A stretch of 64,000 bases of DNA from Candidatus Crickella caballi (GTDB lineage Bacteria; Bacillota; Clostridia; Peptostreptococcales; Anaerovoracaceae): assembly GCA_018064665.1 (NCBI GenBank), contig JAGHUV010000028.1, positions 1,004 to 65,003 on the forward strand. Reading direction: 5' to 3'. Below the pieces are notes generated by a model. That model saw only the letters and a list, made by a program, of their open reading frames with translations. It was not told the DNA's origin and ran no database searches. Made by a program: the position numbers and the translations under genes. Positions 1 to 64,000 of the stretch are shown here, piece after piece. Each line of letters begins with the position of its first letter. The stretch's first letter is position 1.

Positions 1-1979
1 GAAGACTTTATATTCCATATTTCGTTACATGCATAATGATGGTTGCGGTCTATTATATTCTGCATTTTCTGGCTCATTCAGGAATCATGGATGGCATGCC
101 GGGAGGCCACACGGCCACCGATATGATGTCTGTAGGAACTTATGTAATGACGCTTTTCGGTCTGATATTTCTGTTCTATACACAGGCTTCGCTCATCAAA
201 GGTCGTAAAAAGGAATTCGGCCTCTATTCAATGCTCGGAATGAATAAACATAATATTGGGATGATCATTCTTTTCGAAACTGTAATAACATGGGCAATTA
301 CGATTCTTGGAGGACTGCTTGCCGGAGTTTGTCTGAGCAAGCTTGCGGAGCTGGGATTCACCAGGATGATTGCAATTCCTGTTAACTATAGCTTTTCTAT
401 CAGCACAAGCTCGATAGTAATGACAGTAGTAACTTTTACAGGCGTTTTTCTGCTGATCTATCTTAACTCATTGCGTCAGGTCAGATTTGCAACTCCGATA
501 GAACTGGTTCGCGCAGATAAAGCCGGTGAGAAACCACCTAAATCCAACTGGCTCCTGGGCATGCTCGGACTTGCTACTCTGGGAGCAGGATACTGGCTGG
601 CACTGAGGATCAAGCAGCCAATGTCAGCGCTGATGTGGTTTTTCATTGCTGTAATACTGATAATAATCGGAACATATATGATACTCATATCCGGATCTGT
701 AATTCTCTGCAGAATTCTACAGAAGAACAAAAGGTATTATTACAAAACGAACCATTTCATCTCCGTATCGTCAATGGCATTTCGTATGAAGAGAAACGGT
801 GCGGGGCTGTCCTCAATATGTATTCTGCTGACAATGATTCTGGTAATGCTTTCATCGACATCGGCTTTGTACGTGGGCGCGGATGACTGTCTTAATGCGA
901 GATATCCTAACGAAATCGGTGCCTTTGCATGTACATACGGCTACGACGAAAACCTTGAAACCATTGGAGAAAAACTTGACGCAGATCTGAAGATGATCGC
1001 GGAGGAAAAGGGCGCGGATATTACTAACAACAAGACCTACTATGAGTGGTCGATAAGCGGATATTTTGATAACAGCAAGCTCGATGTGTCGCTGAATTCA
1101 AAGACTGATATGGCCTTCATTGATTACGATAAAGTTGCACAGATTCTCTTTATAGACACAGAAGACTACAATAGAGTGTTTGGGCATAATGACAGGCTTG
1201 CCCCGGGTGAGGTGCTTGTTGGTACAAGTAAGAATGTTAAAATCGATGATAAGCTGACTGTAGGAGAATTGTCCTTCAGGGTCGCTGGAAGAATAGACGA
1301 TACAATTACGGAAATTGACCCTGCGGCAGAGGGCTCAGCGTGTCCGGAAGTTTTCGTCATAGTTAATAATGTTAATGAAGTTGCGACTCATTACACTCAA
1401 TACAAGGATTACGACGGAGAGCCTATGCTGGCGTGGTTCTGGAACTGCCGCTTTGATACCGGTCTTGATACTGATGGACAGATTGCCGTTGCAGAAGCTC
1501 TTGATAAGCAAATAAGGGATGAGCTTAAGCCGCTCAACTTTGATAACATGTACTGCGACAGTCACGATGCACAGCGATATGATTTTGTCAGCACCTTTGG
1601 AGGACTGTTCTTCCTGGGTATAATGCTGAGTATCATCTTCCTCATAGCCTGCGTGATAATCATGTATTACAAGCAGATATCTGAGGGGTTTGAAGACAAA
1701 TCCCGGTTTGAGATAATGCAGAAGGTGGGAATGACAAAGGACGATATTCGAAGAAGTATCAACTCACAGATGCTCACGGTGTTCCTGATTCCAATCATTT
1801 TCGCATGTATGCATCTGCTTGCTGTGCTGCCTATAGTAAATAAACTGCTTATGCTCTTCGGATTAATGGATTTCTCGCTGTTACTGAAGACTGCAGGAGT
1901 TTGTGCGCTGCTCTGTGCTTTGTTCTATACAGCGGTGTACAGAACAACATCCAATGCGTATTACAGAATAGTAAGCTAG
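1..1979 (+). CDS. BceB-type (FtsX-family) ABC transporter permease, 5' end cut by window edge
   Basis: ORF track 36..1979. The frame stays open back to base 3. The first FtsX motif (KGRKKEFGLYSMLGMNKHNIG) sits about 25-30 aa too close to the N-terminus compared with BceB-type permeases, so the true start is upstream. Many hydrophobic helices flank a large soluble loop (aa ~280-500). A second FtsX motif (KSRFEIMQKVGMTKDDI) lies near the C-terminus. Confidence 0.8.
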   Translation, partial: RLYIPYFVTCIMMVAVYYILHFLAHSGIMDGMPGGHTATDMMSVGTYVMTLFGLIFLFYTQASLIKGRKKEFGLYSMLGMNKHNIGMIILFETVITWAITILGGLLAGVCLSKLAELGFTRMIAIPVNYSFSISTSSIVMTVVTFTGVFLLIYLNSLRQVRFATPIELVRADKAGEKPPKSNWLLGMLGLATLGAGYWLALRIKQPMSALMWFFIAVILIIIGTYMILISGSVILCRILQKNKRYYYKTNHFISVSSMAFRMKRNGAGLSSICILLTMILVMLSSTSALYVGADDCLNARYPNEIGAFACTYGYDENLETIGEKLDADLKMIAEEKGADITNNKTYYEWSISGYFDNSKLDVSLNSKTDMAFIDYDKVAQILFIDTEDYNRVFGHNDRLAPGEVLVGTSKNVKIDDKLTVGELSFRVAGRIDDTITEIDPAAEGSACPEVFVIVNNVNEVATHYTQYKDYDGEPMLAWFWNCRFDTGLDTDGQIAVAEALDKQIRDELKPLNFDNMYCDSHDAQRYDFVSTFGGLFFLGIMLSIIFLIACVIIMYYKQISEGFEDKSRFEIMQKVGMTKDDIRRSINSQMLTVFLIPIIFACMHLLAVLPIVNKLLMLFGLMDFSLLLKTAGVCALLCALFYTAVYRTTSNAYYRIVS

Positions 1980-2001
1980 GCTTATATAAAGCTTGCTAAA
2001 C

Positions 2002-2031
2002 TTGACAATTTAACGAGCGTTAAGTTATAAT
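2002..2031 (+). promoter_or_regulatory. Sigma-A type promoter of the TetR-led cluster
   Basis: TTGACA at 2002-2007, 18-nt spacer, TATAAT at 2026-2031, about 35 nt upstream of the tetR-family ATG. Confidence 0.65.
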
Positions 2032-2047
2032 GCTTAACGGTCGTTAA
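2010..2047. promoter_or_regulatory. Two tandem 14-bp palindromic operators (probable TetR-family binding sites)
   Basis: TTAACGAGCGTTAA (2010-2023) and TTAACGGTCGTTAA (2034-2047). Each is a perfect 6-2-6 palindrome. One lies in the promoter spacer and one just downstream of the -10. Confidence 0.7.
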
Positions 2048-2066
2048 ATCTTGTTATGGTGAAAAT

Positions 2067-2663
2067 ATGGCAGAGAATACAAGTAAGAAAGAAATAATAA
2101 TGGATGCTGCATTGAATCTGTTCTCGGAGAAGGGATATGCGGCGGTAGGCGTTGATGAAATAGGAGCTGCAGCAGGAATAAAGGGTCCTGCTATTTATCA
2201 TTACTTTAAAGGCAAGGAAGCGATTCTGAATGAGCTGATTGACAGATATGAGAAGTATTACAGCGAAAAATTCGGTAATGCTAGCGGAGAGATAAAAGTT
2301 CCGGAAAATATGGAAGAGTTTGTAAGATTGTCTCTTGCGAGACTGGATTTTACGATTCACGATGCAGGCATTCAGAAGATAAGAAAGCTGATAACAATAG
2401 AGCAGTTCAGGAATAAAACCTTCAGAAAAATGGCTACAGAGCACTTTGTGCTAAATACACTTGAAATCAACAAGCGAATTCTTTCTGAACTGATACAGAA
2501 GGGCCAGGTCAAGGACTTTGATCCGGAATTGCTGGCTTTCGAGTTTTCTGCACCTGTCACAACTCTTATTGCGATGATTGACAGAGAGCCTGATAAAGAG
2601 GAAATGGTCATGGCGCAGATACGCAAACACATGAATCACTTTGTAGAAATCTACGGAGTATAA
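2067..2663 (+). CDS. TetR/AcrR family transcriptional regulator
   Basis: N-terminal HTH signature IMDAALNLFSEKGYAAVGVDEIGAAAGIKGPAIYHYFKGKEAIL, 198 aa. Confidence 0.9.
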   Translation: MAENTSKKEIIMDAALNLFSEKGYAAVGVDEIGAAAGIKGPAIYHYFKGKEAILNELIDRYEKYYSEKFGNASGEIKVPENMEEFVRLSLARLDFTIHDAGIQKIRKLITIEQFRNKTFRKMATEHFVLNTLEINKRILSELIQKGQVKDFDPELLAFEFSAPVTTLIAMIDREPDKEEMVMAQIRKHMNHFVEIYGV

Positions 2664-2691
2664 GGAAAAATAAAGTTTAAATGATACTGCT

Positions 2692-3129
2692 ATGGATATA
2701 AGACTGTTAAATAGAGATGAATTGAATAGTGCACTGAAGCATGTCTGGGATGTGTTCTGCAAATATGAAGCTGTAAACTATCCGGAAAACAGTAAAAACG
2801 CGTTTCGACAGGCTATACATTCTGGTGAGTACCTGGAGATGCTGACGGCTTATGGTGCTTTTGATGGAGACAGAATTGTTGGAATCATTGCCACGAGAGG
2901 TGAAGGAAGTCACGTGGCGTTATTCTTTGTAGATGGCAGTTATCACAGACAGGGTGTTGGCAGAAGACTTTGGAATGAAATGCTGAAGGATAATGAGAGT
3001 AAAATAATCACTGTCCATTCTTCGCTGTATGCGGTTCCTGTATATGAAAGGATCGGATTTGTAAAGACAGATGATGTTCAGAAAGAGGATGGAATCACAT
3101 TTGTTCCTATGACATTTGAACGAGGATAA
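2692..3129 (+). CDS. GNAT family N-acetyltransferase
   Basis: 145 aa. Acetyl-CoA motif A YHRQGVGRRLWNEM and C-terminal YERIGF. Confidence 0.85.
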   Translation: MDIRLLNRDELNSALKHVWDVFCKYEAVNYPENSKNAFRQAIHSGEYLEMLTAYGAFDGDRIVGIIATRGEGSHVALFFVDGSYHRQGVGRRLWNEMLKDNESKIITVHSSLYAVPVYERIGFVKTDDVQKEDGITFVPMTFERG

Positions 3130-3134
3130 ACAGT

Positions 3135-3809
3135 ATGGATATAATTAAAGAACTATACAAAAGGTCAGATGAAAAATATGCGGATTTTCAGGCCAAACTG
3201 ACGCCGAATGTTGACAGGGAACTGTTCATAGGCGTACGTGTTCCTGATGCCAGAAAGCTTGCGAAAGAAATCTGCAAATCGGAAGATTATGATGATTTTC
3301 TGGCGGAACTTCCGCACAAATATTACGATGAGAATATGCTCCATGGCCTGATATTATCGGAGTTCAAAGACTATGATGCGTGCGTTGAGCAGGTGGAGAG
3401 ATTCCTGCCATACGTTGATAACTGGGCGGTTTGTGATATTATGTCGCCAAAGTGCTTTAAGAAGAACAAGGAGCGACTGATAGGCAAAATCGTCGAGTGG
3501 GCGGAAAGTGACGAAGTATATACGAGTCGCTTTGGCATGGAGATGCTGATGACACATTTTCTCGATGAAGACTTCAAAGAAGAGTACCTCGAGATTCCGT
3601 CGGATGTTCACATAGATGATTACTATTCAAGAATGATGGTTGCCTGGTTCTTTGCTACGGCACTGGCCAAGCAGTGGGAGGCAACGATCCCGTATATTAG
3701 AGAAAACAGGCTTGAAGCATGGACCCACAATAAAACAATTCAGAAGGCGAGAGAGAGCTATCGAATTACTGAAGAACAGAAGGAATATCTTAAATCACTT
3801 AAACGATGA
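3135..3809 (+). CDS. DNA alkylation repair protein (AlkD/AlkC-like HEAT-repeat family)
   Basis: 224 aa. The N-terminus (YADFQAKLTPNVDRELFIGVRVPDARKLAKEI) and NWAVCD are typical of the DNA alkylation repair enzyme family. Confidence 0.8.
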   Translation: MDIIKELYKRSDEKYADFQAKLTPNVDRELFIGVRVPDARKLAKEICKSEDYDDFLAELPHKYYDENMLHGLILSEFKDYDACVEQVERFLPYVDNWAVCDIMSPKCFKKNKERLIGKIVEWAESDEVYTSRFGMEMLMTHFLDEDFKEEYLEIPSDVHIDDYYSRMMVAWFFATALAKQWEATIPYIRENRLEAWTHNKTIQKARESYRITEEQKEYLKSLKR

Positions 3810-3826
3810 TATAGAAATATCGGAGA

Positions 3827-4195
3827 TTGAATATGAAACTTAAAAATGTTCTGATTGTAGTTAAAGACATTGAGAAGTCCAGAAAATACTATCATGACCT
3901 CTTCGGCCTTGAACTGATTGTGGATAATGATGGCAATATGATTCTTACGGAGGGGCTGGTACTCCAGGAGGAGAGCTACTGGAAACAGTTCCTGAAGAGG
4001 GATGTTGTATGGAATAATAATTCCTGTGAGTTGTACTTTGAGGAATCGGATCTGGAAAGCTTTATTGAGAAGCTGGAAAACTTGTATCCTGAAACTGTGT
4101 ATGTGAACAGGCTAATGACTCACAGCTGGGGACAGAAGGTTATACGGTTTTACGACCTTGACGGAAATTTAATAGAAGTAGGAACTCCGGTATAA
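3827..4195 (+). CDS. VOC (glyoxalase/bleomycin-resistance) family protein
   Basis: 122 aa. VVKDIEKSRKYYHDLFGLEL at the N-terminus and IRFYDLDGNLIEVGTP at the C-terminus. Confidence 0.8.
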   Translation: MNMKLKNVLIVVKDIEKSRKYYHDLFGLELIVDNDGNMILTEGLVLQEESYWKQFLKRDVVWNNNSCELYFEESDLESFIEKLENLYPETVYVNRLMTHSWGQKVIRFYDLDGNLIEVGTPV

Positions 4196-4214
4196 TCAGC
4201 TGCCGGGTGTAAAT

Positions 4215-4673
4215 ATGAATGAAATGAAACAACTGAAAAAGGATGTCATCTCATTGATTACAGAACGGGATGACAAAGTAGCATACGCGAATACAAAGAA
4301 GCTCGCAGCTGAATCTGAGTTTAGCGACATATATTATGACAACTTTGAGGATTTTGTGTCCTTGCTAAATCATGAGAAATTGTATATCAGAACTCGAGCG
4401 CTGATTCTATGCTGCTCACAGGCACGCTGGGATACGGAAGGAAAAATTGCCAAATATCTGCCTGATATGCTGCAGCTCTTGCACGATGTTAAGCCAACAG
4501 TTGTCAGACAGAGCCTAAATGCTTTTAAGGAAGTGATCGCATTCAGACCGGAGTTGAGCGGTGGCATTAAGGATGAATTAGAGATGATCGATCTTACTCA
4601 ATACAAGGAAAGTATGGTAGGATTAATAGCGGCAGATGCGGCTCAGCTAAGAGAGCTGATTGAAGAAGAGTAA
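4215..4673 (+). CDS. Hypothetical all-helical protein (possibly HEAT/ARM-like)
   Basis: 152-aa ORF with normal codon usage and tight spacing to its neighbours. I recognise no motif. Confidence 0.5.
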   Translation: MNEMKQLKKDVISLITERDDKVAYANTKKLAAESEFSDIYYDNFEDFVSLLNHEKLYIRTRALILCCSQARWDTEGKIAKYLPDMLQLLHDVKPTVVRQSLNAFKEVIAFRPELSGGIKDELEMIDLTQYKESMVGLIAADAAQLRELIEEE

Positions 4674-4691
4674 TTGAAAAAGGGAAATATT

Positions 4692-5063
4692 ATGATACTT
4701 AATTGTCTCGCAGTTGGCATTGGAGGATTTGTTGGATCCATAGCACGATATCTGGTATCCAGAATTGAATTTCTAAAATCCGGATCCTATCCTCTTAACA
4801 CCTTAATTGTCAATGTTATTGGTGCAGTACTTATTGGGCTGGTTATAGTTTATGCAGAAAAAAATGGCATGAGTGAAGAAAAATTACTGTTTTTAAAAAT
4901 GGGACTGTGCGGTGGACTAACCACTTTTTCTACATTCTCTGCTGAAACTCTGGGATACATAGAATCGGGTAATATTCTTATGGGGATATCATATGTTCTG
5001 GTTAGTGTTGTTCTTTGTGTTCTGGGCGTGTACCTGGGAATGAAGCTGGGAACACTATGTTAA
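4692..5063 (+). CDS. crcB: Fluoride ion channel CrcB/FluC
   Basis: MILNCLAVGIGGFVGSIARY, GLCGGLTTFSTFS, four hydrophobic helices. The ORF track starts at TTG 4674. ATG 4692 gives the usual ~123-aa length. Confidence 0.9.
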   Translation: MILNCLAVGIGGFVGSIARYLVSRIEFLKSGSYPLNTLIVNVIGAVLIGLVIVYAEKNGMSEEKLLFLKMGLCGGLTTFSTFSAETLGYIESGNILMGISYVLVSVVLCVLGVYLGMKLGTLC

Positions 5064-5265
5064 TGAAGGAGACAATATTTTAGAAAATAAATATATTGCT
5101 TTTTATGGTAATTTGACCGCAAGGTCTTATTATAAATATTAAATTTTAAGGAGTGTGCTTTTTGATTAAAAAGACAACAATGGATGTGGTTTGCTAGCCA
5201 AGGGAGGCTGGCAGACAAATTCGCCTCCCGAGTTTATTGGTCGTAATTTCAAGGAGGTAAATAGA

Positions 5266-5889
5266 ATGAAAAAAGACTATACAATACGTTTAGAAAGAAA
5301 AGAAGACGAGCGCGAAGTTGAGAGCCTGGTACGGGACAGCTTCTGGAATGTCTACCGTCCCGGATGCCTGGAGCATTATGTTATCAATCAACTGAGGAAT
5401 GATCCTGCGTTCATACCTGCGCTGGACTATGTGATGGAGCAGGATGGCAGACTGATCGGACAGTATATTGCAATGGACGCAACAATCCAATCTGATGATG
5501 GCCGTTCAATTCCAATAATCACTATGGGTCCGATTTGCATCGCAAACGAGCTCAAACGACAGGGATACGGTAAAGCATTGCTGGACCATTTTCTTGCACA
5601 GGCCACGGAGCTTGGATATGGTGCGGTTTGCTTTGAGGGAAACATAGATTTCTATGGCAAAAGCGGATTCGGATATGCGAGTGATTTCGGCATCAGATAT
5701 CACGGCCTGCCTGAGGGAGAGGACGCATCATTCTTTCTCTGTAAGGAGCTGATACCGGGATATCTTGACGGTATCACAGGTGAGTATGCAACACCTCAGG
5801 GATACTTCGTGGATGAAGCCGAAGCAGAGGAATTCGACAGGCAGTTTCCTTATAAGGAAAAGCTCAGACTTCCGGGACAGTTATTCTAA
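5266..5889 (+). CDS. GNAT family N-acetyltransferase
   Basis: AGGAGG lies 8 nt before ATG 5266. Motif A is LKRQGYGKALLDHFL. The ORF-track start at 5191 adds an unlikely leader. Confidence 0.8.
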   Translation: MKKDYTIRLERKEDEREVESLVRDSFWNVYRPGCLEHYVINQLRNDPAFIPALDYVMEQDGRLIGQYIAMDATIQSDDGRSIPIITMGPICIANELKRQGYGKALLDHFLAQATELGYGAVCFEGNIDFYGKSGFGYASDFGIRYHGLPEGEDASFFLCKELIPGYLDGITGEYATPQGYFVDEAEAEEFDRQFPYKEKLRLPGQLF

Positions 5890-5907
5890 TCACGTATGAC
5901 ACACCGT

Positions 5908-5937
5908 AAAAGAGAGCTCTTCGGAGCTCTCTTTTTG
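5908..5937 (+). terminator. Rho-independent terminator
   Basis: AAAGAGAGCTC-TTCG-GAGCTCTCTTT followed by a T-run. Confidence 0.85.
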
Positions 5938-6030
5938 CGTTTACGCAGCATACATGAGCGGCTCATGCTGAGCTTTCTGAAATGTCATGATATAATCAAA
6001 TAGAAAAGGAAAGTATTATAGGGGGGTATT

Positions 6031-6498
6031 ATGGGAAAAAGATTTATTATAGGTCTTATCGCATGTCTGCTCGTAGCATCGCTTTGCGCTTGCGGTAATA
6101 TAGCTTCAGATACATCGGATGAAGCAAAGGATACCGTCGTAATCATTAATGCTCAGGATTTGATCGGCGAATGGAGTGAGGCTGTCGGCGGACGCGGAAT
6201 GATGACTGTAACAGCAGTAGACGGAGAGGAGAACTCCGTGTATTTTGAAGTTGTGTGGTCGGATAGTGCGTCGAGCTATCATCAGTTCAGATTCCTGGGA
6301 ACTCTCGATGAAGACGGCAAATTAGTCTATGATAACGGATTTGTAGGCGTTGTCGATTGTGATGAAGACGGCAATGAGACTAAGACAATAATCGAAGAGG
6401 AAGCCAGTGGTACGGTTGAACTCGTTGATGATGGAACCATGATCTGGACCGAGGATGCAGCGGCAGATAATCCTCACGAATTCGTCAGAAATGCATAA
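6031..6498 (+). CDS. Hypothetical lipoprotein
   Basis: Signal peptide with lipobox LVASLCAC-G, 155 aa, acidic mature part. Confidence 0.7.
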   Translation: MGKRFIIGLIACLLVASLCACGNIASDTSDEAKDTVVIINAQDLIGEWSEAVGGRGMMTVTAVDGEENSVYFEVVWSDSASSYHQFRFLGTLDEDGKLVYDNGFVGVVDCDEDGNETKTIIEEEASGTVELVDDGTMIWTEDAAADNPHEFVRNA

Positions 6499-6515
6499 TA
6501 GGGCATTATAAAATC

Positions 6516-6544
6516 TTGACATTATATGAACTGGTTGCTATAAT
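6516..6544 (+). promoter_or_regulatory. Consensus sigma-A promoter of the sdpR/sdpI-like pair
   Basis: TTGACA 6516-6521, exactly 17-nt spacer, TATAAT 6539-6544. Confidence 0.8.
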
Positions 6545-6545
6545 T

Positions 6546-6567
6546 CATTTAACAATTAGGTTAAATG
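6546..6567. promoter_or_regulatory. Inverted-repeat operator (probable ArsR/SdpR autorepressor site)
   Basis: CATTTAAC-N6-GTTAAATG, a perfect 8-bp inverted repeat immediately after the -10. Confidence 0.6.
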
Positions 6568-6852
6568 TTAAATAAGGAGAGAGAAGTGAGTATTCAGAAC
6601 ACGATGAAAGCGTTGGCTGATCCGACGCGCAGAGAAATATTGAACATGCTGAAGGCCGGTGATATGAAGGCCGGAGACATTGCGTCAGCTTTTGATATTT
6701 CCGATGCTGCTATTTCAAGGCACCTATCTGTTTTGAAAGATGCTGAGCTCATTCATGACAGACGCGATGGCAAATGCATTATCTATGAGCTTAATGTCAG
6801 CGTTCTTGAAGAAGTCCTTCTGTGGATCAAGGATTTGAATGGAGAAATATAA
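6565..6852 (+). CDS. ArsR/SmtB family (SdpR-like) transcriptional repressor
   Basis: LADPTRREILNML and ISRHLSVLKDAELI wHTH motifs. An alternative GTG start at 6586 has a better RBS (AGGAG 7 nt upstream). Confidence 0.9.
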   Translation: MLNKEREVSIQNTMKALADPTRREILNMLKAGDMKAGDIASAFDISDAAISRHLSVLKDAELIHDRRDGKCIIYELNVSVLEEVLLWIKDLNGEI

Positions 6853-7520
6853 TGATTAAAGACAACAGGAAAGAAATTATAATATGTGCACTGATTATGC
6901 TTGTTCCGGTAATTGCAGGCCTGGTTTTATGGAACCGGCTGCCTGACCAGATGGTTATCCACTGGAATGCAAATGGAGAAGCCGATGGATACGCGGGCAA
7001 AGCCTTTGCCATATTCGGACTGAATGCAATACTGTATGCGTTATACGCTATATGCCTGATTGCAACAAATGCAGACCCTAAGAAGAATAATATCAGCAGA
7101 AAAACTTTTCTTCTGTGCATCGGAAGTATGCCACTGATATCGATATTTGCGAATGGAGTGACGCTTGCTGCGGCAATGGGCAAGAAGATAGACATTGATT
7201 TCTGGTCTACTGCTTTGATATCAATCCTCTTTATTATTATCGGCAACTACATGCCTAAGATGAGGCAAAGCTATACGATCGGCATTAAACTTCCATGGAC
7301 ACTCGAGTCTGCAGACAACTGGAACAGAACACACAGATTTGCAAGTAAGATAATGTTGATATTCGGATTGATACTGCTGGCCAATGCATTTATAAAATTC
7401 ATGCCGCTTGCAGTTGAAGGTATTTTGTTCGCCGTGGTGATTCTGGCACCGGTAGTATATTCATACTTGTACTATGTCAGAAACCATGATGCATCGAAAG
7501 GCGAAGAAACTGATGAATAG
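6852..7520 (+). CDS. SdpI/YhfL family membrane protein (DUF1648 + SdpI immunity-type domain)
   Basis: The ATG overlaps the regulator stop (TAATG). LPDQMVIHWNANGEADGY and IGIKLPWTLESADNWNRTHRF motifs, 6 hydrophobic helices. Confidence 0.8.
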   Translation: MIKDNRKEIIICALIMLVPVIAGLVLWNRLPDQMVIHWNANGEADGYAGKAFAIFGLNAILYALYAICLIATNADPKKNNISRKTFLLCIGSMPLISIFANGVTLAAAMGKKIDIDFWSTALISILFIIIGNYMPKMRQSYTIGIKLPWTLESADNWNRTHRFASKIMLIFGLILLANAFIKFMPLAVEGILFAVVILAPVVYSYLYYVRNHDASKGEETDE

Positions 7521-7558
7521 CTAAAAAATCAATAGGTAATAGCACAATATTTCAAGAG

Positions 7559-7603
7559 GCTGTCGCACTGAAGGACAAAACCTGATTATGCGACAGCTTT
7601 TTT
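7559..7603 (+). terminator. Rho-independent terminator
   Basis: GCTGTCGCA ... TGCGACAGC stem (21-nt loop) followed by TTTTTT. Confidence 0.6.
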
Positions 7604-7607
7604 CTCT

Positions 7608-7892
7608 ATGCCCTCACTTTTGGAACATGAAACGCCGGAAGCCTTGATTTTAAAACTAAAAATTCCAATTTTGCTCGCCAAAAGCAATTTCTCTTCGACC
7701 CATCGGCATGAGACGTAGTGCCATTTTGGAATATAATTTTGAAATGTCAATGGTTTGCGCGATTTCAATTCCAATTACGGTCTTCATTAGACCCTTTGAA
7801 TAGAACCTCAGCACACCTATGTAAGGAACGATTGGAATTTTTAATTTTATTTTCAAGGGTTTCACGGTTTCATGTTCCAAAAGTGAGGGCAT
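7608..7892. repeat. 285-bp imperfect palindrome (62/63-nt inverted arms around a 160-bp core)
   Basis: The left arm 7608-7670 and the reverse complement of 7831-7892 share a perfect 26-mer (ATGCCCTCACTTTTGGAACATGAAAC), then about 26/36 further identities ending in AAAAATTCCAAT. Weaker inner inverted copies lie at about 7721-7748 and 7762-7787. Confidence 0.8.
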
Positions 7893-8084
7893 TGGCGGTG
7901 CGACACAGTGAACTAAGAAAAGAAACATAGCGACGATGAATATATTTAAATACAAGTGTGTTCTAAAGATATCCTATTGAAAAGGTAGGAATTAAATGTT
8001 ACTATACATATGTACTCCAAAGCAGTCTTTTAAACTGTGGTTGGAATATAAACTATATTAATGGAAATTTTGGAGGTACAGAAA

Positions 8085-9002
8085 ATGTATTACACATCAG
8101 TAGAAGAACTTGTAGGCAATACGCCACTGATAGAGCTTACCAAGGTGGAAGAGAAGCTTTCGCTTAAGGCAAAGCTTTTTGCCAAGCTCGAGCTTTTTAA
8201 TCCTGCGGGATCCGTTAAGGACAGAATCGCATATCAGATGATTGTTGATGCAGAGAAGGAAGGTAAAATCAGCAAGGGCGATACCATTATTGAGCCTACC
8301 AGCGGAAACACGGGAATCGGAATCGCTGCTATCGGAGCGGCAAGAGGCTATCATGTTGTAATTGTTATGCCTGAGTCGATGTCGATTGAGAGAAGAAAGC
8401 TCATGAAAGCATATGGCGCTGAGCTGGTGCTTACTCCTGCTTCAAAGGGCATGGCAGGTGCAGTAGAGAAGGCAGAGGAGCTTCATGCAGAGCTGGGCGG
8501 AATCATAGCAGGTCAGTTTGTAAATCCATCAAACTGGAAGACTCACTACATGACAACAGGTCCGGAAATCTATTCGGCGCTCGACGGAAAGGTCGATGTA
8601 TTCGTTGCCGGCTTTGGAACAGGCGGAACTATAACGGGTGTAGGAAAGTATCTGAAGGAGAATGCTTATGTTAAGACTGTTGCGGTAGAGCCTGATGCTT
8701 CGCCGCTTCTTTCCAGGGGCGTTGCAGGACCGCACAAAATACAGGGCATAGGTGCAAATTTCATTCCTGAGGTGCTCGACCGGAGCGTTATAGATGAAAT
8801 CGTAACGGAGTCTATAGATGATTCGCTTGAAACATTAAAGATGCTGGGCGCAACAGAGGGACTGTTTGTAGGTATTTCCTCGGGTGCTGCTTTGCATGCG
8901 GCTATTGAGCAGGCGTCTCTTGAAGAGAATGCAGGAAAGAATATCGTGGTTCTTCTTCCTGATGGGGGAGACAGATATCTTTCAACGCTGGAGTTTGAAT
9001 AA
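8085..9002 (+). CDS. cysK: Cysteine synthase A (O-acetylserine sulfhydrylase)
   Basis: GNTPLIEL, PLP-lysine motif GSVKDR, GTGGTITG. GGAGG lies 8 nt before ATG 8085 (ORF track start 8061). Confidence 0.93.
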   Translation: MYYTSVEELVGNTPLIELTKVEEKLSLKAKLFAKLELFNPAGSVKDRIAYQMIVDAEKEGKISKGDTIIEPTSGNTGIGIAAIGAARGYHVVIVMPESMSIERRKLMKAYGAELVLTPASKGMAGAVEKAEELHAELGGIIAGQFVNPSNWKTHYMTTGPEIYSALDGKVDVFVAGFGTGGTITGVGKYLKENAYVKTVAVEPDASPLLSRGVAGPHKIQGIGANFIPEVLDRSVIDEIVTESIDDSLETLKMLGATEGLFVGISSGAALHAAIEQASLEENAGKNIVVLLPDGGDRYLSTLEFE

Positions 9003-9119
9003 TTATCGGCCCAAATCCGAGTGCAGTCGGTCGATACGCACGACGATGATGCCCGGGCCAATATACGGTGCGATACGCAGGACAATATAGAGAATCATAC
9101 ACAGAGGAGATTATATTAA

Positions 9120-10001
9120 ATGACGGTTAGTAGAAAGGGTGCACATGCTGCGCATCTTGAAGAAATAGCTTATAAATTTGCGAATATAGGAACAATGCCG
9201 GACGAGGGACAGTTTATAGGTCTCGAACCTGTTATGGAGGAAGCCATCGAGCACATGCTTACAGCGATGTTCCCGTATCACTTCGGCACTACAAGAGGAA
9301 GATTTGTAGAAGCTGAGAAGAGAACCTGGGAGCTGATGCGTGCCTATGATGCACTCACACGTGCATTCACAATGGTATACAACAATCTGGATGACGAGGA
9401 GATTTCGGAAAAAGTCGGCGAGCTGATTGATGATCTGCCGTCGATCCTCGACATACTTAAGACCGATATTCAGGCGGGCTATGAAGGTGACCCGGCAGCT
9501 ACAAGCACTGATGAGGTTATTATTACCTATCCTGCTTTCAAGGCCATTGCAATATACCGAATTGCTCACAAGCTGTACTGCATGAAGGTTCCTATGCTGC
9601 CTCGTGTTATGGCTGAATATGCGCACAAAATCACAGGAATAGATATCCACCCGGGAGCAACCATAGGCCCGTACTTCTTCATCGACCACGGCACAGGCGT
9701 TGTTATCGGAGAAACCACTACTATCGGAGAGCATGTTAAGCTGTATCAGCATGTAACTCTTGGTGCAAAGAGCTTTGCGCTGGCAGAAGACGGAACTCCG
9801 ATCAAGGGAATAAAGAGACATCCGGATATCGGAGACAGAGTAATTATCTATGCAGGAACGACCATACTCGGCGGAGATACCAGGATAGGTGATGACTGCG
9901 TTATCGGAGGTAATGTATGGCTGACACGTTCCCTCGAGAGTGGAATGGTTATTAAGAACAAAGCGTGTGGTCAGGAGCTGCTCAGCACGGACGCAGAATA
10001 A
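9120..10001 (+). CDS. cysE: Serine O-acetyltransferase (long clostridial form)
   Basis: Left-handed beta-helix hexapeptide repeats ([30 protein letters not shown]). Adjacent to cysK. Confidence 0.85.
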
Positions 10002-10076
10002 TACAATGTAAATTTATTTAGTCTTGCCTTATGTGATACAATAAAAAAGATATAAAGTATTGAAAGGGATAGACAT

Positions 10077-10877
10077 ATGGACAACAGACCGATAGGATTC
10101 TTTGATTCCGGACTCGGTGGATTGACTTCGGTGCAGGAACTGCACGAGAAGTTGCCTAATGAGAAAGTTCTGTATTTTGGTGATACAGCAAGAACTCCAT
10201 ACGGCTCCAAATCGCCGGAAACCATACGCAACTTTGCAACACAGATAGTGGATTATCTTGTATCCAAGGATTGCAAGATGATTATTATTGCGTGCAATAC
10301 TGTTACGGCTATGGCTCTCGAATCACTGAGAGAAAGGTATCCGGACATTCCTATTCTGGGTGTTATCGAACCGACTGTAAGAAGAGTTACGGCAGATGGC
10401 TGCAACAGTATCGGTGTTATTGCGACCAAAGCAACTATCGGTTCAGACGTATACGGAGAGAAGCTGCGTGAGCAGAATCCTGATGTAAGTGTTAAGAGCC
10501 TCGCGTGTCCGGCACTGGTACCTCTTATCGAAGAGGGCTTTGTGGAAGGCGATATAATCGAGCTTGCAATCAAGCACTACATGGATGACTTTATCAATAA
10601 CGGAGATTTTGACAGCCTTATTCTTGGATGCACACATTATCCGCTTCTTACGAAGTTGTTTGAGAAGCTCTATCCGGGCATCAGACTTTACAGTTCCTCT
10701 GCAGAGGTAGTGAACGAGGCGGCGGAGATACTGAAGGAAAAGGATATGCTGGCAGACAGCAATGACTACCAGGACAGATATTATGCGAGCGACCTCTCGG
10801 ATAATTTCATAGCGATGACAGAGTATCTGTTCAAGAACAGGGATTCCAGAATTAAGCTGAAAAAACTCGAAGATTAA
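10077..10877 (+). CDS. murI: Glutamate racemase
   Basis: IGFFDSGLGGLT, IIACNT and LGCTHYP catalytic cysteine motifs. Confidence 0.93.
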   Translation: MDNRPIGFFDSGLGGLTSVQELHEKLPNEKVLYFGDTARTPYGSKSPETIRNFATQIVDYLVSKDCKMIIIACNTVTAMALESLRERYPDIPILGVIEPTVRRVTADGCNSIGVIATKATIGSDVYGEKLREQNPDVSVKSLACPALVPLIEEGFVEGDIIELAIKHYMDDFINNGDFDSLILGCTHYPLLTKLFEKLYPGIRLYSSSAEVVNEAAEILKEKDMLADSNDYQDRYYASDLSDNFIAMTEYLFKNRDSRIKLKKLED

Positions 10878-10900
10878 AATATTTAGACGAAAAACAATAA

Positions 10901-10947
10901 AAAAACGCGAAGTTTCAACGAAAATATTGAAAAATCGCGTTTTTTTT
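10901..10947 (+). terminator. Rho-independent terminator
   Basis: AAAAACGCGA ... TCGCGTTTTT stem followed by a T-run. Confidence 0.6.
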
Positions 10948-11036
10948 AGTAAAATTTTATGGCTGTTATGCATTGAGTAATGTGTTTCAGCTAAGCCGGG
11001 ATACAAATCCCGGAATAAATAAAGTGAGGCTGTAAT

Positions 11037-11648
11037 ATGGAAACAGAATTCAAATATCGGCTTAGCGATAATACTGTTCTGGATCGAATTGCTGATGATG
11101 CGAGAAATAATAATCAGATCAAAGGCGATATAGATTCAATCGAGATGGAAGCTGTATATTTTGACACCGAAGACCAGAGACTCAGGGACAAGGGCGTTGC
11201 ATACAGAATCAGACGAGAGAATGATATCATGATTGCAACGGTCAAGTGGGACCTTGATATGGTAGACGGACTGTATGTTAGGGAAGAAATAAATCTTGTT
11301 GTAAATGACGAGAACTTTGCTGAGAACCCTGACATTGAGCTGTTTAAGTCAAGCGGTGCGTACGATGTGCTGTATGAAGCGACAGGCGGCAGGAAGCTGG
11401 TAAAGCAGGTCGACATGGAGTACACAAGAAGACAGTTCCTTATCAACACAGGAAGTTCTCTAAGCTGCATATCGGAGGATTTCGGAACCATCCACAGAAA
11501 AGATAAAGAGGACGTTCCGGTATTCGAGCTTGAGATTGAACTCTATCATGGAGATGAGAATGATTTCAGAGATCTCGCAGCAAGAATAAGAGAGAAATAC
11601 GGCTTGGAGGTCGAACCGACGTCTAAGCTCCAAAGAGCGTTTTCATAA
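11037..11648 (+). CDS. CYTH domain protein (triphosphate tunnel metalloenzyme)
   Basis: N-terminal ExExK (METEFKYRL), alternating charged beta-strand pattern, 203 aa. Confidence 0.7.
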   Translation: METEFKYRLSDNTVLDRIADDARNNNQIKGDIDSIEMEAVYFDTEDQRLRDKGVAYRIRRENDIMIATVKWDLDMVDGLYVREEINLVVNDENFAENPDIELFKSSGAYDVLYEATGGRKLVKQVDMEYTRRQFLINTGSSLSCISEDFGTIHRKDKEDVPVFELEIELYHGDENDFRDLAARIREKYGLEVEPTSKLQRAFS

Positions 11649-11694
11649 CAAACTACTAATAATTTAACAATCATATAAACGGAGGAAAGTATTG

Positions 11695-13011
11695 ATGAAA
11701 GCTTTACAGGTATCAAACGAAAACGGAGCAGTTAAGTTCAGCATCGAGTTCAGCAAGGAAGAGTTCGCTGAGGCACTCAACAAGGCATATCTTGCTAACA
11801 GAAGCAAGTTCAGCGTTGATGGTTTCAGAAAAGGCAAAGCACCTCGCAAGATTATCGAGAACTACTATGGTGAGGACATTTTCTATGATGAAGCACTGAA
11901 CGCACTGCTTGAGGAGAACTATTTCAAGGCAATCGATGAGCTTGGTCTCGACGTTATTTCCCAGCCAAGAATCGACGCTCCTAATGTAAAGAAGGATGAG
12001 CCTGTTGTAATTACCGGTACAGTTCAGACATTCCCTGAAATCGAGGTTAAGAACTATAAGGGCCTTGAGATCGAGAAGTTCGAGACTAAGATCGGCGCTA
12101 AGGAAGTTAAGGCAAAGCTTGAGGAGATTCAGAAGAGCCAGGCTCGCTTTGAGGCTGTTGAGGGACGCAAGTCCGAGATGGGCGATATGACTATTATCGA
12201 CTTCGTAGGTTCTGTTGACGGTGAGGAGTTTGCAGGCGGAACAGCTGAGAACTTTGAGCTGACACTCGGAAGCGGACAGTTCATCCCTGGATTCGAAGAG
12301 CAGCTGGTTGGCAAGGATGCAGGGGAGGATGTTGACGTTGTTGTTACATTCCCTGAAGAGTATCACGCTGAGGAACTCGCAGGTAAGGAAGCACTCTTCA
12401 AGTGCCACATTCATGAGATCAAGAAGGAAATCCTTCCTGAAATTGATGACGAGCTTGCAAGCGATGTAAGTGAATTTGAGACACTGGCTGACTATAAGAA
12501 GCAGCTTAAGAAGGACATGCAGGCAGAGGCTGACGCACGTGACGAAGCTTACATGAAGGACAGAGTTCTTGAGAAGCTCTATGAAGAGAACGAGGTTGAA
12601 GCTCCACAGATCATGATCGACAACGAGCTTGACAATATGATTTATGACATGAACCAGAACCTGGCTGCACAGGGTCTTTCACTTCAGCAGTACATGGAGT
12701 GGATGGGCAAGACTATCGAGCAGGTTAAGGAAGAGGCTAAGCCTGAGGCTGAGAAGAGAATCAAGACAAGAATTCTCCTCAAGAACATTATCAGACTTGA
12801 AGGCATTGAGTGCACAGACGAGGAAGTTCAGGGACTCATGGAGGAGTTCGGTGCTCAGTACGGAATGACTGTTGACCAGGTTAAGCAGATGGCAGGAGAG
12901 CAGACTGTAGCATACTTCAAGGAAGATGCACAGACAAAGAAGGCAATCGAGCTTCTTTACGACACAGCTAAGAAGGACATCGTAGCTGTTGTTGACAAGG
13001 AAGAAGAGTAA
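11695..13011 (+). CDS. tig: Trigger factor
   Basis: GFRKGKAP ribosome-binding motif, central FKBP-type PPIase region, 438 aa (ORF track TTG 11692). Confidence 0.95.
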   Translation: MKALQVSNENGAVKFSIEFSKEEFAEALNKAYLANRSKFSVDGFRKGKAPRKIIENYYGEDIFYDEALNALLEENYFKAIDELGLDVISQPRIDAPNVKKDEPVVITGTVQTFPEIEVKNYKGLEIEKFETKIGAKEVKAKLEEIQKSQARFEAVEGRKSEMGDMTIIDFVGSVDGEEFAGGTAENFELTLGSGQFIPGFEEQLVGKDAGEDVDVVVTFPEEYHAEELAGKEALFKCHIHEIKKEILPEIDDELASDVSEFETLADYKKQLKKDMQAEADARDEAYMKDRVLEKLYEENEVEAPQIMIDNELDNMIYDMNQNLAAQGLSLQQYMEWMGKTIEQVKEEAKPEAEKRIKTRILLKNIIRLEGIECTDEEVQGLMEEFGAQYGMTVDQVKQMAGEQTVAYFKEDAQTKKAIELLYDTAKKDIVAVVDKEEE

Positions 13012-13019
13012 TTTAGAGT

Positions 13020-13055
13020 GGGACAGGGGGCCGGTCCCTCTGTCCCGCTTTTTTA
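13020..13055 (+). terminator. Rho-independent terminator
   Basis: 11-bp GC-rich stem GGGACAGGGGG/TCCCTCTGTCCC followed by TTTTTT. Confidence 0.85.
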
Positions 13056-13076
13056 TTACAGAAAAAGGAGGTATCT

Positions 13077-13658
13077 ATGAATTACGTTCCTTATGTTATT
13101 GAGCAGACAGGTCAGGGCGAGAGGTCTTATGATATTTATTCAAGACTTCTGCTTGACCGTATTATTTTCATTGATGAGGAAATCACTGATCATACAGCAA
13201 GTGTTGTTGTTGCTCAGCTGCTTTTCCTTGAAGCACAGGATTCTGAAAAGGATATCAATATTTACATCAATTCACCGGGCGGATCGGTTACGGCAGGAAT
13301 GGCAATATATGACACTATGCAGTTTGTAAAGCCGGACATCTGCACCATCTGTGTAGGAATGGCAGCAAGCATGGCAGCTACACTGCTTTCTGCAGGAACA
13401 AAGGGCAAGAGATACGTTCTGCCTAATGCAGAGGTTATGATTCATCAGCCTCTGGGCGGAGCTCAGGGTCAGGCAAGTGATATTAAGATCACTGCTGACC
13501 ATATTCTGGCTGTCAAAGCAAGACTTAACAGGATTCTTGCAGCTGCAACCGGACAGGAGCTTGAAGTAATTGAAAAGGATACCGATCGTGATAACTTCAT
13601 GACAGCTGAGGATGCGGTGGAGTACGGTCTGGTAGATAAGGTATTGGAGAAACATTAA
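13077..13658 (+). CDS. clpP: ATP-dependent Clp protease proteolytic subunit
   Basis: GMAASMAA active-site Ser, MIHQP His, 193 aa. Confidence 0.97.
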
Positions 13659-14896
13659 TGGCTAAAGATAACGAACTTGTATGTTCATTCTGTGGAAAAT
13701 CCAGATCTGAAGTACGCAAGATCATCGTCGGACCTAATATCTATATCTGCAATGAGTGTATCGAACTGTGTCAGTCAATTCTTGATGAAGACGAGATGCC
13801 TGTTCGCAGAAGGAAGAGTGCTGCTCTGCCAAAGCCTATGGATATTAAGGCCGAGCTTGATGAGTATGTCATCGAGCAGGATCCTGCCAAGAGAAGTCTG
13901 GCTGTAGCGGTATACAACCATTACAAGAGAATAAGACACCTTGAGAAATATAAGACATCAGATAATCCTGACGGAGTCGAGCTGCAGAAGAGCAACATTC
14001 TGCTTCTTGGACCAACCGGAAGCGGCAAGACACTTCTCGCACAGACTCTGGCGCGTATTCTTGATGTGCCTTTTGCTATAGTTGACGCAACTACTCTCAC
14101 AGAGGCAGGATATGTCGGAGAGGATGTTGAGAACATTCTGCTCAGACTGTATCAGGCTGCAGACGGAGACCTGCACAGAGCTGAAAAGGGAATTATCTAT
14201 ATCGATGAGATCGACAAAATCGCAAGAAAGTCTGAGAACACATCTATCACTCGTGACGTAAGCGGTGAGGGTGTACAGCAGGCTTTGCTTAAGATTATAG
14301 AGGGAACTGTTGCCAACGTACCTCCGCAGGGCGGAAGAAAGCACCCTAATCAGGAGTTTATTCACTTTGACACCAAGAATGTGCTGTTCATCTGCGGAGG
14401 AGCATTCACAGGGCTGGATAAAATTATCAAGGTCAGACTTGGCAACAAGGTAATCGGCTTCAATCAGGAAGATGACAGCGCAGAGCTTTCCAATGAGGAT
14501 ATTCTGCTCAAGGTTGAGCCTGAGGACCTGCTCAAGTTCGGTCTTATTCCGGAGCTTATCGGAAGACTGCCTGTAATAGTATCGCTCTCTGAGCTTTCAG
14601 AGCGGGCTCTTGTGAGAATCATTACTGAGCCTAAGAATTCCATCATCAAGCAGTATCAGACTCTGCTTGCAATGGATGATGTGGATTTCACAATAGAGGA
14701 TGATGCCATCAAAGCAATAGCCAACAAAGCCATCGAGCTCAAAACCGGAGCAAGAGGACTTCGCGGCATATTTGAGAGAATGATGACAGACATAATGTTC
14801 GAGGTACCATCAGATAAAGATATCCGTAAAGTAATTATTACAGAAGATACAGTTAACGGCGGTGAGCCGGAAATAGTTAAAAAGCAGTCGGAGTAG
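13658..14896 (+). CDS. clpX: ATP-dependent Clp protease ATP-binding subunit ClpX
   Basis: Zinc finger CSFCGK...CNEC, Walker [17 protein letters not shown]. The start overlaps the clpP stop. Confidence 0.97.
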
Positions 14897-14927
14897 CAAA
14901 TATCCGACTGACAGTTTGAGGTAGATA

Positions 14928-17249
14928 ATGGAAGAAAACATGATCACAACCAAGATGCCGTATATTCCGTTAAGAGGACAGACCTTCTTTCCGGATACGG
15001 TTGTCGGATTTGACATAGGAAGAGATAAAAGTCTTGCCGCCGTTGATCGCGCGATGAATGGCGACAAGTGCCTTGTTGTGTCTGCACAGAGAGACCCTGC
15101 TGTTTCCGATCCTACTGAAGAGGATTGCTATATGACTGGCGTATTTCTGAGGATATCCTCTGTTGTTAAGAAAAACGAAGAATACGAAAGAATCCTGGTT
15201 ACAGTAGGTTCCAGAGCAAGGATCAGCCATATCTTCGAGGAGGATGGAATGCTGTGGTGCGAATGCGAGCCAGCAGAGGACACAGACGATGATATCGAAG
15301 ATGTGACAATGCAGGCCAATGTCAGAGTGCTTACAGAGATGTTCTTCAAATATCTGGAGCAAAGCGGCGCGAATGACACCGGTGCACACAATCTTCTCGA
15401 CGGAGTTAAGGATGCGGCGGTGCTCTGCAGTATTATCGCTAACGAGCTTGACGTTGAGTATGACACAAAGCAGACTCTGCTTGAAATTGACTCGGTTAAG
15501 CTGAGAACAGAGCATCTTATCGATATAATCGGAAGAGAGAATCAGATTCTTGCAATAGCAAGACGCATTAATAACAAGGTTGTTAAGAATATGAATCGCG
15601 GACAGCGCGAATATTACCTCAGAGAGCAGATGCAGGTCATCAAGGAAGAGCTCGGCGAGGATGACAATTCTGATGACGAGGCTGCTGAGTGGAGAAAGAA
15701 GCTCGACGAGCTTAAGCTGCCTGAAAAGACAGATACCAAGCTTCGCAAGGAAATCGACAAATTTACCAAGATGAATGCGATGAGCCCTGATGCCAATGTC
15801 AGCAGAACATATATCGAAACTATTCTCGATCTCCCTTGGCACACTTCGTCCAAGACCAATCTCAGCATTAAGAAGGCGGAGAAGATTCTCGATGAGGATC
15901 ACTATGGACTTGAAAAGGTCAAGGAGAGAATACTTGAGAATCTTGCGGTTATGCATCTGACTAAGGCTAACAAGGGACCTATTTTATGTCTGGTTGGCCC
16001 TCCGGGAGTCGGCAAAACCTCGATTGCCCGTTCAATTGCACGTGCGACAGGAAGAGAATTTGTCAGAATGTCTCTGGGCGGAGTAAGAGACGAGGCTGAA
16101 ATCAGAGGACACAGAAGGACATATATCGGAGCAATTCCGGGACGCGTTATCAACAGTATTATAGAGGCAGGAACAAACAATCCGCTCTTCCTTTTCGATG
16201 AGGTGGATAAGATAGGCAGCGACTTCAAGGGAGACCCTGCCTCGGCATTGCTCGAGGTGCTTGATCCGGAGCAGAACAGTACATTTACAGATCACTATCT
16301 TGAGATTCCTTTCGATCTGAGTCAGGTGATGTTTATCACAACAGCTAATACAACATCCACGATTCCTACACCTCTGCTTGACAGAATGGAAATAATCGAG
16401 GTTTCAAGCTACACAGAGGAAGAGAAGGTTAAGATAGCAGAACAGTATCTGATTCCTAAGAAAATGAAGGAATACGGTATTAAGAAGCATCAGCTCAATA
16501 TAGCTGAGTCTGCAATTCGCGATATGATAGAATACTACACTCGTGAAGCGGGCGTACGTAATCTTGAGCGTGAAATAGGAAACGCATGCCGCAAGGTTGC
16601 AAGAAATATCGTTAGCGGTAAGAGTAAGAAGAACACGATAACAGCCAAAACTTTGGATAAGTTTATCGGTAAGAAGATTTATATCGACGAAATCGGTGAG
16701 CTTGAGCCTGAGGTGGGTGTTACTACAGGTATGGCATGGACTGCTGCGGGCGGAGTTACTCTCAAGATCGAAACTGTTAAGATGCCGGGTAGCGGAAAGC
16801 TTGTTCTGACAGGCCAGATGGGCGATGTCATGAAGGAGTCAGCAACAACCGCACTTGGATATCTCAGATCCATTGCCGACAAGTATGATATCGACAATGA
16901 TGCATTTAAGGATATGGATATTCAGATCCACATTCCTGAAGGTGCTACACCAAAGGACGGACCATCTGCGGGAATCACAATGTGTTCAGCTCTCTTCTCG
17001 CTGCTTACAGACAGGAAGGCTGACAGAACGATCGCAATGACAGGAGAAATCACTCTCAGAGGTAAGATTCTTCGCATAGGAGGTCTTAAGGAGAAGTCTC
17101 TTGCGGCATATCGTCAGGGAATAAGCAGAATAATTATTCCTAGGGAGAACGTTCCTGATCTGGAGGATATTCCTGCAAGTGTACGTAAGAAGATAGAGTT
17201 TATTCCGGTTGAGAATTTCGAGGAAGTGATTCCGTTATTATTTAAATAA
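14928..17249 (+). CDS. lon: Lon protease (LonA)
   Basis: Walker A GPPGVGKTS, catalytic PKDGPSAG, 773 aa. Confidence 0.96.
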   Translation: MEENMITTKMPYIPLRGQTFFPDTVVGFDIGRDKSLAAVDRAMNGDKCLVVSAQRDPAVSDPTEEDCYMTGVFLRISSVVKKNEEYERILVTVGSRARISHIFEEDGMLWCECEPAEDTDDDIEDVTMQANVRVLTEMFFKYLEQSGANDTGAHNLLDGVKDAAVLCSIIANELDVEYDTKQTLLEIDSVKLRTEHLIDIIGRENQILAIARRINNKVVKNMNRGQREYYLREQMQVIKEELGEDDNSDDEAAEWRKKLDELKLPEKTDTKLRKEIDKFTKMNAMSPDANVSRTYIETILDLPWHTSSKTNLSIKKAEKILDEDHYGLEKVKERILENLAVMHLTKANKGPILCLVGPPGVGKTSIARSIARATGREFVRMSLGGVRDEAEIRGHRRTYIGAIPGRVINSIIEAGTNNPLFLFDEVDKIGSDFKGDPASALLEVLDPEQNSTFTDHYLEIPFDLSQVMFITTANTTSTIPTPLLDRMEIIEVSSYTEEEKVKIAEQYLIPKKMKEYGIKKHQLNIAESAIRDMIEYYTREAGVRNLEREIGNACRKVARNIVSGKSKKNTITAKTLDKFIGKKIYIDEIGELEPEVGVTTGMAWTAAGGVTLKIETVKMPGSGKLVLTGQMGDVMKESATTALGYLRSIADKYDIDNDAFKDMDIQIHIPEGATPKDGPSAGITMCSALFSLLTDRKADRTIAMTGEITLRGKILRIGGLKEKSLAAYRQGISRIIIPRENVPDLEDIPASVRKKIEFIPVENFEEVIPLLFK

Positions 17250-17252
17250 GCT

Positions 17253-17891
17253 ATGAAAATTACTGCATCAAAACTAGAAACAGTGGCAGTCAAGCCGGCA
17301 CAGTATCCGGATACAGCTGTCAGGGAAATAGCCTTTGCGGGTCGATCCAATGTAGGCAAATCATCTCTTCTGAATCTTATTACAGGCAGGAAGAGCCTCG
17401 CCAGAGTGTCAGGCAATCCGGGCAAAACAAGGACAATCAACTTCTATGCGTGTGAGGCACAGACGGAGATTGACGGAGAGCCTTGCACTACAGAATTCAG
17501 AATCGTCGATTTGCCGGGATACGGCTATGCTAAAGTGAGCAGGGCCGAATCTGAAAAGTGGGGCGAGATGATGGAATCATACCTTGAGAACAGAGAGAAC
17601 CTTCTTAAGGTCGTTCAGCTCGTCGATATCAGACATAAGCCAAGTGCACAGGACGTTCAGATGTATGACTATCTGAAATACTACGGACTTGACGGTATTG
17701 TTGTTGCGACTAAGGCGGACAAGGTCAGCAATAACGAAAAGACTAAATGCCTTAAGGAAATAAGGTCTACCCTGGGCATGAGTAAGAGTGATATAATAAT
17801 TCCGTGCTCAGCGTTGAAGCGAACCGGAGACCGGGAGCTACTTAATACAATAGAGAAATTGCTGGAGGAAAATAATGGCAGCGAAGAGTGA
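17253..17891 (+). CDS. engB: Ribosome biogenesis GTP-binding protein YsxC/EngB
   Basis: GRSNVGKSSLLN G1 motif, NPGKTRTINFY, DLPGYGYA. Confidence 0.93.
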   Translation: MKITASKLETVAVKPAQYPDTAVREIAFAGRSNVGKSSLLNLITGRKSLARVSGNPGKTRTINFYACEAQTEIDGEPCTTEFRIVDLPGYGYAKVSRAESEKWGEMMESYLENRENLLKVVQLVDIRHKPSAQDVQMYDYLKYYGLDGIVVATKADKVSNNEKTKCLKEIRSTLGMSKSDIIIPCSALKRTGDRELLNTIEKLLEENNGSEE

Positions 17892-18426
17892 AACAATCGG
17901 CAAGGTACTGTTTACACAGGAAGATATTACCAAGAGAGCCAAGGAAATCTGCAAACAGATCGACAAGGATTATGAGGGCGAAGAGGTTCTTCTGCTCGGC
18001 ACTCTCAAGGGTTCGATAATGTGGATGGTAGAGATTATGAAGCACCTTAGTGTTGATACCAATATTGACTTTATCACTGCAAGCAGCTATGGTTCATCAA
18101 CTATCAGCTCGGGTGTAGTTAAGATCACATATGAGCCGGCATCAAATATGTATAACAAGAATGTCATAATTCTTGAGGATATTGTTGATACCGGAAACAC
18201 ATTGAAGTATCTGATTGAGAAGCTGCAGGAACGTGGACCTAAGTCAATCAAGGTTTGTTCAATGCTGAATAAGCAGGCGAGAAGAACTACAGATTTTCAG
18301 GCGGACTATATCGGCTTTGAGATCGATGACCTTTTCGTAATCGGATACGGACTCGATTATGACCAGAAGTTCAGAAATCTGCCATATATCAGCTATCTTG
18401 ATGCCGATGATGTAGTACAGTTATAA
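17875..18426 (+). CDS. hpt: Hypoxanthine phosphoribosyltransferase
   Basis: PRPP-binding motif VIILEDIVDTGNTL. 17-nt overlap with engB. Confidence 0.93.
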   Translation: MAAKSETIGKVLFTQEDITKRAKEICKQIDKDYEGEEVLLLGTLKGSIMWMVEIMKHLSVDTNIDFITASSYGSSTISSGVVKITYEPASNMYNKNVIILEDIVDTGNTLKYLIEKLQERGPKSIKVCSMLNKQARRTTDFQADYIGFEIDDLFVIGYGLDYDQKFRNLPYISYLDADDVVQL

Positions 18427-18476
18427 ATAATAAAAAGGCCAGAGGGAGCCCCTTTGCCAATTTTCATTGAGGGATT

Positions 18477-19304
18477 ATGGACAGTACTTTTGATTTACAT
18501 ATTCATACTCGGTTCTCTGACGGCCATCTTGAGCCTGAGGAAATAGTGAAAAAGCGTTCTGAAGAGGGCTATACATGCATCGCAATTACGGATCATGACG
18601 GCATCGGAGGATCGCAGCTTTGCTTTGAGCAGAATCTGGACAGCAAGTACAACATCAGGATAATCCCCGGAATTGAGTTTGACTCAAGCTGTGATCTCGG
18701 CAAGGACATGCATATTCTCGGTTACGATATTGATTTCAACTCAGAGGAGCTCAGGAACACTCTTGATGAAATCGACGAGATGAGAAGGGTTAGAAATGAC
18801 GGGCTTCTGAAGGCTTTAAATAATGCGGGATATGATATTACGCAGGAGGAGCTTGACGCAATTAACGGTGGCAGATATATAGGCAAACCGACCTTTGCCA
18901 AAGTCCTTAATGAGAGAGGCCTTATCCCAAGCTTTGAGTATGCGTTCAAGATGTTTCACGACAAGCCTGAACTTAAAGCAATCAAGAAGGCGGTCCTGAG
19001 CACGGACCACGTGATAGATGTGATCCACAAAGCCGGAGGCAAAGCGGTGCTGGCGCATCCTATGGAGCAGCTGAAGGTCAGAGAAGGTGAGACCTTCGAG
19101 GAATTCAAGCCAAGACTTGATGCGATATTGAATAGGATGCTGTCATATGGAATTGATGGAATCGAATGCATACATCCCTCTGCGGGTGAAAGACAGAGTA
19201 AATACCTCGAAGAGTTTGCGGATGAGCACGGACTCCTGAAGACACGAGGCTCGGATTTTCACTTCGAAGGGTCGACGCGGGACTTCAAGAGCTATCACAG
19301 ATAA
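18477..19304 (+). CDS. PHP-domain metal-dependent phosphoesterase
   Basis: DLHIHTRFSDG and AITDHD motifs, 275 aa. Confidence 0.85.
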   Translation: MDSTFDLHIHTRFSDGHLEPEEIVKKRSEEGYTCIAITDHDGIGGSQLCFEQNLDSKYNIRIIPGIEFDSSCDLGKDMHILGYDIDFNSEELRNTLDEIDEMRRVRNDGLLKALNNAGYDITQEELDAINGGRYIGKPTFAKVLNERGLIPSFEYAFKMFHDKPELKAIKKAVLSTDHVIDVIHKAGGKAVLAHPMEQLKVREGETFEEFKPRLDAILNRMLSYGIDGIECIHPSAGERQSKYLEEFADEHGLLKTRGSDFHFEGSTRDFKSYHR

Positions 19305-19404
19305 TATTCATACAAATAACATATCGGTACAATGACTCTGTTGTAGAATAATTCTGCAAAGAGTCATTTTCATTGGTCGGATTTCAAGGGAAAGGAGATC
19401 CGAA

Positions 19405-19782
19405 ATGAAAACAATAGAGACGATGAATAAAAGTCTGCCGAGAGAGGTGTACTATCAGTGCATATGGATTATTAAGGACAGACCGAGGCTGGAGTTTCTT
19501 GTGACTGCACTCGATTGCAGCAGAAATGCCGAAGTAGGAGAGTTTATTCTGCGAGCCGACAGATATGGTGGAATTCTAAGAGAAGAAGTAATGGAGGAAG
19601 CCGAGTTCAAGCTGGAGTGCATTGAAAAGGCTATCGAGGCGGTTCCGGAGGACTACAGAGACGGTATATTGGCCAATATTGTAGAGATGAGGGCATTTGG
19701 TGATGAGGCGCATCCGAATACATGGAAGCGCTGGAAGAGGGTGTTCATCTATGAGCTTGCGAGAAGACTTCGACTGTATTAA
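19405..19782 (+). CDS. Hypothetical protein
   Basis: 125-aa ORF with an RBS (AAGGAGA). I recognise no family. Confidence 0.5.
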   Translation: MKTIETMNKSLPREVYYQCIWIIKDRPRLEFLVTALDCSRNAEVGEFILRADRYGGILREEVMEEAEFKLECIEKAIEAVPEDYRDGILANIVEMRAFGDEAHPNTWKRWKRVFIYELARRLRLY

Positions 19783-19826
19783 AATAATTTTATAGGTTAA
19801 CTAAAAAGACGGGAGAGCGTTAAGAA

Positions 19827-20360
19827 ATGGCTTTTATAGAGAAAACTGTAAGCAGTGAAACTGTTTATAACGGTCCGATTTTTGATATTGTTCAATACAC
19901 TGTTGAGGCAGAGAACGGCTTGGCGAAAAGAGATGTGCTGCAGCATAACGGAGCAGTCATCATAATCGCAATCAAGGATGATGGCAAAATCATCATGGAA
20001 AAGCAGTTTAGGAAGCCATTCGATGCAGTTCTGTATGAGCTTCCTGCCGGCAAAATCGACCGTGGCGAGGATCCTGAAACTGCTGCTTTGCGTGAGCTTC
20101 AGGAGGAGACAGGCTACAAGGCCGGCTCAATCGAACATCTCATGACATATTATCCGACCTGCGGATATTCGACGGAGATTCTGTATATCTACGTATGCAG
20201 AGAGCTTGAGGAGGGCGAGACTAATCTCGACCCGGGTGAGAGCGTAGATGTTATCGAATTCGGCGCCGATGAGCTTGTTGATATGGTAATGAAGAATGAA
20301 ATCAAAGACAGCAAAGCAATTATAGGTGTGCTGTATGCCAGACAGGCGGGGATAATCTGA
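19827..20360 (+). CDS. NUDIX hydrolase (ADP-ribose pyrophosphatase-like)
   Basis: Nudix box GKIDRGEDPETAALRELQEETG. Confidence 0.9.
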   Translation: MAFIEKTVSSETVYNGPIFDIVQYTVEAENGLAKRDVLQHNGAVIIIAIKDDGKIIMEKQFRKPFDAVLYELPAGKIDRGEDPETAALRELQEETGYKAGSIEHLMTYYPTCGYSTEILYIYVCRELEEGETNLDPGESVDVIEFGADELVDMVMKNEIKDSKAIIGVLYARQAGII

Positions 20361-21238
20361 TGAAGGATTTTATAGAATACTTAAAGAATGAAAAACACAA
20401 AGCGGAGAATACTCTGATTGCATATGAGCGTGATATTAAAGGCTTCGAGCAGTTCCTTACAGAGCGCAGAGGCAAGACTTTGGCTGATTGTGCGGAAAGT
20501 GATGCAATCGCATATGTTCTCAGCATGGGCAAAGAAAACAAGTCCAAGGCTACAATCAATCGCAAGGTTTCTGCATTGCGTACCTATTGTGATTTTCTGA
20601 TAGGTCAATCCGTGCTTGATACCAATCCTTTTGCGGGCATTAAGTCCGGCAAGAGTGATAAGCGGGAGATCGATTATCTTACACTTGAAGATGTCGAGGC
20701 ACTGCTGGCGCTTCCGAGTGATGACAGAAAGGGCTTGCGCGACAAGGCTCTTATGGAATTCATGTATGGCACCGGAGCAAGGGTTACTGAAGTAGTAAGG
20801 CTCAGAATTGAAGACGTTAATCTCAGGATGAGCTTTGTTACTCTGCGAGATGTGAATGACGAGAGCAGAATCGTTCCACTCGGCAGATACGCAAGAGAAG
20901 CTCTGGTTGAATACCTTGAGGGCACTTACGATTCGATGAAGGGCTCTGAGAAGAAGGGCGAAGACTATGTGTTCATCAATCTGCGAGGTGAACAGCTTAC
21001 GCGCCAGGGAATCTGGAAGATACTCAAGAATTACGGCGAGAAGCTGGGCCTGGCTGAGCGCATGACACCGCAGATCCTAAGAGACAGCTTTGCAGTTCAC
21101 ATTCTGAAGAATGGAGGAGACCTGAAATCGCTTCAGGAGCTCATGGGCTTCGAAGATATGAGCATAGGAATTGCATATCTGGCTGTTACGGATATACATG
21201 TCAGAGACGTTTTCAAAAGGTGCCATCCGAGGGCGTAG
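20360..21238 (+). CDS. Tyrosine site-specific recombinase, XerD/XerC-like
   Basis: N-terminal SAM-like domain (YLKNEKHKAENTLIAYERDI), catalytic region with RDSFAVHILKNGGDL, LLGH-equivalent and terminal Y. Housekeeping context after nudF, as in Bacillus ripX. Confidence 0.85.
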   Translation: MKDFIEYLKNEKHKAENTLIAYERDIKGFEQFLTERRGKTLADCAESDAIAYVLSMGKENKSKATINRKVSALRTYCDFLIGQSVLDTNPFAGIKSGKSDKREIDYLTLEDVEALLALPSDDRKGLRDKALMEFMYGTGARVTEVVRLRIEDVNLRMSFVTLRDVNDESRIVPLGRYAREALVEYLEGTYDSMKGSEKKGEDYVFINLRGEQLTRQGIWKILKNYGEKLGLAERMTPQILRDSFAVHILKNGGDLKSLQELMGFEDMSIGIAYLAVTDIHVRDVFKRCHPRA

Positions 21239-21299
21239 ATGCTTGAGAAATCAGGGCTTTGAACGCCTGCTTTGCACTCAAAAAAATAATTAAAAAAGC

Positions 21300-21328
21300 T
21301 TGATATTCCAACGCAGCTGTGGTATCCT
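21300..21328 (+). promoter_or_regulatory. rplS promoter with extended -10
   Basis: TTGATA 21300-21305, 17-nt spacer ending TGG, TATCCT 21323-21328. Confidence 0.6.
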
Positions 21329-21420
21329 ATTCAAGCTGTTATTACGGGCGGTCCTCTGGGGATGGGCGGAAGAAGTGCTCAGACGAACCAAGAACGTCTT
21401 TGAGGGAAAGGAGGAATAAC
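21329..21420 (+). promoter_or_regulatory. Structured 5' leader of rplS (candidate L19 autoregulatory leader)
   Basis: About 90-nt untranslated leader with hairpins (GACG..CGTC) and a TCCTCT segment complementary to the AGGAGGA Shine-Dalgarno. Family membership is not verifiable here. Confidence 0.35.
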
Positions 21421-21762
21421 ATGAATATTTTAGACCAGGTTACAATGGATTATAAGAAGGAAGAAATTCCGGCATTCAACGTTGGTGATACACTGCGCGT
21501 GCACGTAAAGATCATCGAGGGCCAGAGAGAAAGAATTCAGGTTTTCGAAGGTTACGTACTTAAGAAGCAGCACGGTGGAATCAATGAGACTTTCACTGTA
21601 AGAAAGCTTTCAAACGGAATCGGAGTTGAGAAGACATTCCCGCTTCACTCACCTAAGATCGAGAAGATCGAGGTAGTTAAGAAGGGTAAGGTTAGAAGAG
21701 CTAAGCTCAACTACATGCGTTCAAGAACAGGTAAGGCTGCAAGAATTAAGAGCGCTGAATAA
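21421..21762 (+). CDS. rplS: 50S ribosomal protein L19
   Basis: MNILDQV...[33 protein letters not shown] lies 7 nt upstream. The ORF-track start 21319 is an artefactual extension. Confidence 0.96.
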
Positions 21763-21772
21763 TTTACGAATG

Positions 21773-21801
21773 AAAACGGAAGTTTCGGCTTCCGTTTTTT
21801 T
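21773..21801 (+). terminator. Rho-independent terminator
   Basis: AAAACGGAAG-TTTCGG-CTTCCGTTTT followed by TTT. Confidence 0.85.
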
Positions 21802-21849
21802 CTTAATAAATAAACTAACTCATAGAACACCTTATGCTATAATTGAATC

Positions 21850-22701
21850 ATGATAGAGAATATTAACTGGTATCCGGGTCACATGAAGAAGACCCGTGAA
21901 TTAATAAAGGAAAACCTTAAAGCTGTTGACTGTGTTGTTGAAATAGTCGACAGCCGTATTCCTGTGTCCAGCCGTAATCCGATTATCGATGAGCTGATCG
22001 GCGGCAAGAGACGTATTATTGTGCTGGGTAAAGCAGATCTGGCAGATGAGAAGGAGAACGCAAAATGGAAAGAGTTTTTCGAAACATTTGCGGAAGAAAA
22101 GAATCTGGCAAAGGTTCTGGTTCTCAATCTTCAGTCAGGCGAGAATATCAAACAGCTTCTCAAGACTCTTGAAGCTGAACAGACCAGAAGAAATGCCGAA
22201 AAGTCCGTGCCAAGGCCTCTTCGTCTCATGATCGTTGGCGTTCCGAATGTAGGGAAGTCCTCGTTGATCAACAGACTGACAGGAAAGCGCTCTGCTGTTA
22301 CGGGCGACAAGCCCGGAGTTACCAAGGGCAAGCAGTGGCTCACTCTCGATAACGGCATGCAGCTGCTCGACACACCGGGTGTGCTTTGGCCTAAGTTCGA
22401 GGACCCTAATGTGGGACTCAACCTCGCATTTTGCGGCAGCATCAAAGACGATATTCTCGGTGTACAGGATCTGGGGTATGAGCTGATCAGAGTGCTTGGT
22501 GAGACATATCCGAGCCTGCTTCAGGAGCGTTATAAGCTGGATGAAATTGCCGGGACACCGATTGAGAATATGGATGCTATCGCTGTTAAGAGGGGCTTTC
22601 TTCTGTCCGGCAAGCGCATAGACTACGAGAGAACAGGAAGAACTGTTCTCGATGAGTTCAGAGGCGGTAAGATAGGAAAGATCACATTGGAGAAGCTGTA
22701 A
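21850..22701 (+). CDS. rbgA: Ribosome biogenesis GTPase A (YlqF)
   Basis: NWYPGHM, circularly permuted G motifs (GKADL ... GVPNVGKSSLIN ... DTPG). Confidence 0.93.
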   Translation: MIENINWYPGHMKKTRELIKENLKAVDCVVEIVDSRIPVSSRNPIIDELIGGKRRIIVLGKADLADEKENAKWKEFFETFAEEKNLAKVLVLNLQSGENIKQLLKTLEAEQTRRNAEKSVPRPLRLMIVGVPNVGKSSLINRLTGKRSAVTGDKPGVTKGKQWLTLDNGMQLLDTPGVLWPKFEDPNVGLNLAFCGSIKDDILGVQDLGYELIRVLGETYPSLLQERYKLDEIAGTPIENMDAIAVKRGFLLSGKRIDYERTGRTVLDEFRGGKIGKITLEKL

Positions 22702-24021
22702 ATGACAAAGGCTGAGAGAGAAGAACTTCAGAAGACTTCGCTGATCGAGATGAGAGCAGCGGAGGATGAACTTCATGTAAAGGGCATAAAGTATATTGCC
22801 GGCATCGACGAGGTTGGTCGTGGACCGCTTGCAGGACCGGTATATGCTGCTGCGGTTGTTTTGCCAGAGGGCTTTGACGTGCTCGGCATTAACGATTCAA
22901 AGAAGCTGTCTGCAAAGAAGAGAGAGGAGCTGAGCGCGATTATAAAGGAACGCGCAACGGCATACGGCATCGGTATTGCAGACAACCACGAAATCGACGA
23001 ACTGAATATTTTGAATGCGACCAAGCTGGCGATGAAGAGGGCCATTAAAGCATGTAACGACAGGCTTGCTGAAACGGGAGGCGAAATAGAACAACTCATG
23101 ATAGACGCAGTAAAGCTTGATGTGGATATTCCTCAGGAATCCATCATCAAGGGCGATGCGAAGTGCCTGTGTATTGCAGCAGCTTCTATCGTTGCCAAGG
23201 TTGCCAGAGACGCATATATGGAGGAAATGGACGGGCTGTATCCGGGCTATGATTTCGCATCAAATAAGGGATACGGTACAGCGGCTCATTACGAGGGTCT
23301 GCGGGAAATCGGTTTTACGCCGATACACAGAAGAACTTTCCTTAAGAAGTTTGAAGAAGAACAGGCGGGCGATCGTGCCGCTGCCTGGGGGAATAAGGAG
23401 AAGACCATGGCTAAGAAGGTTTACGCAGTAAAAAAGGGAAGAGAGACCGGTATTTTCATGGACTGGGATACATGCAGGAAGCAGGTTGACGGATACCCGG
23501 GAGCAGAATACAAGAGCTTTGCAGATGCCAATGATGCGCTCGCATATCTTGGACTTGCATCGTCCAAAGCGGAGGAGACCTTCGGAGAATCCACTGGAAC
23601 AAGAGCTTATGTGGACGGAAGCTACGATGCAGCTACAGGACGTTATTCGTGCGGTGTTGTAATTGTTGATACCGATGAGAACGGCAATGTACAGACTTAT
23701 GAGATGAATGCCTGCTATGATGACAGAGAAGCCGCAGAGCAACGCAATGTTGCTGGAGAAATAATGGGTGCAAAACTTGCGATAGATTATTGTAAAGTAA
23801 ACGGCATTGACACTATTGAGATCTATCACGACTACGAAGGAGTCGGAAAGTGGGCTGACGACCTGTGGAAGGCAAACAATCCTCTGACAAAGGGCTACAA
23901 GGCCTATGTTGCAGAGGCTCGTGAAACGATGGCGATAAGCTTTGTGAAGGTTAAGGCGCATGCCGGAAACAAGTACAATGAACTGGCAGACGGTCTTGCC
24001 AAGGAAGCCTTGAAAAAGTAA
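22702..24021 (+). CDS. rnhB: Fusion protein: RNase HII (N-terminal) + hybrid-binding domain + RNase HI-type domain (C-terminal)
   Basis: aa 1-~215: GIDEVGRGPLAGPV, DSKKL, GYG RNase HII motifs. aa ~236-285: KVYAVKKGRETGIFMDWDTCRKQVDGYPGAEYKSF (viroplasmin/HBD fold). aa ~295-439: YVDGS, NVAGEIMGA, HDYEG, KAHAGNKYNELAD (RNase HI DEDD pattern). One uninterrupted frame. Confidence 0.85.
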   Translation: MTKAEREELQKTSLIEMRAAEDELHVKGIKYIAGIDEVGRGPLAGPVYAAAVVLPEGFDVLGINDSKKLSAKKREELSAIIKERATAYGIGIADNHEIDELNILNATKLAMKRAIKACNDRLAETGGEIEQLMIDAVKLDVDIPQESIIKGDAKCLCIAAASIVAKVARDAYMEEMDGLYPGYDFASNKGYGTAAHYEGLREIGFTPIHRRTFLKKFEEEQAGDRAAAWGNKEKTMAKKVYAVKKGRETGIFMDWDTCRKQVDGYPGAEYKSFADANDALAYLGLASSKAEETFGESTGTRAYVDGSYDAATGRYSCGVVIVDTDENGNVQTYEMNACYDDREAAEQRNVAGEIMGAKLAIDYCKVNGIDTIEIYHDYEGVGKWADDLWKANNPLTKGYKAYVAEARETMAISFVKVKAHAGNKYNELADGLAKEALKK

Positions 24022-24042
24022 TACATATGTGATGTAAAAATG

Positions 24043-24075
24043 GGTCGCAGGACTGTCCTTGCGACCTCTTTTTAT
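24043..24075 (+). terminator. Rho-independent terminator
   Basis: GGTCGCAGG ... CCTTGCGACC stem followed by TCTTTTT. Confidence 0.75.
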
Positions 24076-24120
24076 GTTACAATAAGTTGTCAGAAAATGT
24101 GCACAGAGGAGCAATAAATT

Positions 24121-24825
24121 ATGGCGTTTAGATATTATAATGCAGAGCGTATAAGAGAGAGAATGCCTGAGTATAAGGGCACCGATGAGGAGCTTCAGGA
24201 TTCGATTGACAATATCAGCCTGCTGTACAATTCGGCAATGAAGAATCTTGAGACCAAACTCGAGATCCTTTCGGACGACTTCGACAAGATGCATTCCTAC
24301 ATGCCGATTCATCACATTCAGTCAAGGCTTAAGACCTTCGACAGCATTCTCAATAAAGCCGTGAGATACGGCATCGAGGATCCTGTCAACAACCTCGATG
24401 TCGTTATGAGAGAAGTGCTTGACATCGCAGGAATCCGAGTCGTCTGCAACTATGAAGAAGACATACGTACGATGTACGATCTGCTTCTCAAGCAGGAGGA
24501 CGTCGATATGATAAGGATGAAGGACTATTGTGATGATCCTAAGGAGAGCGGATACAGAAGCCTTCACCTGGTAGTATCGGTTCCGGTATATCTGGTAAAC
24601 CGCAAGGCAGTCGTGCCTGTGGAGGTCCAGTTCAGGAGTGTTGCGATGGATGCATGGGCAAGCCTCGAGCACGAGCTGAGATATAAGCACAGAGGAGAAC
24701 TTTCTCAGGAAATCGTTGATGAACTCAAGGAATGTGCTGAAATACTGAACGATGTAGATGAGCGCTTATCACGAATCAGGCACGAAGTGCTTACAGACGA
24801 GAGTGAATACAGCGACAGGATATAG
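24121..24825 (+). CDS. Small alarmone synthetase (RelQ/RelP-type GTP pyrophosphokinase)
   Basis: RelA/SpoT synthetase-domain motifs DIAGIRVV, GYRSLHLVV, EVQFRSVAMDAWASLEHELRYK. 234 aa with no hydrolase domain. Confidence 0.88.
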   Translation: MAFRYYNAERIRERMPEYKGTDEELQDSIDNISLLYNSAMKNLETKLEILSDDFDKMHSYMPIHHIQSRLKTFDSILNKAVRYGIEDPVNNLDVVMREVLDIAGIRVVCNYEEDIRTMYDLLLKQEDVDMIRMKDYCDDPKESGYRSLHLVVSVPVYLVNRKAVVPVEVQFRSVAMDAWASLEHELRYKHRGELSQEIVDELKECAEILNDVDERLSRIRHEVLTDESEYSDRI

Positions 24826-24839
24826 GAGACGAGACGGAT

Positions 24840-27545
24840 ATGAAACAGAATTTGGCAAAGACATATAATCCTAAAGAATTCGAAGACCGAATTTATGAAA
24901 TGTGGGAGAGCAAGGGAGCATTTAACGCAGAGGTAGATAAGGACAAAAAACCTTTCACCATCGTTATGCCACCTCCAAATATTACAGGCCAGCTTCATAT
25001 GGGACATGCACTGGACCAGACTCTGCAGGACATCCTGACAAGATGGAAGAGAATGCAGGGCTACAGCGCACTTTGGCTGCCGGGAAGTGACCATGCAAGT
25101 ATCGCAACTGAGGTTAAGGTTGCTGAGAAGCTGAAGAAGGACAAGGGAATAGACAAGCACGATATCGGACGTGAAGAGTTCCTTAAGCTCGCATGGGACT
25201 GGAAGAGAGAGTACGGCGGACGCATCACAAAGCAGTGCCGTAAGCTCGGAGACTCCTGCGACTGGAGAAGAGAACGCTTTACAATGGACGAGGGCTGCAA
25301 CAAGGCTGTAAATGAGATGTTCATCAGCCTGTATAAGAAGGGCCTCATATACAAGGGAAACAGAATCATCAACTGGTGTCCAAGCTGCTGCACAACTCTG
25401 TCGGATGCAGAGGTTGAGCACGAAGATGTAAACGGACACTACTGGTACTTCAGATATCCGGCAGCAGACGGAGGAGAGGGCATTACAATTGCAACCTCCC
25501 GTCCTGAGACAATGTTTGCCGATATCGCAATCGCTGTTGCAGAGGGTGATCCAAGATATGAACATCTGGTAGGCAAGACTGTTCTGCTTCCTCTCGTAGG
25601 TCGCGAGATTCCTGTTATTACAGATGAACACGCTGACCCTGAGAAGGGAACAGGTGCCGTAAAGATCACACCTGCACACGACCTCAACGACTTTGAAGTC
25701 GGACAGAGACACGGACTTGATGCAAGCCTGTCCTGCATAGATGAACATGCAATCATGACTGAACTTGCGGGAAAGTATGCGGGAATGGATCGTTATGAGT
25801 GCCGTAAGGCATGGGTAAAGGATCTTGAAGAGGCCGGTTACCTGGTTAAGATTGATGACCTTATCATTCCTACAGGAACCTGCTACAGATGCCATACAGT
25901 AGTTGAGCCAAGAATCAGTGATCAGTGGTTCGTAGCAATGAAGACTCTTGCTGAGCCTGCTATCAAGGCAGCTGCAGGTGAGGGCGGAGAGCTCGAGTAT
26001 GTACCACCGAGATTTGAGAAAATCTATCTTAACTGGCTTTACGATATCAGAGACTGGTGTATTTCAAGACAGCTCTGGTGGGGACACAGAATCCCTGCAT
26101 ACTACTGCGATGAGTGCGGCGAGGTTGTTGTACAGCAGGGTATGCCTGACAAATGTCCTAAGTGCGGATGCACTCATCTTACACAGGATGAGGACGTACT
26201 GGACACATGGTTCAGTTCCGCTCTGTGGCCGTTCTCAACACTGGGCTGGCCGGAAAAGACTCCTGAACTCGAATACTTCTATCCTAATAATGTAATGGTA
26301 ACAGGCTACGACATCATATTCTTCTGGGTAGTAAGAATGGTATTCTCAGGAATTTATACTATGGGAGAGATTCCGTTCAAGCATGTATTCATCCACGGAC
26401 TTGTAAGAGATGAGCAGGGACGCAAGATGTCCAAATCACTTGGAAACGGCATCGATCCACTCGAGATTATTGATGAAGTAGGTGCGGATGCCCTGAGATT
26501 TATGCTTGCAACAGGTATTTCGCCCGGAAACGATATGAGATTCCTCTCAAGCAAGCTTGAGTCGGCACGTAACTTTGCAAACAAGCTGTGGAATGCTTCA
26601 CGTTTCACTATCATGAACTTCATCGGAGAGGATGGCGAATATCTTCCGATGGCAACTGCCGAGACAGCAAAGCTTCGTGATGAGGATAAGTGGATTATCG
26701 CCAAAATCAACGAGGGTGCTCGTGAGATTACAGCTGATCTCGATAAGTTCGAGACAGGTCTGGCAGGTCAGAAGGTATATGAGCTTATCTGGGATGTATA
26801 CTGCGACTGGTACATCGAGCTTGTTAAGGCAAGACTCTGGGGTGATGATGAAGAAGACAAGATGACTGCAAGATACGTACTGCAGAAGACTCTCAAGGAT
26901 CTCCTTAAGCTCCTGCATCCGTTTATGCCTTTCATCACAGAGGAAATCTGGGGATTCCTGCCTCGTACAGAGGGCGAGGTAAGTGATGAGAATCCTGACG
27001 GGCTTCTGATCAGAGCAAGCTGGCCGGAGTATTCGGCTGAGATCGGCGAATCCGCTGACTATGCTGAGGCAGTTAAGAAGCTTGAGACTGCTATGGAAAT
27101 CATCAAGTCTGTACGTAATATTCGTGCAGAGGCCGAAGCGGCTCCAAGCAGACATGTCAACCTGATCGTTAAGACTGACACTCTGTCCGGCATGATTCCT
27201 GCAATCGAGAGTTATATCAGAAATATTGCTAATGTTGACAGCATCAAGGTTGAAGGAATGGATGCTGAGGCACCGGATGATGTAATGTCAGCAGTATTTA
27301 ACGGCGGTGAGATTCTTGTTCCGTTAGATGAGCTCGTAGACAAGAAGGCTGAAATCGAGCGTCTTGAAAAGGAAAAGGCGCGTCTTGAATCTGAGGTAGC
27401 AAGAGTTGAGAAGAAGCTTGCTAATCAGGGCTTTGTTGCCAAGGCTCCTGCAGCAGTAGTTGAGGAAGAAAAGGCAAAGGGCGAGAAATACAAAGAGATG
27501 CTTGAAACTGTCAGCGCAAGACTTGCAGCTCTGGCTGAAAAATAA
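24840..27545 (+). CDS. valS: Valine--tRNA ligase
   Basis: PPNITGQLHMGHAL (HIGH), KMSKSLGN (KMSKS), C-terminal coiled coil, 901 aa. Confidence 0.97.
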   Translation: MKQNLAKTYNPKEFEDRIYEMWESKGAFNAEVDKDKKPFTIVMPPPNITGQLHMGHALDQTLQDILTRWKRMQGYSALWLPGSDHASIATEVKVAEKLKKDKGIDKHDIGREEFLKLAWDWKREYGGRITKQCRKLGDSCDWRRERFTMDEGCNKAVNEMFISLYKKGLIYKGNRIINWCPSCCTTLSDAEVEHEDVNGHYWYFRYPAADGGEGITIATSRPETMFADIAIAVAEGDPRYEHLVGKTVLLPLVGREIPVITDEHADPEKGTGAVKITPAHDLNDFEVGQRHGLDASLSCIDEHAIMTELAGKYAGMDRYECRKAWVKDLEEAGYLVKIDDLIIPTGTCYRCHTVVEPRISDQWFVAMKTLAEPAIKAAAGEGGELEYVPPRFEKIYLNWLYDIRDWCISRQLWWGHRIPAYYCDECGEVVVQQGMPDKCPKCGCTHLTQDEDVLDTWFSSALWPFSTLGWPEKTPELEYFYPNNVMVTGYDIIFFWVVRMVFSGIYTMGEIPFKHVFIHGLVRDEQGRKMSKSLGNGIDPLEIIDEVGADALRFMLATGISPGNDMRFLSSKLESARNFANKLWNASRFTIMNFIGEDGEYLPMATAETAKLRDEDKWIIAKINEGAREITADLDKFETGLAGQKVYELIWDVYCDWYIELVKARLWGDDEEDKMTARYVLQKTLKDLLKLLHPFMPFITEEIWGFLPRTEGEVSDENPDGLLIRASWPEYSAEIGESADYAEAVKKLETAMEIIKSVRNIRAEAEAAPSRHVNLIVKTDTLSGMIPAIESYIRNIANVDSIKVEGMDAEAPDDVMSAVFNGGEILVPLDELVDKKAEIERLEKEKARLESEVARVEKKLANQGFVAKAPAAVVEEEKAKGEKYKEMLETVSARLAALAEK

Positions 27546-28750
27546 TGGCATATAAAGATGGATTAAAGAGAATGAGGAAACTCCTTGAAATCCTGGAGAA
27601 TCCGGAGAAAGACTTCAAGGTGTTTCATATAGCCGGTACTAACGGTAAGGGATCTACGGCATCAATGATAGCTCTGATGCTTGAGAAGAAGGGGTTCAGC
27701 GTAGGTGTTTATACTTCACCGCATCTGGAATCCTACTGTGAGAGGTTCCAGATATGGGACGGAGCTCACAGAATGATAGCAGAAGAGAAATATGAGGAAC
27801 TGGGATGCTGCGTGGATAAGGCGGTATCTCAGCTTCCGAAAGAACTCAGATTTGATCCTGACAGAGGCATTACTGTGTTCGAGCGTCTTACGGCAATCGC
27901 TTATCTGTGGTTCGCCGAGGAGAGGCCGGACTACGTAGTGCTGGAGTGCGGCCTCGGCGGCCGTCTTGATTCTACCAATACAATAGAGCGGCCGCTGGTC
28001 AGTGTGATCGCTCAGGTCGGTCTGGATCACACTGCACTCCTCGGCAATACCGTTATTAAGATTGCCAGGGAGAAGGCAGGGATTATAAAGCAGGGCACAC
28101 CGGTAGTTTCGCAGACTGAGGACACGCTGATTAAGAATGTGTTCATAACCGAAGCCCGAAACAAGGGCTGCGACTTCTATGATGCATCGCTGCTCTTTGA
28201 CAAGCTCAAGGGACGCGAGCTTCCTCTTAAGGGTGAGCACCAGATAAGAAATTACGCAACGGCATGTGCTGCGATGCAGGCTGCGGGCTTTGAACCCGAG
28301 GAATTAAGCAAAGATTCTTCAGTTCCGGAGACCTGCTATGGTCGTTTCGAAGTAATCGGAGACAGCCCGATTTGGGTTATCGACGGCGGTCATAACCCGG
28401 ATGCAATCAGTGCTCTGGCAGACGCTTATTCCGCCTGGGCACGCACGAATAAAATCAGAAGAACGCTGGTTATTTTCGGGTGCATGAAAGACAAAAACTA
28501 CACCCGTATGATACAATTACTTACAGAAAAGCTTAAGGGTTGCAACTATGCAACAGTCACTATTGACGATGAGCGTGCGGCAGACTCTGAGCTTCTTGGA
28601 CAGACTTTCGCTAAGCGTGGCAGGAGCGTGATCTGCTACGATGGCGCTGAGGAAGCCTATAACGAGACAGTAAATTCGAACTATGAAGCTGTTCTCGTTG
28701 TCGGATCCATATATCTTGCAGGAGAAATGCGAAAGCTCCTGCTCGAATAA
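27545..28750 (+). CDS. folC: Folylpolyglutamate synthase / dihydrofolate synthase
   Basis: P-loop GTNGKGST, Mur-ligase architecture, conserved valS-folC order. Confidence 0.9.
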   Translation: MAYKDGLKRMRKLLEILENPEKDFKVFHIAGTNGKGSTASMIALMLEKKGFSVGVYTSPHLESYCERFQIWDGAHRMIAEEKYEELGCCVDKAVSQLPKELRFDPDRGITVFERLTAIAYLWFAEERPDYVVLECGLGGRLDSTNTIERPLVSVIAQVGLDHTALLGNTVIKIAREKAGIIKQGTPVVSQTEDTLIKNVFITEARNKGCDFYDASLLFDKLKGRELPLKGEHQIRNYATACAAMQAAGFEPEELSKDSSVPETCYGRFEVIGDSPIWVIDGGHNPDAISALADAYSAWARTNKIRRTLVIFGCMKDKNYTRMIQLLTEKLKGCNYATVTIDDERAADSELLGQTFAKRGRSVICYDGAEEAYNETVNSNYEAVLVVGSIYLAGEMRKLLLE

Positions 28751-28800
28751 GTCGAGTTGTTTTTATAATTCGTAAATTTTTTTAGAAAGGAATCGGGACT

Positions 28801-30060
28801 ATGTTTGACAGAAATGGAAATGATAACAGCAACTACAATCAGATGATTGTTGAGGAAATCAGAAAATCCTCTCCTACTATAGCAGATCTCGTTGAGAAGG
28901 AGTATCTGAGACAGAAGAATAACGTTGAGCTTATCGCTTCTGAGAACTATTGCTCTGAGGCTGTAATGGCTGCATGCGGCAGCTGCCTCTCATGGAAGTA
29001 TGCTGAAGGATATCCTTATGTAAGAACTTCCGGAAACAAGGGCAGATACTATGGCGGAACCAAGTATGTTGACGAACTGGAAGAGTACTGCTGTGATGCA
29101 TGGAGAAAGGTCTTCGACACTGATTATCATGTAAATGTACAGCCGCATTCAGGTTCACAGGCCAACTTTGCTGCATATAAGTCAATTCTTGAGCCGGGCG
29201 ATACTATCCTCGGACTTAACCTTGACAACGGCGGACACCTTACACACGGTTCAGCTGTAAACTTCAGCGGCAAGCTGTATGATGTTCATTTCTATGATGT
29301 TGACGAAAACGGATTCATCGACATGGAAGACCTGAAGGCCAAGGCTAAAGAACTTCAGCCAAAGCTGATTCTGACAGGTGCTTCAGCATACTCCCGTATT
29401 ATCGACTTCCCTGCTTTTGCAGAGGTTGCTAAGGAAGTCGGCGCATACTTTATGGTAGATATGGCTCATATTGCAGGACTCGTTGCTGCGGGAGAGCATC
29501 CATCACCATTCGGATATGCGGACATAGTTACAACAACAACACACAAAACTCTGAGAGGCCCTCGCGGCGGACTCATCTTCTGCAGACCTGAACTTGCCAA
29601 GAAGGTTGACTCTGCAGTATTCCCGTATGCACAGGGTGGTCCACTCGAGCACATTATTGCAGGAAAGGCTGTATGTGCCGAGGAAGCTATGAAGCCGGGA
29701 TTCAAGGAGTATCAGCATCAGGTTCGTCTGAATGCGGCTGCACTTGCGGATGAACTCGTTAAGCTCGGATACAACATCGTTACAGGAGGAACTGATAATC
29801 ATGTATTCCTGATCGATCTTTCGGATCATGAATTTACAGGTAAAGATCTGCAGATTGCATGTGATGATGCAGGAATTACACTGAACAAGAACTGCGTTCC
29901 TAATGAGAAAAGGAGCCCTATGCAGACTTCCGGAGTAAGAGTAGGGTCAGCTCCGATGACTACTCGCGGATACCTTGAGGATGACTTCCGCAAGGTTGCT
30001 CACAGAATAGATGAGGTTGTCAAGAAACTTGACGTAGAGAAGGCATCAGAGGTAAAATAA
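28801..30060 (+). CDS. glyA: Serine hydroxymethyltransferase
   Basis: ELIASENY and PLP-lysine motif TTTTHKTLRGPRGG. Confidence 0.96.
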   Translation: MFDRNGNDNSNYNQMIVEEIRKSSPTIADLVEKEYLRQKNNVELIASENYCSEAVMAACGSCLSWKYAEGYPYVRTSGNKGRYYGGTKYVDELEEYCCDAWRKVFDTDYHVNVQPHSGSQANFAAYKSILEPGDTILGLNLDNGGHLTHGSAVNFSGKLYDVHFYDVDENGFIDMEDLKAKAKELQPKLILTGASAYSRIIDFPAFAEVAKEVGAYFMVDMAHIAGLVAAGEHPSPFGYADIVTTTTHKTLRGPRGGLIFCRPELAKKVDSAVFPYAQGGPLEHIIAGKAVCAEEAMKPGFKEYQHQVRLNAAALADELVKLGYNIVTGGTDNHVFLIDLSDHEFTGKDLQIACDDAGITLNKNCVPNEKRSPMQTSGVRVGSAPMTTRGYLEDDFRKVAHRIDEVVKKLDVEKASEVK

Positions 30061-30087
30061 CAGAAACACAGTAGGAGGAATAGACAC

Positions 30088-30510
30088 ATGGTCAAGTTAC
30101 TAATCGGACATAAGGGAAGTGGTAAGACTAAGAGGATGATTGAGATTGCCAATGAAACCGTAGAGTCAGCAAAGGGCAGCATCGTATTCATCAACAAGAA
30201 TGCAAGGCTTATCTACGATCTCGATTACAAGATTCGCGTTGTATGTATGGAGGATTTCCCACACATCACTAACGAGGATGAGTATATCGGCTTTATGTTC
30301 GGAATAATCAGCTCGGATAATGATATCGAGACTATGTTCCTTGACGGAGTAATGAGACACAGAGATTTCGATCTGGAGGTTCTTCCAAGCTTTATTGAGA
30401 AGATCAAGACAATCTCCAAGGAGTCAGGCATTGATTTCGTAATCAGTGTAAGTGCTGAGCTCGAGGAGATGATCGGAGTTAATTTCGACGATATGGAAGT
30501 TCTCAACTAA
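30088..30510 (+). CDS. Mini P-loop NTPase-like protein of unknown function
   Basis: 140 aa. Walker A GHKGSGKT at aa 7-14 and Walker-B-like IETMFLDG. RBS GGAGGA upstream. Confidence 0.6.
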   Translation: MVKLLIGHKGSGKTKRMIEIANETVESAKGSIVFINKNARLIYDLDYKIRVVCMEDFPHITNEDEYIGFMFGIISSDNDIETMFLDGVMRHRDFDLEVLPSFIEKIKTISKESGIDFVISVSAELEEMIGVNFDDMEVLN

Positions 30511-30523
30511 TAATGACATGCTG

Positions 30524-30560
30524 TGCCCTGAGCGGTAGGCTCGGGGCATAACTATTTTTT
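30524..30560 (+). terminator. Possible terminator/attenuator hairpin
   Basis: 10-bp stem TGCCCTGAGC/GCTCGGGGCA. The T6 run starts 6 nt after the stem, which is weaker than canonical. Confidence 0.5.
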
Positions 30561-30566
30561 GAAAAT

Positions 30567-31922
30567 ATGAGTACAATATCAGACATACTGGCAGGAATAG
30601 AAGCCGGAAGAAAACAGTTCGAATATCTTATGAGTGAAGAGGCGCAGGAAGCCTCAGATTTTGAGTACAGTGAGAAACATATTTATTATGACTCCTGGTC
30701 AGAAGCAGGGACGAAATCCTCTGAAAATGGAAATGAGCTTGTTCTGGGAGACAATTTAAAATACATGCGACGTCTGATCAGACTGGGGTACAGCGGCAGA
30801 TTCAGACTCCTGTACCTGGATCCACCTTTCTTTACTAAGGCCAAGTACAACGCAACTGTTGATGTAAGAGATAATGAGGGCAAACTCCACAAGGTCCATC
30901 ATCTGGCTTACGATGATACTTTTGACCGCAATCTCGAGTATTATGTCGAGAACATGACAACAAGACTTCTTCTGATGAAGGAGCTGCTTGCCGATGACGG
31001 AACAATATGGATACATCTCGACTGGCATTCCAGTCACTATATCAAGCTCATAATGGATGAGCTTATGGGCGAGAAGAACTTCATTAATGAAATCATATGG
31101 AGCTATAAATCCGGCGGATCGGGGAAAAGACATTTTGCACGTAAGCATGACACAATTCTCGTATACAGCAAGACGGGTAAATACTATCTTGATGTACCGA
31201 CAGAGAAATCATACAACAGAGGATATAAACCATATCACTTTAAAGGTGTTGAGGAATATGTAGACGAAGTAGGATGGTATACGCTTGTAAATATGAAGGA
31301 TGTCTGGACTGTTGATATGGTGGGCAGGACCAGTGCTGAACGTACGGGATATGCAACACAGAAGCCTCTGAATCTGATGAAAAGAATCATCAATGCGGCA
31401 TCAGAACCGGGCGACCTGGTGGGAGATTTCTTTGGCGGCAGCGGAAGCTTTCTTGAGGCAGCGGAACAGCTCGAAAGATCCTGGATCGGATGCGACATAG
31501 AGGAGCTTGCCACTGCTTTGACCAAGAAAAGACTTGACCTTATAGAGGCAAACTACACCTACAGAGCTGAGGATACTATGACCTTAAGACTCGGTAAAGT
31601 AGGTCTGAAGCTCAAGCAGAAGGATGAGCTCGAGAACGGAAAATGCCTGTTCAACTATTCCATCATTAGCTTTGAACCGGATATTGAAATAGGGTATATA
31701 CAGATAAATGACAGGAAATTTATACAGGATGCACTCACAAACGACACAATGCAGCTTGTTGATTATGTTATGATTGACCCGGATTACAGGGGAGCATTCA
31801 AATGTGAGATCGTAGCGGAAAAAGACTTCGACAATATCAGATTCCTTTCTCGCGGCAATGCTGCACTCATAGTAGTTGATGTTTTCGGAAAAGAATATTT
31901 TGTGAGGACGGATAATGAGTAA
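30567..31922 (+). CDS. Beta-class DNA methyltransferase (probably N6-adenine) with unknown ~125-aa C-terminal domain
   Basis: Motif IV LLYLDPPFF (about nt 30818) precedes motif I GDLVGDFFGGSGSF (about nt 31420), giving the beta permutation. aa ~325-451 have no motif I recognise. Confidence 0.85.
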   Translation: MSTISDILAGIEAGRKQFEYLMSEEAQEASDFEYSEKHIYYDSWSEAGTKSSENGNELVLGDNLKYMRRLIRLGYSGRFRLLYLDPPFFTKAKYNATVDVRDNEGKLHKVHHLAYDDTFDRNLEYYVENMTTRLLLMKELLADDGTIWIHLDWHSSHYIKLIMDELMGEKNFINEIIWSYKSGGSGKRHFARKHDTILVYSKTGKYYLDVPTEKSYNRGYKPYHFKGVEEYVDEVGWYTLVNMKDVWTVDMVGRTSAERTGYATQKPLNLMKRIINAASEPGDLVGDFFGGSGSFLEAAEQLERSWIGCDIEELATALTKKRLDLIEANYTYRAEDTMTLRLGKVGLKLKQKDELENGKCLFNYSIISFEPDIEIGYIQINDRKFIQDALTNDTMQLVDYVMIDPDYRGAFKCEIVAEKDFDNIRFLSRGNAALIVVDVFGKEYFVRTDNE

Positions 31923-32865
31923 GAAAAAGACAATTGAACAGGAAATAAAGAAGGCCAATGACAAGGCCGCAGCTGATCCTAAATATCATGGCAAGTCCAA
32001 GCTGGAGGTCAAGACCACTGAGCTTATGCTTGCTCTTTTTGGTGCACTCATATATTCGTTTGCAACAATATGCGTAATGATACCTAACGGTCTTACCTGC
32101 GGAGGGACCTCCGGACTGGCAAGAATGGTACAGCACTATACCGGCTGGAACTTCTCACTGATTTCGTACAGCTTTGCGGCAGTTATCATTGCAATAATAT
32201 GGCTGACTCTCGGATTTAAGGAGGTACGCAAAATAGTACTGATGTCTGTTGCTTATCCTACAATGTATGCGCTGTTTGAGCTTACACATTACGAGATCAA
32301 GAGTGATGACAAGCTGCTTATGGCAGTGCTTTGTGGAGTGTGCTTCGGAATATGCAATGGTCTTACTTTCAAAGCAGGATATTCCAGCGGAGGTGCGGAT
32401 TCTATCGCCAAGGTCGTCAAATATAAGAAGATTCCGCATGTAGGATTGAATGACATCACATTCGTTATAAGTGCCGGAATCGTAGTGATCAGTGCATTCG
32501 TCTTCGGAGTAAATATCGCGCTTTATGCGATGATTACTATGTTTATCTCGATGAAGATCGGAGACGCGGTTATGTACGGCTCCAACGATAAGCTTGTTCA
32601 GCTCGATGTTATGACGGATGTTCCTGAACTGCTTTGTGACTATGTAATGCATGAGCTCGGAAGAGGAGTAACCAGTGTTGAGAAGGTGGGAGAGTATACC
32701 AAAGAGACACGCAAGCAGCTTCAGATCCTCTGCTCGCCGCGTGAATCTTTTCTCATCAAGAGATTCCTCGCCAACAAAGATCCAAGGTCCTTTGTGACGG
32801 TACTGAGAGTAAGCTCTGTATGGGGTATAGGAAGAGGCTTTGAGGATATAAATGAAATTGATTAG
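31915..32865 (+). CDS. YitT family membrane protein (DUF2179 C-terminal domain)
   Basis: 5-6 hydrophobic helices, GGTSG motif, soluble C-terminal domain. The start overlaps the methyltransferase stop by 8 nt. Confidence 0.8.
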   Translation: MSKKKTIEQEIKKANDKAAADPKYHGKSKLEVKTTELMLALFGALIYSFATICVMIPNGLTCGGTSGLARMVQHYTGWNFSLISYSFAAVIIAIIWLTLGFKEVRKIVLMSVAYPTMYALFELTHYEIKSDDKLLMAVLCGVCFGICNGLTFKAGYSSGGADSIAKVVKYKKIPHVGLNDITFVISAGIVVISAFVFGVNIALYAMITMFISMKIGDAVMYGSNDKLVQLDVMTDVPELLCDYVMHELGRGVTSVEKVGEYTKETRKQLQILCSPRESFLIKRFLANKDPRSFVTVLRVSSVWGIGRGFEDINEID

Positions 32866-32871
32866 TGATAG

Positions 32872-33879
32872 CTATCGAATCAATTCATCATATTTAAGAA
32901 CGGTTTTTTCAGCCAGAAGGTTGATGGTTCTCGGATTGAGAATGAGATAATTACCAATAAGCTCGGAATCAGATTCAATATCTATTCCGAGTTTTTTGAT
33001 GTCTGCATAGAATTCATTGTTGTGACTTTCAACCGGAACCTCGATTTCAAAGCCCGATGTGGAAGCGTTAAATACCGCAGTAATCGGATTATCTATATCC
33101 GGAAAGAAAGCAGCCGAAACAGAATCGCCGATCTGGTCACCGGTTATTTTAAGTGTGGATCTGTTCGGGTTAAGACATGCTCTTACGGAATAGCGGCCAT
33201 TGCCTACAGGAAAACCGTAAGTCGCTATAGCACTGTGAAAATCGGCTGTCTTCAATATATCTTCAAAATCTGATGCCCCCGAAAGCTTGAGCAGCTTATA
33301 CAGCTGAATGACATCCTCGCGATTGTGTGTGAGAATAAGCTTCTCGATAACAGGATTGCCGTTAAGTGCATACTCATCGAACAAAGCGACACTTTCCTTG
33401 CCGTTAATAGTGTCCTCTCTGTCAGACGCAATACCCCAGAAACGCTCAATCGAAGCCTGACTCAGTGAATCGAGCTTGCTCGGAAGGGTGCTTAGTTTGC
33501 GAAGGAATCTGTACAGGTCAAAATCGTAGATTTTAAGACTGTCATTCAAGAAATCAGCCTGAAGCCTTGTCTGAATGAAAGGGACATCATAGCGAAGTCC
33601 GTTGAAGGTTATAATGTAATCGATGCCCTCATCTTTGAGGAAATCCATTGTTGCTTGAAGAACCTTGTATTCCTCATAGTGGTTTTCAGCCAGGAACTGA
33701 GTAACCCTGATGCCGGTCTCTGTCTCTGTCAGAAGACCCATAAGAATCAGCTTGCATCGCTTAGGGTCCAGACCGGTAGCTTCTATATCCAGAACGCATG
33801 GTTTCAGCGTATTAAAATATTCGCCCCAGAGGGGCGAATTATAATGCTCTATTCTGTAATCGTTAGTAAAAACCTTCAT
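32872..33879 (-). CDS. RNase H-like (YprB/PolB-exonuclease-like) domain protein
   Basis: Exo I motif CVLDIEATGLD near the N-terminus, FNGLRYDVPF, THNREDV. 335 aa with an unassigned ~120-aa C-terminal part. Confidence 0.7.
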   Translation of the reverse strand: MKVFTNDYRIEHYNSPLWGEYFNTLKPCVLDIEATGLDPKRCKLILMGLLTETETGIRVTQFLAENHYEEYKVLQATMDFLKDEGIDYIITFNGLRYDVPFIQTRLQADFLNDSLKIYDFDLYRFLRKLSTLPSKLDSLSQASIERFWGIASDREDTINGKESVALFDEYALNGNPVIEKLILTHNREDVIQLYKLLKLSGASDFEDILKTADFHSAIATYGFPVGNGRYSVRACLNPNRSTLKITGDQIGDSVSAAFFPDIDNPITAVFNASTSGFEIEVPVESHNNEFYADIKKLGIDIESDSELIGNYLILNPRTINLLAEKTVLKYDELIR

Positions 33880-33881
33880 GA

Positions 33882-34973
33882 TTATACGTTGAAGAGGAAG
33901 TGGACAACGTCTCCGTCTTTCACTTCATACTCCTTGCCCTCAGAACGAAGCCATCCATGCTCTTTGGCTGCGGAGAGCTTACCTTCACATTCCATCAGCT
34001 TGTCATATGCAATTGTCTCTGCGCGAATGAAGCCCTTCTCAAAGTCTGTATGGATCTTGCCTGCTGCCTGTGGTGCGAGAGTTCCGCGTCGTATCGTCCA
34101 TGCTCTTGTCTCGTCTTCTCCTGTTGTGAGGAAGGAGATGAGGTTAAGAAGCGCATAGGAGGACTTGATAAGCTTATCCAGACCTGCTTCTTCAATTCCC
34201 ATATCCTCAAGGAACATGGCGCGTTCTTCATCGTCGAGCTCAGCAAGCTCAGCTTCGATCTTCGCACAGATAACAACGACCTCGGAGCCTTCCTGTGCTG
34301 CATATTCTCTGACCTGAGCAACATATTCGTTGTCGCCTGCAGCGGCATCGTCCTCGGACACGTTAGCTGCATAGATCACAGGCTTGAAGGTGAGGAGATC
34401 AAGTGTCTTAACAAATGATGCTTCCTTCTCATCGAGATCAAGCTTTCTTGCAACATTGCCGTCTGCCAGGCCGTCATAGACCTTTCTTAGAACAGCAAGC
34501 TCGGCATTTGCGGATTTGTCAGCCTTGGCAACCTTCTCGGTCTTCTGAATACGGCGTTCAAGAACCTCCATATCTGCAATGATGAGCTCCATATTGATGG
34601 TTTCGATATCATTGATCGGATCAACTCTGCCATCTACATGAACAACGTTGTCATCGTCAAAGCATCTTACTACGTGTACTATTGCTTCAACCTCTCTGAT
34701 ATGGCCCAGAAACTTATTTCCGAGACCTTCGCCCCTGGAAGCTCCTTTTACAAGACCTGCGATATCACTGAATTCGATGGTTGTGTATATCGTTTTCTTT
34801 GAATTGTAGATCCGGGAAAGATTGGTAACTCGTTCGTCAGGAACGGTTACGACACCTACGTTAGGCTCGATGGTGCAGAACGGATAGTTTGCCGCCTCTG
34901 CGCCTGCTTTGGTGATAGCATTGAAGAGTGTGCTTTTGCCTACGTTAGGCAGTCCGACGATTCCTAATTTCAT
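33882..34973 (-). CDS. ychF: Redox-regulated ribosome-binding ATPase YchF
   Basis: GIVGLPNVGKSTLFNA, NYPFCTIEPN, C-terminal TGS-like KDGDVVHFLFNV. Confidence 0.96.
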   Translation of the reverse strand: MKLGIVGLPNVGKSTLFNAITKAGAEAANYPFCTIEPNVGVVTVPDERVTNLSRIYNSKKTIYTTIEFSDIAGLVKGASRGEGLGNKFLGHIREVEAIVHVVRCFDDDNVVHVDGRVDPINDIETINMELIIADMEVLERRIQKTEKVAKADKSANAELAVLRKVYDGLADGNVARKLDLDEKEASFVKTLDLLTFKPVIYAANVSEDDAAAGDNEYVAQVREYAAQEGSEVVVICAKIEAELAELDDEERAMFLEDMGIEEAGLDKLIKSSYALLNLISFLTTGEDETRAWTIRRGTLAPQAAGKIHTDFEKGFIRAETIAYDKLMECEGKLSAAKEHGWLRSEGKEYEVKDGDVVHFLFNV

Positions 34974-35725
34974 TATTTTGACTCCTTTAATGGATATTTC
35001 TTTCTAAAGAAATTATACAATATTATACATGTGATTATAACCACCAAGCTGAGGACCTGCGCCTGCTTGAACGGTCCTATCATGAGACTGTCCGTACGCA
35101 GTGCCTCGACAGCAAATCTTTCAACGGAATACAGTGCACCGTACAGGCAAAGTATCTGACCGCTGAAGCTGTGCCTGTTACTGATCCACCATGACAGGAG
35201 GATGAAGAGCAGGAGACACCATATGGACTCGTACAGAAATGTAGGATGAACCTTCATCCCGTCTACCCATATACCCCAAGGCAGATCCGTCGGACCTCCG
35301 TGAGCTTCTCCATTGAAGAAGTTTCCCCAGCGACCGATCGCCTGTCCGAGCGGCAGTGCAGACATAATAAGATCCAGCATATTAAGTGTGCTGATTTTCT
35401 TGTGCCTGCATACAAGAATAACGGTAACTATCGCAAAGATGATACCACCATGAATCGCGAGTCCGCCGTTCCTTATGTTGAGAGCCTGTCCAAGCGTGTG
35501 ATACATGCTGTGATTAAACAGTACATAGTACGCTCTTGCACCGATAACACCTATCGGAAGCATCCATATGCAGGTATCCAGCAAATCGTCTTCGGAGATG
35601 CCGTGTTTAGGTGCTCTCCTTGTTAAAATAAGCATACATAAACACATGGCTGCAGCGATCAAAACGCCGTACCATCTTATTTCCAGGCCTGCTATTGTGA
35701 ATGCAATTGGGTTAGGTTGTCTCAT
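34973..35725 (-). CDS. lgt: Prolipoprotein diacylglyceryl transferase
   Basis: RWYGVL, GGLAIHGG, GRWGNFFNGEAHG. The ORF track begins at 35767, which would overlap the tRNA promoter, so ATG 35725 is preferred. Confidence 0.9.
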   Translation of the reverse strand: MRQPNPIAFTIAGLEIRWYGVLIAAAMCLCMLILTRRAPKHGISEDDLLDTCIWMLPIGVIGARAYYVLFNHSMYHTLGQALNIRNGGLAIHGGIIFAIVTVILVCRHKKISTLNMLDLIMSALPLGQAIGRWGNFFNGEAHGGPTDLPWGIWVDGMKVHPTFLYESIWCLLLFILLSWWISNRHSFSGQILCLYGALYSVERFAVEALRTDSLMIGPFKQAQVLSLVVIITCIILYNFFRKKYPLKESK

Positions 35726-35760
35726 ATGTGTAGAGTATAACATAAATTTATAGGAATTTG

Positions 35761-35792
35761 TTGACAAGAGTAAGTTATTTTGCTAATATAAT
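35761..35792 (+). promoter_or_regulatory. Promoter of the tRNA operon
   Basis: TTGACA 35761-35766, 17-nt spacer ending TGC, TAATAT/TATAAT at 35784-35792. Confidence 0.65.
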
Positions 35793-35825
35793 CAAGCGCG
35801 ACTTAAGAAAGTCTGTATATTATGT

Positions 35826-35902
35826 GGCGGCGTAGCTTAGCTGGCTAGAGCGTCCGGTTCATACCCGGAAGGTCATTGGTTCAAGTCCAATCGCCGCTAC
35901 CA
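35826..35902 (+). tRNA. tRNA-Met (CAT)
   Basis: Cloverleaf read by hand. Acceptor GGCGGCG/CGCCGCT, anticodon loop TTCATAC, GGTTCAAGTCC T-arm, encoded CCA. Confidence 0.85.
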
Positions 35903-35907
35903 AGTAT

Positions 35908-35983
35908 GGGCGCTTAGCTCAGCTGGGAGAGCACCTGCCTTACAAGCAGGGGGTCATAGGTTCGAGCCCTATAGCGCCCACCA
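35908..35983 (+). tRNA. tRNA-Val (TAC)
   Basis: Acceptor GGGCGCT/AGCGCCC, anticodon stem CCTGC/GCAGG with loop CTTACAA, encoded CCA. Confidence 0.88.
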
Positions 35984-35988
35984 GTCGC

Positions 35989-36065
35989 GGCCGGGTAGTT
36001 CAGTTGGTTAGAATGCCAGCCTGTCACGCTGGAGGTCGGCGGTTCGAGCCCGTTCCCGGTCGCCA
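35989..36065 (+). tRNA. tRNA-Asp (GTC)
   Basis: Acceptor GGCCGGG/CCCGGTC, anticodon loop CTGTCAC, encoded CCA. Confidence 0.88.
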
Positions 36066-36082
36066 CTTTTTCAGGAGAATAT

Positions 36083-36159
36083 GGTGGGTGTCGTCAAGTG
36101 GTTAAGACCCTGGGTTGTGGCTCCAGTATTCGTGGGTTCGAATCCCACCATCCACCCCA
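36083..36159 (+). tRNA. tRNA-His (GTG) with genomically encoded G-1
   Basis: An extra 5' G opposite discriminator C, acceptor GTGGGTG/CATCCAC, anticodon loop TTGTGGC, encoded CCA. Confidence 0.88.
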
Positions 36160-36208
36160 ATTTTCTCTTTTACATTTGAATATGATGTGCTATAATTACA
36201 CATGCTGA

Positions 36209-36283
36209 TGGGGTATAGCCAAGCGGTAAGGCAACGGATTCTGATTCCGTCATTCGCAGGTTCGAATCCTGCTACCCTAGCCA
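36209..36283 (+). tRNA. tRNA-Gln (CTG)
   Basis: Acceptor TGGGGTA/TACCCTA, anticodon stem ACGGA/TCCGT with loop TTCTGAT, encoded CCA. Confidence 0.85.
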
Positions 36284-36317
36284 AGAGAATGCGCCGGTCT
36301 AGTGCCGGCGCAAATAC

Positions 36318-36391
<74 letters not shown>

Positions 36392-36401
36392 CCTAAGTAT
36401 T

Positions 36402-36434
36402 AAGAGCTGATACGATGTATATCAGCTCTTTTTC
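36402..36434 (+). terminator. Rho-independent terminator of the tRNA operon
   Basis: AAGAGCTGATA ... TATCAGCTCTT stem followed by a T-run. Confidence 0.8.
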
Positions 36435-36503
36435 TTTTGCTAAGGTTGTTTCTAATAAACTGTCCAAAGCAGCCTTCTTCCCGACATATCTGTTCTTATA
36501 TTC

Positions 36504-37940
36504 CTATATGTAACGATTTGAGAAAAAGTCCACGAAGGCGCTGACAATATTTCTTTCCGTTATAAGGAATACCGCTTTAGGATCCGTTTTTCTGGCCATG
36601 ACGATACCGACATCATCCTTGACATAAAGTAATATGTTGTCAGGCATGTTATCAGAGAAATGAAGATGCAGGTTGCGATATTCCTTTTCGAGTGCACGAA
36701 GGTGGTCAAGATGCGAGAGATATTGTTCTCGCGTATATGTTTTATTTTTCTGAAACAGGATATCGCCCTCCGGTATATTCAATTTATCAGATTTCATCAA
36801 GATGCTATGCGGATCCTGAAGAAATAATGAAACAGATCCATCGAAAGGATGATCGAGTAGCAAAGCCTTTCTGATGTTATGGAACGCATTCAATGTGCTG
36901 CTTTCTTCATGATCGAACAGGACAGGGATAAGCTTCTCCGGCATTGTAGCTGCAGGAGGTGTAGCACAACAGAAAAACACATCACCCTCCGAAGTACATA
37001 TTTGTTCAAAACGATGACGAAAAGCAGGAAAATCTTTTTCGCTGAAAATCTGCATCATCGGACGACATATTGACATATATCTTTCAAATTCAACACATAG
37101 TGCATGAATCGCAGACGGGTCCGTCAGGAAGAGATTCAGCATTTCGGAGGTGTCATGACTTACAGAATCGGAAGTGACAGCCGCAGTTTTAGGAGCTATA
37201 AACAGAGTTCTCTGATATATGCCGTCTCGAAGGCGTGGGTAGAAGTATGGCTCGACCATTCCGGTCATATATATTGGAAGCCACTTGCTGACAGCCTCAA
37301 TCATCTCATTGATATCACGGGAAATTGTATGAATGATACGTACTCGGTTGCCTGCAGCGATAATTCTGGTGAAAAGATCTGTCCAGCGTGCTGTAAACCT
37401 TTCATCTTCATAAAGCCACGCCATATTTTCATCAGAGAATAGAAGGAGCGTCTGCGGAGACTCCTCCTGCAGCACACTAAGAAAGAACTGCTCTACTGCT
37501 TTACGTTTTCCTTCATTTCCGTAAAATAAAGGGCCTGATTCAAGTGGCGGTATGGAAGAATTTATATTTGCGGATGGTGAAGGCTGATCAGCCTCCAGCC
37601 TGGAAAGCATGGATAGGATGCGGTCTGCTGTGTCCGACGTGCCTGCATCTGCTCCTAATATCCATTTCTCCAGCTGCGCAATCACAATCTCCGGATATTT
37701 GAAAGTATCAGAATCTATTTGGATCAGCTGACAGAGTGCATCCCGCTGATAATCTTTACGGATATGGTTCACCAGGTATCTGCAAATAGGACGGATATAG
37801 TCGTGGCTTTTCGGAAGAGGCCTTGAACCGGAGCGCAGTCGCCCGATATATGAAGGACTGAGATGAACATCTCTTCCCAACATGCTGTTGGATACTTCTG
37901 CAATATTCATTAATGTGTCAAATCGATCGGAAAACTTCAT
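36504..37940 (-). CDS. XRE-type HTH protein with large uncharacterised C-terminal region
   Basis: N-terminus IAEVSNSMLGRDVHLSPSYIGRLRSGSR (HTH). The remaining ~410 aa have no motif I recognise. 478 aa. Confidence 0.65.
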   Translation of the reverse strand: MKFSDRFDTLMNIAEVSNSMLGRDVHLSPSYIGRLRSGSRPLPKSHDYIRPICRYLVNHIRKDYQRDALCQLIQIDSDTFKYPEIVIAQLEKWILGADAGTSDTADRILSMLSRLEADQPSPSANINSSIPPLESGPLFYGNEGKRKAVEQFFLSVLQEESPQTLLLFSDENMAWLYEDERFTARWTDLFTRIIAAGNRVRIIHTISRDINEMIEAVSKWLPIYMTGMVEPYFYPRLRDGIYQRTLFIAPKTAAVTSDSVSHDTSEMLNLFLTDPSAIHALCVEFERYMSICRPMMQIFSEKDFPAFRHRFEQICTSEGDVFFCCATPPAATMPEKLIPVLFDHEESSTLNAFHNIRKALLLDHPFDGSVSLFLQDPHSILMKSDKLNIPEGDILFQKNKTYTREQYLSHLDHLRALEKEYRNLHLHFSDNMPDNILLYVKDDVGIVMARKTDPKAVFLITERNIVSAFVDFFSNRYI

Positions 37941-38164
37941 GACAGCATCTCCTTATATATATATGCAATGTTAATTCGTGTAGTATTATACCATGCAGAA
38001 AAAGGAAATAAGCTGATTTTGGCACAAGTTGTGACAAAAAATACAAAAATGGCAAGACATTTATTTGACGACCTATTGCAAGTGTACATTAATATCAGAA
38101 TAATCAAATTAGAATAAAGGGAGTTTAAAGGTGCGCCGGCAGGCGAAAGGAGAGGAGGAAGAAA

Positions 38165-38596
38165 ATGATCGGACGACAGGTAATATTGACTAACAGAGGG
38201 TTTACACTGGATGAACTGTTGCAATTCATGAACGAAAACTGGAATACTGAAACACATTGCAAGTTCATAAAAGGTAGACCAACACCTGCATCAATTGAGG
38301 AATATATTCTTCTTCCGGCAACACCGAATTACATGGTGATCGCATATCCAAGAAAAGCAGGAGGCATTTTTAACAAGGAAAACAAGGTGGTGCTGTCTGT
38401 ATGTGATACTCCGGAGGGTGTTAAGACGCAGATCATTCAGAGCATTCCGTCCGGAAATGCTTTTTTCGGGGCTCTCAAGATAGGAATCATACAATCCAAA
38501 GAGAAAGAACGTAAGGGCCCGGCAGAAGAAGTTCTGCAGTACTATACAGAATATATGAAAACACTGCTTGAAAAAGCAGGATATGTTTCTGAATAA
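38165..38596 (+). CDS. Hypothetical protein
   Basis: 143-aa ORF with strong RBS GGAGAGGAGGAAG upstream, divergent from the HTH gene. Confidence 0.55.
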   Translation: MIGRQVILTNRGFTLDELLQFMNENWNTETHCKFIKGRPTPASIEEYILLPATPNYMVIAYPRKAGGIFNKENKVVLSVCDTPEGVKTQIIQSIPSGNAFFGALKIGIIQSKEKERKGPAEEVLQYYTEYMKTLLEKAGYVSE

Positions 38597-38613
38597 ACTG
38601 GAGGGAAGAACTT

Positions 38614-39147
38614 ATGAAAAAGAATAAATGTGTTATAGCTTTTATGATTGCTCTGATTTGCGTTCTGTGTTTTACCTCATGCGGAGGATCTCAGGAAATC
38701 AGCTTTCAGGGCTTTAAAATGAATATTCCGTCTGCATGGAAGGCAGATAAAGTGACTCTTTCTGAGGAGTATGCGATATATGAGAAGCTAAATGCAAAGG
38801 GTCATGACTACAGACTGCTTTTGAACGATACCTATGGCCTTTTGCCAAAATGCAGTGAGGGAATGAAAGAAGCCGGAGCTTTTTTCAAAGAGGTGACGGA
38901 AGACGATGCAAGCTATTCGGACGTTTCGGAACCTGTAGCAGGAAAATTTGCAGGGAAATATGACATGCATGTTCTGACCTGCAAGTATCATGCAATCAAT
39001 CCTATGGAAGAGAGCGGTGAATCAGTATACCCTTGCAAGCTGGTGAGGATCTACATGGGAGATCATGATGTGGAAATCGAGTTCTGTGCGGCAGAAGGTG
39101 ATTTTGAAAGCTTCGATGAGGCGATACAAACAGCAGTGTGTGAGTAG
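38614..39147 (+). CDS. Hypothetical lipoprotein
   Basis: Signal peptide with lipobox VLCFTSC-GG. RBS GGAGGGAAG. 177 aa. Confidence 0.65.
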   Translation: MKKNKCVIAFMIALICVLCFTSCGGSQEISFQGFKMNIPSAWKADKVTLSEEYAIYEKLNAKGHDYRLLLNDTYGLLPKCSEGMKEAGAFFKEVTEDDASYSDVSEPVAGKFAGKYDMHVLTCKYHAINPMEESGESVYPCKLVRIYMGDHDVEIEFCAAEGDFESFDEAIQTAVCE

Positions 39148-39293
39148 CCGCGTGTTTTACTGCTGAATGCCAGCAGCAATTATTCGCTATTATTATATTG
39201 CGCCTTATTAAGCGGTTTTATATAATGACGATGTAGTATATTTGTTCAGTGATCGATACCGCTTTAATATGTTAATAGTAGGGAGGCATCAAA

Positions 39294-40046
39294 ATGTTAC
39301 ACGCGTTTACAAGAAACTATAATGATCTTAGCTCTGATGCAGGTTTTCAGTTTGAATTTCATTGTGACTGCTGCGGCAATGGTTATAAATCAACCTTCAA
39401 GGAGTCGTCAACATATGATCAGCGCCAGAGACTAAATGATATCGGAAGAAAAGCTGAAGCACTAAATAACATACTGGGCGGAAAGCTCGGAGGCGTTGGC
39501 TGGAATGTATCACGCGGTGCGGATGCAATCAGAAACAGAATGGAATCCAGAGGTCCTGAATGGAGAAAAGAGCAGGAAGTGGCTTTTGACGAGGCGCAGG
39601 AAGAGGTCAGACCGTATTTCCGTAAATGCCCGTCTTGTAATAAGTGGGTCTGTGAGGATTGCTGGAATGGTGATGAGAATTTGTGCATCAGCTGTGCTCC
39701 TCGTGAGAGCTCATATGTTGCAAAAGCACGCAATGAGGCCATGAGACGTGAAATCAATGTTGCAGTTGAGAATTCAAATGTATGGCATGGCACACTTGAG
39801 AAAAGAACGACAGTATGTCCTAGCTGCGGACAGCCTGCAGGAGACGGAAGCTTCTGCGCGCACTGCGGAGCTTCTCTCAAGTCTAAGGTGTGCCCGAATT
39901 GCGGAGCGCCACTTGCTGAAGATGCTAAATTCTGTACAAAATGCGGTGCCGGAATAGAGGCAGTAAAGACCGACGTTTGTCCTAATTGCGGCAAGCAGAA
40001 TGATCCGGGCAGTTCCTTCTGCTCCGGCTGTGGAACAAAGTTATAA
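39294..40046 (+). CDS. Zinc-ribbon protein (Cys-rich N-terminal domain + three tandem C-terminal zinc ribbons)
   Basis: HCDCCGN and CPSCNKWVCEDC...CISC in the first 150 aa. Three CPxCG-x7-9-FCxxCG units at about nt 39815-40043. Confidence 0.75.
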   Translation: MLHAFTRNYNDLSSDAGFQFEFHCDCCGNGYKSTFKESSTYDQRQRLNDIGRKAEALNNILGGKLGGVGWNVSRGADAIRNRMESRGPEWRKEQEVAFDEAQEEVRPYFRKCPSCNKWVCEDCWNGDENLCISCAPRESSYVAKARNEAMRREINVAVENSNVWHGTLEKRTTVCPSCGQPAGDGSFCAHCGASLKSKVCPNCGAPLAEDAKFCTKCGAGIEAVKTDVCPNCGKQNDPGSSFCSGCGTKL

Positions 40047-40109
40047 TGTGATTATTGAGAGGCGAGGGGCTTTGCTCCTCGCTTTCTATATGAAACGAGG
40101 AGGCTGATT

Positions 40110-40598
40110 ATGGAAAACAAATTTTTGCAGTTAGTTAAAGAGAATGGCGGATTTGAGTATGTATTGGGCTTCATTAACAATGTAGATCACTTCATCGGCG
40201 GAGTAGATGACAAGCTGTGGTATTTCATTGATGATGGGAAAAAACAGGAATGCTGGATGGCATTATATGAGGGAGAAACATGGAAGGACGATCACTACGT
40301 AATAAAAGGAGAGGATGTATCCAAGGAAGAGATCGAGCCTGGAACAACAATAGATATGATCATTGAAAAGGCATACTTCTATCAGAAAGAAATCGAGGAA
40401 AGCGGCAGAAAGCCTGCCATGTCAGAGATAAGAAGCTATCCGATACGGCACTATGTATATTCATTCGGTGAAAGAGCCTACGATATTTCAGATGATTATG
40501 GAGTTACAGTATGCTATTCAAACATAAATGATGAGTCAGTGGGATTCAGAGTAAGAGATATTAGGATCGGATCAAGTGTTGCTGCTCCGAATCTTTAA
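40110..40598 (+). CDS. Hypothetical protein
   Basis: 162-aa acidic ORF, RBS GAGGAGG. No recognisable motif. Confidence 0.55.
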   Translation: MENKFLQLVKENGGFEYVLGFINNVDHFIGGVDDKLWYFIDDGKKQECWMALYEGETWKDDHYVIKGEDVSKEEIEPGTTIDMIIEKAYFYQKEIEESGRKPAMSEIRSYPIRHYVYSFGERAYDISDDYGVTVCYSNINDESVGFRVRDIRIGSSVAAPNL

Positions 40599-40645
40599 TA
40601 AAGAAGCCCGGAAATAAAGTCTGAGGCGATCGGTGTATATTATGC

Positions 40646-40678
40646 AAAAAGCCCTGCGGTAACAAATGCAGGGCTTTA
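40646..40678. terminator. Bidirectional terminator between convergent genes
   Basis: AAAGCCCTGC ... GCAGGGCTTT stem flanked by an A-run and a T-run. Confidence 0.7.
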
Positions 40679-40731
40679 AGTATATTTCTGTTATTTTCTG
40701 ATTATCTGATACATACAGGGATGAAGCTGTC

Positions 40732-42120
40732 TTAGACCATTTTCTTAGGATCTACGCATATATCATATTCCTCTTCACTTATATATCCTGTAGACAGAGC
40801 GGCTTCCTTCAAGCTCATATTATTTCTGTCTGCTATCTGTGCTATCTCAGCAGCTTTCTCATATCCTATTACAGGGCTCAACGCCGTAACGAGCATCAGC
40901 GAGCGTTCAAGATGAGCCGTCATGCTGGATTCGTTTGCTGTAATTCCTTCAACGCACCTCTTTCTCAATGACTCGATTGACTCAGAAAGGAGACGAACGG
41001 ACTGAAGGAAGTTATATGCAATAACAGGGAGGAAAACATTCAGCTCGAAATTTCCCTGTGATGCCGCAACGCCGATTGCTGCATCGTTTCCCATTACCTG
41101 AACGGCCACCATCGTTGCCTGCTCACATTGTGTAGGGTTGACCTTGCCCGGCATGATTGAAGAACCCGGCTCGTTGGCAGGAATTTTTATCTCTCCGAGA
41201 CCGCATCTTGGTCCTGATGCCAGCCAGCGAATATCGTTGGCCATCTTCATAATATCAGCAGCAAGTGCCTTCAGCGCACCATGAGCATATACGAATTCAT
41301 TTCTTGATGACAGTGCGTGAAACTTGTTTGCTGCAGAAACGAATTTAATACCTGTGCTTTTGCTGATTTCCTCGGCTACAAGGTCTCCGAAACCATCAGG
41401 TGAATTCAGACCGGTACCGACTGCTGTGCCACCGATTGCGAGGCTGCATAGCGGCTCGAGTGCATTTTCGATGTGAGCTCTGTCGATCTCTATATTGTTT
41501 CTCCAGCCTGATAATTCCTGTGAGAAGCTGATAGGAACTGCATCCTGCAGATGTGTTCTTCCACACTTCACTACACCTTCATTCCTGACTTCAAGCTCCT
41601 TCAGGGTGCTGATCATTGAATCGATAGCAGGAATCAGACGTTCCCTGATCGAAAGTACTGCTGCAATATTCATTGCGCTTGGGAAGGTGTCATTGGATGA
41701 TTGGGACATATTTACATCATCATTAGGATGAAGAAGCTTTTCACCTGCGATTTCATTGCCTCTGTTTGCGATGACTTCGTTACAGTTCATATTGGTCTGT
41801 GTGCCTGAACCTGTCTGCCATACTACAAGAGGGAAGTGCTCATACAGCTTGCCAGCAGCAACCTCATCTGCGGCGCTGACGATGAGTGACACTTTGCTCT
41901 CGGTCATTTTCTGAGGGCGAAGTTTGCTGTTTGCTTTGGCACATGCGGACTTGAGGATTCCGAAGGAACGGATGATCTCTTCAGGCATCTGCTCGCGTCC
42001 TTTTCCGATAGGGAAGTTCTGAACCGACCTCTGAGTCTGAGCAGCCCAGTACTTATCTGCAGGAACTTCTACTGTTCCGAGTGAATCATGTTCTGTTCTT
42101 GTATTCATAGTTTGCCTCAT
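40732..42120 (-). CDS. fumC: Class II fumarate hydratase
   Basis: WQTGSGTQTNMN and GSSIMPGKVNPTQCE signatures, 462 aa. Confidence 0.92.
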   Translation of the reverse strand: MRQTMNTRTEHDSLGTVEVPADKYWAAQTQRSVQNFPIGKGREQMPEEIIRSFGILKSACAKANSKLRPQKMTESKVSLIVSAADEVAAGKLYEHFPLVVWQTGSGTQTNMNCNEVIANRGNEIAGEKLLHPNDDVNMSQSSNDTFPSAMNIAAVLSIRERLIPAIDSMISTLKELEVRNEGVVKCGRTHLQDAVPISFSQELSGWRNNIEIDRAHIENALEPLCSLAIGGTAVGTGLNSPDGFGDLVAEEISKSTGIKFVSAANKFHALSSRNEFVYAHGALKALAADIMKMANDIRWLASGPRCGLGEIKIPANEPGSSIMPGKVNPTQCEQATMVAVQVMGNDAAIGVAASQGNFELNVFLPVIAYNFLQSVRLLSESIESLRKRCVEGITANESSMTAHLERSLMLVTALSPVIGYEKAAEIAQIADRNNMSLKEAALSTGYISEEEYDICVDPKKMV

Positions 42121-42141
42121 TTATATGTGTAATTACGAATG

Positions 42142-43314
42142 CTATTTCCTTATTACGCCGGTCTTTACAGCAGCTGCAGCAACAGCAGAGGAGACAGCAT
42201 CTACAACTCTACCGTCGAAGGCAGATGGAATGATGTTGTCATAGGAGAGCTCGTCGTCGGAAATGATCGATGAAAGAGCGAGAGCTGCGGCCATTTTCAT
42301 TTCGTGGTTGATCTCATATGCACCTACATCGAACACGCCTCTGAATATTCCCGGGAAAGCGAGAACGTTATTGATCTGGTTAGGGTAATCGCTTCTTCCG
42401 GTACATACTATCTTGGCACCTGCTTCGAGAGCCAGCTCAGGCATGATTTCAGGAGTAGGATTTGCGCAGGCAAAGACAATGCTGTCTGCGTTCATGCTTC
42501 TTACCATATCCTGAGATACGATTCCCGGTGCCGAAGTCCCGATAAATACGTCTGCATCTACCAGTGCATCGGCGAGGCTTCCTGTGAGCGCACGAGGATT
42601 GGTGATTTTGGCCATGTCCGCTTTGACAGGATTAAGATCATCGCGTCCTTCGTGTATGATGCCTTTTCTGTCGCACAGGATTATATCTTTGAATCCATAA
42701 GAAAGAAGAAGCTTCGTTATTGGTATTCCGGCAGCGCCGGCACCGGATACTACAACACGTGTTGTTTCAGGCTTGCGGCCGGTAAGCTTGAGCGCATTGA
42801 TAAGACCTGCAAGAACTATTACAGCAGTACCGTGCTGATCATCGTGGAAAATAGGGATATCACATCTCTCCTTGAGCTTAGCTTCGATCTCAAAGCAGCG
42901 GGGTGCTGATATGTCCTCGAGATTGATGCCGCCAAAGGAACGGGAAATGTTGTATACTGTATCAACAAACTCGTCAACATCCTGCGTACTGACGCAAATA
43001 GGGAATGCGTTTACATTTGCAAATTTCTTGAAGAGCACACATTTGCCCTCCATTACAGGCATGCTTGCTATGTCACCGATGTTTCCGAGTCCAAGAACAG
43101 CCGAGCCATCAGTGATAACAGCGCATAAGTTATTGCGCATTGTATAATCATAGCTCTTTGAAGGGTCGTCCTTGATCTCGAGACATGGTGCAGCAACACC
43201 CGGGGTGTATGCTATCGAGAGGTCGTCGCTGTTTTCCAGCTTGGCTTTTGATACGGTTTCGAGCTTTCCCTTCCATTCAGAATGTTTCTTTATCGCTTCT
43301 GCATAATAATCCAT
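42142..43314 (-). CDS. NAD(P)-dependent malic enzyme
   Basis: LSIAYTPGVA, VITDGSAVLGLGNIG, FHDDQHGTA, GAGAAG motifs. The likely start is MDYYAEAI at 43314 (ORF track 43377). Confidence 0.9.
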   Translation of the reverse strand: MDYYAEAIKKHSEWKGKLETVSKAKLENSDDLSIAYTPGVAAPCLEIKDDPSKSYDYTMRNNLCAVITDGSAVLGLGNIGDIASMPVMEGKCVLFKKFANVNAFPICVSTQDVDEFVDTVYNISRSFGGINLEDISAPRCFEIEAKLKERCDIPIFHDDQHGTAVIVLAGLINALKLTGRKPETTRVVVSGAGAAGIPITKLLLSYGFKDIILCDRKGIIHEGRDDLNPVKADMAKITNPRALTGSLADALVDADVFIGTSAPGIVSQDMVRSMNADSIVFACANPTPEIMPELALEAGAKIVCTGRSDYPNQINNVLAFPGIFRGVFDVGAYEINHEMKMAAALALSSIISDDELSYDNIIPSAFDGRVVDAVSSAVAAAAVKTGVIRK

Positions 43315-43507
43315 TTGATGAACCTTCTTCCTTAGATTAGTATTTAGATTAGTATTTTTGTAAAACACACCAACCATTATAACAAAAAGCCTGTATCCGA
43401 TGAACTTATTTTTAATATATGGATAAATGTAAATGCAGGTTGAGGGCCATTTGAACTGAGAAGACAGCTAACAGCACTTTGCTGTTTGTGCTATACTGTT
43501 AATTGCT

Positions 43508-44644
43508 ATGAAGAGAATCAAACAATTTATTAAGAAGGATATAGTAACGCTTGTGTCATTCACTCTGGCGGTGATCTCGATGATTATTGTCAGACCGGAT
43601 GCGGAATATGCAGGATATATCCACTGGTCGACCTTGAGCATTCTTATGTCGCTCATGGTGATAATGTCGGGTCTGAGAGAGCTTGGCATTTTTAAATACC
43701 TGGGCAGGCGTTTGCTGATGCATCGCAATCACGCCAGAAGCGTGATGCTGATCCTTGTAGGCCTGTGTTTTTTCTTTGCACCTTTTATCACTAATGATGT
43801 GGCACTGATAACCTTTGTTCCATTTACGATCTTTGTTCTGGAATATGCGGGTTTCAGGAAATATATCATACCTACACTGTCACTGCAGACGATCGCAGCA
43901 CACATGGGCAGCATGATATCTCCGATCGGAAATCCGCATAATATATATTTATACGGACTTATGTCAGAGGCGGGGCAGACCAATGCGCCTGGATTTATCA
44001 GGATGATGCTGCCGTTCTTTATCGCGGGCGGCATACTTCTCACCGGCTTCGTATTTGTTATTGCACGAAGGAATGAGGCGATAATAAAACGCAAATTCGA
44101 CCAGCCGATGCATTTCGATGGCAGGACAGTTGAGCTTCTGGTGATGTATACACTGCTTTTCGCATTGAGCCTGCTGCCTGTATTCGGTGTAGTAAAGTGC
44201 TATTTCATACTTCCGGCAGTGCTTCTTGTAGTTCTTGTCTTTGACAGGAAAACCCTGCTGCGTACCAACTACAGTCTTCTGTTTACATTTGTGTTCCTGT
44301 TCATAGTTGTAGGAAATCTGGGAAGAATCGATGCAATAAACAATGCACTTACAGGAATCGTTTCAGGAAATGAACTTATAGTTTCTGTGCTTGCAAGTCA
44401 GGTGATATCCAATGCGCCTGCTTCTATACTGTTATCGGGATTCTCGGACAAGTATTTTCTCCTGGCACTTGGCACAGACCTTGGAGGCCTCGGAACATTG
44501 ATTGCAGCCATGGCCAACCTGATATCCTTCAAGGGCTATTCAGAAATGAAGGATGCAAATGCAGGAAAATATATTTTGCAGTTTACCGTTATCAACGTGC
44601 TTTTCCTGGCAGTGATGCTGGTGTTTGCAATGCTGATACTTTAA
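43508..44644 (+). CDS. ArsB/NhaD-superfamily anion permease (citrate/dicarboxylate transporter-like)
   Basis: 378 aa, about 10 hydrophobic helices, divergent from the malic enzyme-fumC pair. The substrate is an inference from context. Confidence 0.65.
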   Translation: MKRIKQFIKKDIVTLVSFTLAVISMIIVRPDAEYAGYIHWSTLSILMSLMVIMSGLRELGIFKYLGRRLLMHRNHARSVMLILVGLCFFFAPFITNDVALITFVPFTIFVLEYAGFRKYIIPTLSLQTIAAHMGSMISPIGNPHNIYLYGLMSEAGQTNAPGFIRMMLPFFIAGGILLTGFVFVIARRNEAIIKRKFDQPMHFDGRTVELLVMYTLLFALSLLPVFGVVKCYFILPAVLLVVLVFDRKTLLRTNYSLLFTFVFLFIVVGNLGRIDAINNALTGIVSGNELIVSVLASQVISNAPASILLSGFSDKYFLLALGTDLGGLGTLIAAMANLISFKGYSEMKDANAGKYILQFTVINVLFLAVMLVFAMLIL

Positions 44645-44694
44645 AGGAGAGCGGTTGACCGCAAGAAGCGGCTGGTATGAAAGGATTGATAAGC

Positions 44695-45150
44695 ATGGAA
44701 AATACAATGAGTAGGGCAGATCAGGTAGAGGAGCTTTTCAGAAAGGGATACAACTGCAGTCAGTCGGTGTTTGCGGCATTTGCAGATATAATCGGGATGA
44801 CAGTGGAAGAAGCGGCACAGATTGCAAGTCCGTTCGGTGCGGGATTTGGCAAAATGAGAGAGGTGTGCGGTGCGGCCAGTGGAATGACATTGCTTGCAGG
44901 ATATCTCAGAGGCTATTCAGCGCCGGATGCTGCTCAAGAGAAAAAGGAACTCTATGCACTTATTCAGAAAATGTGTGCGGAATTCAGGGACAAAGAAGGA
45001 AGCCTTATCTGTCGAGAACTTCTGAATCTGAAGCCCGGGGAGGACCTGGCGGAGCCTGCGGCAAGAACGGAGGAATATTATAGATCAAGACCGTGCGTTC
45101 AGGCGTGCAGGGTGGCGGCGGATATAGCCGAAAAGTATCTTTGCATTTAA
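44695..45150 (+). CDS. C_GCAxxG_C_C family protein
   Basis: YNCSQSVF, FGAGFG..VCGAASG and C-terminal RPCVQAC cysteine pattern. The start is uncertain (44677/44695/44707). Confidence 0.8.
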   Translation: MENTMSRADQVEELFRKGYNCSQSVFAAFADIIGMTVEEAAQIASPFGAGFGKMREVCGAASGMTLLAGYLRGYSAPDAAQEKKELYALIQKMCAEFRDKEGSLICRELLNLKPGEDLAEPAARTEEYYRSRPCVQACRVAADIAEKYLCI

Positions 45151-45235
45151 GAAGAGCAACTGTAAATAATATGGTAAAAAAAGGTATGTAAAGAACACTT
45201 TACATACCTTGAATACTGTCTGCCTGTTTACAGCT

Positions 45236-45706
45236 TTATTCCAGTCCCGGAAAGCCAAGCTGACGAAGAGCTTCGAACAGGATTATATTAGCGGAATTGG
45301 ACAGGTTGAAGGATCTTAGACGTGTATCTGCGCTCATCGGAATGCGTATAGCAGTTTCGTTGTGTTCTGCTATAAAATCCCTAGGGAGGCCTGCGGTTTC
45401 GCGACCGAAGAGTATCATATCTTCGTCTTGAAACTTTGCGTCGGTGTAGTATCGGCCGCCCTTGGTCGTCGCCAGCCATAACCTGCGATCACCATACTTA
45501 TTCATAAAGTCGTCAAGGCTTTCATGAACCTCGAGCTTGACATAAGGCCAGTAGTCGAGGCCGGCACGCCTGAGACTTTTCTCATCGAGGCTGAAGCCGA
45601 GTGGCTTTACCAGATGAAGCACGCTGTCTGTTGCGGCAGCTGTTCTTGCGATATTTCCTGTATTAGGTGGGATTTCCGGCTCCACCAGCACGATATGTAA
45701 TGCCAT
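45236..45706 (-). CDS. trmL: tRNA (cytidine/uridine-34 2'-O)-methyltransferase TrmL (SpoU/TrmH family)
   Basis: IVLVEPEIPPNTGNIART, LFGRETAGLP, SLNLSN-like FNLSNSA knot motifs. 156 aa. Confidence 0.9.
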   Translation of the reverse strand: MALHIVLVEPEIPPNTGNIARTAAATDSVLHLVKPLGFSLDEKSLRRAGLDYWPYVKLEVHESLDDFMNKYGDRRLWLATTKGGRYYTDAKFQDEDMILFGRETAGLPRDFIAEHNETAIRIPMSADTRLRSFNLSNSANIILFEALRQLGFPGLE

Positions 45707-45910
45707 GATCTGTCTCCGTTGGGTTCTGATGTATTTGACATCATTGTATCACAAAGAGGCGCAGATAATGTATAATCCATTGCGGCTGTTGATTTTACAA
45801 GAGATACAGTAGGAGCAACTGCATATTCAACATTATTGGATAAAGGAATAAAGTAACGATAATAATAGAAATAGAAGATATTTCGAAATCATATAATTTT
45901 AAGAGTTTGT

Positions 45911-46208
45911 ATGAAAAATAAAGAACTTACAACCTGGGAAGCGGCTTGTATTATTACCGGCTACGGTGTCGGCGGCGTTGTGCTCTGCGGCTCATCTGAT
46001 TCTCCAGTTCTCGGAATACGGAACCCTCGAAGCCGGAAAGGCGGCTGATTTCTTTACGGCAAAACGGGATTTTGCCGGACTGAAAGCTGAAGAGGTCGTT
46101 GACTTTAGACCGACTTGCACATACTATAAGGGTAATAGATATTGTAAGAAAAAGGGCAGTATTCTTGAGCTTGCGGGAATGATGCTTCGCAGACCTGAGA
46201 AGATATAA
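45911..46208 (+). pseudogene. Gene remnant: a transporter-like N-terminal stub joined out of frame to an amidohydrolase C-terminal fragment
   Basis: Frame 2 from ATG 45911 reads MKNKELTTWEAACIITGYGVGG and stops after 45 codons. Frame 3 (45966-46208) reads GTLEAGKAADFFTAKRDF...VVDF..TYYKGNRY, which resembles the extreme C-terminus of amidohydrolase-fold enzymes. No intact gene fits. Confidence 0.55.
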
Positions 46209-46276
46209 AACGTAGAGAATTCTTTGCATACAAACTGCTCAAATAATGTAAAGTTAACTTTACATAAGGGGGAGCT

Positions 46277-47302
46277 ATGAGATACGCAATTTACGGTGCG
46301 GGGTCACTCGGAACAGTACTTGGTGCATATATTACCAAGTCGGGAACTCCGATTGAACTCATCAACAGAAACAAGGCACACACTACCGCACTCAAGGAGA
46401 AGGGTGCTCACATCAAGGGCACAGTTGATTTCGAGGTAAAGGTAGATGCCAAACTTCCTGATGAGATGTCAGGAAAGTACGATGTCATCTTCCTGATGAC
46501 CAAGCAGCTTTATAATGTTGAGGTCGTTACGATGCTCAAGGAATTCCTTAGCGACAAGGGTGTTATCGTGACACTTCAGAACGGAATTCCTGAACCCGGA
46601 ATTGCTGAAATCGTAGGTAACGAGCACACCATCGGATGTGTAGTAGAGTGGGGCGCAACAATGGACGAGCCGGGAACAAGCATCCTGACATCGGATCCTG
46701 ATTCGCTGTCCTTCCACATGGGCAAGATGCCGGGAGTACCTGATGAGATGTTTGAGCTTACCAGGGAACTGCTGGAGAAGATGTGCCCTGTTGATATCGA
46801 GGAAAACCTCATCGGAGCACGCTGGTCAAAGCTTCTTATCAATGCAACCTTCTCCGGAATCGGTACATGTGTAGGCGGAGTTTTCGGCGACGTGTCCGAA
46901 AGAGCCGAAGCAAAGCAGGTTGCAATACGTTGCATGAAGGAGTGCATAGACGTAGGTCATGCGGCAGGCGCTGTTTTCGCACCTGTTCAGGGCAAAGACA
47001 TCACCAAGCTTTTCTACTATAAGACTCCTGTTAAGAGAGCTCTTGGCATAGCGCTTCTTCCTATCGCTATGAAGAAGCACAGAATGATTGAACCTTCAAT
47101 GCTTCAGGATCTCAGAAAGGGTAAGCCTTGCGAGGTTGATGCGATTAACGGAGTCGTATGTGAATGGGGAAGAAAATGCGGAGTTCCTACACCTGTTAAC
47201 GACAAAATTGTTGAAGTTATTAAAATGGAACAGGATGGAATCCTCGGACGCGGCTATGAAAATATTCATCAGTTCGACTACATCGTTAAGACTGTAAAAT
47301 AA
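46277..47302 (+). CDS. Ketopantoate reductase (PanE/ApbA) family oxidoreductase
   Basis: N-terminal Rossmann IYGAGSLGTVLGAY, KLLINA motif in the C-terminal domain. 341 aa. Confidence 0.8.
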   Translation: MRYAIYGAGSLGTVLGAYITKSGTPIELINRNKAHTTALKEKGAHIKGTVDFEVKVDAKLPDEMSGKYDVIFLMTKQLYNVEVVTMLKEFLSDKGVIVTLQNGIPEPGIAEIVGNEHTIGCVVEWGATMDEPGTSILTSDPDSLSFHMGKMPGVPDEMFELTRELLEKMCPVDIEENLIGARWSKLLINATFSGIGTCVGGVFGDVSERAEAKQVAIRCMKECIDVGHAAGAVFAPVQGKDITKLFYYKTPVKRALGIALLPIAMKKHRMIEPSMLQDLRKGKPCEVDAINGVVCEWGRKCGVPTPVNDKIVEVIKMEQDGILGRGYENIHQFDYIVKTVK

Positions 47303-47382
47303 AAACAGCTGAAAAATACAGTCTTTGTCTCCAAAATTCTGTGGACACAGGCAAACGGCTAAACAGCAAAGGATAACGACAG

Positions 47383-47414
47383 AAGAGGTACACGTCAATT
47401 TGTACCTCTTTTTT
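47383..47414 (+). terminator. Rho-independent terminator
   Basis: AAGAGGTACA-N8-TGTACCTCTT followed by TTTT. Confidence 0.85.
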
Positions 47415-47505
47415 AATATTTCTATATACACTTATATTGGCAGATGGTAAAATTACCACGGCAGATATCCATGTGAATCTGACCTCACAACAAGGAGAAA
47501 ATAAA

Positions 47506-47769
47506 ATGAAAAAGCTCACTAAGCAGGAAAAACACGACCAGTGTATGCGTGAGATCAAGGGTACACTCGCAGTAGTATTGCTGTGCTGTGTATGGCATAT
47601 TGCCACAGCCTTTATTCTCAACGGCACGGGTCTATATTTTTTGGGTATGCCGGCATGGTTCAGTGTCTCTGTTTTCGGCACAATCGTAATTGCGCTGGTC
47701 GGCGTTCGCATCCTCCTGAAGAAAGTCTTCATTGACTTTGAATACGATGATGAGGAGGAAGCAAAATGA
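47506..47769 (+). CDS. yhdT: YhdT-family small membrane protein (DUF997)
   Basis: 88 aa, two hydrophobic helices, acidic tail. It overlaps and precedes a sodium/solute symporter, as in E. coli yhdT-panF. RBS AAGGAGAA. Confidence 0.7.
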   Translation: MKKLTKQEKHDQCMREIKGTLAVVLLCCVWHIATAFILNGTGLYFLGMPAWFSVSVFGTIVIALVGVRILLKKVFIDFEYDDEEEAK

Positions 47770-49253
47770 CCCGAAATCAAATGATCATACTTATAATTCT
47801 CGTTGCATATCTCGCTGTTAATGCAATTCTGGGAATATTTTTCAGTCGCAGACAGGAATCCTCGAGCTCACTTTCTGCAGAGAAGAACTTCTTTATCGGT
47901 GGAAGAAACATGAATGGACTTCTTCTCGCTATGACTACAATGGCAACCTATACTTCGGTAAGTTCGTTTGTATCCGGTCCGGGTGCGGCAGGTCTTACTT
48001 ACGGATATGCTCAGGCCTGGGTTGCTGCTGTTCAGGTGCCTGTAACTTTTCTTGTGCTTGGAGTGCTTGGTAACAAGCTTGCTCTAGTTTCAAGAAGAAC
48101 AGGTTCTGTAACGGTTGTGGGCTTCCTTAAGGCAAGATATAAGAGTGACGCACTGGTTATTATCACAAGTCTTCTTATGGTTGCATTCTTCATCGCACAG
48201 ATGATAGGACAGTTCACGGGCGGAGCTACACTTATAGCTTCGATTACCGGTCTCAGCCATGTCAAAGCACTTGTTATTTTTGGTCTGGTGGTTATCGCAT
48301 ATACAGCATTTGGAGGCTTTACTGCAGTAGCTGTTACGGATGCGATTCAGGGAATAATCATGTGTCTGGGAACATTTATGCTGATTTTCTTCGTTCTCAA
48401 AGCGGGCGGCGGAGTTGCTGCGATAGATGCGGGGCTTCAGAACAATCTGCCGGGAGTTTACGACAATCTGACAGCGGTATACAAACCGGGAAGTCTGATA
48501 TCTTTCTGGGTTCTCGTAGGCTTTGGAACTCTCGGTCTCCCTCAGACTGCGGTACGCTCGATGGGCTTTAGAGACACTAAGAGCCTTCACTCGGCAATGT
48601 GGATAGGTGCGCTTACATGCAGCTTTGTTATTGTAGGCATGCACCTTGCAGGAGTGTGGGCAGGGGCACTTGTCGATACAGCTGAGCTTCCGACTTCGGA
48701 CTATTTTATTCCATATATTATTCAGCAGATAATGCCTGTGGGACTTGCGGGTTTTTTTCTTGCGGCACCTATGGCTGCGGTAATGTCGACGGTAGATTCA
48801 CTGCTGATTCTTGCTGTTGCGGCAATCGTAAAGGACCTCTGGCGCAATTATGTTGTTAAAGATGATCCTGCACGAATCGAGAGGTACAACAGGAATGTTA
48901 AGAAGGTCAGCATTCTTCTGACTGTACTTCTTGGAATCTTCGTTATGCTGCTTACACTGGATCCGCCGAATATCATCTTTTTCCTCAACCTGTTTGCAAT
49001 GGGAGGACTTGAATGTACATTCTTCTGGCCTCTGGTAGGCGGTCTGTTCTGGAAGAAGGGCACAAAGCAGGCGGCTGTTGCAAGCTCGCTCGGAGCAGCG
49101 GCTGTTTATGTGTTCTGTTACTACAATATTGCGGTAGCGGGTATCAATGCGGTCGTATGGGGACTGCTCGCAGGCGGCATTTTGTACTTTGCAGTGGGAA
49201 AAGCCACGTCCGTAAAGGGAATTGATGAGGAAGTATTGGAAAAATGCTTCTGA
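47766..49253 (+). CDS. panF: Sodium/pantothenate symporter (SSS family)
   Basis: 495 aa, 13 hydrophobic helices, SSS-family pattern. 4-nt overlap with yhdT. The substrate is inferred from synteny. Confidence 0.75.
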   Translation: MTRNQMIILIILVAYLAVNAILGIFFSRRQESSSSLSAEKNFFIGGRNMNGLLLAMTTMATYTSVSSFVSGPGAAGLTYGYAQAWVAAVQVPVTFLVLGVLGNKLALVSRRTGSVTVVGFLKARYKSDALVIITSLLMVAFFIAQMIGQFTGGATLIASITGLSHVKALVIFGLVVIAYTAFGGFTAVAVTDAIQGIIMCLGTFMLIFFVLKAGGGVAAIDAGLQNNLPGVYDNLTAVYKPGSLISFWVLVGFGTLGLPQTAVRSMGFRDTKSLHSAMWIGALTCSFVIVGMHLAGVWAGALVDTAELPTSDYFIPYIIQQIMPVGLAGFFLAAPMAAVMSTVDSLLILAVAAIVKDLWRNYVVKDDPARIERYNRNVKKVSILLTVLLGIFVMLLTLDPPNIIFFLNLFAMGGLECTFFWPLVGGLFWKKGTKQAAVASSLGAAAVYVFCYYNIAVAGINAVVWGLLAGGILYFAVGKATSVKGIDEEVLEKCF

Positions 49254-49345
49254 TTCTTATTGCATAAAGTACATGTGAAAATATATAATTAAAACAATAG
49301 TTAAAAAATAAACATGCGGTTTATTTATTAAGAAAGGAGAACTAT

Positions 49346-52033
49346 ATGGCTTTTAGAAAATCCATTATGAAAATGGTAACCAAGGTAAGCGTTGAATCAG
49401 GTACTTATCTTGGAATCAAGCCGACTGACTCTGAATACATGATCTGTGATCCTATCGTTACTGATGAGATGGCAGAGGTATTTATGGGACTCAAGCTCCG
49501 TACACCTCGTACTGCTGAAGAGGTAGCTAAGAGAGTTAAGAAACCTGTAGATTATTGCACTGAGCAGTTGGAAGAGCTTGTTAGAGTAGGTATCGTTCGT
49601 ACAGACATCGAAAACGGTGTTATAAGATACTTCTTCCCTATCTGGGTACCTGGCATCATGGAAGGTATTCTTGCAAACGAGGAGCAGTGCAACAAGTATC
49701 CTGTACTCGGAGAATGCTTCGAAAGATACACAAGAGAGAGAACAGCTGCTCTGGCACCTAACCTTCCTGTAGGACAGGGCCTCATGAGAATCATGCCTGT
49801 TGAGGAGGCAATTCAGAACAGCGAAAGAGTTGCTTCGTTTGATGAGCTCAGCTATCTTATCGAGAAGGCTGAATACATTTCAGTTGGTGCCTGCTCATGC
49901 CGTCGTTCCCGTCGTCTTATCGGAGAGGGCTGCGGACACCTTGAGAAGGACATGTGCATGTACCTGAACAGAAGTGCCAAGTCAATGTCAGATGCAGGAC
50001 ATCACAGACTCATTACTAAGGAAGAGGCATACGAGATCCTCAAGAGAGCTGAGGACAATGGTCTCACCCACGAAATCAATAACGTTGAGAAAGCGGGCGA
50101 TGCCGAGGCTATCTGCAACTGCTGCGGATGCTCATGCTACTCGCTTAGAATAGCAGAATACTTCAAGTGTCCTGACCTTATCAGATCAAACTACGTATCT
50201 CAGGTTGATGCTGATAAGTGCGTAGCCTGCGGACAGTGCGTTGAGAACTGCCAGGTAAATGCTCTTCGTCTTGGACAGAAGCTCTGTACAGTTAATCCGC
50301 TTCCTGAGGCACCTAAGGAAGCAATGCCACAGGATACACCTTGGATGTTCAGCTCAAAGAACTGGGCTCTGGACTACAGAACAGCTCGTAAGGAGGTCGT
50401 TGACACAGGTTCAGCTCCTTGCAAGATGTCCTGCCCGGCTCATCTGCCTGTACAGGGATACATCAAGCTCGCAGCACAGGGCAAGTATGGTGAAGCTCTT
50501 GAGCTCATCAAGAAGAATAATCCGTTCCCTGCTATCTGCGGTCGTGTATGTAACAGACGTTGTGAGGACGCTTGCTCAAGAGGAAGCCTTGACGAGCCTA
50601 TCGCAATCGACGAGATCAAGAAGTTTATCGCTGAGCAGGATATGAAGGCTGAGCACAGATATGTTCCGCCAATGATCAACCAGACAGGTCAGCCATATCC
50701 TGAGAAGATCGCTATCATCGGTTCAGGTCCTGCAGGACTCACTTGCGCTTACTATCTGGCTTGCAAGGGATACACTCCTACAGTATTTGAGAAGGAGGAT
50801 ATCCTCGGTGGTATGATGACTCTCGGTATTCCTAACTTCCGTCTTGAGAAGGATGTAGTAAAATCAGAAATCGACGTTCTGAAGGAGCTCGGAGTTGAGT
50901 TCAAGACAGGCGTTGAGGTTGGTAAGGACGTTACTATTGCAGAACTCAAGGAGCAGGGCTACAAGGGATTCTACGTAGCAATCGGTCTGCAGGGCACTCG
51001 TAAGCTCGGAATCGAGGGCGAGGATGCTGAAGGCGTTATGTCCGGACTCGAGTTCGTTAAGAGCGTAAACAGAGGCGAGAAGGTTAAGCTCGACGGCAAG
51101 GTTGTTGTTATCGGTGGCGGAAACATCGCAGCTGATATCGCAAGAACTGCAGTAAGATGCGGAGCTAAGAGCGTAGATATGTACTGCCTCGAGAATTACG
51201 ATAGCATGCCTATGGGCGTTGAGGATCGTGATGAGTGCGAAGCTGAAGGAATCAAGATCCACGGATCATGGGGTCCATCAGAAATCGTTGTTAAGGATAA
51301 CAAGGCTGTTGGCGTTAAGTTCAAGGAGTGCTATGCACTTACAGACGGAACAGGCAAGTTCAACCCTGCATTCAAGGAAGAGAATACATGCGTAGCTGAT
51401 GCTGACTTCATCATGGTTTGCGTAGGACAGTGCTCAGACATGGGTAATGTTCTTGAAGGAACAAACTGCGTTGTTGGTAAGGGCAACCTCGTAGAGGCTG
51501 ACGGCTTCACATGGCAGACTGCAGATCCTGACGTATTTGCAGGTGGAGATATCGTAACAGGAATGAAGTTCTGTATCGATGCTATCGCAGAAGGTAAGGA
51601 AGCAGCAATCTCACTCCACAGACACGTTCATGAAGGACAGAACCTGTACTACGGACGTCCAACAGGCGATTACAAGCCACTTGATCTGGACAATGCCGAT
51701 CTCAGCTCATATGACAGAGCACCACGTCAGAAGCCTGGTGTAAAGAAGGGCAAGAGCACATCGACAATGAAGGATCTCAGAGAAGTCTTCACAGAAGCTC
51801 AGATCCAGAAGGAGACAGATCGTTGTCTCGGCTGCGGAGCAACTGTTGTTGATACCAACATGTGCGTAGGATGCGGAATCTGCACAACAAAGTGCAAGTT
51901 CGATGCTATCTCACTCAAGAAGGTTCACAACGAAGGATCACTCGGATACGAGAAGATCATTCCTGGCATCATGGGTAAGACTCTTGCTAAGAGAGCCGGA
52001 AACATTGTTGTTAAGCCATTTAAGAAGGCTTAA
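49346..52033 (+). CDS. Multidomain Fe-S flavoprotein: Cys-rich N-terminal domain + ferredoxin clusters + GltD-like NAD(P)H/FAD oxidoreductase + C-terminal ferredoxin
   Basis: CSCRRSRRLIGEGCGH, CNCCGCSC, CVACGQCVENC, CGRVCNRRCEDAC, dinucleotide motifs IIGSGPAGLTCAYYL and VVVIGGGNIAAD, C-terminal CLGCG..CVGCGICTTKC. 895 aa. Confidence 0.8.
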   Translation: MAFRKSIMKMVTKVSVESGTYLGIKPTDSEYMICDPIVTDEMAEVFMGLKLRTPRTAEEVAKRVKKPVDYCTEQLEELVRVGIVRTDIENGVIRYFFPIWVPGIMEGILANEEQCNKYPVLGECFERYTRERTAALAPNLPVGQGLMRIMPVEEAIQNSERVASFDELSYLIEKAEYISVGACSCRRSRRLIGEGCGHLEKDMCMYLNRSAKSMSDAGHHRLITKEEAYEILKRAEDNGLTHEINNVEKAGDAEAICNCCGCSCYSLRIAEYFKCPDLIRSNYVSQVDADKCVACGQCVENCQVNALRLGQKLCTVNPLPEAPKEAMPQDTPWMFSSKNWALDYRTARKEVVDTGSAPCKMSCPAHLPVQGYIKLAAQGKYGEALELIKKNNPFPAICGRVCNRRCEDACSRGSLDEPIAIDEIKKFIAEQDMKAEHRYVPPMINQTGQPYPEKIAIIGSGPAGLTCAYYLACKGYTPTVFEKEDILGGMMTLGIPNFRLEKDVVKSEIDVLKELGVEFKTGVEVGKDVTIAELKEQGYKGFYVAIGLQGTRKLGIEGEDAEGVMSGLEFVKSVNRGEKVKLDGKVVVIGGGNIAADIARTAVRCGAKSVDMYCLENYDSMPMGVEDRDECEAEGIKIHGSWGPSEIVVKDNKAVGVKFKECYALTDGTGKFNPAFKEENTCVADADFIMVCVGQCSDMGNVLEGTNCVVGKGNLVEADGFTWQTADPDVFAGGDIVTGMKFCIDAIAEGKEAAISLHRHVHEGQNLYYGRPTGDYKPLDLDNADLSSYDRAPRQKPGVKKGKSTSTMKDLREVFTEAQIQKETDRCLGCGATVVDTNMCVGCGICTTKCKFDAISLKKVHNEGSLGYEKIIPGIMGKTLAKRAGNIVVKPFKKA

Positions 52034-52113
52034 CTCACGCAAGTTCTGGTGGGGACAGAGGGTCGATCCGTCTGTCCCCATTTTCTTGGATTCCATATCA
52101 GGAGAAAAATATT

Positions 52114-52461
52114 ATGCATGAAATGGGAGTAGTGATGGCTGCGTGTGATCAGATTATTGCTTTCGCAGAAGAAAACAATATCAGTGAAATCGCAGAGATC
52201 GTTTTCGCAATAGGCGAGGGCAGTGGAGTCTTCGAGCCTTATGTAAGAAAGGTTTATCCTGCTGTTGTCAAGGATACTATGCTTGAGAAAACAGAGCTCG
52301 TTATAGAGACTGTTCCGGGGATGGCGGAGTGTCTCGATTGCTTTGAGATATACAACGTCCTTGAAAATGAGGGCAAATGTCCGGAGTGCGGCAGCAAGAT
52401 GAAAGAAATTCTTTCAGGAACTGAATTTGCGATCAAGGAGATTCACGTTCCGGAGGACTAA
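52114..52461 (+). CDS. hypA: HypA/HybF-type nickel metallochaperone homologue
   Basis: N-terminal MHE nickel-site motif and zinc site CLDC-x13-CPEC. 115 aa. Confidence 0.8.
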   Translation: MHEMGVVMAACDQIIAFAEENNISEIAEIVFAIGEGSGVFEPYVRKVYPAVVKDTMLEKTELVIETVPGMAECLDCFEIYNVLENEGKCPECGSKMKEILSGTEFAIKEIHVPED

Positions 52462-52500
52462 AATTAAGCGACGAATAGTCGTATGAATAATGAGGGTATT

Positions 52501-53718
52501 ATGAAAAAAAGATGGTTGTATCTGGGAATATCAACTCTGGCGCTGTTATTCCTGGGATTGATATATGCATGGTCGATTTTTAAGGCGCCATTCAGTGAAC
52601 TTTTCACAACATGGACAGTAGGTCAGCTTTCCATGACATTTACAATTTCGATGATTTGCTTCTGCCTCGGCGGTTTTGTAGGCGGACTTACAAGTAAGAA
52701 ACTCAGTCTCAAGCTCAGACTGTTTATCTCTGCAGTTGCTCTGTTTGTAGGATTCTTCGGAGTATCTCTTCTTAACACTGCTGATGCAGCAGGAAGCCTG
52801 ACAAAGCTTTACATCTTCTACGGTGTACTCGGAGGCGGAGGAGTAGGATACGCATACAATGCTATTATCGGAGCCATTACAAAGTGGTTTCCTGACAAGG
52901 TTGGTCTTGCTTCGGGTATTCTGCTCATGGGGTTCGGATTCGGCGGACTTATTCTTGGAAGTATTGTAAATGCCATGATCGGAAACATGGGAATTTTCCC
53001 TGTTTTCAGAATTCTGGGTATTGCGATTGCAGTTGTTATGGTACTGTGCGCAATTTTCGTCAGACTTCCGGGTGAGGGAGACATCCTTCCGGTTGCTTCC
53101 AAAGCAGCTAAAGCAGGCGATGACGCAGTTGAGGTTAAGAGCTATACTGCAGGAGAGATGATGAAGACTGCTACTTTCTGGCTGTTCGTTCTGTGGATCG
53201 TTCTCATGAACTCCGCAGGTCTGCTGGTTATTAACAGTGCAGCAAGCATTTCCATCGCTTTCGGTGGTTCGGCAGCTCTCGGAATGATTATTTCTCTGTT
53301 CAACGGAGCGGGTCGTATCTTTACAGGTACTATGTTTGATGCCAAGGGCAGAAAGCCTATTTCATACATAAACAATATTTTCCTGCTTCTCTCCGGTGCG
53401 CTCATGGCAGTAGGCGGAATTACAAATTCCCTTATTCCTGTAGTTATCGGATTGATTCTGATGGGAATGTGCTACGGTGGAAATCCTACAATCACATCGG
53501 CATACATTAATGCAGCATACGGACCTAAGAACTTTGCAACCAATTTCAGTATTGCAAACTTCAGCCTTATTCCTGCTTCACTGATCGGACCTACAGTTTC
53601 GTCCAAGCTCCTTGAAGCATCCGGCGGAAGCTACCAGACAAATTTCTATGCAATACTCGCATTTGGAGCTGCAGCTCTGGTCTTCAATGTAATTTTGAAT
53701 AAGGTCAGCAAGGAGTAA
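52501..53718 (+). CDS. MFS transporter, oxalate/formate antiporter (OFA)-like
   Basis: 12 hydrophobic helices, N-terminus KRWLYLGISTLALLFLGLIYAWSIF typical of OFA-family proteins. ORF track start 52483. Confidence 0.75.
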   Translation: MKKRWLYLGISTLALLFLGLIYAWSIFKAPFSELFTTWTVGQLSMTFTISMICFCLGGFVGGLTSKKLSLKLRLFISAVALFVGFFGVSLLNTADAAGSLTKLYIFYGVLGGGGVGYAYNAIIGAITKWFPDKVGLASGILLMGFGFGGLILGSIVNAMIGNMGIFPVFRILGIAIAVVMVLCAIFVRLPGEGDILPVASKAAKAGDDAVEVKSYTAGEMMKTATFWLFVLWIVLMNSAGLLVINSAASISIAFGGSAALGMIISLFNGAGRIFTGTMFDAKGRKPISYINNIFLLLSGALMAVGGITNSLIPVVIGLILMGMCYGGNPTITSAYINAAYGPKNFATNFSIANFSLIPASLIGPTVSSKLLEASGGSYQTNFYAILAFGAAALVFNVILNKVSKE

Positions 53719-53751
53719 TAATTACGCTGTTTGACTGATAAAGACATGTAA

Positions 53752-53794
53752 CGAGTGTTTGTCCGCGGATTGCGGACAGACACTCGCTTTTTTT
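53752..53794 (+). terminator. Rho-independent terminator
   Basis: 15-bp stem CGAGTGTTTGTCCGC/GCGGACAGACACTCG, 5-nt loop, T7 run. Confidence 0.9.
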
Positions 53795-53824
53795 CTTAAA
53801 TATTGTGGTTTTTCAACAAAAAGA

Positions 53825-53853
53825 TTGGAATTTGTCCGCGTATAGTGTACAAT
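53825..53853 (+). promoter_or_regulatory. Candidate promoter of the liv-type operon
   Basis: TTGGAA 53825-53830, 17-nt spacer, TACAAT 53848-53853. Confidence 0.55.
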
Positions 53854-53896
53854 TTCTTCAGTTATAATAAACAAACATTAACTAGGAGGAAATAAA

Positions 53897-55081
53897 ATGA
53901 AAAAAGTATTAGCTTTAATGGTGACATTAGCAATGGTACTTGTTTTCTGCGTAGGTTGCGGCGGCGGTTCAACAGCTGCATGGGATCCTGAAGGCGACAC
54001 TGTTACTATCGGTGTATTTGAGCCGGCATCAGGAGACAACGGAGCAGGCGGAAAGCAGGAGACACTTGGTGTTCAGTATGCAAACAAGGTACAGCCTACT
54101 GTTGAGATCAACGGTAAGGAGTACAATGTTAAGCTCGAGATCGTAGATAACGAGTCAGATAACTCCAAGGCAGTTACAGCAGTTCAGAACCTCATCTCCA
54201 AGAACGTTTCCATCGTTCTCGGATCATATGGTTCATCCGTATCTATCGCAGCAGCAGATGCACTTGCTGAGGCAAACATGCCTGCAGTAGGTATCACTTG
54301 CACTAACCCACAGGTTACTGCAGACTGCGAGCAGTACTTCAGAATCTGCTTCCTGGATCCATTCCAGGGTACAGTTCTTGCTAACTACGCTTGGGAAAAC
54401 GGAATGAAGAAGGCATACTGCCTCTCCAAGCTCGGTGATGACTATTCAGCAGGACTTGTTAACTACTTCAAAGAAGCGTTCACAGCACTCGGTGGCGAGG
54501 TTGTTGAAGAGCAGTTCCCGGACAAGAACACTGACTTCACATCCTATGTTGCTAACGCTAAGAAGTCCGGTTGCGACGTATTCTTCAGCCCTGTATCAAT
54601 CGAGGCTGCTGTAAATATCGTAGACCAGGCTCAGGCTCAGGACCTCGGAATGCCAATTCTCGCAGGAGACACTTGGGACTCCAACATGGTTACAGCTGCA
54701 GCAAAGGGAACTAACGTAGAAGTAATCGTTACTACATTCTATCAGGAAGGTGGTAACCCTGATTTCGATAACGGCATCAAGTCTTGGATGGAAGAGGATT
54801 CAGATGCTCTGACAAACAACGGTGGAAACACTGACCTGGCTGCTGTTACAGCAATGGGTTACGATGCATACTTCGTTGCTCTTGAGGCATTCAAGGCAGC
54901 AGGAACAGCTGATCCTTCAGCAGTTCTCGCAGCACTTCCTTCACTCGAGGTTAACGGACTCGTTTGCGGAGACGTTACATTCAACGAGACAGGTGATGCT
55001 AACAAGACTGAGGCATTCGTTAAGAAGTGCAACAACGAAAAGGGCGCTTGGGAGTTCCTGAAGAAGCAGGCTGCTAAGTAA
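53897..55081 (+). CDS. ABC transporter substrate-binding lipoprotein (LivJ/branched-chain amino acid type, type I PBP)
   Basis: Lipobox LVFCVGC-GG. VTIGVFEPASG and YGSSVSIAAA patterns typical of the Leu/Ile/Val-binding family. Confidence 0.85.
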   Translation: MKKVLALMVTLAMVLVFCVGCGGGSTAAWDPEGDTVTIGVFEPASGDNGAGGKQETLGVQYANKVQPTVEINGKEYNVKLEIVDNESDNSKAVTAVQNLISKNVSIVLGSYGSSVSIAAADALAEANMPAVGITCTNPQVTADCEQYFRICFLDPFQGTVLANYAWENGMKKAYCLSKLGDDYSAGLVNYFKEAFTALGGEVVEEQFPDKNTDFTSYVANAKKSGCDVFFSPVSIEAAVNIVDQAQAQDLGMPILAGDTWDSNMVTAAAKGTNVEVIVTTFYQEGGNPDFDNGIKSWMEEDSDALTNNGGNTDLAAVTAMGYDAYFVALEAFKAAGTADPSAVLAALPSLEVNGLVCGDVTFNETGDANKTEAFVKKCNNEKGAWEFLKKQAAK

Positions 55082-55177
55082 TAGCAACACTGATAAGATT
55101 AAGAAACATCTTTCAATGTGACAAAAGAATAGCGGGAGGCCGTAGCGGCTTCCCGCATTTCTTGAAAGGGAATATCA

Positions 55178-56062
55178 ATGGGAATTTTACAAACATGGTT
55201 ACCGTACATACTTGCGGGTATCGCAGTTGGCGGACAGTATGCGTTAATAGCTATTGGATACACGATGGTATACGGTATCCTGAGACTTATTAACTTCGCA
55301 CATGGTGATGTGTTCATGTGGTCGGGACTTCTTATGATATATCTGATCACAGTACTCCCTCTTTGGCTTGCGATTATTATCGTTATTGCTTTCGCCATTG
55401 TTCTGGGAACAACAATTGAAAAAGTGGCCTACAGGCCATTAAGATCTGCACCTCGTATGTCAATCATGATTTCTGCAATCGGAGTTTCTTACTTCCTGCA
55501 GAATATCGCTCTGTATGTAACAGGCGGTCTGACCAAGACATACCCAAATATCGGATTCCTGCAGAAAACTGTCAAGATCGGTTCAGCAACCACCAAGATG
55601 GTTACGCTTATCACTCCTATTCTGACAATTGTTCTGGTTGTCCTGCTCGTTCTTCTTATAAAGAAGACCAAAATCGGCATGGCAATGCGTGCAGTATCTC
55701 GTGACTTCGAAACATCTTCCCTCATGGGAATTGATATTAACAGAGTAATTACAGTTACATTTGTTATCGGATGCGGACTTGCTGCAATCGGATCTGTACT
55801 GTACTTCTCAAACTATACAGGCATCAACCCTATGTCAGGTGCAATGCCTGGACTTAAAGCATTCGTAGCCGCTGTATTCGGTGGAATCGGTTCAGTACCG
55901 GGCGCTGTAGTAGGTGCCTTTGTAATCGGTATCTGCGAGAACCTCATTAAGGGCGCAGGCTGGACAACATTCTCCGATGCATTCACATTTGTTCTGCTCA
56001 TCATCATCCTGATGGTTAAGCCAACAGGACTCTTCGGTGAGAAGAATATTGATAAGGTATAG
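55178..56062 (+). CDS. livH: Branched-chain amino acid ABC transporter permease (LivH type)
   Basis: GYTMVYGILRLINFAHGD signature, 294 aa. Confidence 0.9.
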   Translation: MGILQTWLPYILAGIAVGGQYALIAIGYTMVYGILRLINFAHGDVFMWSGLLMIYLITVLPLWLAIIIVIAFAIVLGTTIEKVAYRPLRSAPRMSIMISAIGVSYFLQNIALYVTGGLTKTYPNIGFLQKTVKIGSATTKMVTLITPILTIVLVVLLVLLIKKTKIGMAMRAVSRDFETSSLMGIDINRVITVTFVIGCGLAAIGSVLYFSNYTGINPMSGAMPGLKAFVAAVFGGIGSVPGAVVGAFVIGICENLIKGAGWTTFSDAFTFVLLIIILMVKPTGLFGEKNIDKV

Positions 56063-56075
56063 AGAGGAGGACGTT

Positions 56076-57377
56076 ATGAACAACAATATTACATTGAAGA
56101 AACAGACCAAAACGATCCTCTCAATCGCTGCTATCGCAGCGATACTCGTGCTCGTTTACCTTACTGATGATATGGGCGGCAATCCAATGCTGATTACAGT
56201 AATCGAAAAGGGTGCTGTTTATGCACTCGTTGCCGCATCGATGAACCTGCTTAACGGTTTTACCGGACTGTTCTCACTCGGACAGGCGGGTTTCATGCTC
56301 ATCGGTGCATACTCATATGCAATATTTACTATTCCTAAGAACTCACATGCAGCTGTATACCAGTACTTTGACGGTGGTGCTATTCAGTGGTCAATCGTTG
56401 AGATTCTGGAATCCAAGATGGGAATTTTCGGACACTATCTCGGAATGTTAATTCCGATGATCTTTGCCGGACTGTTTGTTGCACTGATTGCATATCTTAT
56501 CGGTATTCCTGTACTCAGACTTAAGTCGGACTACCTCGCAATTGCAACACTCGGTTTTGCCGAGATTCTGAGAGCGTTCTTCCAGTGGAACACACTCGGT
56601 CCTATCACAAATGCATCAAACGTACTGCGTAAGTATACAGTATACAACAATGCGGTTTTCCCAGTTATTATTGCGGGACTCTGCATAGCATTCATCGTTC
56701 TGTTGATTAACTCAACCTATGGTCGTGCATTCCGTGCGATCAGAGATGACGAAATCGCAGCAGAGGCAATGGGTGTTAACCTGTTCAAGCATAAGGAACT
56801 TGCTTTCGTAATTTCCTCATTCTTCGCAGGAATCGGTGGAGCACTTCTGGCAATGTTCCAGACAACTATCAATGCAACACCTTTCGCAACAACAATGACT
56901 TATGAGATTCTGCTGATGGTAGTAATCGGCGGTATCGGTTCAATAACAGGATCTGTTATTGCGGCATTCCTGTTCACAGCTTGCTCAGAGTGGTGGCTCA
57001 GAGGACTTGACTCGGGTACATGGCTGGGAATTACATCCCCACTGTTCCGTGCAGGCTTCCGTAAGGTAGTATTCGCTGTTATCATCATGCTTATCGTACT
57101 CTTTGCAGCACAGGGCATTATGGGAACAAAGGAATTCAGCTGGGACGGATTTATCAACTGGTTCAGAAACCTTCCTGCTAACTTAAAGGCATGGCCTGAA
57201 AAGCACAAGGCTAAGAGCGAAGCTAAGAAGAATGAAAAGGCTGCAGTTAAGGCTGCTAAGATCAAGGCCAAGGAAGACAAGAAGAATTCAGAGGCTAAGA
57301 GAGCAAGCGGCGAGAAACTGTTCACACCTCTTGAAACATTCGACCACGTTGTAGTATTTGATAAGGAGGGCAAATAA
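56076..57377 (+). CDS. livM: Branched-chain amino acid ABC transporter permease (LivM type) with Lys-rich C-terminal tail
   Basis: GFTGLFSLGQAGFMLIGAY signature. GGAGGA RBS before ATG 56076. The last ~80 aa are a charged KAKSEAKKNEKAAVKAAKIKAKEDKK segment. Confidence 0.88.
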   Translation: MNNNITLKKQTKTILSIAAIAAILVLVYLTDDMGGNPMLITVIEKGAVYALVAASMNLLNGFTGLFSLGQAGFMLIGAYSYAIFTIPKNSHAAVYQYFDGGAIQWSIVEILESKMGIFGHYLGMLIPMIFAGLFVALIAYLIGIPVLRLKSDYLAIATLGFAEILRAFFQWNTLGPITNASNVLRKYTVYNNAVFPVIIAGLCIAFIVLLINSTYGRAFRAIRDDEIAAEAMGVNLFKHKELAFVISSFFAGIGGALLAMFQTTINATPFATTMTYEILLMVVIGGIGSITGSVIAAFLFTACSEWWLRGLDSGTWLGITSPLFRAGFRKVVFAVIIMLIVLFAAQGIMGTKEFSWDGFINWFRNLPANLKAWPEKHKAKSEAKKNEKAAVKAAKIKAKEDKKNSEAKRASGEKLFTPLETFDHVVVFDKEGK

Positions 57378-58226
57378 ATGGCTGACAGAGAAGTTGTATT
57401 AAAGCTCTCCGACGTTACAATGCAGTTCGGAGGCGTTGTAGCTGTAGACAATCTTAATCTTGAGGTTCACAAGAACGAAATCGTTGGACTTATCGGTCCT
57501 AACGGTGCCGGAAAGACAACAGCTTTCAACGTTATTACAGGCGTATATGAGCCAACCAACGGTAATGTAGAGATCAACGGAGATGTTGTTATCGAAAATT
57601 ACCCACAGGGTAAGATGACGGATACGTACAAAGGACGTAACCAGGGTGTATATACTGAAGTCAAGACTATGCTTCCTGACGCAGTAACTAAGCTGGGCGT
57701 AGCTCGTACCTTCCAGAACATCAGACTTTTCAAGGGCATGACTGTACTTGAGAATGTACTTGTTGCAATGCATATGAATCAGAAGCAGAGCATATTCGGC
57801 GCTGCTTTCAGAAGCCCTCTTGCACGCAAGGAAGAGGCTGCAATGAGAGAAGAGGCACTTGAGCTCCTTAAGAAGGTAGACTTATATGAGAACAAAGACG
57901 ACCTTTCAACGTCACTTCCGTACGGAAAGCAGAGGCATCTGGAGATCGCACGTGCTCTGGCAACACACCCTACTATTCTGCTTCTCGACGAGCCTGCTGC
58001 AGGTATGAACCCGCAGGAGTCAGACGATCTTATGAAGTTCATCGGTCGTATCAGAGATGAGTTCGATCTTTCAATTCTTATGATCGAGCACCATATGCAG
58101 GTTATCATGGGTATCTGCGAACACATTTATGTACTTAACTACGGCGGTCAGATTGCAGACGGAACACCTGAAGAAATTCAGGCTAACCCTGCGGTTATTG
58201 AGGCTTATCTTGGAGGTGACGAATAA
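57378..58226 (+). CDS. livG: Branched-chain amino acid ABC transporter ATP-binding protein (LivG type)
   Basis: Walker A GPNGAGKTT, signature LPYGKQRHLEIARAL, Walker B ILLLDEPAAG. Confidence 0.92.
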   Translation: MADREVVLKLSDVTMQFGGVVAVDNLNLEVHKNEIVGLIGPNGAGKTTAFNVITGVYEPTNGNVEINGDVVIENYPQGKMTDTYKGRNQGVYTEVKTMLPDAVTKLGVARTFQNIRLFKGMTVLENVLVAMHMNQKQSIFGAAFRSPLARKEEAAMREEALELLKKVDLYENKDDLSTSLPYGKQRHLEIARALATHPTILLLDEPAAGMNPQESDDLMKFIGRIRDEFDLSILMIEHHMQVIMGICEHIYVLNYGGQIADGTPEEIQANPAVIEAYLGGDE

Positions 58227-58930
58227 TGCTGGCAATAAGAGATTTACATGTTTATTACGGCGGAATTCACGCTTTAAGAGGTATTGATATCGATGTTCCT
58301 GACGGAAAGATAATTTCACTTATCGGAGCTAACGGAGCAGGAAAGTCAACAACACTTAAGTCCATCATGGGACTTGTTCCTAAGGCTGAGGGACACGTTT
58401 ACTGGGATGATGTGGATATTACTTCCAGCAAGACTAAGGACATCGTAGGAGAGGGTATTATCCTTTGCCCTGAAGGCAGAAGAATTTTCCCTGACCTTAC
58501 AGTAGACGAGAACATCGCAGCAGGAGCATATCTCCGCAAGGACAAGGCTGAAATCGCAAGAGACAGAGAATGGGTATATGAGCTGTTCCCAAGACTGTCC
58601 GAGAGAACATGGCAGCTTGGTGCAACCCTGTCCGGAGGTGAGCAGCAGATGCTGGCTGTAGCAAGGGCGCTTATGTCCAAGCCAAAGCTTTTGATGCTTG
58701 ACGAGCCTTCACTCGGACTGGCACCATTGATTATTAAAGATATTTTCGCTATTATTGAGAAAATCAAAGCAGAAGGAGTAAACATCCTTCTTATCGAGCA
58801 GAATGCCAAGGCAGCACTTGACATTTCTGATTATGCATATGTAATGGAAACAGGCGTTATTACTATGGCAGGACCTGGTAAGGTGCTGCTTAATGACCCT
58901 AGAGTACAGCAGGCTTATTTGGGAGAATAA
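58226..58930 (+). CDS. livF: Branched-chain amino acid ABC transporter ATP-binding protein (LivF type)
   Basis: Walker A GANGAGKST, LSGGEQQMLAVARAL, LLMLDEPSLGL. Confidence 0.92.
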   Translation: MLAIRDLHVYYGGIHALRGIDIDVPDGKIISLIGANGAGKSTTLKSIMGLVPKAEGHVYWDDVDITSSKTKDIVGEGIILCPEGRRIFPDLTVDENIAAGAYLRKDKAEIARDREWVYELFPRLSERTWQLGATLSGGEQQMLAVARALMSKPKLLMLDEPSLGLAPLIIKDIFAIIEKIKAEGVNILLIEQNAKAALDISDYAYVMETGVITMAGPGKVLLNDPRVQQAYLGE

Positions 58931-61419
58931 TGATTAGCGGAGTAATGAAAATTGCAGTAAGTGGGATCATGATGGTCCTGCTTACTGCTGTTCTGTATAG
59001 ATACGAACAGAACCATCAGAAACTAAAAAATGAGAAGCGCATGACGTGGCAGATAGTAATCGGCATTGTTTATGGCTTCGTGGCAATTTGCGGAACTGAG
59101 TTTGGAGTGCAGTTTGAAGGCGCGGTTATGAACATCAGAGATGCTGCACCTCTTTGTGCTGGTCTTTTATTTGGCGCACCTGCCGGAATAATTGCAGGCC
59201 TTATAGGCGGCATCGAGAGATGGTTTGCAGTTTTTTGGGGTGCGGGCGAGTATACAAGGCTCGCATGTACACTGGGCACTATTATCGCAGGCTTTTTTGC
59301 TGCTTTTATTCGCAATAGCGTTCTGGAAAACAAGAGACCGGGATTTGTATATGCTTTTGCACTCGGAATGGTTACAGAGGTAACACACCTGTTGCTTGTA
59401 TTCCTCACAAATTTCGACGATACAGCGAATGCAATCAGGGTTGTAAGAGTCTGCACTCCGGTTATGATACCGGGGGTTGCGGCAACTGTATGTCTTTCAG
59501 CTCTTGTTCTAAACCTTATGAATAAGGATAAGTTCAAATTCAATCCCAAGAACAGAAAGATTGTCGAGGATCTGCAGGCGGGACTTCTAATAACTGTACT
59601 TATTACATTTGTTCTGACAAACGGTTTCGTACTTCTTATGCAGAACCATATGGCAGAAAAGCTTGCGTCAAACACAATCGCGCGGACATTAAATGACGTT
59701 AAGGCAGATTCAGCGGAGTCGGGATATACAGGTGATGAACTTACAAACTTCCTGGCAGAAGAAGTAAAGAACTGGCATATAGGAAAAGAGGGCTATATCG
59801 CAATCTTTAACGGTGACGGATATATTGTTACCGCGACAGAAGGTGCATTTTCACAAGAGGCTCTGGAGGCCCATTATGACCTTACCAATCTATACGCACA
59901 CAAGGAGTATTCTGTTTTCAAACAGCAGGTAAGCGGCCCGGACGATATATGCTACATTTCATATATCAAGATGGGAAAATACTGCGTGCTAGGATTATAT
60001 CCTGAGTCTGAGGCGGATCTCAGCAGAAATGTTTCACTGTATACGACGGCCTTCTTTGAAATCATCATTCTGGCGGTGCTTTTCATTCAGATATTTTTCC
60101 TGATAAGAGAAAAGGTTGTTAAGAGCATGCGCAAGGTTAATGATGATCTTGATCGAATCAGCTCAGGTGATCTGGATGTAAGAGTTAATATTGACTCCAA
60201 CAAAGAATTCGTTTCTCTTTCAGAAGATATAAATGAAACGGTAGATACTCTGAAGCACTATATTCAAGAGGCTTCAGCAAGAATAGATGCAGAGCTGCAG
60301 CTTGCCAAGGATATACAGTATTCAACACTTCCGAGAGTATATCCAAACGGAAGAAAGATGGAGCTTTATGCCAACATGATGGCGGCCAAAGAGGTTGGAG
60401 GTGACTTCTATGACTTCTATCCTGTAATGGGAAACAAGTTTGCTGTTCTTGTAGCGGATGTTTCGGGCAAAGGTATTCCGGCAGCTATGTTCATGATGAA
60501 AGCAAAGACTCTTATAAAGAGTCTTGTAGAGACAGGAGCTTCACCTGAAACGGCATTGACAAAGGCAAATGAAGAGCTTTGCGAAAACAATGACTCCGGA
60601 ATGTTTGTTACAGTTTGGCTTGGAATTATCGACCTTGATACGGGCTTAATTCAGTATGCCAATGCAGGACATAATCCTCCGATCATTATTCGAGAGAATA
60701 AAGAACTGGACTTCTCTGAGCAGAAGCCGGGCTTTGTCCTTGCAGGCCTTGAGGGTATTAAGTATGTGGGCCATGAGGTAACGCTGGAGAAGGGTGAGAC
60801 CATCTTTATGTATACAGATGGCGTAACCGAAGCTACAAATTCGTGCAACGAGCTTTATGGAGAGGAGCGTCTTGCTAATGCTCTCAGGAAGGTTGCCGGA
60901 ATGAATACAAGATATCTGTGCAAGTATGTTAAGGCAGATGTTGACAGATTTGTAGGTGCTGCGCCTCAGTTTGATGACATTACCATGATGGCAATCAGAA
61001 GGAAAAATGAACTGGACGGTTCTCTGAGCGTTAAGCCGGACAAAGAATCGATTGCAGAGGTAATGGAATACTTTGACAACTTCAATGAGGAAAACAAAAT
61101 TCCACTCTCGATGTCGGCTAAGATTATGGTAATCGTTGACGAATTATATTCCAATATCGTAAACTACAGTGGAGCGACATTTGCAAACATTTACTGCAGA
61201 CTTGAACAAAGTAAAGGCAGAATATGCATGTCGTTCGAGGACAACGGTATTGCATATAATCCACTTGATAAAGAAGATCCTGACATAACACTTTCAAGTG
61301 AAGAACGCGAGATAGGCGGACTTGGAATATTTATGGTCAAGGAAATGGCTGAGGACGTGAAATACAGTCGAATTAACGGTAACAATATTCTGGATGTAGT
61401 ACTGAGGAATGAGGGGTAA
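58930..61419 (+). CDS. Membrane sensor: 5TM LytS-type receptor + extracytoplasmic loop + HAMP + PP2C (SpoIIE/RsbU) phosphatase + RsbW/SpoIIAB-type HATPase kinase
   Basis: NIRDAAPLCAGLLFGAPAGIIAGLIGGIERW (5TMR-LYT). HAMP at about nt 60100-60290. PP2C at about 60295-61005 (EVGGDFYDF, ADVSGKGIPAA, YTDGVTEA, FDDITMMAI). HATPase at about 61020-61416 (DELYSNIVNY, EDNGIAYNP, GGLGIFMV). The ATG overlaps the livF stop. Confidence 0.85.
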   Translation: MISGVMKIAVSGIMMVLLTAVLYRYEQNHQKLKNEKRMTWQIVIGIVYGFVAICGTEFGVQFEGAVMNIRDAAPLCAGLLFGAPAGIIAGLIGGIERWFAVFWGAGEYTRLACTLGTIIAGFFAAFIRNSVLENKRPGFVYAFALGMVTEVTHLLLVFLTNFDDTANAIRVVRVCTPVMIPGVAATVCLSALVLNLMNKDKFKFNPKNRKIVEDLQAGLLITVLITFVLTNGFVLLMQNHMAEKLASNTIARTLNDVKADSAESGYTGDELTNFLAEEVKNWHIGKEGYIAIFNGDGYIVTATEGAFSQEALEAHYDLTNLYAHKEYSVFKQQVSGPDDICYISYIKMGKYCVLGLYPESEADLSRNVSLYTTAFFEIIILAVLFIQIFFLIREKVVKSMRKVNDDLDRISSGDLDVRVNIDSNKEFVSLSEDINETVDTLKHYIQEASARIDAELQLAKDIQYSTLPRVYPNGRKMELYANMMAAKEVGGDFYDFYPVMGNKFAVLVADVSGKGIPAAMFMMKAKTLIKSLVETGASPETALTKANEELCENNDSGMFVTVWLGIIDLDTGLIQYANAGHNPPIIIRENKELDFSEQKPGFVLAGLEGIKYVGHEVTLEKGETIFMYTDGVTEATNSCNELYGEERLANALRKVAGMNTRYLCKYVKADVDRFVGAAPQFDDITMMAIRRKNELDGSLSVKPDKESIAEVMEYFDNFNEENKIPLSMSAKIMVIVDELYSNIVNYSGATFANIYCRLEQSKGRICMSFEDNGIAYNPLDKEDPDITLSSEEREIGGLGIFMVKEMAEDVKYSRINGNNILDVVLRNEG

Positions 61420-61422
61420 AAG

Positions 61423-61719
61423 ATGGAAATTATTAAGAATCTTGACAGCGAGAAGCTGGAACTGCAGGTAAAGGGCAGACTTGATACAACAACTGCTCCT
61501 GAGCTTGAGGAGGTTATTAAGGGCTCCCTGAGCGGTGTAAAACAGCTCGTTCTGGATTTTGATGAGCTTGAGTACGTTTCATCTGCAGGACTGAGAGTTA
61601 TTCTTGGTGCGCAGAAGGCTATGAATCAGCAGGGAGAGATGAAGCTGATCAATGTCAGTGATGAGGTTATGAATGTGTTTGAAATAACCGGATTCGTTGA
61701 TATTCTCACTATAGAATAA
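61423..61719 (+). CDS. STAS-domain anti-sigma-factor antagonist (SpoIIAA/RsbV-like)
   Basis: 98 aa. LDFDELEYVSSAGLRVILG contains the conserved phosphorylatable Ser. Confidence 0.88.
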   Translation: MEIIKNLDSEKLELQVKGRLDTTTAPELEEVIKGSLSGVKQLVLDFDELEYVSSAGLRVILGAQKAMNQQGEMKLINVSDEVMNVFEITGFVDILTIE

Positions 61720-62765
61720 TGAAAAAAATATTTCTTTCATTCATTACACTGTTCTGCTGCATACTGCTCTGTTCATGCAGATCGGGTGAGAACGGTGAGG
61801 TATATGTATATTGCTACGGTGACTACTTTGATCCAATGGTTGCAGAGGAATTTGAGGAGGAGACCGGCATAAGAGTAATCCAGGATTACTATGATACCGC
61901 TGAAGAGATGTATACAGTTCTCGAAAACAATGCGACTACTTACGACTGCATCTGCACTTCGGACTATATGATAGAGAAGCTTGTGAACAATGACATGCTT
62001 GCTGAGCTCAATTATGAGAATATTCCGGAGGCAAAGAATATCGATGATATATATATGAAGAAGTCGGAAAGCTTCGATCCGGGTAACAAATACTCAATCC
62101 CGTATCAGGTAGGCATTCTCGGTATCGATTATAATACCAAGATGGTTGGTGATATTAAAATCGATTCATGGGAAGATCTCTGGAATGAAGAATTCGCAGA
62201 CCAGATGGTAATGCCTGACAGCGTAAGAGATGCTTTTGCAATAAGTCTTAAGAAAAACGGAGCCACGCTGAACTCTGAGGATGAGAAGGAAATAAAGGCA
62301 GCGGCCAAGGACCTTATTGCACAGAAGTCTATGGTATACAGATATGCCAACGATGCGGCAAGAGACCTTCTTGTTGATGGATCGGCTGCGGTTGGCGTAG
62401 TATGGAACGGTGAGTATCAGTATATTAAGGACCTCAACGAGGATTGTGAGTTCGTTGTACCTAAAGAAGGAAGCGAATTCTTTATCGATTCCTGGTTCAT
62501 TCCTAAGGATGCTATAAATAAGGCAAATGCGGAGGCCTGGATCAATTATCTGTGCCGTGCCGATGTAGCATATAAGAACTTCGAGTATCTTTACTACACT
62601 ACACCTAATAAGGCTGCGAAGGAGCTCATTGATGAGGAATATCTCGAAGATGAAGCAATCTTCCCAAGCGAAGAGCTTGTAGGAAAGTGCGAGTCACTCA
62701 AGACACTTGATAATAAAACAATGGATATTTACAGCATGAACTGGAAGAAAGTCAAGGCTGAATAA
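61719..62765 (+). CDS. PotD/PotF-like (spermidine/putrescine-type) ABC substrate-binding lipoprotein
   Basis: Lipobox ILLCSC-R. VYCYGDYFDP, DYMIEKL, VWNGEY, EGSEFFIDSWFIPK patterns of the PotD family. The ATG overlaps the STAS stop. No cognate permease or ATPase genes follow. Confidence 0.8.
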   Translation: MKKIFLSFITLFCCILLCSCRSGENGEVYVYCYGDYFDPMVAEEFEEETGIRVIQDYYDTAEEMYTVLENNATTYDCICTSDYMIEKLVNNDMLAELNYENIPEAKNIDDIYMKKSESFDPGNKYSIPYQVGILGIDYNTKMVGDIKIDSWEDLWNEEFADQMVMPDSVRDAFAISLKKNGATLNSEDEKEIKAAAKDLIAQKSMVYRYANDAARDLLVDGSAAVGVVWNGEYQYIKDLNEDCEFVVPKEGSEFFIDSWFIPKDAINKANAEAWINYLCRADVAYKNFEYLYYTTPNKAAKELIDEEYLEDEAIFPSEELVGKCESLKTLDNKTMDIYSMNWKKVKAE

Positions 62766-62787
62766 TTGTCCGCATAATATGAGTAAC

Positions 62788-62828
62788 AAACAGCTCCTAT
62801 CGGATCATTTCCGAAGAGGAGCTGTTTT
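62788..62828. terminator. Bidirectional rho-independent terminator
   Basis: AAACAGCTCCT ... AGGAGCTGTTT stem with T-run. It lies between convergent genes. Confidence 0.8.
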
Positions 62829-62877
62829 ATATGCTGCCGATAAAAGAGCGTTTAAGCTTTTAATATTGATATTTTGA

Positions 62878-64000
62878 TTAGCTCTGCTTTGATCTCAACT
62901 TTGCATTGATCCTGGAAACAGGCTTTTTCTTAGCTGCACCTTTGCTGTCCACGCTATTGCAGTCAGTATCAAGCGCCCTTGTTACAGGAATAGCACCAAG
63001 CTCGTCGAAATATTTCCTGTATCCGTCATTGTACATGGCCATATACTCTTCATTGTTGGAATGATGAAGCTCATGTACATAATTGTGCTCGCTTCCGATG
63101 ATGCTGTCGTCAGCTCTTCCGAGAAGATGTACAGCTACATCTGAGCACTTGTCTGATACGTGCTCAAGATTGGTAAGAATCGACTGGAAATATATTCCGC
63201 GGATAGGATTACACAATTGATTAACCATCCTGTAAACATGCCTTCCGTTCATATCCTCAATGAGGTCGTCGATGACCTCTTCAAGAGGCTCAACCTGCTT
63301 AGCAATCTGAATATCGTTTTCCTTGAATGCCCTTGTCGCAAGCTCGAGTATTTCGTAATCAGCATTGATTGCAATCTTGAGTTCTTCCATTCCGTTTGCT
63401 GAGAACATCAGGTTTTCTGCTCTGAGAGCCGCGATATCATGAGAAATATTAACGGCAAGGTCTCCAATGCGTTCATAACATATGAGCAGCTTGATAAGGA
63501 AGTTCTGCTCTCTTGTATCCTTTGCAAGAGATACGTGAGGCGAAAGTGCAACAACGTACTTGTTAGTGTTGTCGGCCATGGTATCAAGAAGCGTTTCTCT
63601 TTGCTCTATTCTTTCATCTCTGTAAGGATCGTATTCATACAATTGCTTAACACATGCATCGAAATTGTGAATTGCAATTTCACTCATTTCGATTACAACT
63701 CTTCTGACCTGATCGAGTGCAAGCGCAGGTGAGTTGAGGAGACGCTCATCGAGGGCGTCGAGTGCAGCAAGCGCATTTACATCCTCCTCGTGCACAGGCT
63801 CGTCCGGAACCAGCTTTACTGTGATTCTTTCAAACAGTTTTGTAAGCGGAAGAAGTGTTACGGCAGGAACAAGTCTGAAGAATCCGTGCAGATTGGCAAC
63901 GCCGCCGGAATTCAGAGTTTTGGTCCAAAGGGCTTCGTTTATGATACCTGTTGAGCGTCCGATTATTACAAGCAGAATGCAGAGCGCTGCAGCGAACACA
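62878..64000 (-). CDS. Na/Pi-cotransporter family protein, C-terminal part with PhoU-like repeats (N-terminus outside window)
   Basis: The last membrane helices are followed by two PhoU-like helical repeats (ERIGDLAVNI, LEHVSDKCSDVA). The frame is open to the window edge. Confidence 0.75.
   Translation of the reverse strand, partial: VFAAALCILLVIIGRSTGIINEALWTKTLNSGGVANLHGFFRLVPAVTLLPLTKLFERITVKLVPDEPVHEEDVNALAALDALDERLLNSPALALDQVRRVVIEMSEIAIHNFDACVKQLYEYDPYRDERIEQRETLLDTMADNTNKYVVALSPHVSLAKDTREQNFLIKLLICYERIGDLAVNISHDIAALRAENLMFSANGMEELKIAINADYEILELATRAFKENDIQIAKQVEPLEEVIDDLIEDMNGRHVYRMVNQLCNPIRGIYFQSILTNLEHVSDKCSDVAVHLLGRADDSIIGSEHNYVHELHHSNNEEYMAMYNDGYRKYFDELGAIPVTRALDTDCNSVDSKGAAKKKPVSRINAKLRSKQS

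Follow-up and report, generated by a model that had tools for sequence, protein, structure and literature searches.

The gene cluster and its junctions

The window, that is the whole stretch of 64,000 nucleotides analysed here, carries on its forward strand a row of eight genes, which together with the associated sites are as follows.

53752..53786, + strand: intrinsic terminator of the MFS gene lying upstream (16-bp stem with 9 GC pairs, then TTTTTTT)
53825..53853, + strand: promoter-like site 5' of SBP1, TTGGAA-17-TACAAT (consensus match only)
53897..55081, + strand: SBP1, LivK-type (Peripla_BP_6) lipoprotein binding protein (Pfam, E 3e-43)
55132..55156, + strand: GC-rich hairpin between SBP1 and livH (11-bp stem, 9 GC pairs)
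55178..56062, + strand: livH-type permease (BPD_transp_2, E 7e-40)
56037..57377, + strand: livM-type permease (BPD_transp_2, E 3e-40)
57378..58226, + strand: livG-type ABC ATPase (ABC_tran and BCA_ABC_TP_C; NCBIfam LivG, E 4e-86)
58226..58930, + strand: livF-type ABC ATPase (ABC_tran; NCBIfam LivF, E 4e-74)
58930..61419, + strand: sensor, 829 aa (Pfam, hydropathy, structural model, alignments)
58954..58988, + strand: 16-bp hairpin and U-rich tail within the sensor ORF, near its 5' end (z -4.8)
59026-59484, + strand: sensor TM1-TM7 with 5TMR-LYT (Pfam)
59641-60048, + strand: sensor extracytoplasmic Cache/PDC-like loop, aa 238-373, then TM8
60115-60255, + strand: sensor HAMP (Pfam)
60433-61005, + strand: sensor PP2C (Pfam)
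61036-61398, + strand: sensor RsbW-type kinase (Pfam)
61423..61719, + strand: single-domain STAS protein, 98 aa (Pfam STAS, E 9e-16)
61582-61584, + strand: STAS Ser54 acceptor codon (alignment to SpoIIAA and RsbV)
61719..62765, + strand: SBP2, orphan PotD-family lipoprotein (Pfam SBP_bac_8, E 3e-28)
62789..62830 (approximate), + strand: terminator-like stem-loop and T-run at the unit end (dG about -29 kcal/mol, 75-nt stretch folded)

According to Pfam and NCBIfam, the five genes 5' of the sensor encode a HAAT/Liv-type ABC importer, where the match of the livH product to LivH (E 4e-62) lies under the equivalog cutoff. The livM gene probably starts at ATG 56076 and not at GTG 56037, because its homologues are 435 aa long, and its product ends in a tail of about 90 aa rich in Lys and Ala, the motif of which also occurs in the related contig L083. 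Hundreds of homologues share 88-94% identity with the livF product, and the SBP1 counterpart in L083 has just 60% identity.

The open reading frames and junctions are exactly as the preliminary description gave them: the livF stop and the sensor ATG overlap in AATAATG (58927-58932), a 3-nt gap separates the sensor stop from the STAS ATG, and the STAS stop overlaps the SBP2 ATG in TAATG (61717-61721), the SBP2 start having no Shine-Dalgarno sequence of its own. Such tight coupling, with overlapping codons at either end of the pair and SBP2 lacking a Shine-Dalgarno sequence, suggests selection for co-expression. Upstream, the terminator at 53752..53786 marks the boundary of the transcription unit; the promoter-like site that comes after it is followed by an AGGAGG ribosome-binding site, and belongs to a promoter scan that as a whole did no better than shuffled sequence. 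As for the downstream end, a stem-loop and T-run are indeed found next to position 62788, where the only terminator had been placed, but the word "only" is too strong in view of the hairpins at 55132-55156 and 58954-58988; similarly, the single eight-gene transcript has to be qualified by the conserved hairpin just inside the sensor ORF. The first hairpin is likely to be an attenuator or a transcript-stabilising element. The second starts 24 nt into the sensor ORF, is kept in contigs L082 and L172 with one compensatory pair, was not found in L083 or remoter sensors, and is a candidate for a partial terminator or attenuator after livF. The sensor-STAS pair is probably co-transcribed with the Liv genes and SBP2, possibly at a lower level owing to this hairpin.

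A fused phosphatase-kinase sensor and its STAS neighbour

The domain set claimed for the sensor, namely a LytS-type 5TM receptor, a loop of about 130 aa, HAMP, PP2C and a SpoIIAB/RsbW-type kinase, is borne out by Pfam, with 5TM-5TMR_LYT at aa 33-185 (E 1e-23), HAMP at aa 396-442 (E 2e-5, right at the cutoff), SpoIIE/PP2C at aa 502-692 (E 1e-51) and HATPase_c_2 at aa 703-823 (E 7e-14), and by a hydropathy scan, which gives eight TM segments and one extracytoplasmic loop (aa 238-373). All catalytic and ATP-binding motifs are intact, which together with the PP2C and HATPase_c_2 matches upholds the view that both antagonistic activities, phosphatase and kinase, lie in one chain. In the PP2C domain, D492, D510, D630, D682 and D683, which from knowledge of PPM phosphatases we take to be the metal-binding ligands, are invariant across 50 homologues. 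In the kinase domain, a possible loss of ATP-binding residues was checked by alignment and the motifs are kept: the N-box E738/N742, G1 D771-x-G773 and G2 G796-GLG are invariant and line up with RsbW (6m36_A). By sequence this domain is most similar to RsbW and SpoIIAB, which are anti-sigma kinases. The structural model (pLDDT 83) finds its best fold match in the fused RsbU-RsbW domains of Rv1364c (3ke6, E 4e-17) and the second best in SiaA-PP2C (TMt 0.83). The modelled loop consists of a helix and a 5-stranded sheet, and in the PDB it most resembles Cache domains from chemoreceptors and sensor kinases, with weak scores (E about 1e-3, TM 0.4-0.5).

The STAS protein is of the canonical anti-sigma-antagonist type (TIGR00377, 74 bits). 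Its Ser54 aligns with SpoIIAA Ser58 and RsbV Ser56, so that, as judged from sequence, the protein is likely the substrate of the sensor, as previously presumed.

The sensor belongs to a very large family without a name, having at least 5,992 homologues, and across 165 related loci STAS is its recurrent neighbour. In fact a STAS gene lies within 3 kb in 53 of the 66 loci where the kinase is present, fused or split, versus 3 of the 22 without it (Fisher p 3e-8, a value that ignores phylogeny). Around about 75 sensor loci the neighbour families are STAS (47), APH (20), HD_4 (11) and separate HATPase_c_2 (7), and the APH neighbour is a STAS-APH fusion in the one locus examined. Sigma-domain proteins number at most one per neighbour set (two sets, 275 neighbour proteins in all, about 75 loci), and among the window genes that were scanned from 39.3 to 64 kb none showed a sigma-factor domain. 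The statement that no sigma factor lies in or next to the operon therefore holds at the locus and essentially throughout the family, and such pairs do not usually sit beside a sigma/anti-sigma pair, which had been named as a point to be checked. The sensor-STAS pair is a common but unstudied arrangement among gut anaerobes.

Since STAS tracks the kinase domain and sigma factors are essentially never adjacent, we favour, with moderate confidence, the reading that sensor and STAS form a self-contained phospho-switch of partner-switching type without a sigma factor. In such a switch the 5TMR-LYT module and the Cache/PDC-like loop, joined through TM8 and HAMP to PP2C and then to the RsbW-type serine kinase, would serve as input; the kinase domain would phosphorylate Ser54 of STAS, and the PP2C domain would take the phosphate off. 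A ligand in the loop and/or the membrane module would shift the balance through HAMP, and STAS in one of its forms, most likely without the phosphate, would bind a downstream non-sigma effector. In this genome the pair sits 3' of a Liv importer operon and directly 5' of a resident SBP2 gene.

Linkage to Liv and SBP2 among relatives

A tblastn survey of the 165 sensor loci found the sensor linked to Liv and SBP2 in no more than four contigs, namely the window, L082, L172 and L083, which all belong to one Mogibacterium-like clade. The sensor-STAS-SBP2 order is shared by the latter three, and is retained down to 55% sensor identity (L083), while sensors of 48-53% identity have unrelated gene contexts. 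Where relatives have a LivF of 90% identity, their liv operon stops at livF with a terminator there and without the pair; STAS is 70-71% identical in L084 and L085, where the pair is unlinked to liv; about 160 sensor loci have the same loop architecture without SBP2; and in L169, L170 and L171 the same syntenic position holds an SBP2 orthologue of 73-75% identity but no sensor. The three modules are thus distributed independently among close relatives, and therefore their juxtaposition is best read as clade-specific operon accretion rather than a conserved transporter-coupled circuit. The suggestion that the transporter or SBP2 is the output finds, on these sequence comparisons, no comparative support, and the Liv linkage proved essentially unique to this genome and the three contigs of the same clade. 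Given the tight coupling and the order kept as far as L083, a functional link of the pair to Liv or SBP2 within the clade is possible.

Three other explanations were weighed against the sigma-less switch. In a classical partner switch, the RsbW-like domain would hold a sigma factor from a distant locus at the membrane until unphosphorylated STAS frees it. The anti-sigma kinases as best matches and Rv1364c as nearest solved architecture speak for this, and Rv1364c acts on SigF, whose gene is at another locus; we nevertheless consider it improbable, as sigma genes are essentially absent near about 75 family members, and absent among the window genes scanned, and HD_4 and STAS-APH proteins are the recurrent partners instead. 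Equally doubtful is SBP2 as the input, binding a polyamine outside the cell and docking on the sensor loop to set the kinase/phosphatase balance, as in NspS-MbaA. SBP2 matches S. pneumoniae PotD (PDB 4eqb, E 2e-63) and PDB 1pot (E 8e-51), and with 10 of 13 PotD ligand contacts identical or conservative its ligand is probably a polyamine. That no permease or ATPase genes adjoin it, that its start overlaps the STAS stop, that the sensor exposes a Cache-like loop of about 135 aa, and that the order is held in the three contigs are all consistent with docking; moreover, signalling systems with a binding-protein gene beside a sensor gene are known (PMC8050422, PMC8079147), and lipoprotein binding proteins lie directly 5' of the family sensors L019, L020 and L028. 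However, the orthologues without sensor and the many sensors without SBP2 argue against it, and in relatives SBP2 is 75-87% conserved versus only 32-58% identity for the loop, which is unlike co-evolving partners.

Even less probable is the Liv transporter as output, with one phospho-form of STAS binding LivG/LivF and modulating import, much as MlaB stabilises MlaF. Overlapping codons attach the pair to the liv operon at its 3' end in four contigs, MlaB offers a precedent with Thr52 in the MlaF interface and T52E weakening the binding (PMC7367683), and two Bacteroidales loci, L044 and L045, have an ABC ATPase gene flanked by the PP2C sensor on one side and a stand-alone HATPase_c_2 gene on the other. 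Yet the linkage is confined to one clade, liv operons whose LivF is 90% identical end in a terminator without the pair, and a hairpin lies between livF and the sensor; against the MlaB model the STAS protein reaches 24.5 bits (cutoff 90), and it has no obviously Liv-specialised surface, because it is so similar where unlinked to liv.

Comparison with known systems

That the arrangement matches no described system was overstated, considering SypE/SypA, HsbR/HsbA (PMC8256260), SiaABCD (PMC7647112) and the fused RsbU-RsbW of 3ke6; the proposed sigma-less switch is a membrane-sensor form of the SypE/SypA, HsbR/HsbA and Rv1364c kind. Sigma-less STAS modules with dual kinase/phosphatases have been described (PMC8256260). 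In SypE/SypA of Vibrio fischeri and HsbR/HsbA of Pseudomonas, as in the sensor, an RsbW-type kinase and PP2C share one polypeptide, both activities target the conserved Ser of an adjacent single-domain STAS protein, as proposed here, and the output is something other than a classical sigma/anti-sigma pair encoded alongside (PMC8256260, PMC10120452, PMC6482189). SypE and HsbR are cytoplasmic with REC input, whereas the sensor has eight TM segments with 5TMR-LYT, Cache-like loop and HAMP, and its domain order differs from the kinase-REC-PP2C of SypE. Rv1364c of M. tuberculosis, the best structural match, likewise has PP2C followed directly by the RsbW-like kinase, but is soluble, with PAS input and a C-terminally fused STAS, in contrast to the membrane input and separate STAS gene here.

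In SiaABCD of P. aeruginosa, a membrane HAMP-PP2C phosphatase and a kinase act in opposite directions on a small switch protein, which activates a non-sigma effector (PMC7647112, PMC8457831). SiaA is the best NCBIfam match of the sensor, at 71 bits where the cutoff is 700, and hence no orthologue; SiaB is a separate kinase, unlike the fused one, and no diguanylate cyclase is present here. NspS-MbaA of Vibrio cholerae also has a transporter-less PotD-like protein gene beside a membrane sensor with an extracytoplasmic domain (PMC8079147, PMC8967002), though the output of MbaA is GGDEF-EAL, while in the present case the neighbourhood is limited to one clade and the binding protein has orthologues in places that lack the sensor. 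MlaB-MlaF, too, has a STAS gene with an ABC transporter, and the phosphosite-equivalent residue of MlaB, for which no kinase is known, is located where MlaB contacts the ATPase (PMC7367683). MlaB, a shorter STAS protein, belongs to a lipid transporter of diderm bacteria, whereas the canonical STAS here has a dedicated kinase/phosphatase. Finally, the sensor shares its N-terminal membrane module (PF07694) with LytS/BtsS-type receptors, of which BtsS binds pyruvate within 5TMR (PMC10653868), and one paper briefly mentions 5TMR fused to a PPM phosphatase (PMC11109136). LytS and BtsS are histidine kinases with LytTR regulators, whereas here a Cache-like loop and HAMP are inserted and the output would be PP2C and a serine kinase acting on STAS.

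Gene order and transcription of the locus

Between 53.9 and 62.8 kb of the window, eight open reading frames lie on one strand, and they are listed here together with the signals that flank them.

Genes and flanking signals (window coordinates)
53752-53786: strong terminator 5' of SBP1
53825-53853: promoter-like site 5' of SBP1
53897-55081, + strand: SBP1
55178-56062, + strand: livH
56037-57377, + strand: livM (as listed)
57378-58226, + strand: livG
58226-58930, + strand: livF
58930-61419, + strand: sensor gene, 829 aa
61423-61719, + strand: STAS gene, 98 aa
61719-62765, + strand: SBP2 gene, 348 aa
about 62789-62830: stem-loop with T-run 3' of SBP2

The junctions claimed in the preliminary description are borne out, namely AATAATG between livF and the sensor gene, a gap of 3 nt between the sensor and STAS genes, and TAATG between the STAS and SBP2 genes, and all of its domain calls (5TM-5TMR_LYT, HAMP, SpoIIE/PP2C, HATPase_c_2, STAS and SBP_bac_8) are confirmed by Pfam. 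The importer is a HAAT/LIV-I set with a Peripla_BP_6 binding protein, two BPD_transp_2 permeases and two ATPases (LivG with BCA_ABC_TP_C), and its substrate is left unassigned because all scores fall below the E. coli equivalog cutoffs. With the listed GTG start at 56037, livM overlaps livH by 26 nt; the homologues have 435 aa and thus favour the ATG at 56076. LivM ends in a Lys/Ala-rich tail of about 90 aa (57100-57377 in the window, 8100-8430 in the related contig L083), the end of which is the strongly conserved LFTPLxTxDHVVVFDKEG(K/R), common to both. Upstream of the operon, at 49346-52461, are genes for an 895-aa Fe-S/flavin oxidoreductase (Fer4, Fer4_20, Pyr_redox_2), a HypA-like nickel metallochaperone and an MFS transporter; the downstream neighbour, on the opposite strand, encodes a Na/Pi cotransporter-PhoU protein.

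A single 8-gene transcript is plausible but not simple. From livG onward the genes overlap or almost touch, and no Shine-Dalgarno sequence precedes SBP2, which suggests that its translation is coupled to that of STAS. The preliminary description had seen its sole terminator at 62788; a stem-loop with a T-run is indeed located there, but other hairpins are present as well, a GC-rich one between SBP1 and livH and one of 16 bp (about -25 kcal/mol) at 58954-58988, inside the sensor ORF and 24 nt from its start, which is followed by UGUUCUGUAU, a U-rich tail. The latter has the position of the terminator in liv-only operons, and is also found in two close relatives, L082 (z -4.0) and L172 (z -3.2), with one compensatory change of a G-C to an A-U pair; L083 and more distant sensors lack it. 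As a candidate attenuator of read-through from livF, it might keep sensor-STAS-SBP2 expression lower than that of liv, a reading which three sequences make suggestive only. The sigma-70 promoter scan returned 22 sites against 22.6 expected in shuffles. Near the operon Rfam gave neither a riboswitch nor a leader RNA, and its only match was to six clustered tRNA genes (35826-36388, + strand).

Sensor, STAS and SBP2 proteins

In the sensor, Pfam places 5TM-5TMR_LYT at aa 33-185, HAMP at 396-442 (at the cutoff), the full SpoIIE/PP2C profile at 502-692 (E 1e-51) and HATPase_c_2 at 703-823 (E 7e-14), with no match to Response_reg (REC); the input region is formed by 5TMR-LYT, a loop and HAMP. By hydropathy the sensor has eight TM segments. 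The loop (aa 238-373) separates TM7 from TM8, and it must be extracytoplasmic because HAMP comes after TM8. The AlphaFold2 model, with 50 homologues as input, is confident (mean pLDDT 83), and its best fold match in the PDB (E 4e-17) is to the fused RsbU-RsbW domain pair of M. tuberculosis Rv1364c (3ke6), followed by SiaA-PP2C (TMt 0.83), RssB and SpoIIE. Against the SiaA model NF038263 the sensor scores 71.3 bits, below the equivalog cutoff of 700. As the full-length search was dominated by PP2C, the loop was modelled separately (pLDDT 83), and it consists of two helices, the first of them long, and a sheet of five strands accompanied by short helices. It has weak matches in the PDB (E about 1e-3, TM 0.4-0.5), mostly to Cache/PDC domains, for example those of PctD, McpH, Mlp24, Tlp3 and HK1S-Z16, which are ligand-binding domains of chemoreceptors and sensor kinases. 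On this model the loop may be regarded, with moderate confidence, as a single Cache/PDC-like module. It is also the fastest-evolving part of the sensor, with 58%, 38% and 32% identity in the three closest homologues, where PP2C has 88%, 73% and 59%.

The catalytic motifs of both domains are intact. The predicted metal-binding residues of PP2C (D492, D510, D630, D682 and D683) are invariant in the 50 homologues, and so are the N-box E738/N742, the G1 motif D771-x-G773 and the G2 motif G796-G-L-G of the kinase. Since a search of the PDB with the single kinase-domain sequence returned no match, a family profile of the C-terminal domain was needed, and this matches RsbW (6m36_A, E 1e-5) and SpoIIAB (3e-3) with the ATP-binding motifs aligned. 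Because these motifs are both invariant and aligned, the ATP-binding residues, whose loss the preliminary description had considered, are retained. The STAS protein scores above the cutoff of TIGR00377, the model for the anti-sigma-antagonist superfamily (73.7 against 53.45 bits), and falls outside the MlaB family (24.5 bits with mlaB_1, cutoff 90). Its Y-V-S-S-A-G-L aligns with F-M-D-S-S-G-L in the SpoIIAA and RsbV alignments, by which Ser54 is the counterpart of Ser58 in SpoIIAA and Ser56 in RsbV, the residues phosphorylated in those proteins.

SBP2 belongs to the PotD family (S. pneumoniae PotD 4eqb, E 2e-63; E. coli PotD 1pot, E 8e-51) and has a lipoprotein-type signal sequence, with 205 bits falling below the cutoff of 582 for the NCBIfam PotD equivalog. 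Its aromatic/acidic ligand pocket was compared with the full-length E. coli PotD chain at 13 residues which we take to be the spermidine contacts. Six are identical (Y37, S83, Y85, W229, D257, Y293), four are conservative (W34Y, E36D, E171D, W255F), and three differ (T35G, D168S, Q327L), where S. pneumoniae PotD is likewise not E. coli-like. A polyamine is the likely ligand. No potABC genes accompany SBP2 in the window or in the five contigs L083, L169, L170, L171 and L172.

Distribution of the sensor family and of its linkage to Liv and SBP2

The sensor family is large and uncharacterised, with at least 5,992 homologues at E < 1e-10. The best 120 of these all carry 5TMR-LYT and SpoIIE, and all but one HATPase_c_2; few homologues are named, and the sole name is 'SpoIIE family protein phosphatase'. 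For comparison, 80 loci were fetched from named genomes and 80 from metagenomes, together with a dozen contigs of the closest homologues; the metagenome scan with the sensor gave distant loci only, the closest at 49% identity. A tblastn search of 165 loci with the eight proteins of the window detected STAS in 96. At 88 loci each flank measures 2.5 kb or more; of these, 53 of the 66 with a fused or split kinase domain have STAS no farther than 3 kb away, against 3 of the 22 without a kinase (odds ratio 26, Fisher p 3e-8, loci counted without phylogenetic weighting). No other comparative result argues as strongly as this co-occurrence that kinase domain and STAS would form a functional pair. The paralogues of about 690 aa, with 5TMR-LYT, loop and PP2C and without kinase (L010, L014, L024, L030, L032-L036, L041, L047 and others), presumably act on another substrate, because STAS is almost never adjacent to kinase-less genes.

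The neighbours of the family were further surveyed with Pfam at about 75 loci, taking the two closest ORFs on the upstream side and the three closest on the downstream side in sets of 125 and 150 proteins. STAS is the most frequent domain (47), followed by APH (20; in the locus examined it is fused to STAS), HD_4 (11), ABC_tran (11) and separate HATPase_c_2 (7), while a sigma-70 domain is in neither list, i.e. at most one per set. Nor is there a sigma-factor domain among the scanned window genes, flanks included, in agreement with the preliminary description, which had noted no such gene by the operon. As the census of about 75 loci lists none, the missing sigma factor is a trait of the whole family rather than of this locus.

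Relatives of about 940 aa have a recurrent cluster of a 320-aa protein, sensor, STAS, HD_4 (a RelA/SpoT-type HD) and a STAS-APH fusion (L015, L017, L018, L021, L022, L027, L054, L055; for example L018 3024-8882). The 320-aa protein was considered as a binding protein and rejected; it is conserved and cytoplasmic, with no signal peptide and no Pfam match. The HD_4 and STAS-APH proteins, co-encoded in many relatives, are candidates and likely effectors of the phospho-switch of the family; neither is in the window, where tblastn of the 64 kb detected no second sensor, STAS, HD_4, STAS-APH or 320-aa gene. An enrichment of ABC ATPases near the family was also discarded: by generic matches (about 25% identity), some 17 of 80 loci have one within 10 kb, which on a rough estimate is no more than expected from how common ABC genes are in Firmicutes. 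In two Bacteroidales/Paludibacteraceae MAGs (L044 39-2878, L045 10001-12809), the gene of an ABC ATPase (365-375 aa) stands between the two halves of a split switch, a PP2C sensor and a separate HATPase_c_2 kinase.

Linkage to Liv and SBP2 is conserved in a narrow clade only. SBP2 and true Liv components occur together in 3 of the 165 loci by tblastn, the window's own copy included, and with L172 added the linked set is the window and three contigs; likewise the sensor is paired with SBP2 in only 4 of about 165 loci, again counting the window. In L082 and L172 (sensor identity 79%) the order is livF end, sensor and STAS, then SBP2 about 80 nt further on, and in L083 (55-56%) the whole SBP1-livHMGF-sensor-STAS-SBP2 order is kept with gaps of 18, 16 and 25 nt. 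Between L083 and the window, LivG/LivF are 94% and LivH 91% identical, as against 55% for the sensor, 74% for STAS, 75% for SBP2 and 60% for SBP1, i.e. divergence is far quicker in the sensory and ligand-binding parts than in the core of the transporter. Sensors at 48-53% identity are found in other contexts: after a convergent mnmA in a sensor-STAS-LOG array with two ABC exporters (L084, L085, L166), with peptidase-C39 exporters (L167), or after ppdK (L168).

The other modules have distributions of their own. Conservation is extreme for LivF, whose homologues at 88-94% number in the hundreds and include some with the name Mogibacterium or Eubacterium sp.; in four contexts, a homologue at 90% lies in an SBP-H-M-G-F operon that ends at a canonical terminator, with metK beyond it. 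The homologues of SBP2 likewise run to hundreds, at 70-75% identity, and those examined occupy the syntenic slot of the window, upstream of Na/Pi-PhoU, Rrf2, IscS and NifU, with no sensor, STAS, Liv or potABC in it. Among these, without the sensor around it, the SBP2 orthologue of L169 comes directly after a REC-GGDEF-EAL gene and an Hpt gene, and those of L170 and L171 come after a gap of 740 nt. L169 (1033-9080) also has a STAS gene and a STAS-APH-HATPase_c_2 fusion about 5-7 kb upstream of SBP2, and the orphan PotD-like gene stands once more beside signalling genes. Since Liv, SBP2 and sensor-STAS each occur apart, three separately distributed modules have been joined in one Anaerovoracaceae-like lineage; the Liv/SBP2 link is at present an arrangement of one clade and no conserved system. 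For the transporter-coupled nutrient-sensing circuit proposed in the preliminary description, comparative genomics gives no support, and its probability is low.

Possible mechanism and comparison with known systems

The sensor-STAS pair probably works like a partner-switch core. The kinase domain would phosphorylate STAS at Ser54 and the PP2C domain would remove the phosphate; binding of a ligand by the Cache-like loop, the 5TMR-LYT module or both may shift this balance through HAMP, and one form of STAS would bind an effector. For example, the 5TMR-LYT module of BtsS binds pyruvate (PMC10653868), and its fold is common to ECF S-components (PMC11109136). To judge from SypA, HsbA and SiaC, it is probably the unphosphorylated STAS that is active, on a target other than a sigma factor (PMC8256260, PMC8457831).

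Other partners for the switch have to be weighed against this reading. A sigma factor encoded elsewhere, outside the sensor locus, would restore the classical output, and we consider it unlikely. Equally unlikely is that SBP2 serves as co-receptor of the sensor in the manner of NspS-MbaA: SBP2 is an orphan and translationally coupled to STAS, but its orthologues exist without the sensor, and it is conserved where the sensor loop has diverged. Moreover, systems of the NspS-MbaA type have a binding-protein/sensor pairing conserved across relatives, whereas SBP2 and the sensor do not. That LivG/LivF are the target of STAS is less probable still. It has a precedent in MlaB-MlaF, where Thr52 of MlaB, equivalent to the phosphosite, lies in the MlaF interface and T52E weakens binding, the kinase being not known (PMC7367683); however, the Liv linkage is confined to one clade and our STAS is no MlaB. 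Least probable, and a very doubtful reading, is a clade-specific circuit in which STAS, under a membrane kinase/phosphatase, would bind LivG/LivF and switch the importer while SBP2 passes a polyamine signal to the loop. If true, it would show for the first time an ABC importer controlled by a phospho-regulated STAS, as such control of an ABC transporter has been hypothesised and never shown for MlaB-MlaF. In this sense the locus is a natural setting where a transporter or an orphan polyamine-binding protein might partner the switch.

Taking the partner-switch-like core again as the preferred reading, the pair stands for thousands of unnamed proteins of gut and rumen anaerobes, in which a membrane module of nutrient-receptor type is combined with both arms of a partner switch and without a sigma factor. 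The HD_4 and STAS-APH partners point to an unexplored network of serine-phosphorylation signalling in Clostridia, which identification of the STAS effector would open. With the partner-switching modules RsbU/RsbW/RsbV and SpoIIE/SpoIIAB/SpoIIAA, the pair shares the PP2C, the GHKL kinase and a single-domain STAS with conserved Ser, but those modules have a cognate sigma factor, usually in the same locus, which is missing here. Of the described systems, SypE/SypA and HsbR/HsbA come closest; they have kinase and PP2C in one chain with the STAS gene adjacent, just as in our case, while their input is REC, which the sensor lacks. A 5TMR-PPM fusion is mentioned in passing only, in a 2024 survey (PMC11109136). 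Structurally the closest system is Rv1364c, and what distinguishes the sensor from it, as well as from SypE/SypA and HsbR/HsbA, is the membrane receptor input of 5TMR-LYT, Cache-like loop and HAMP.
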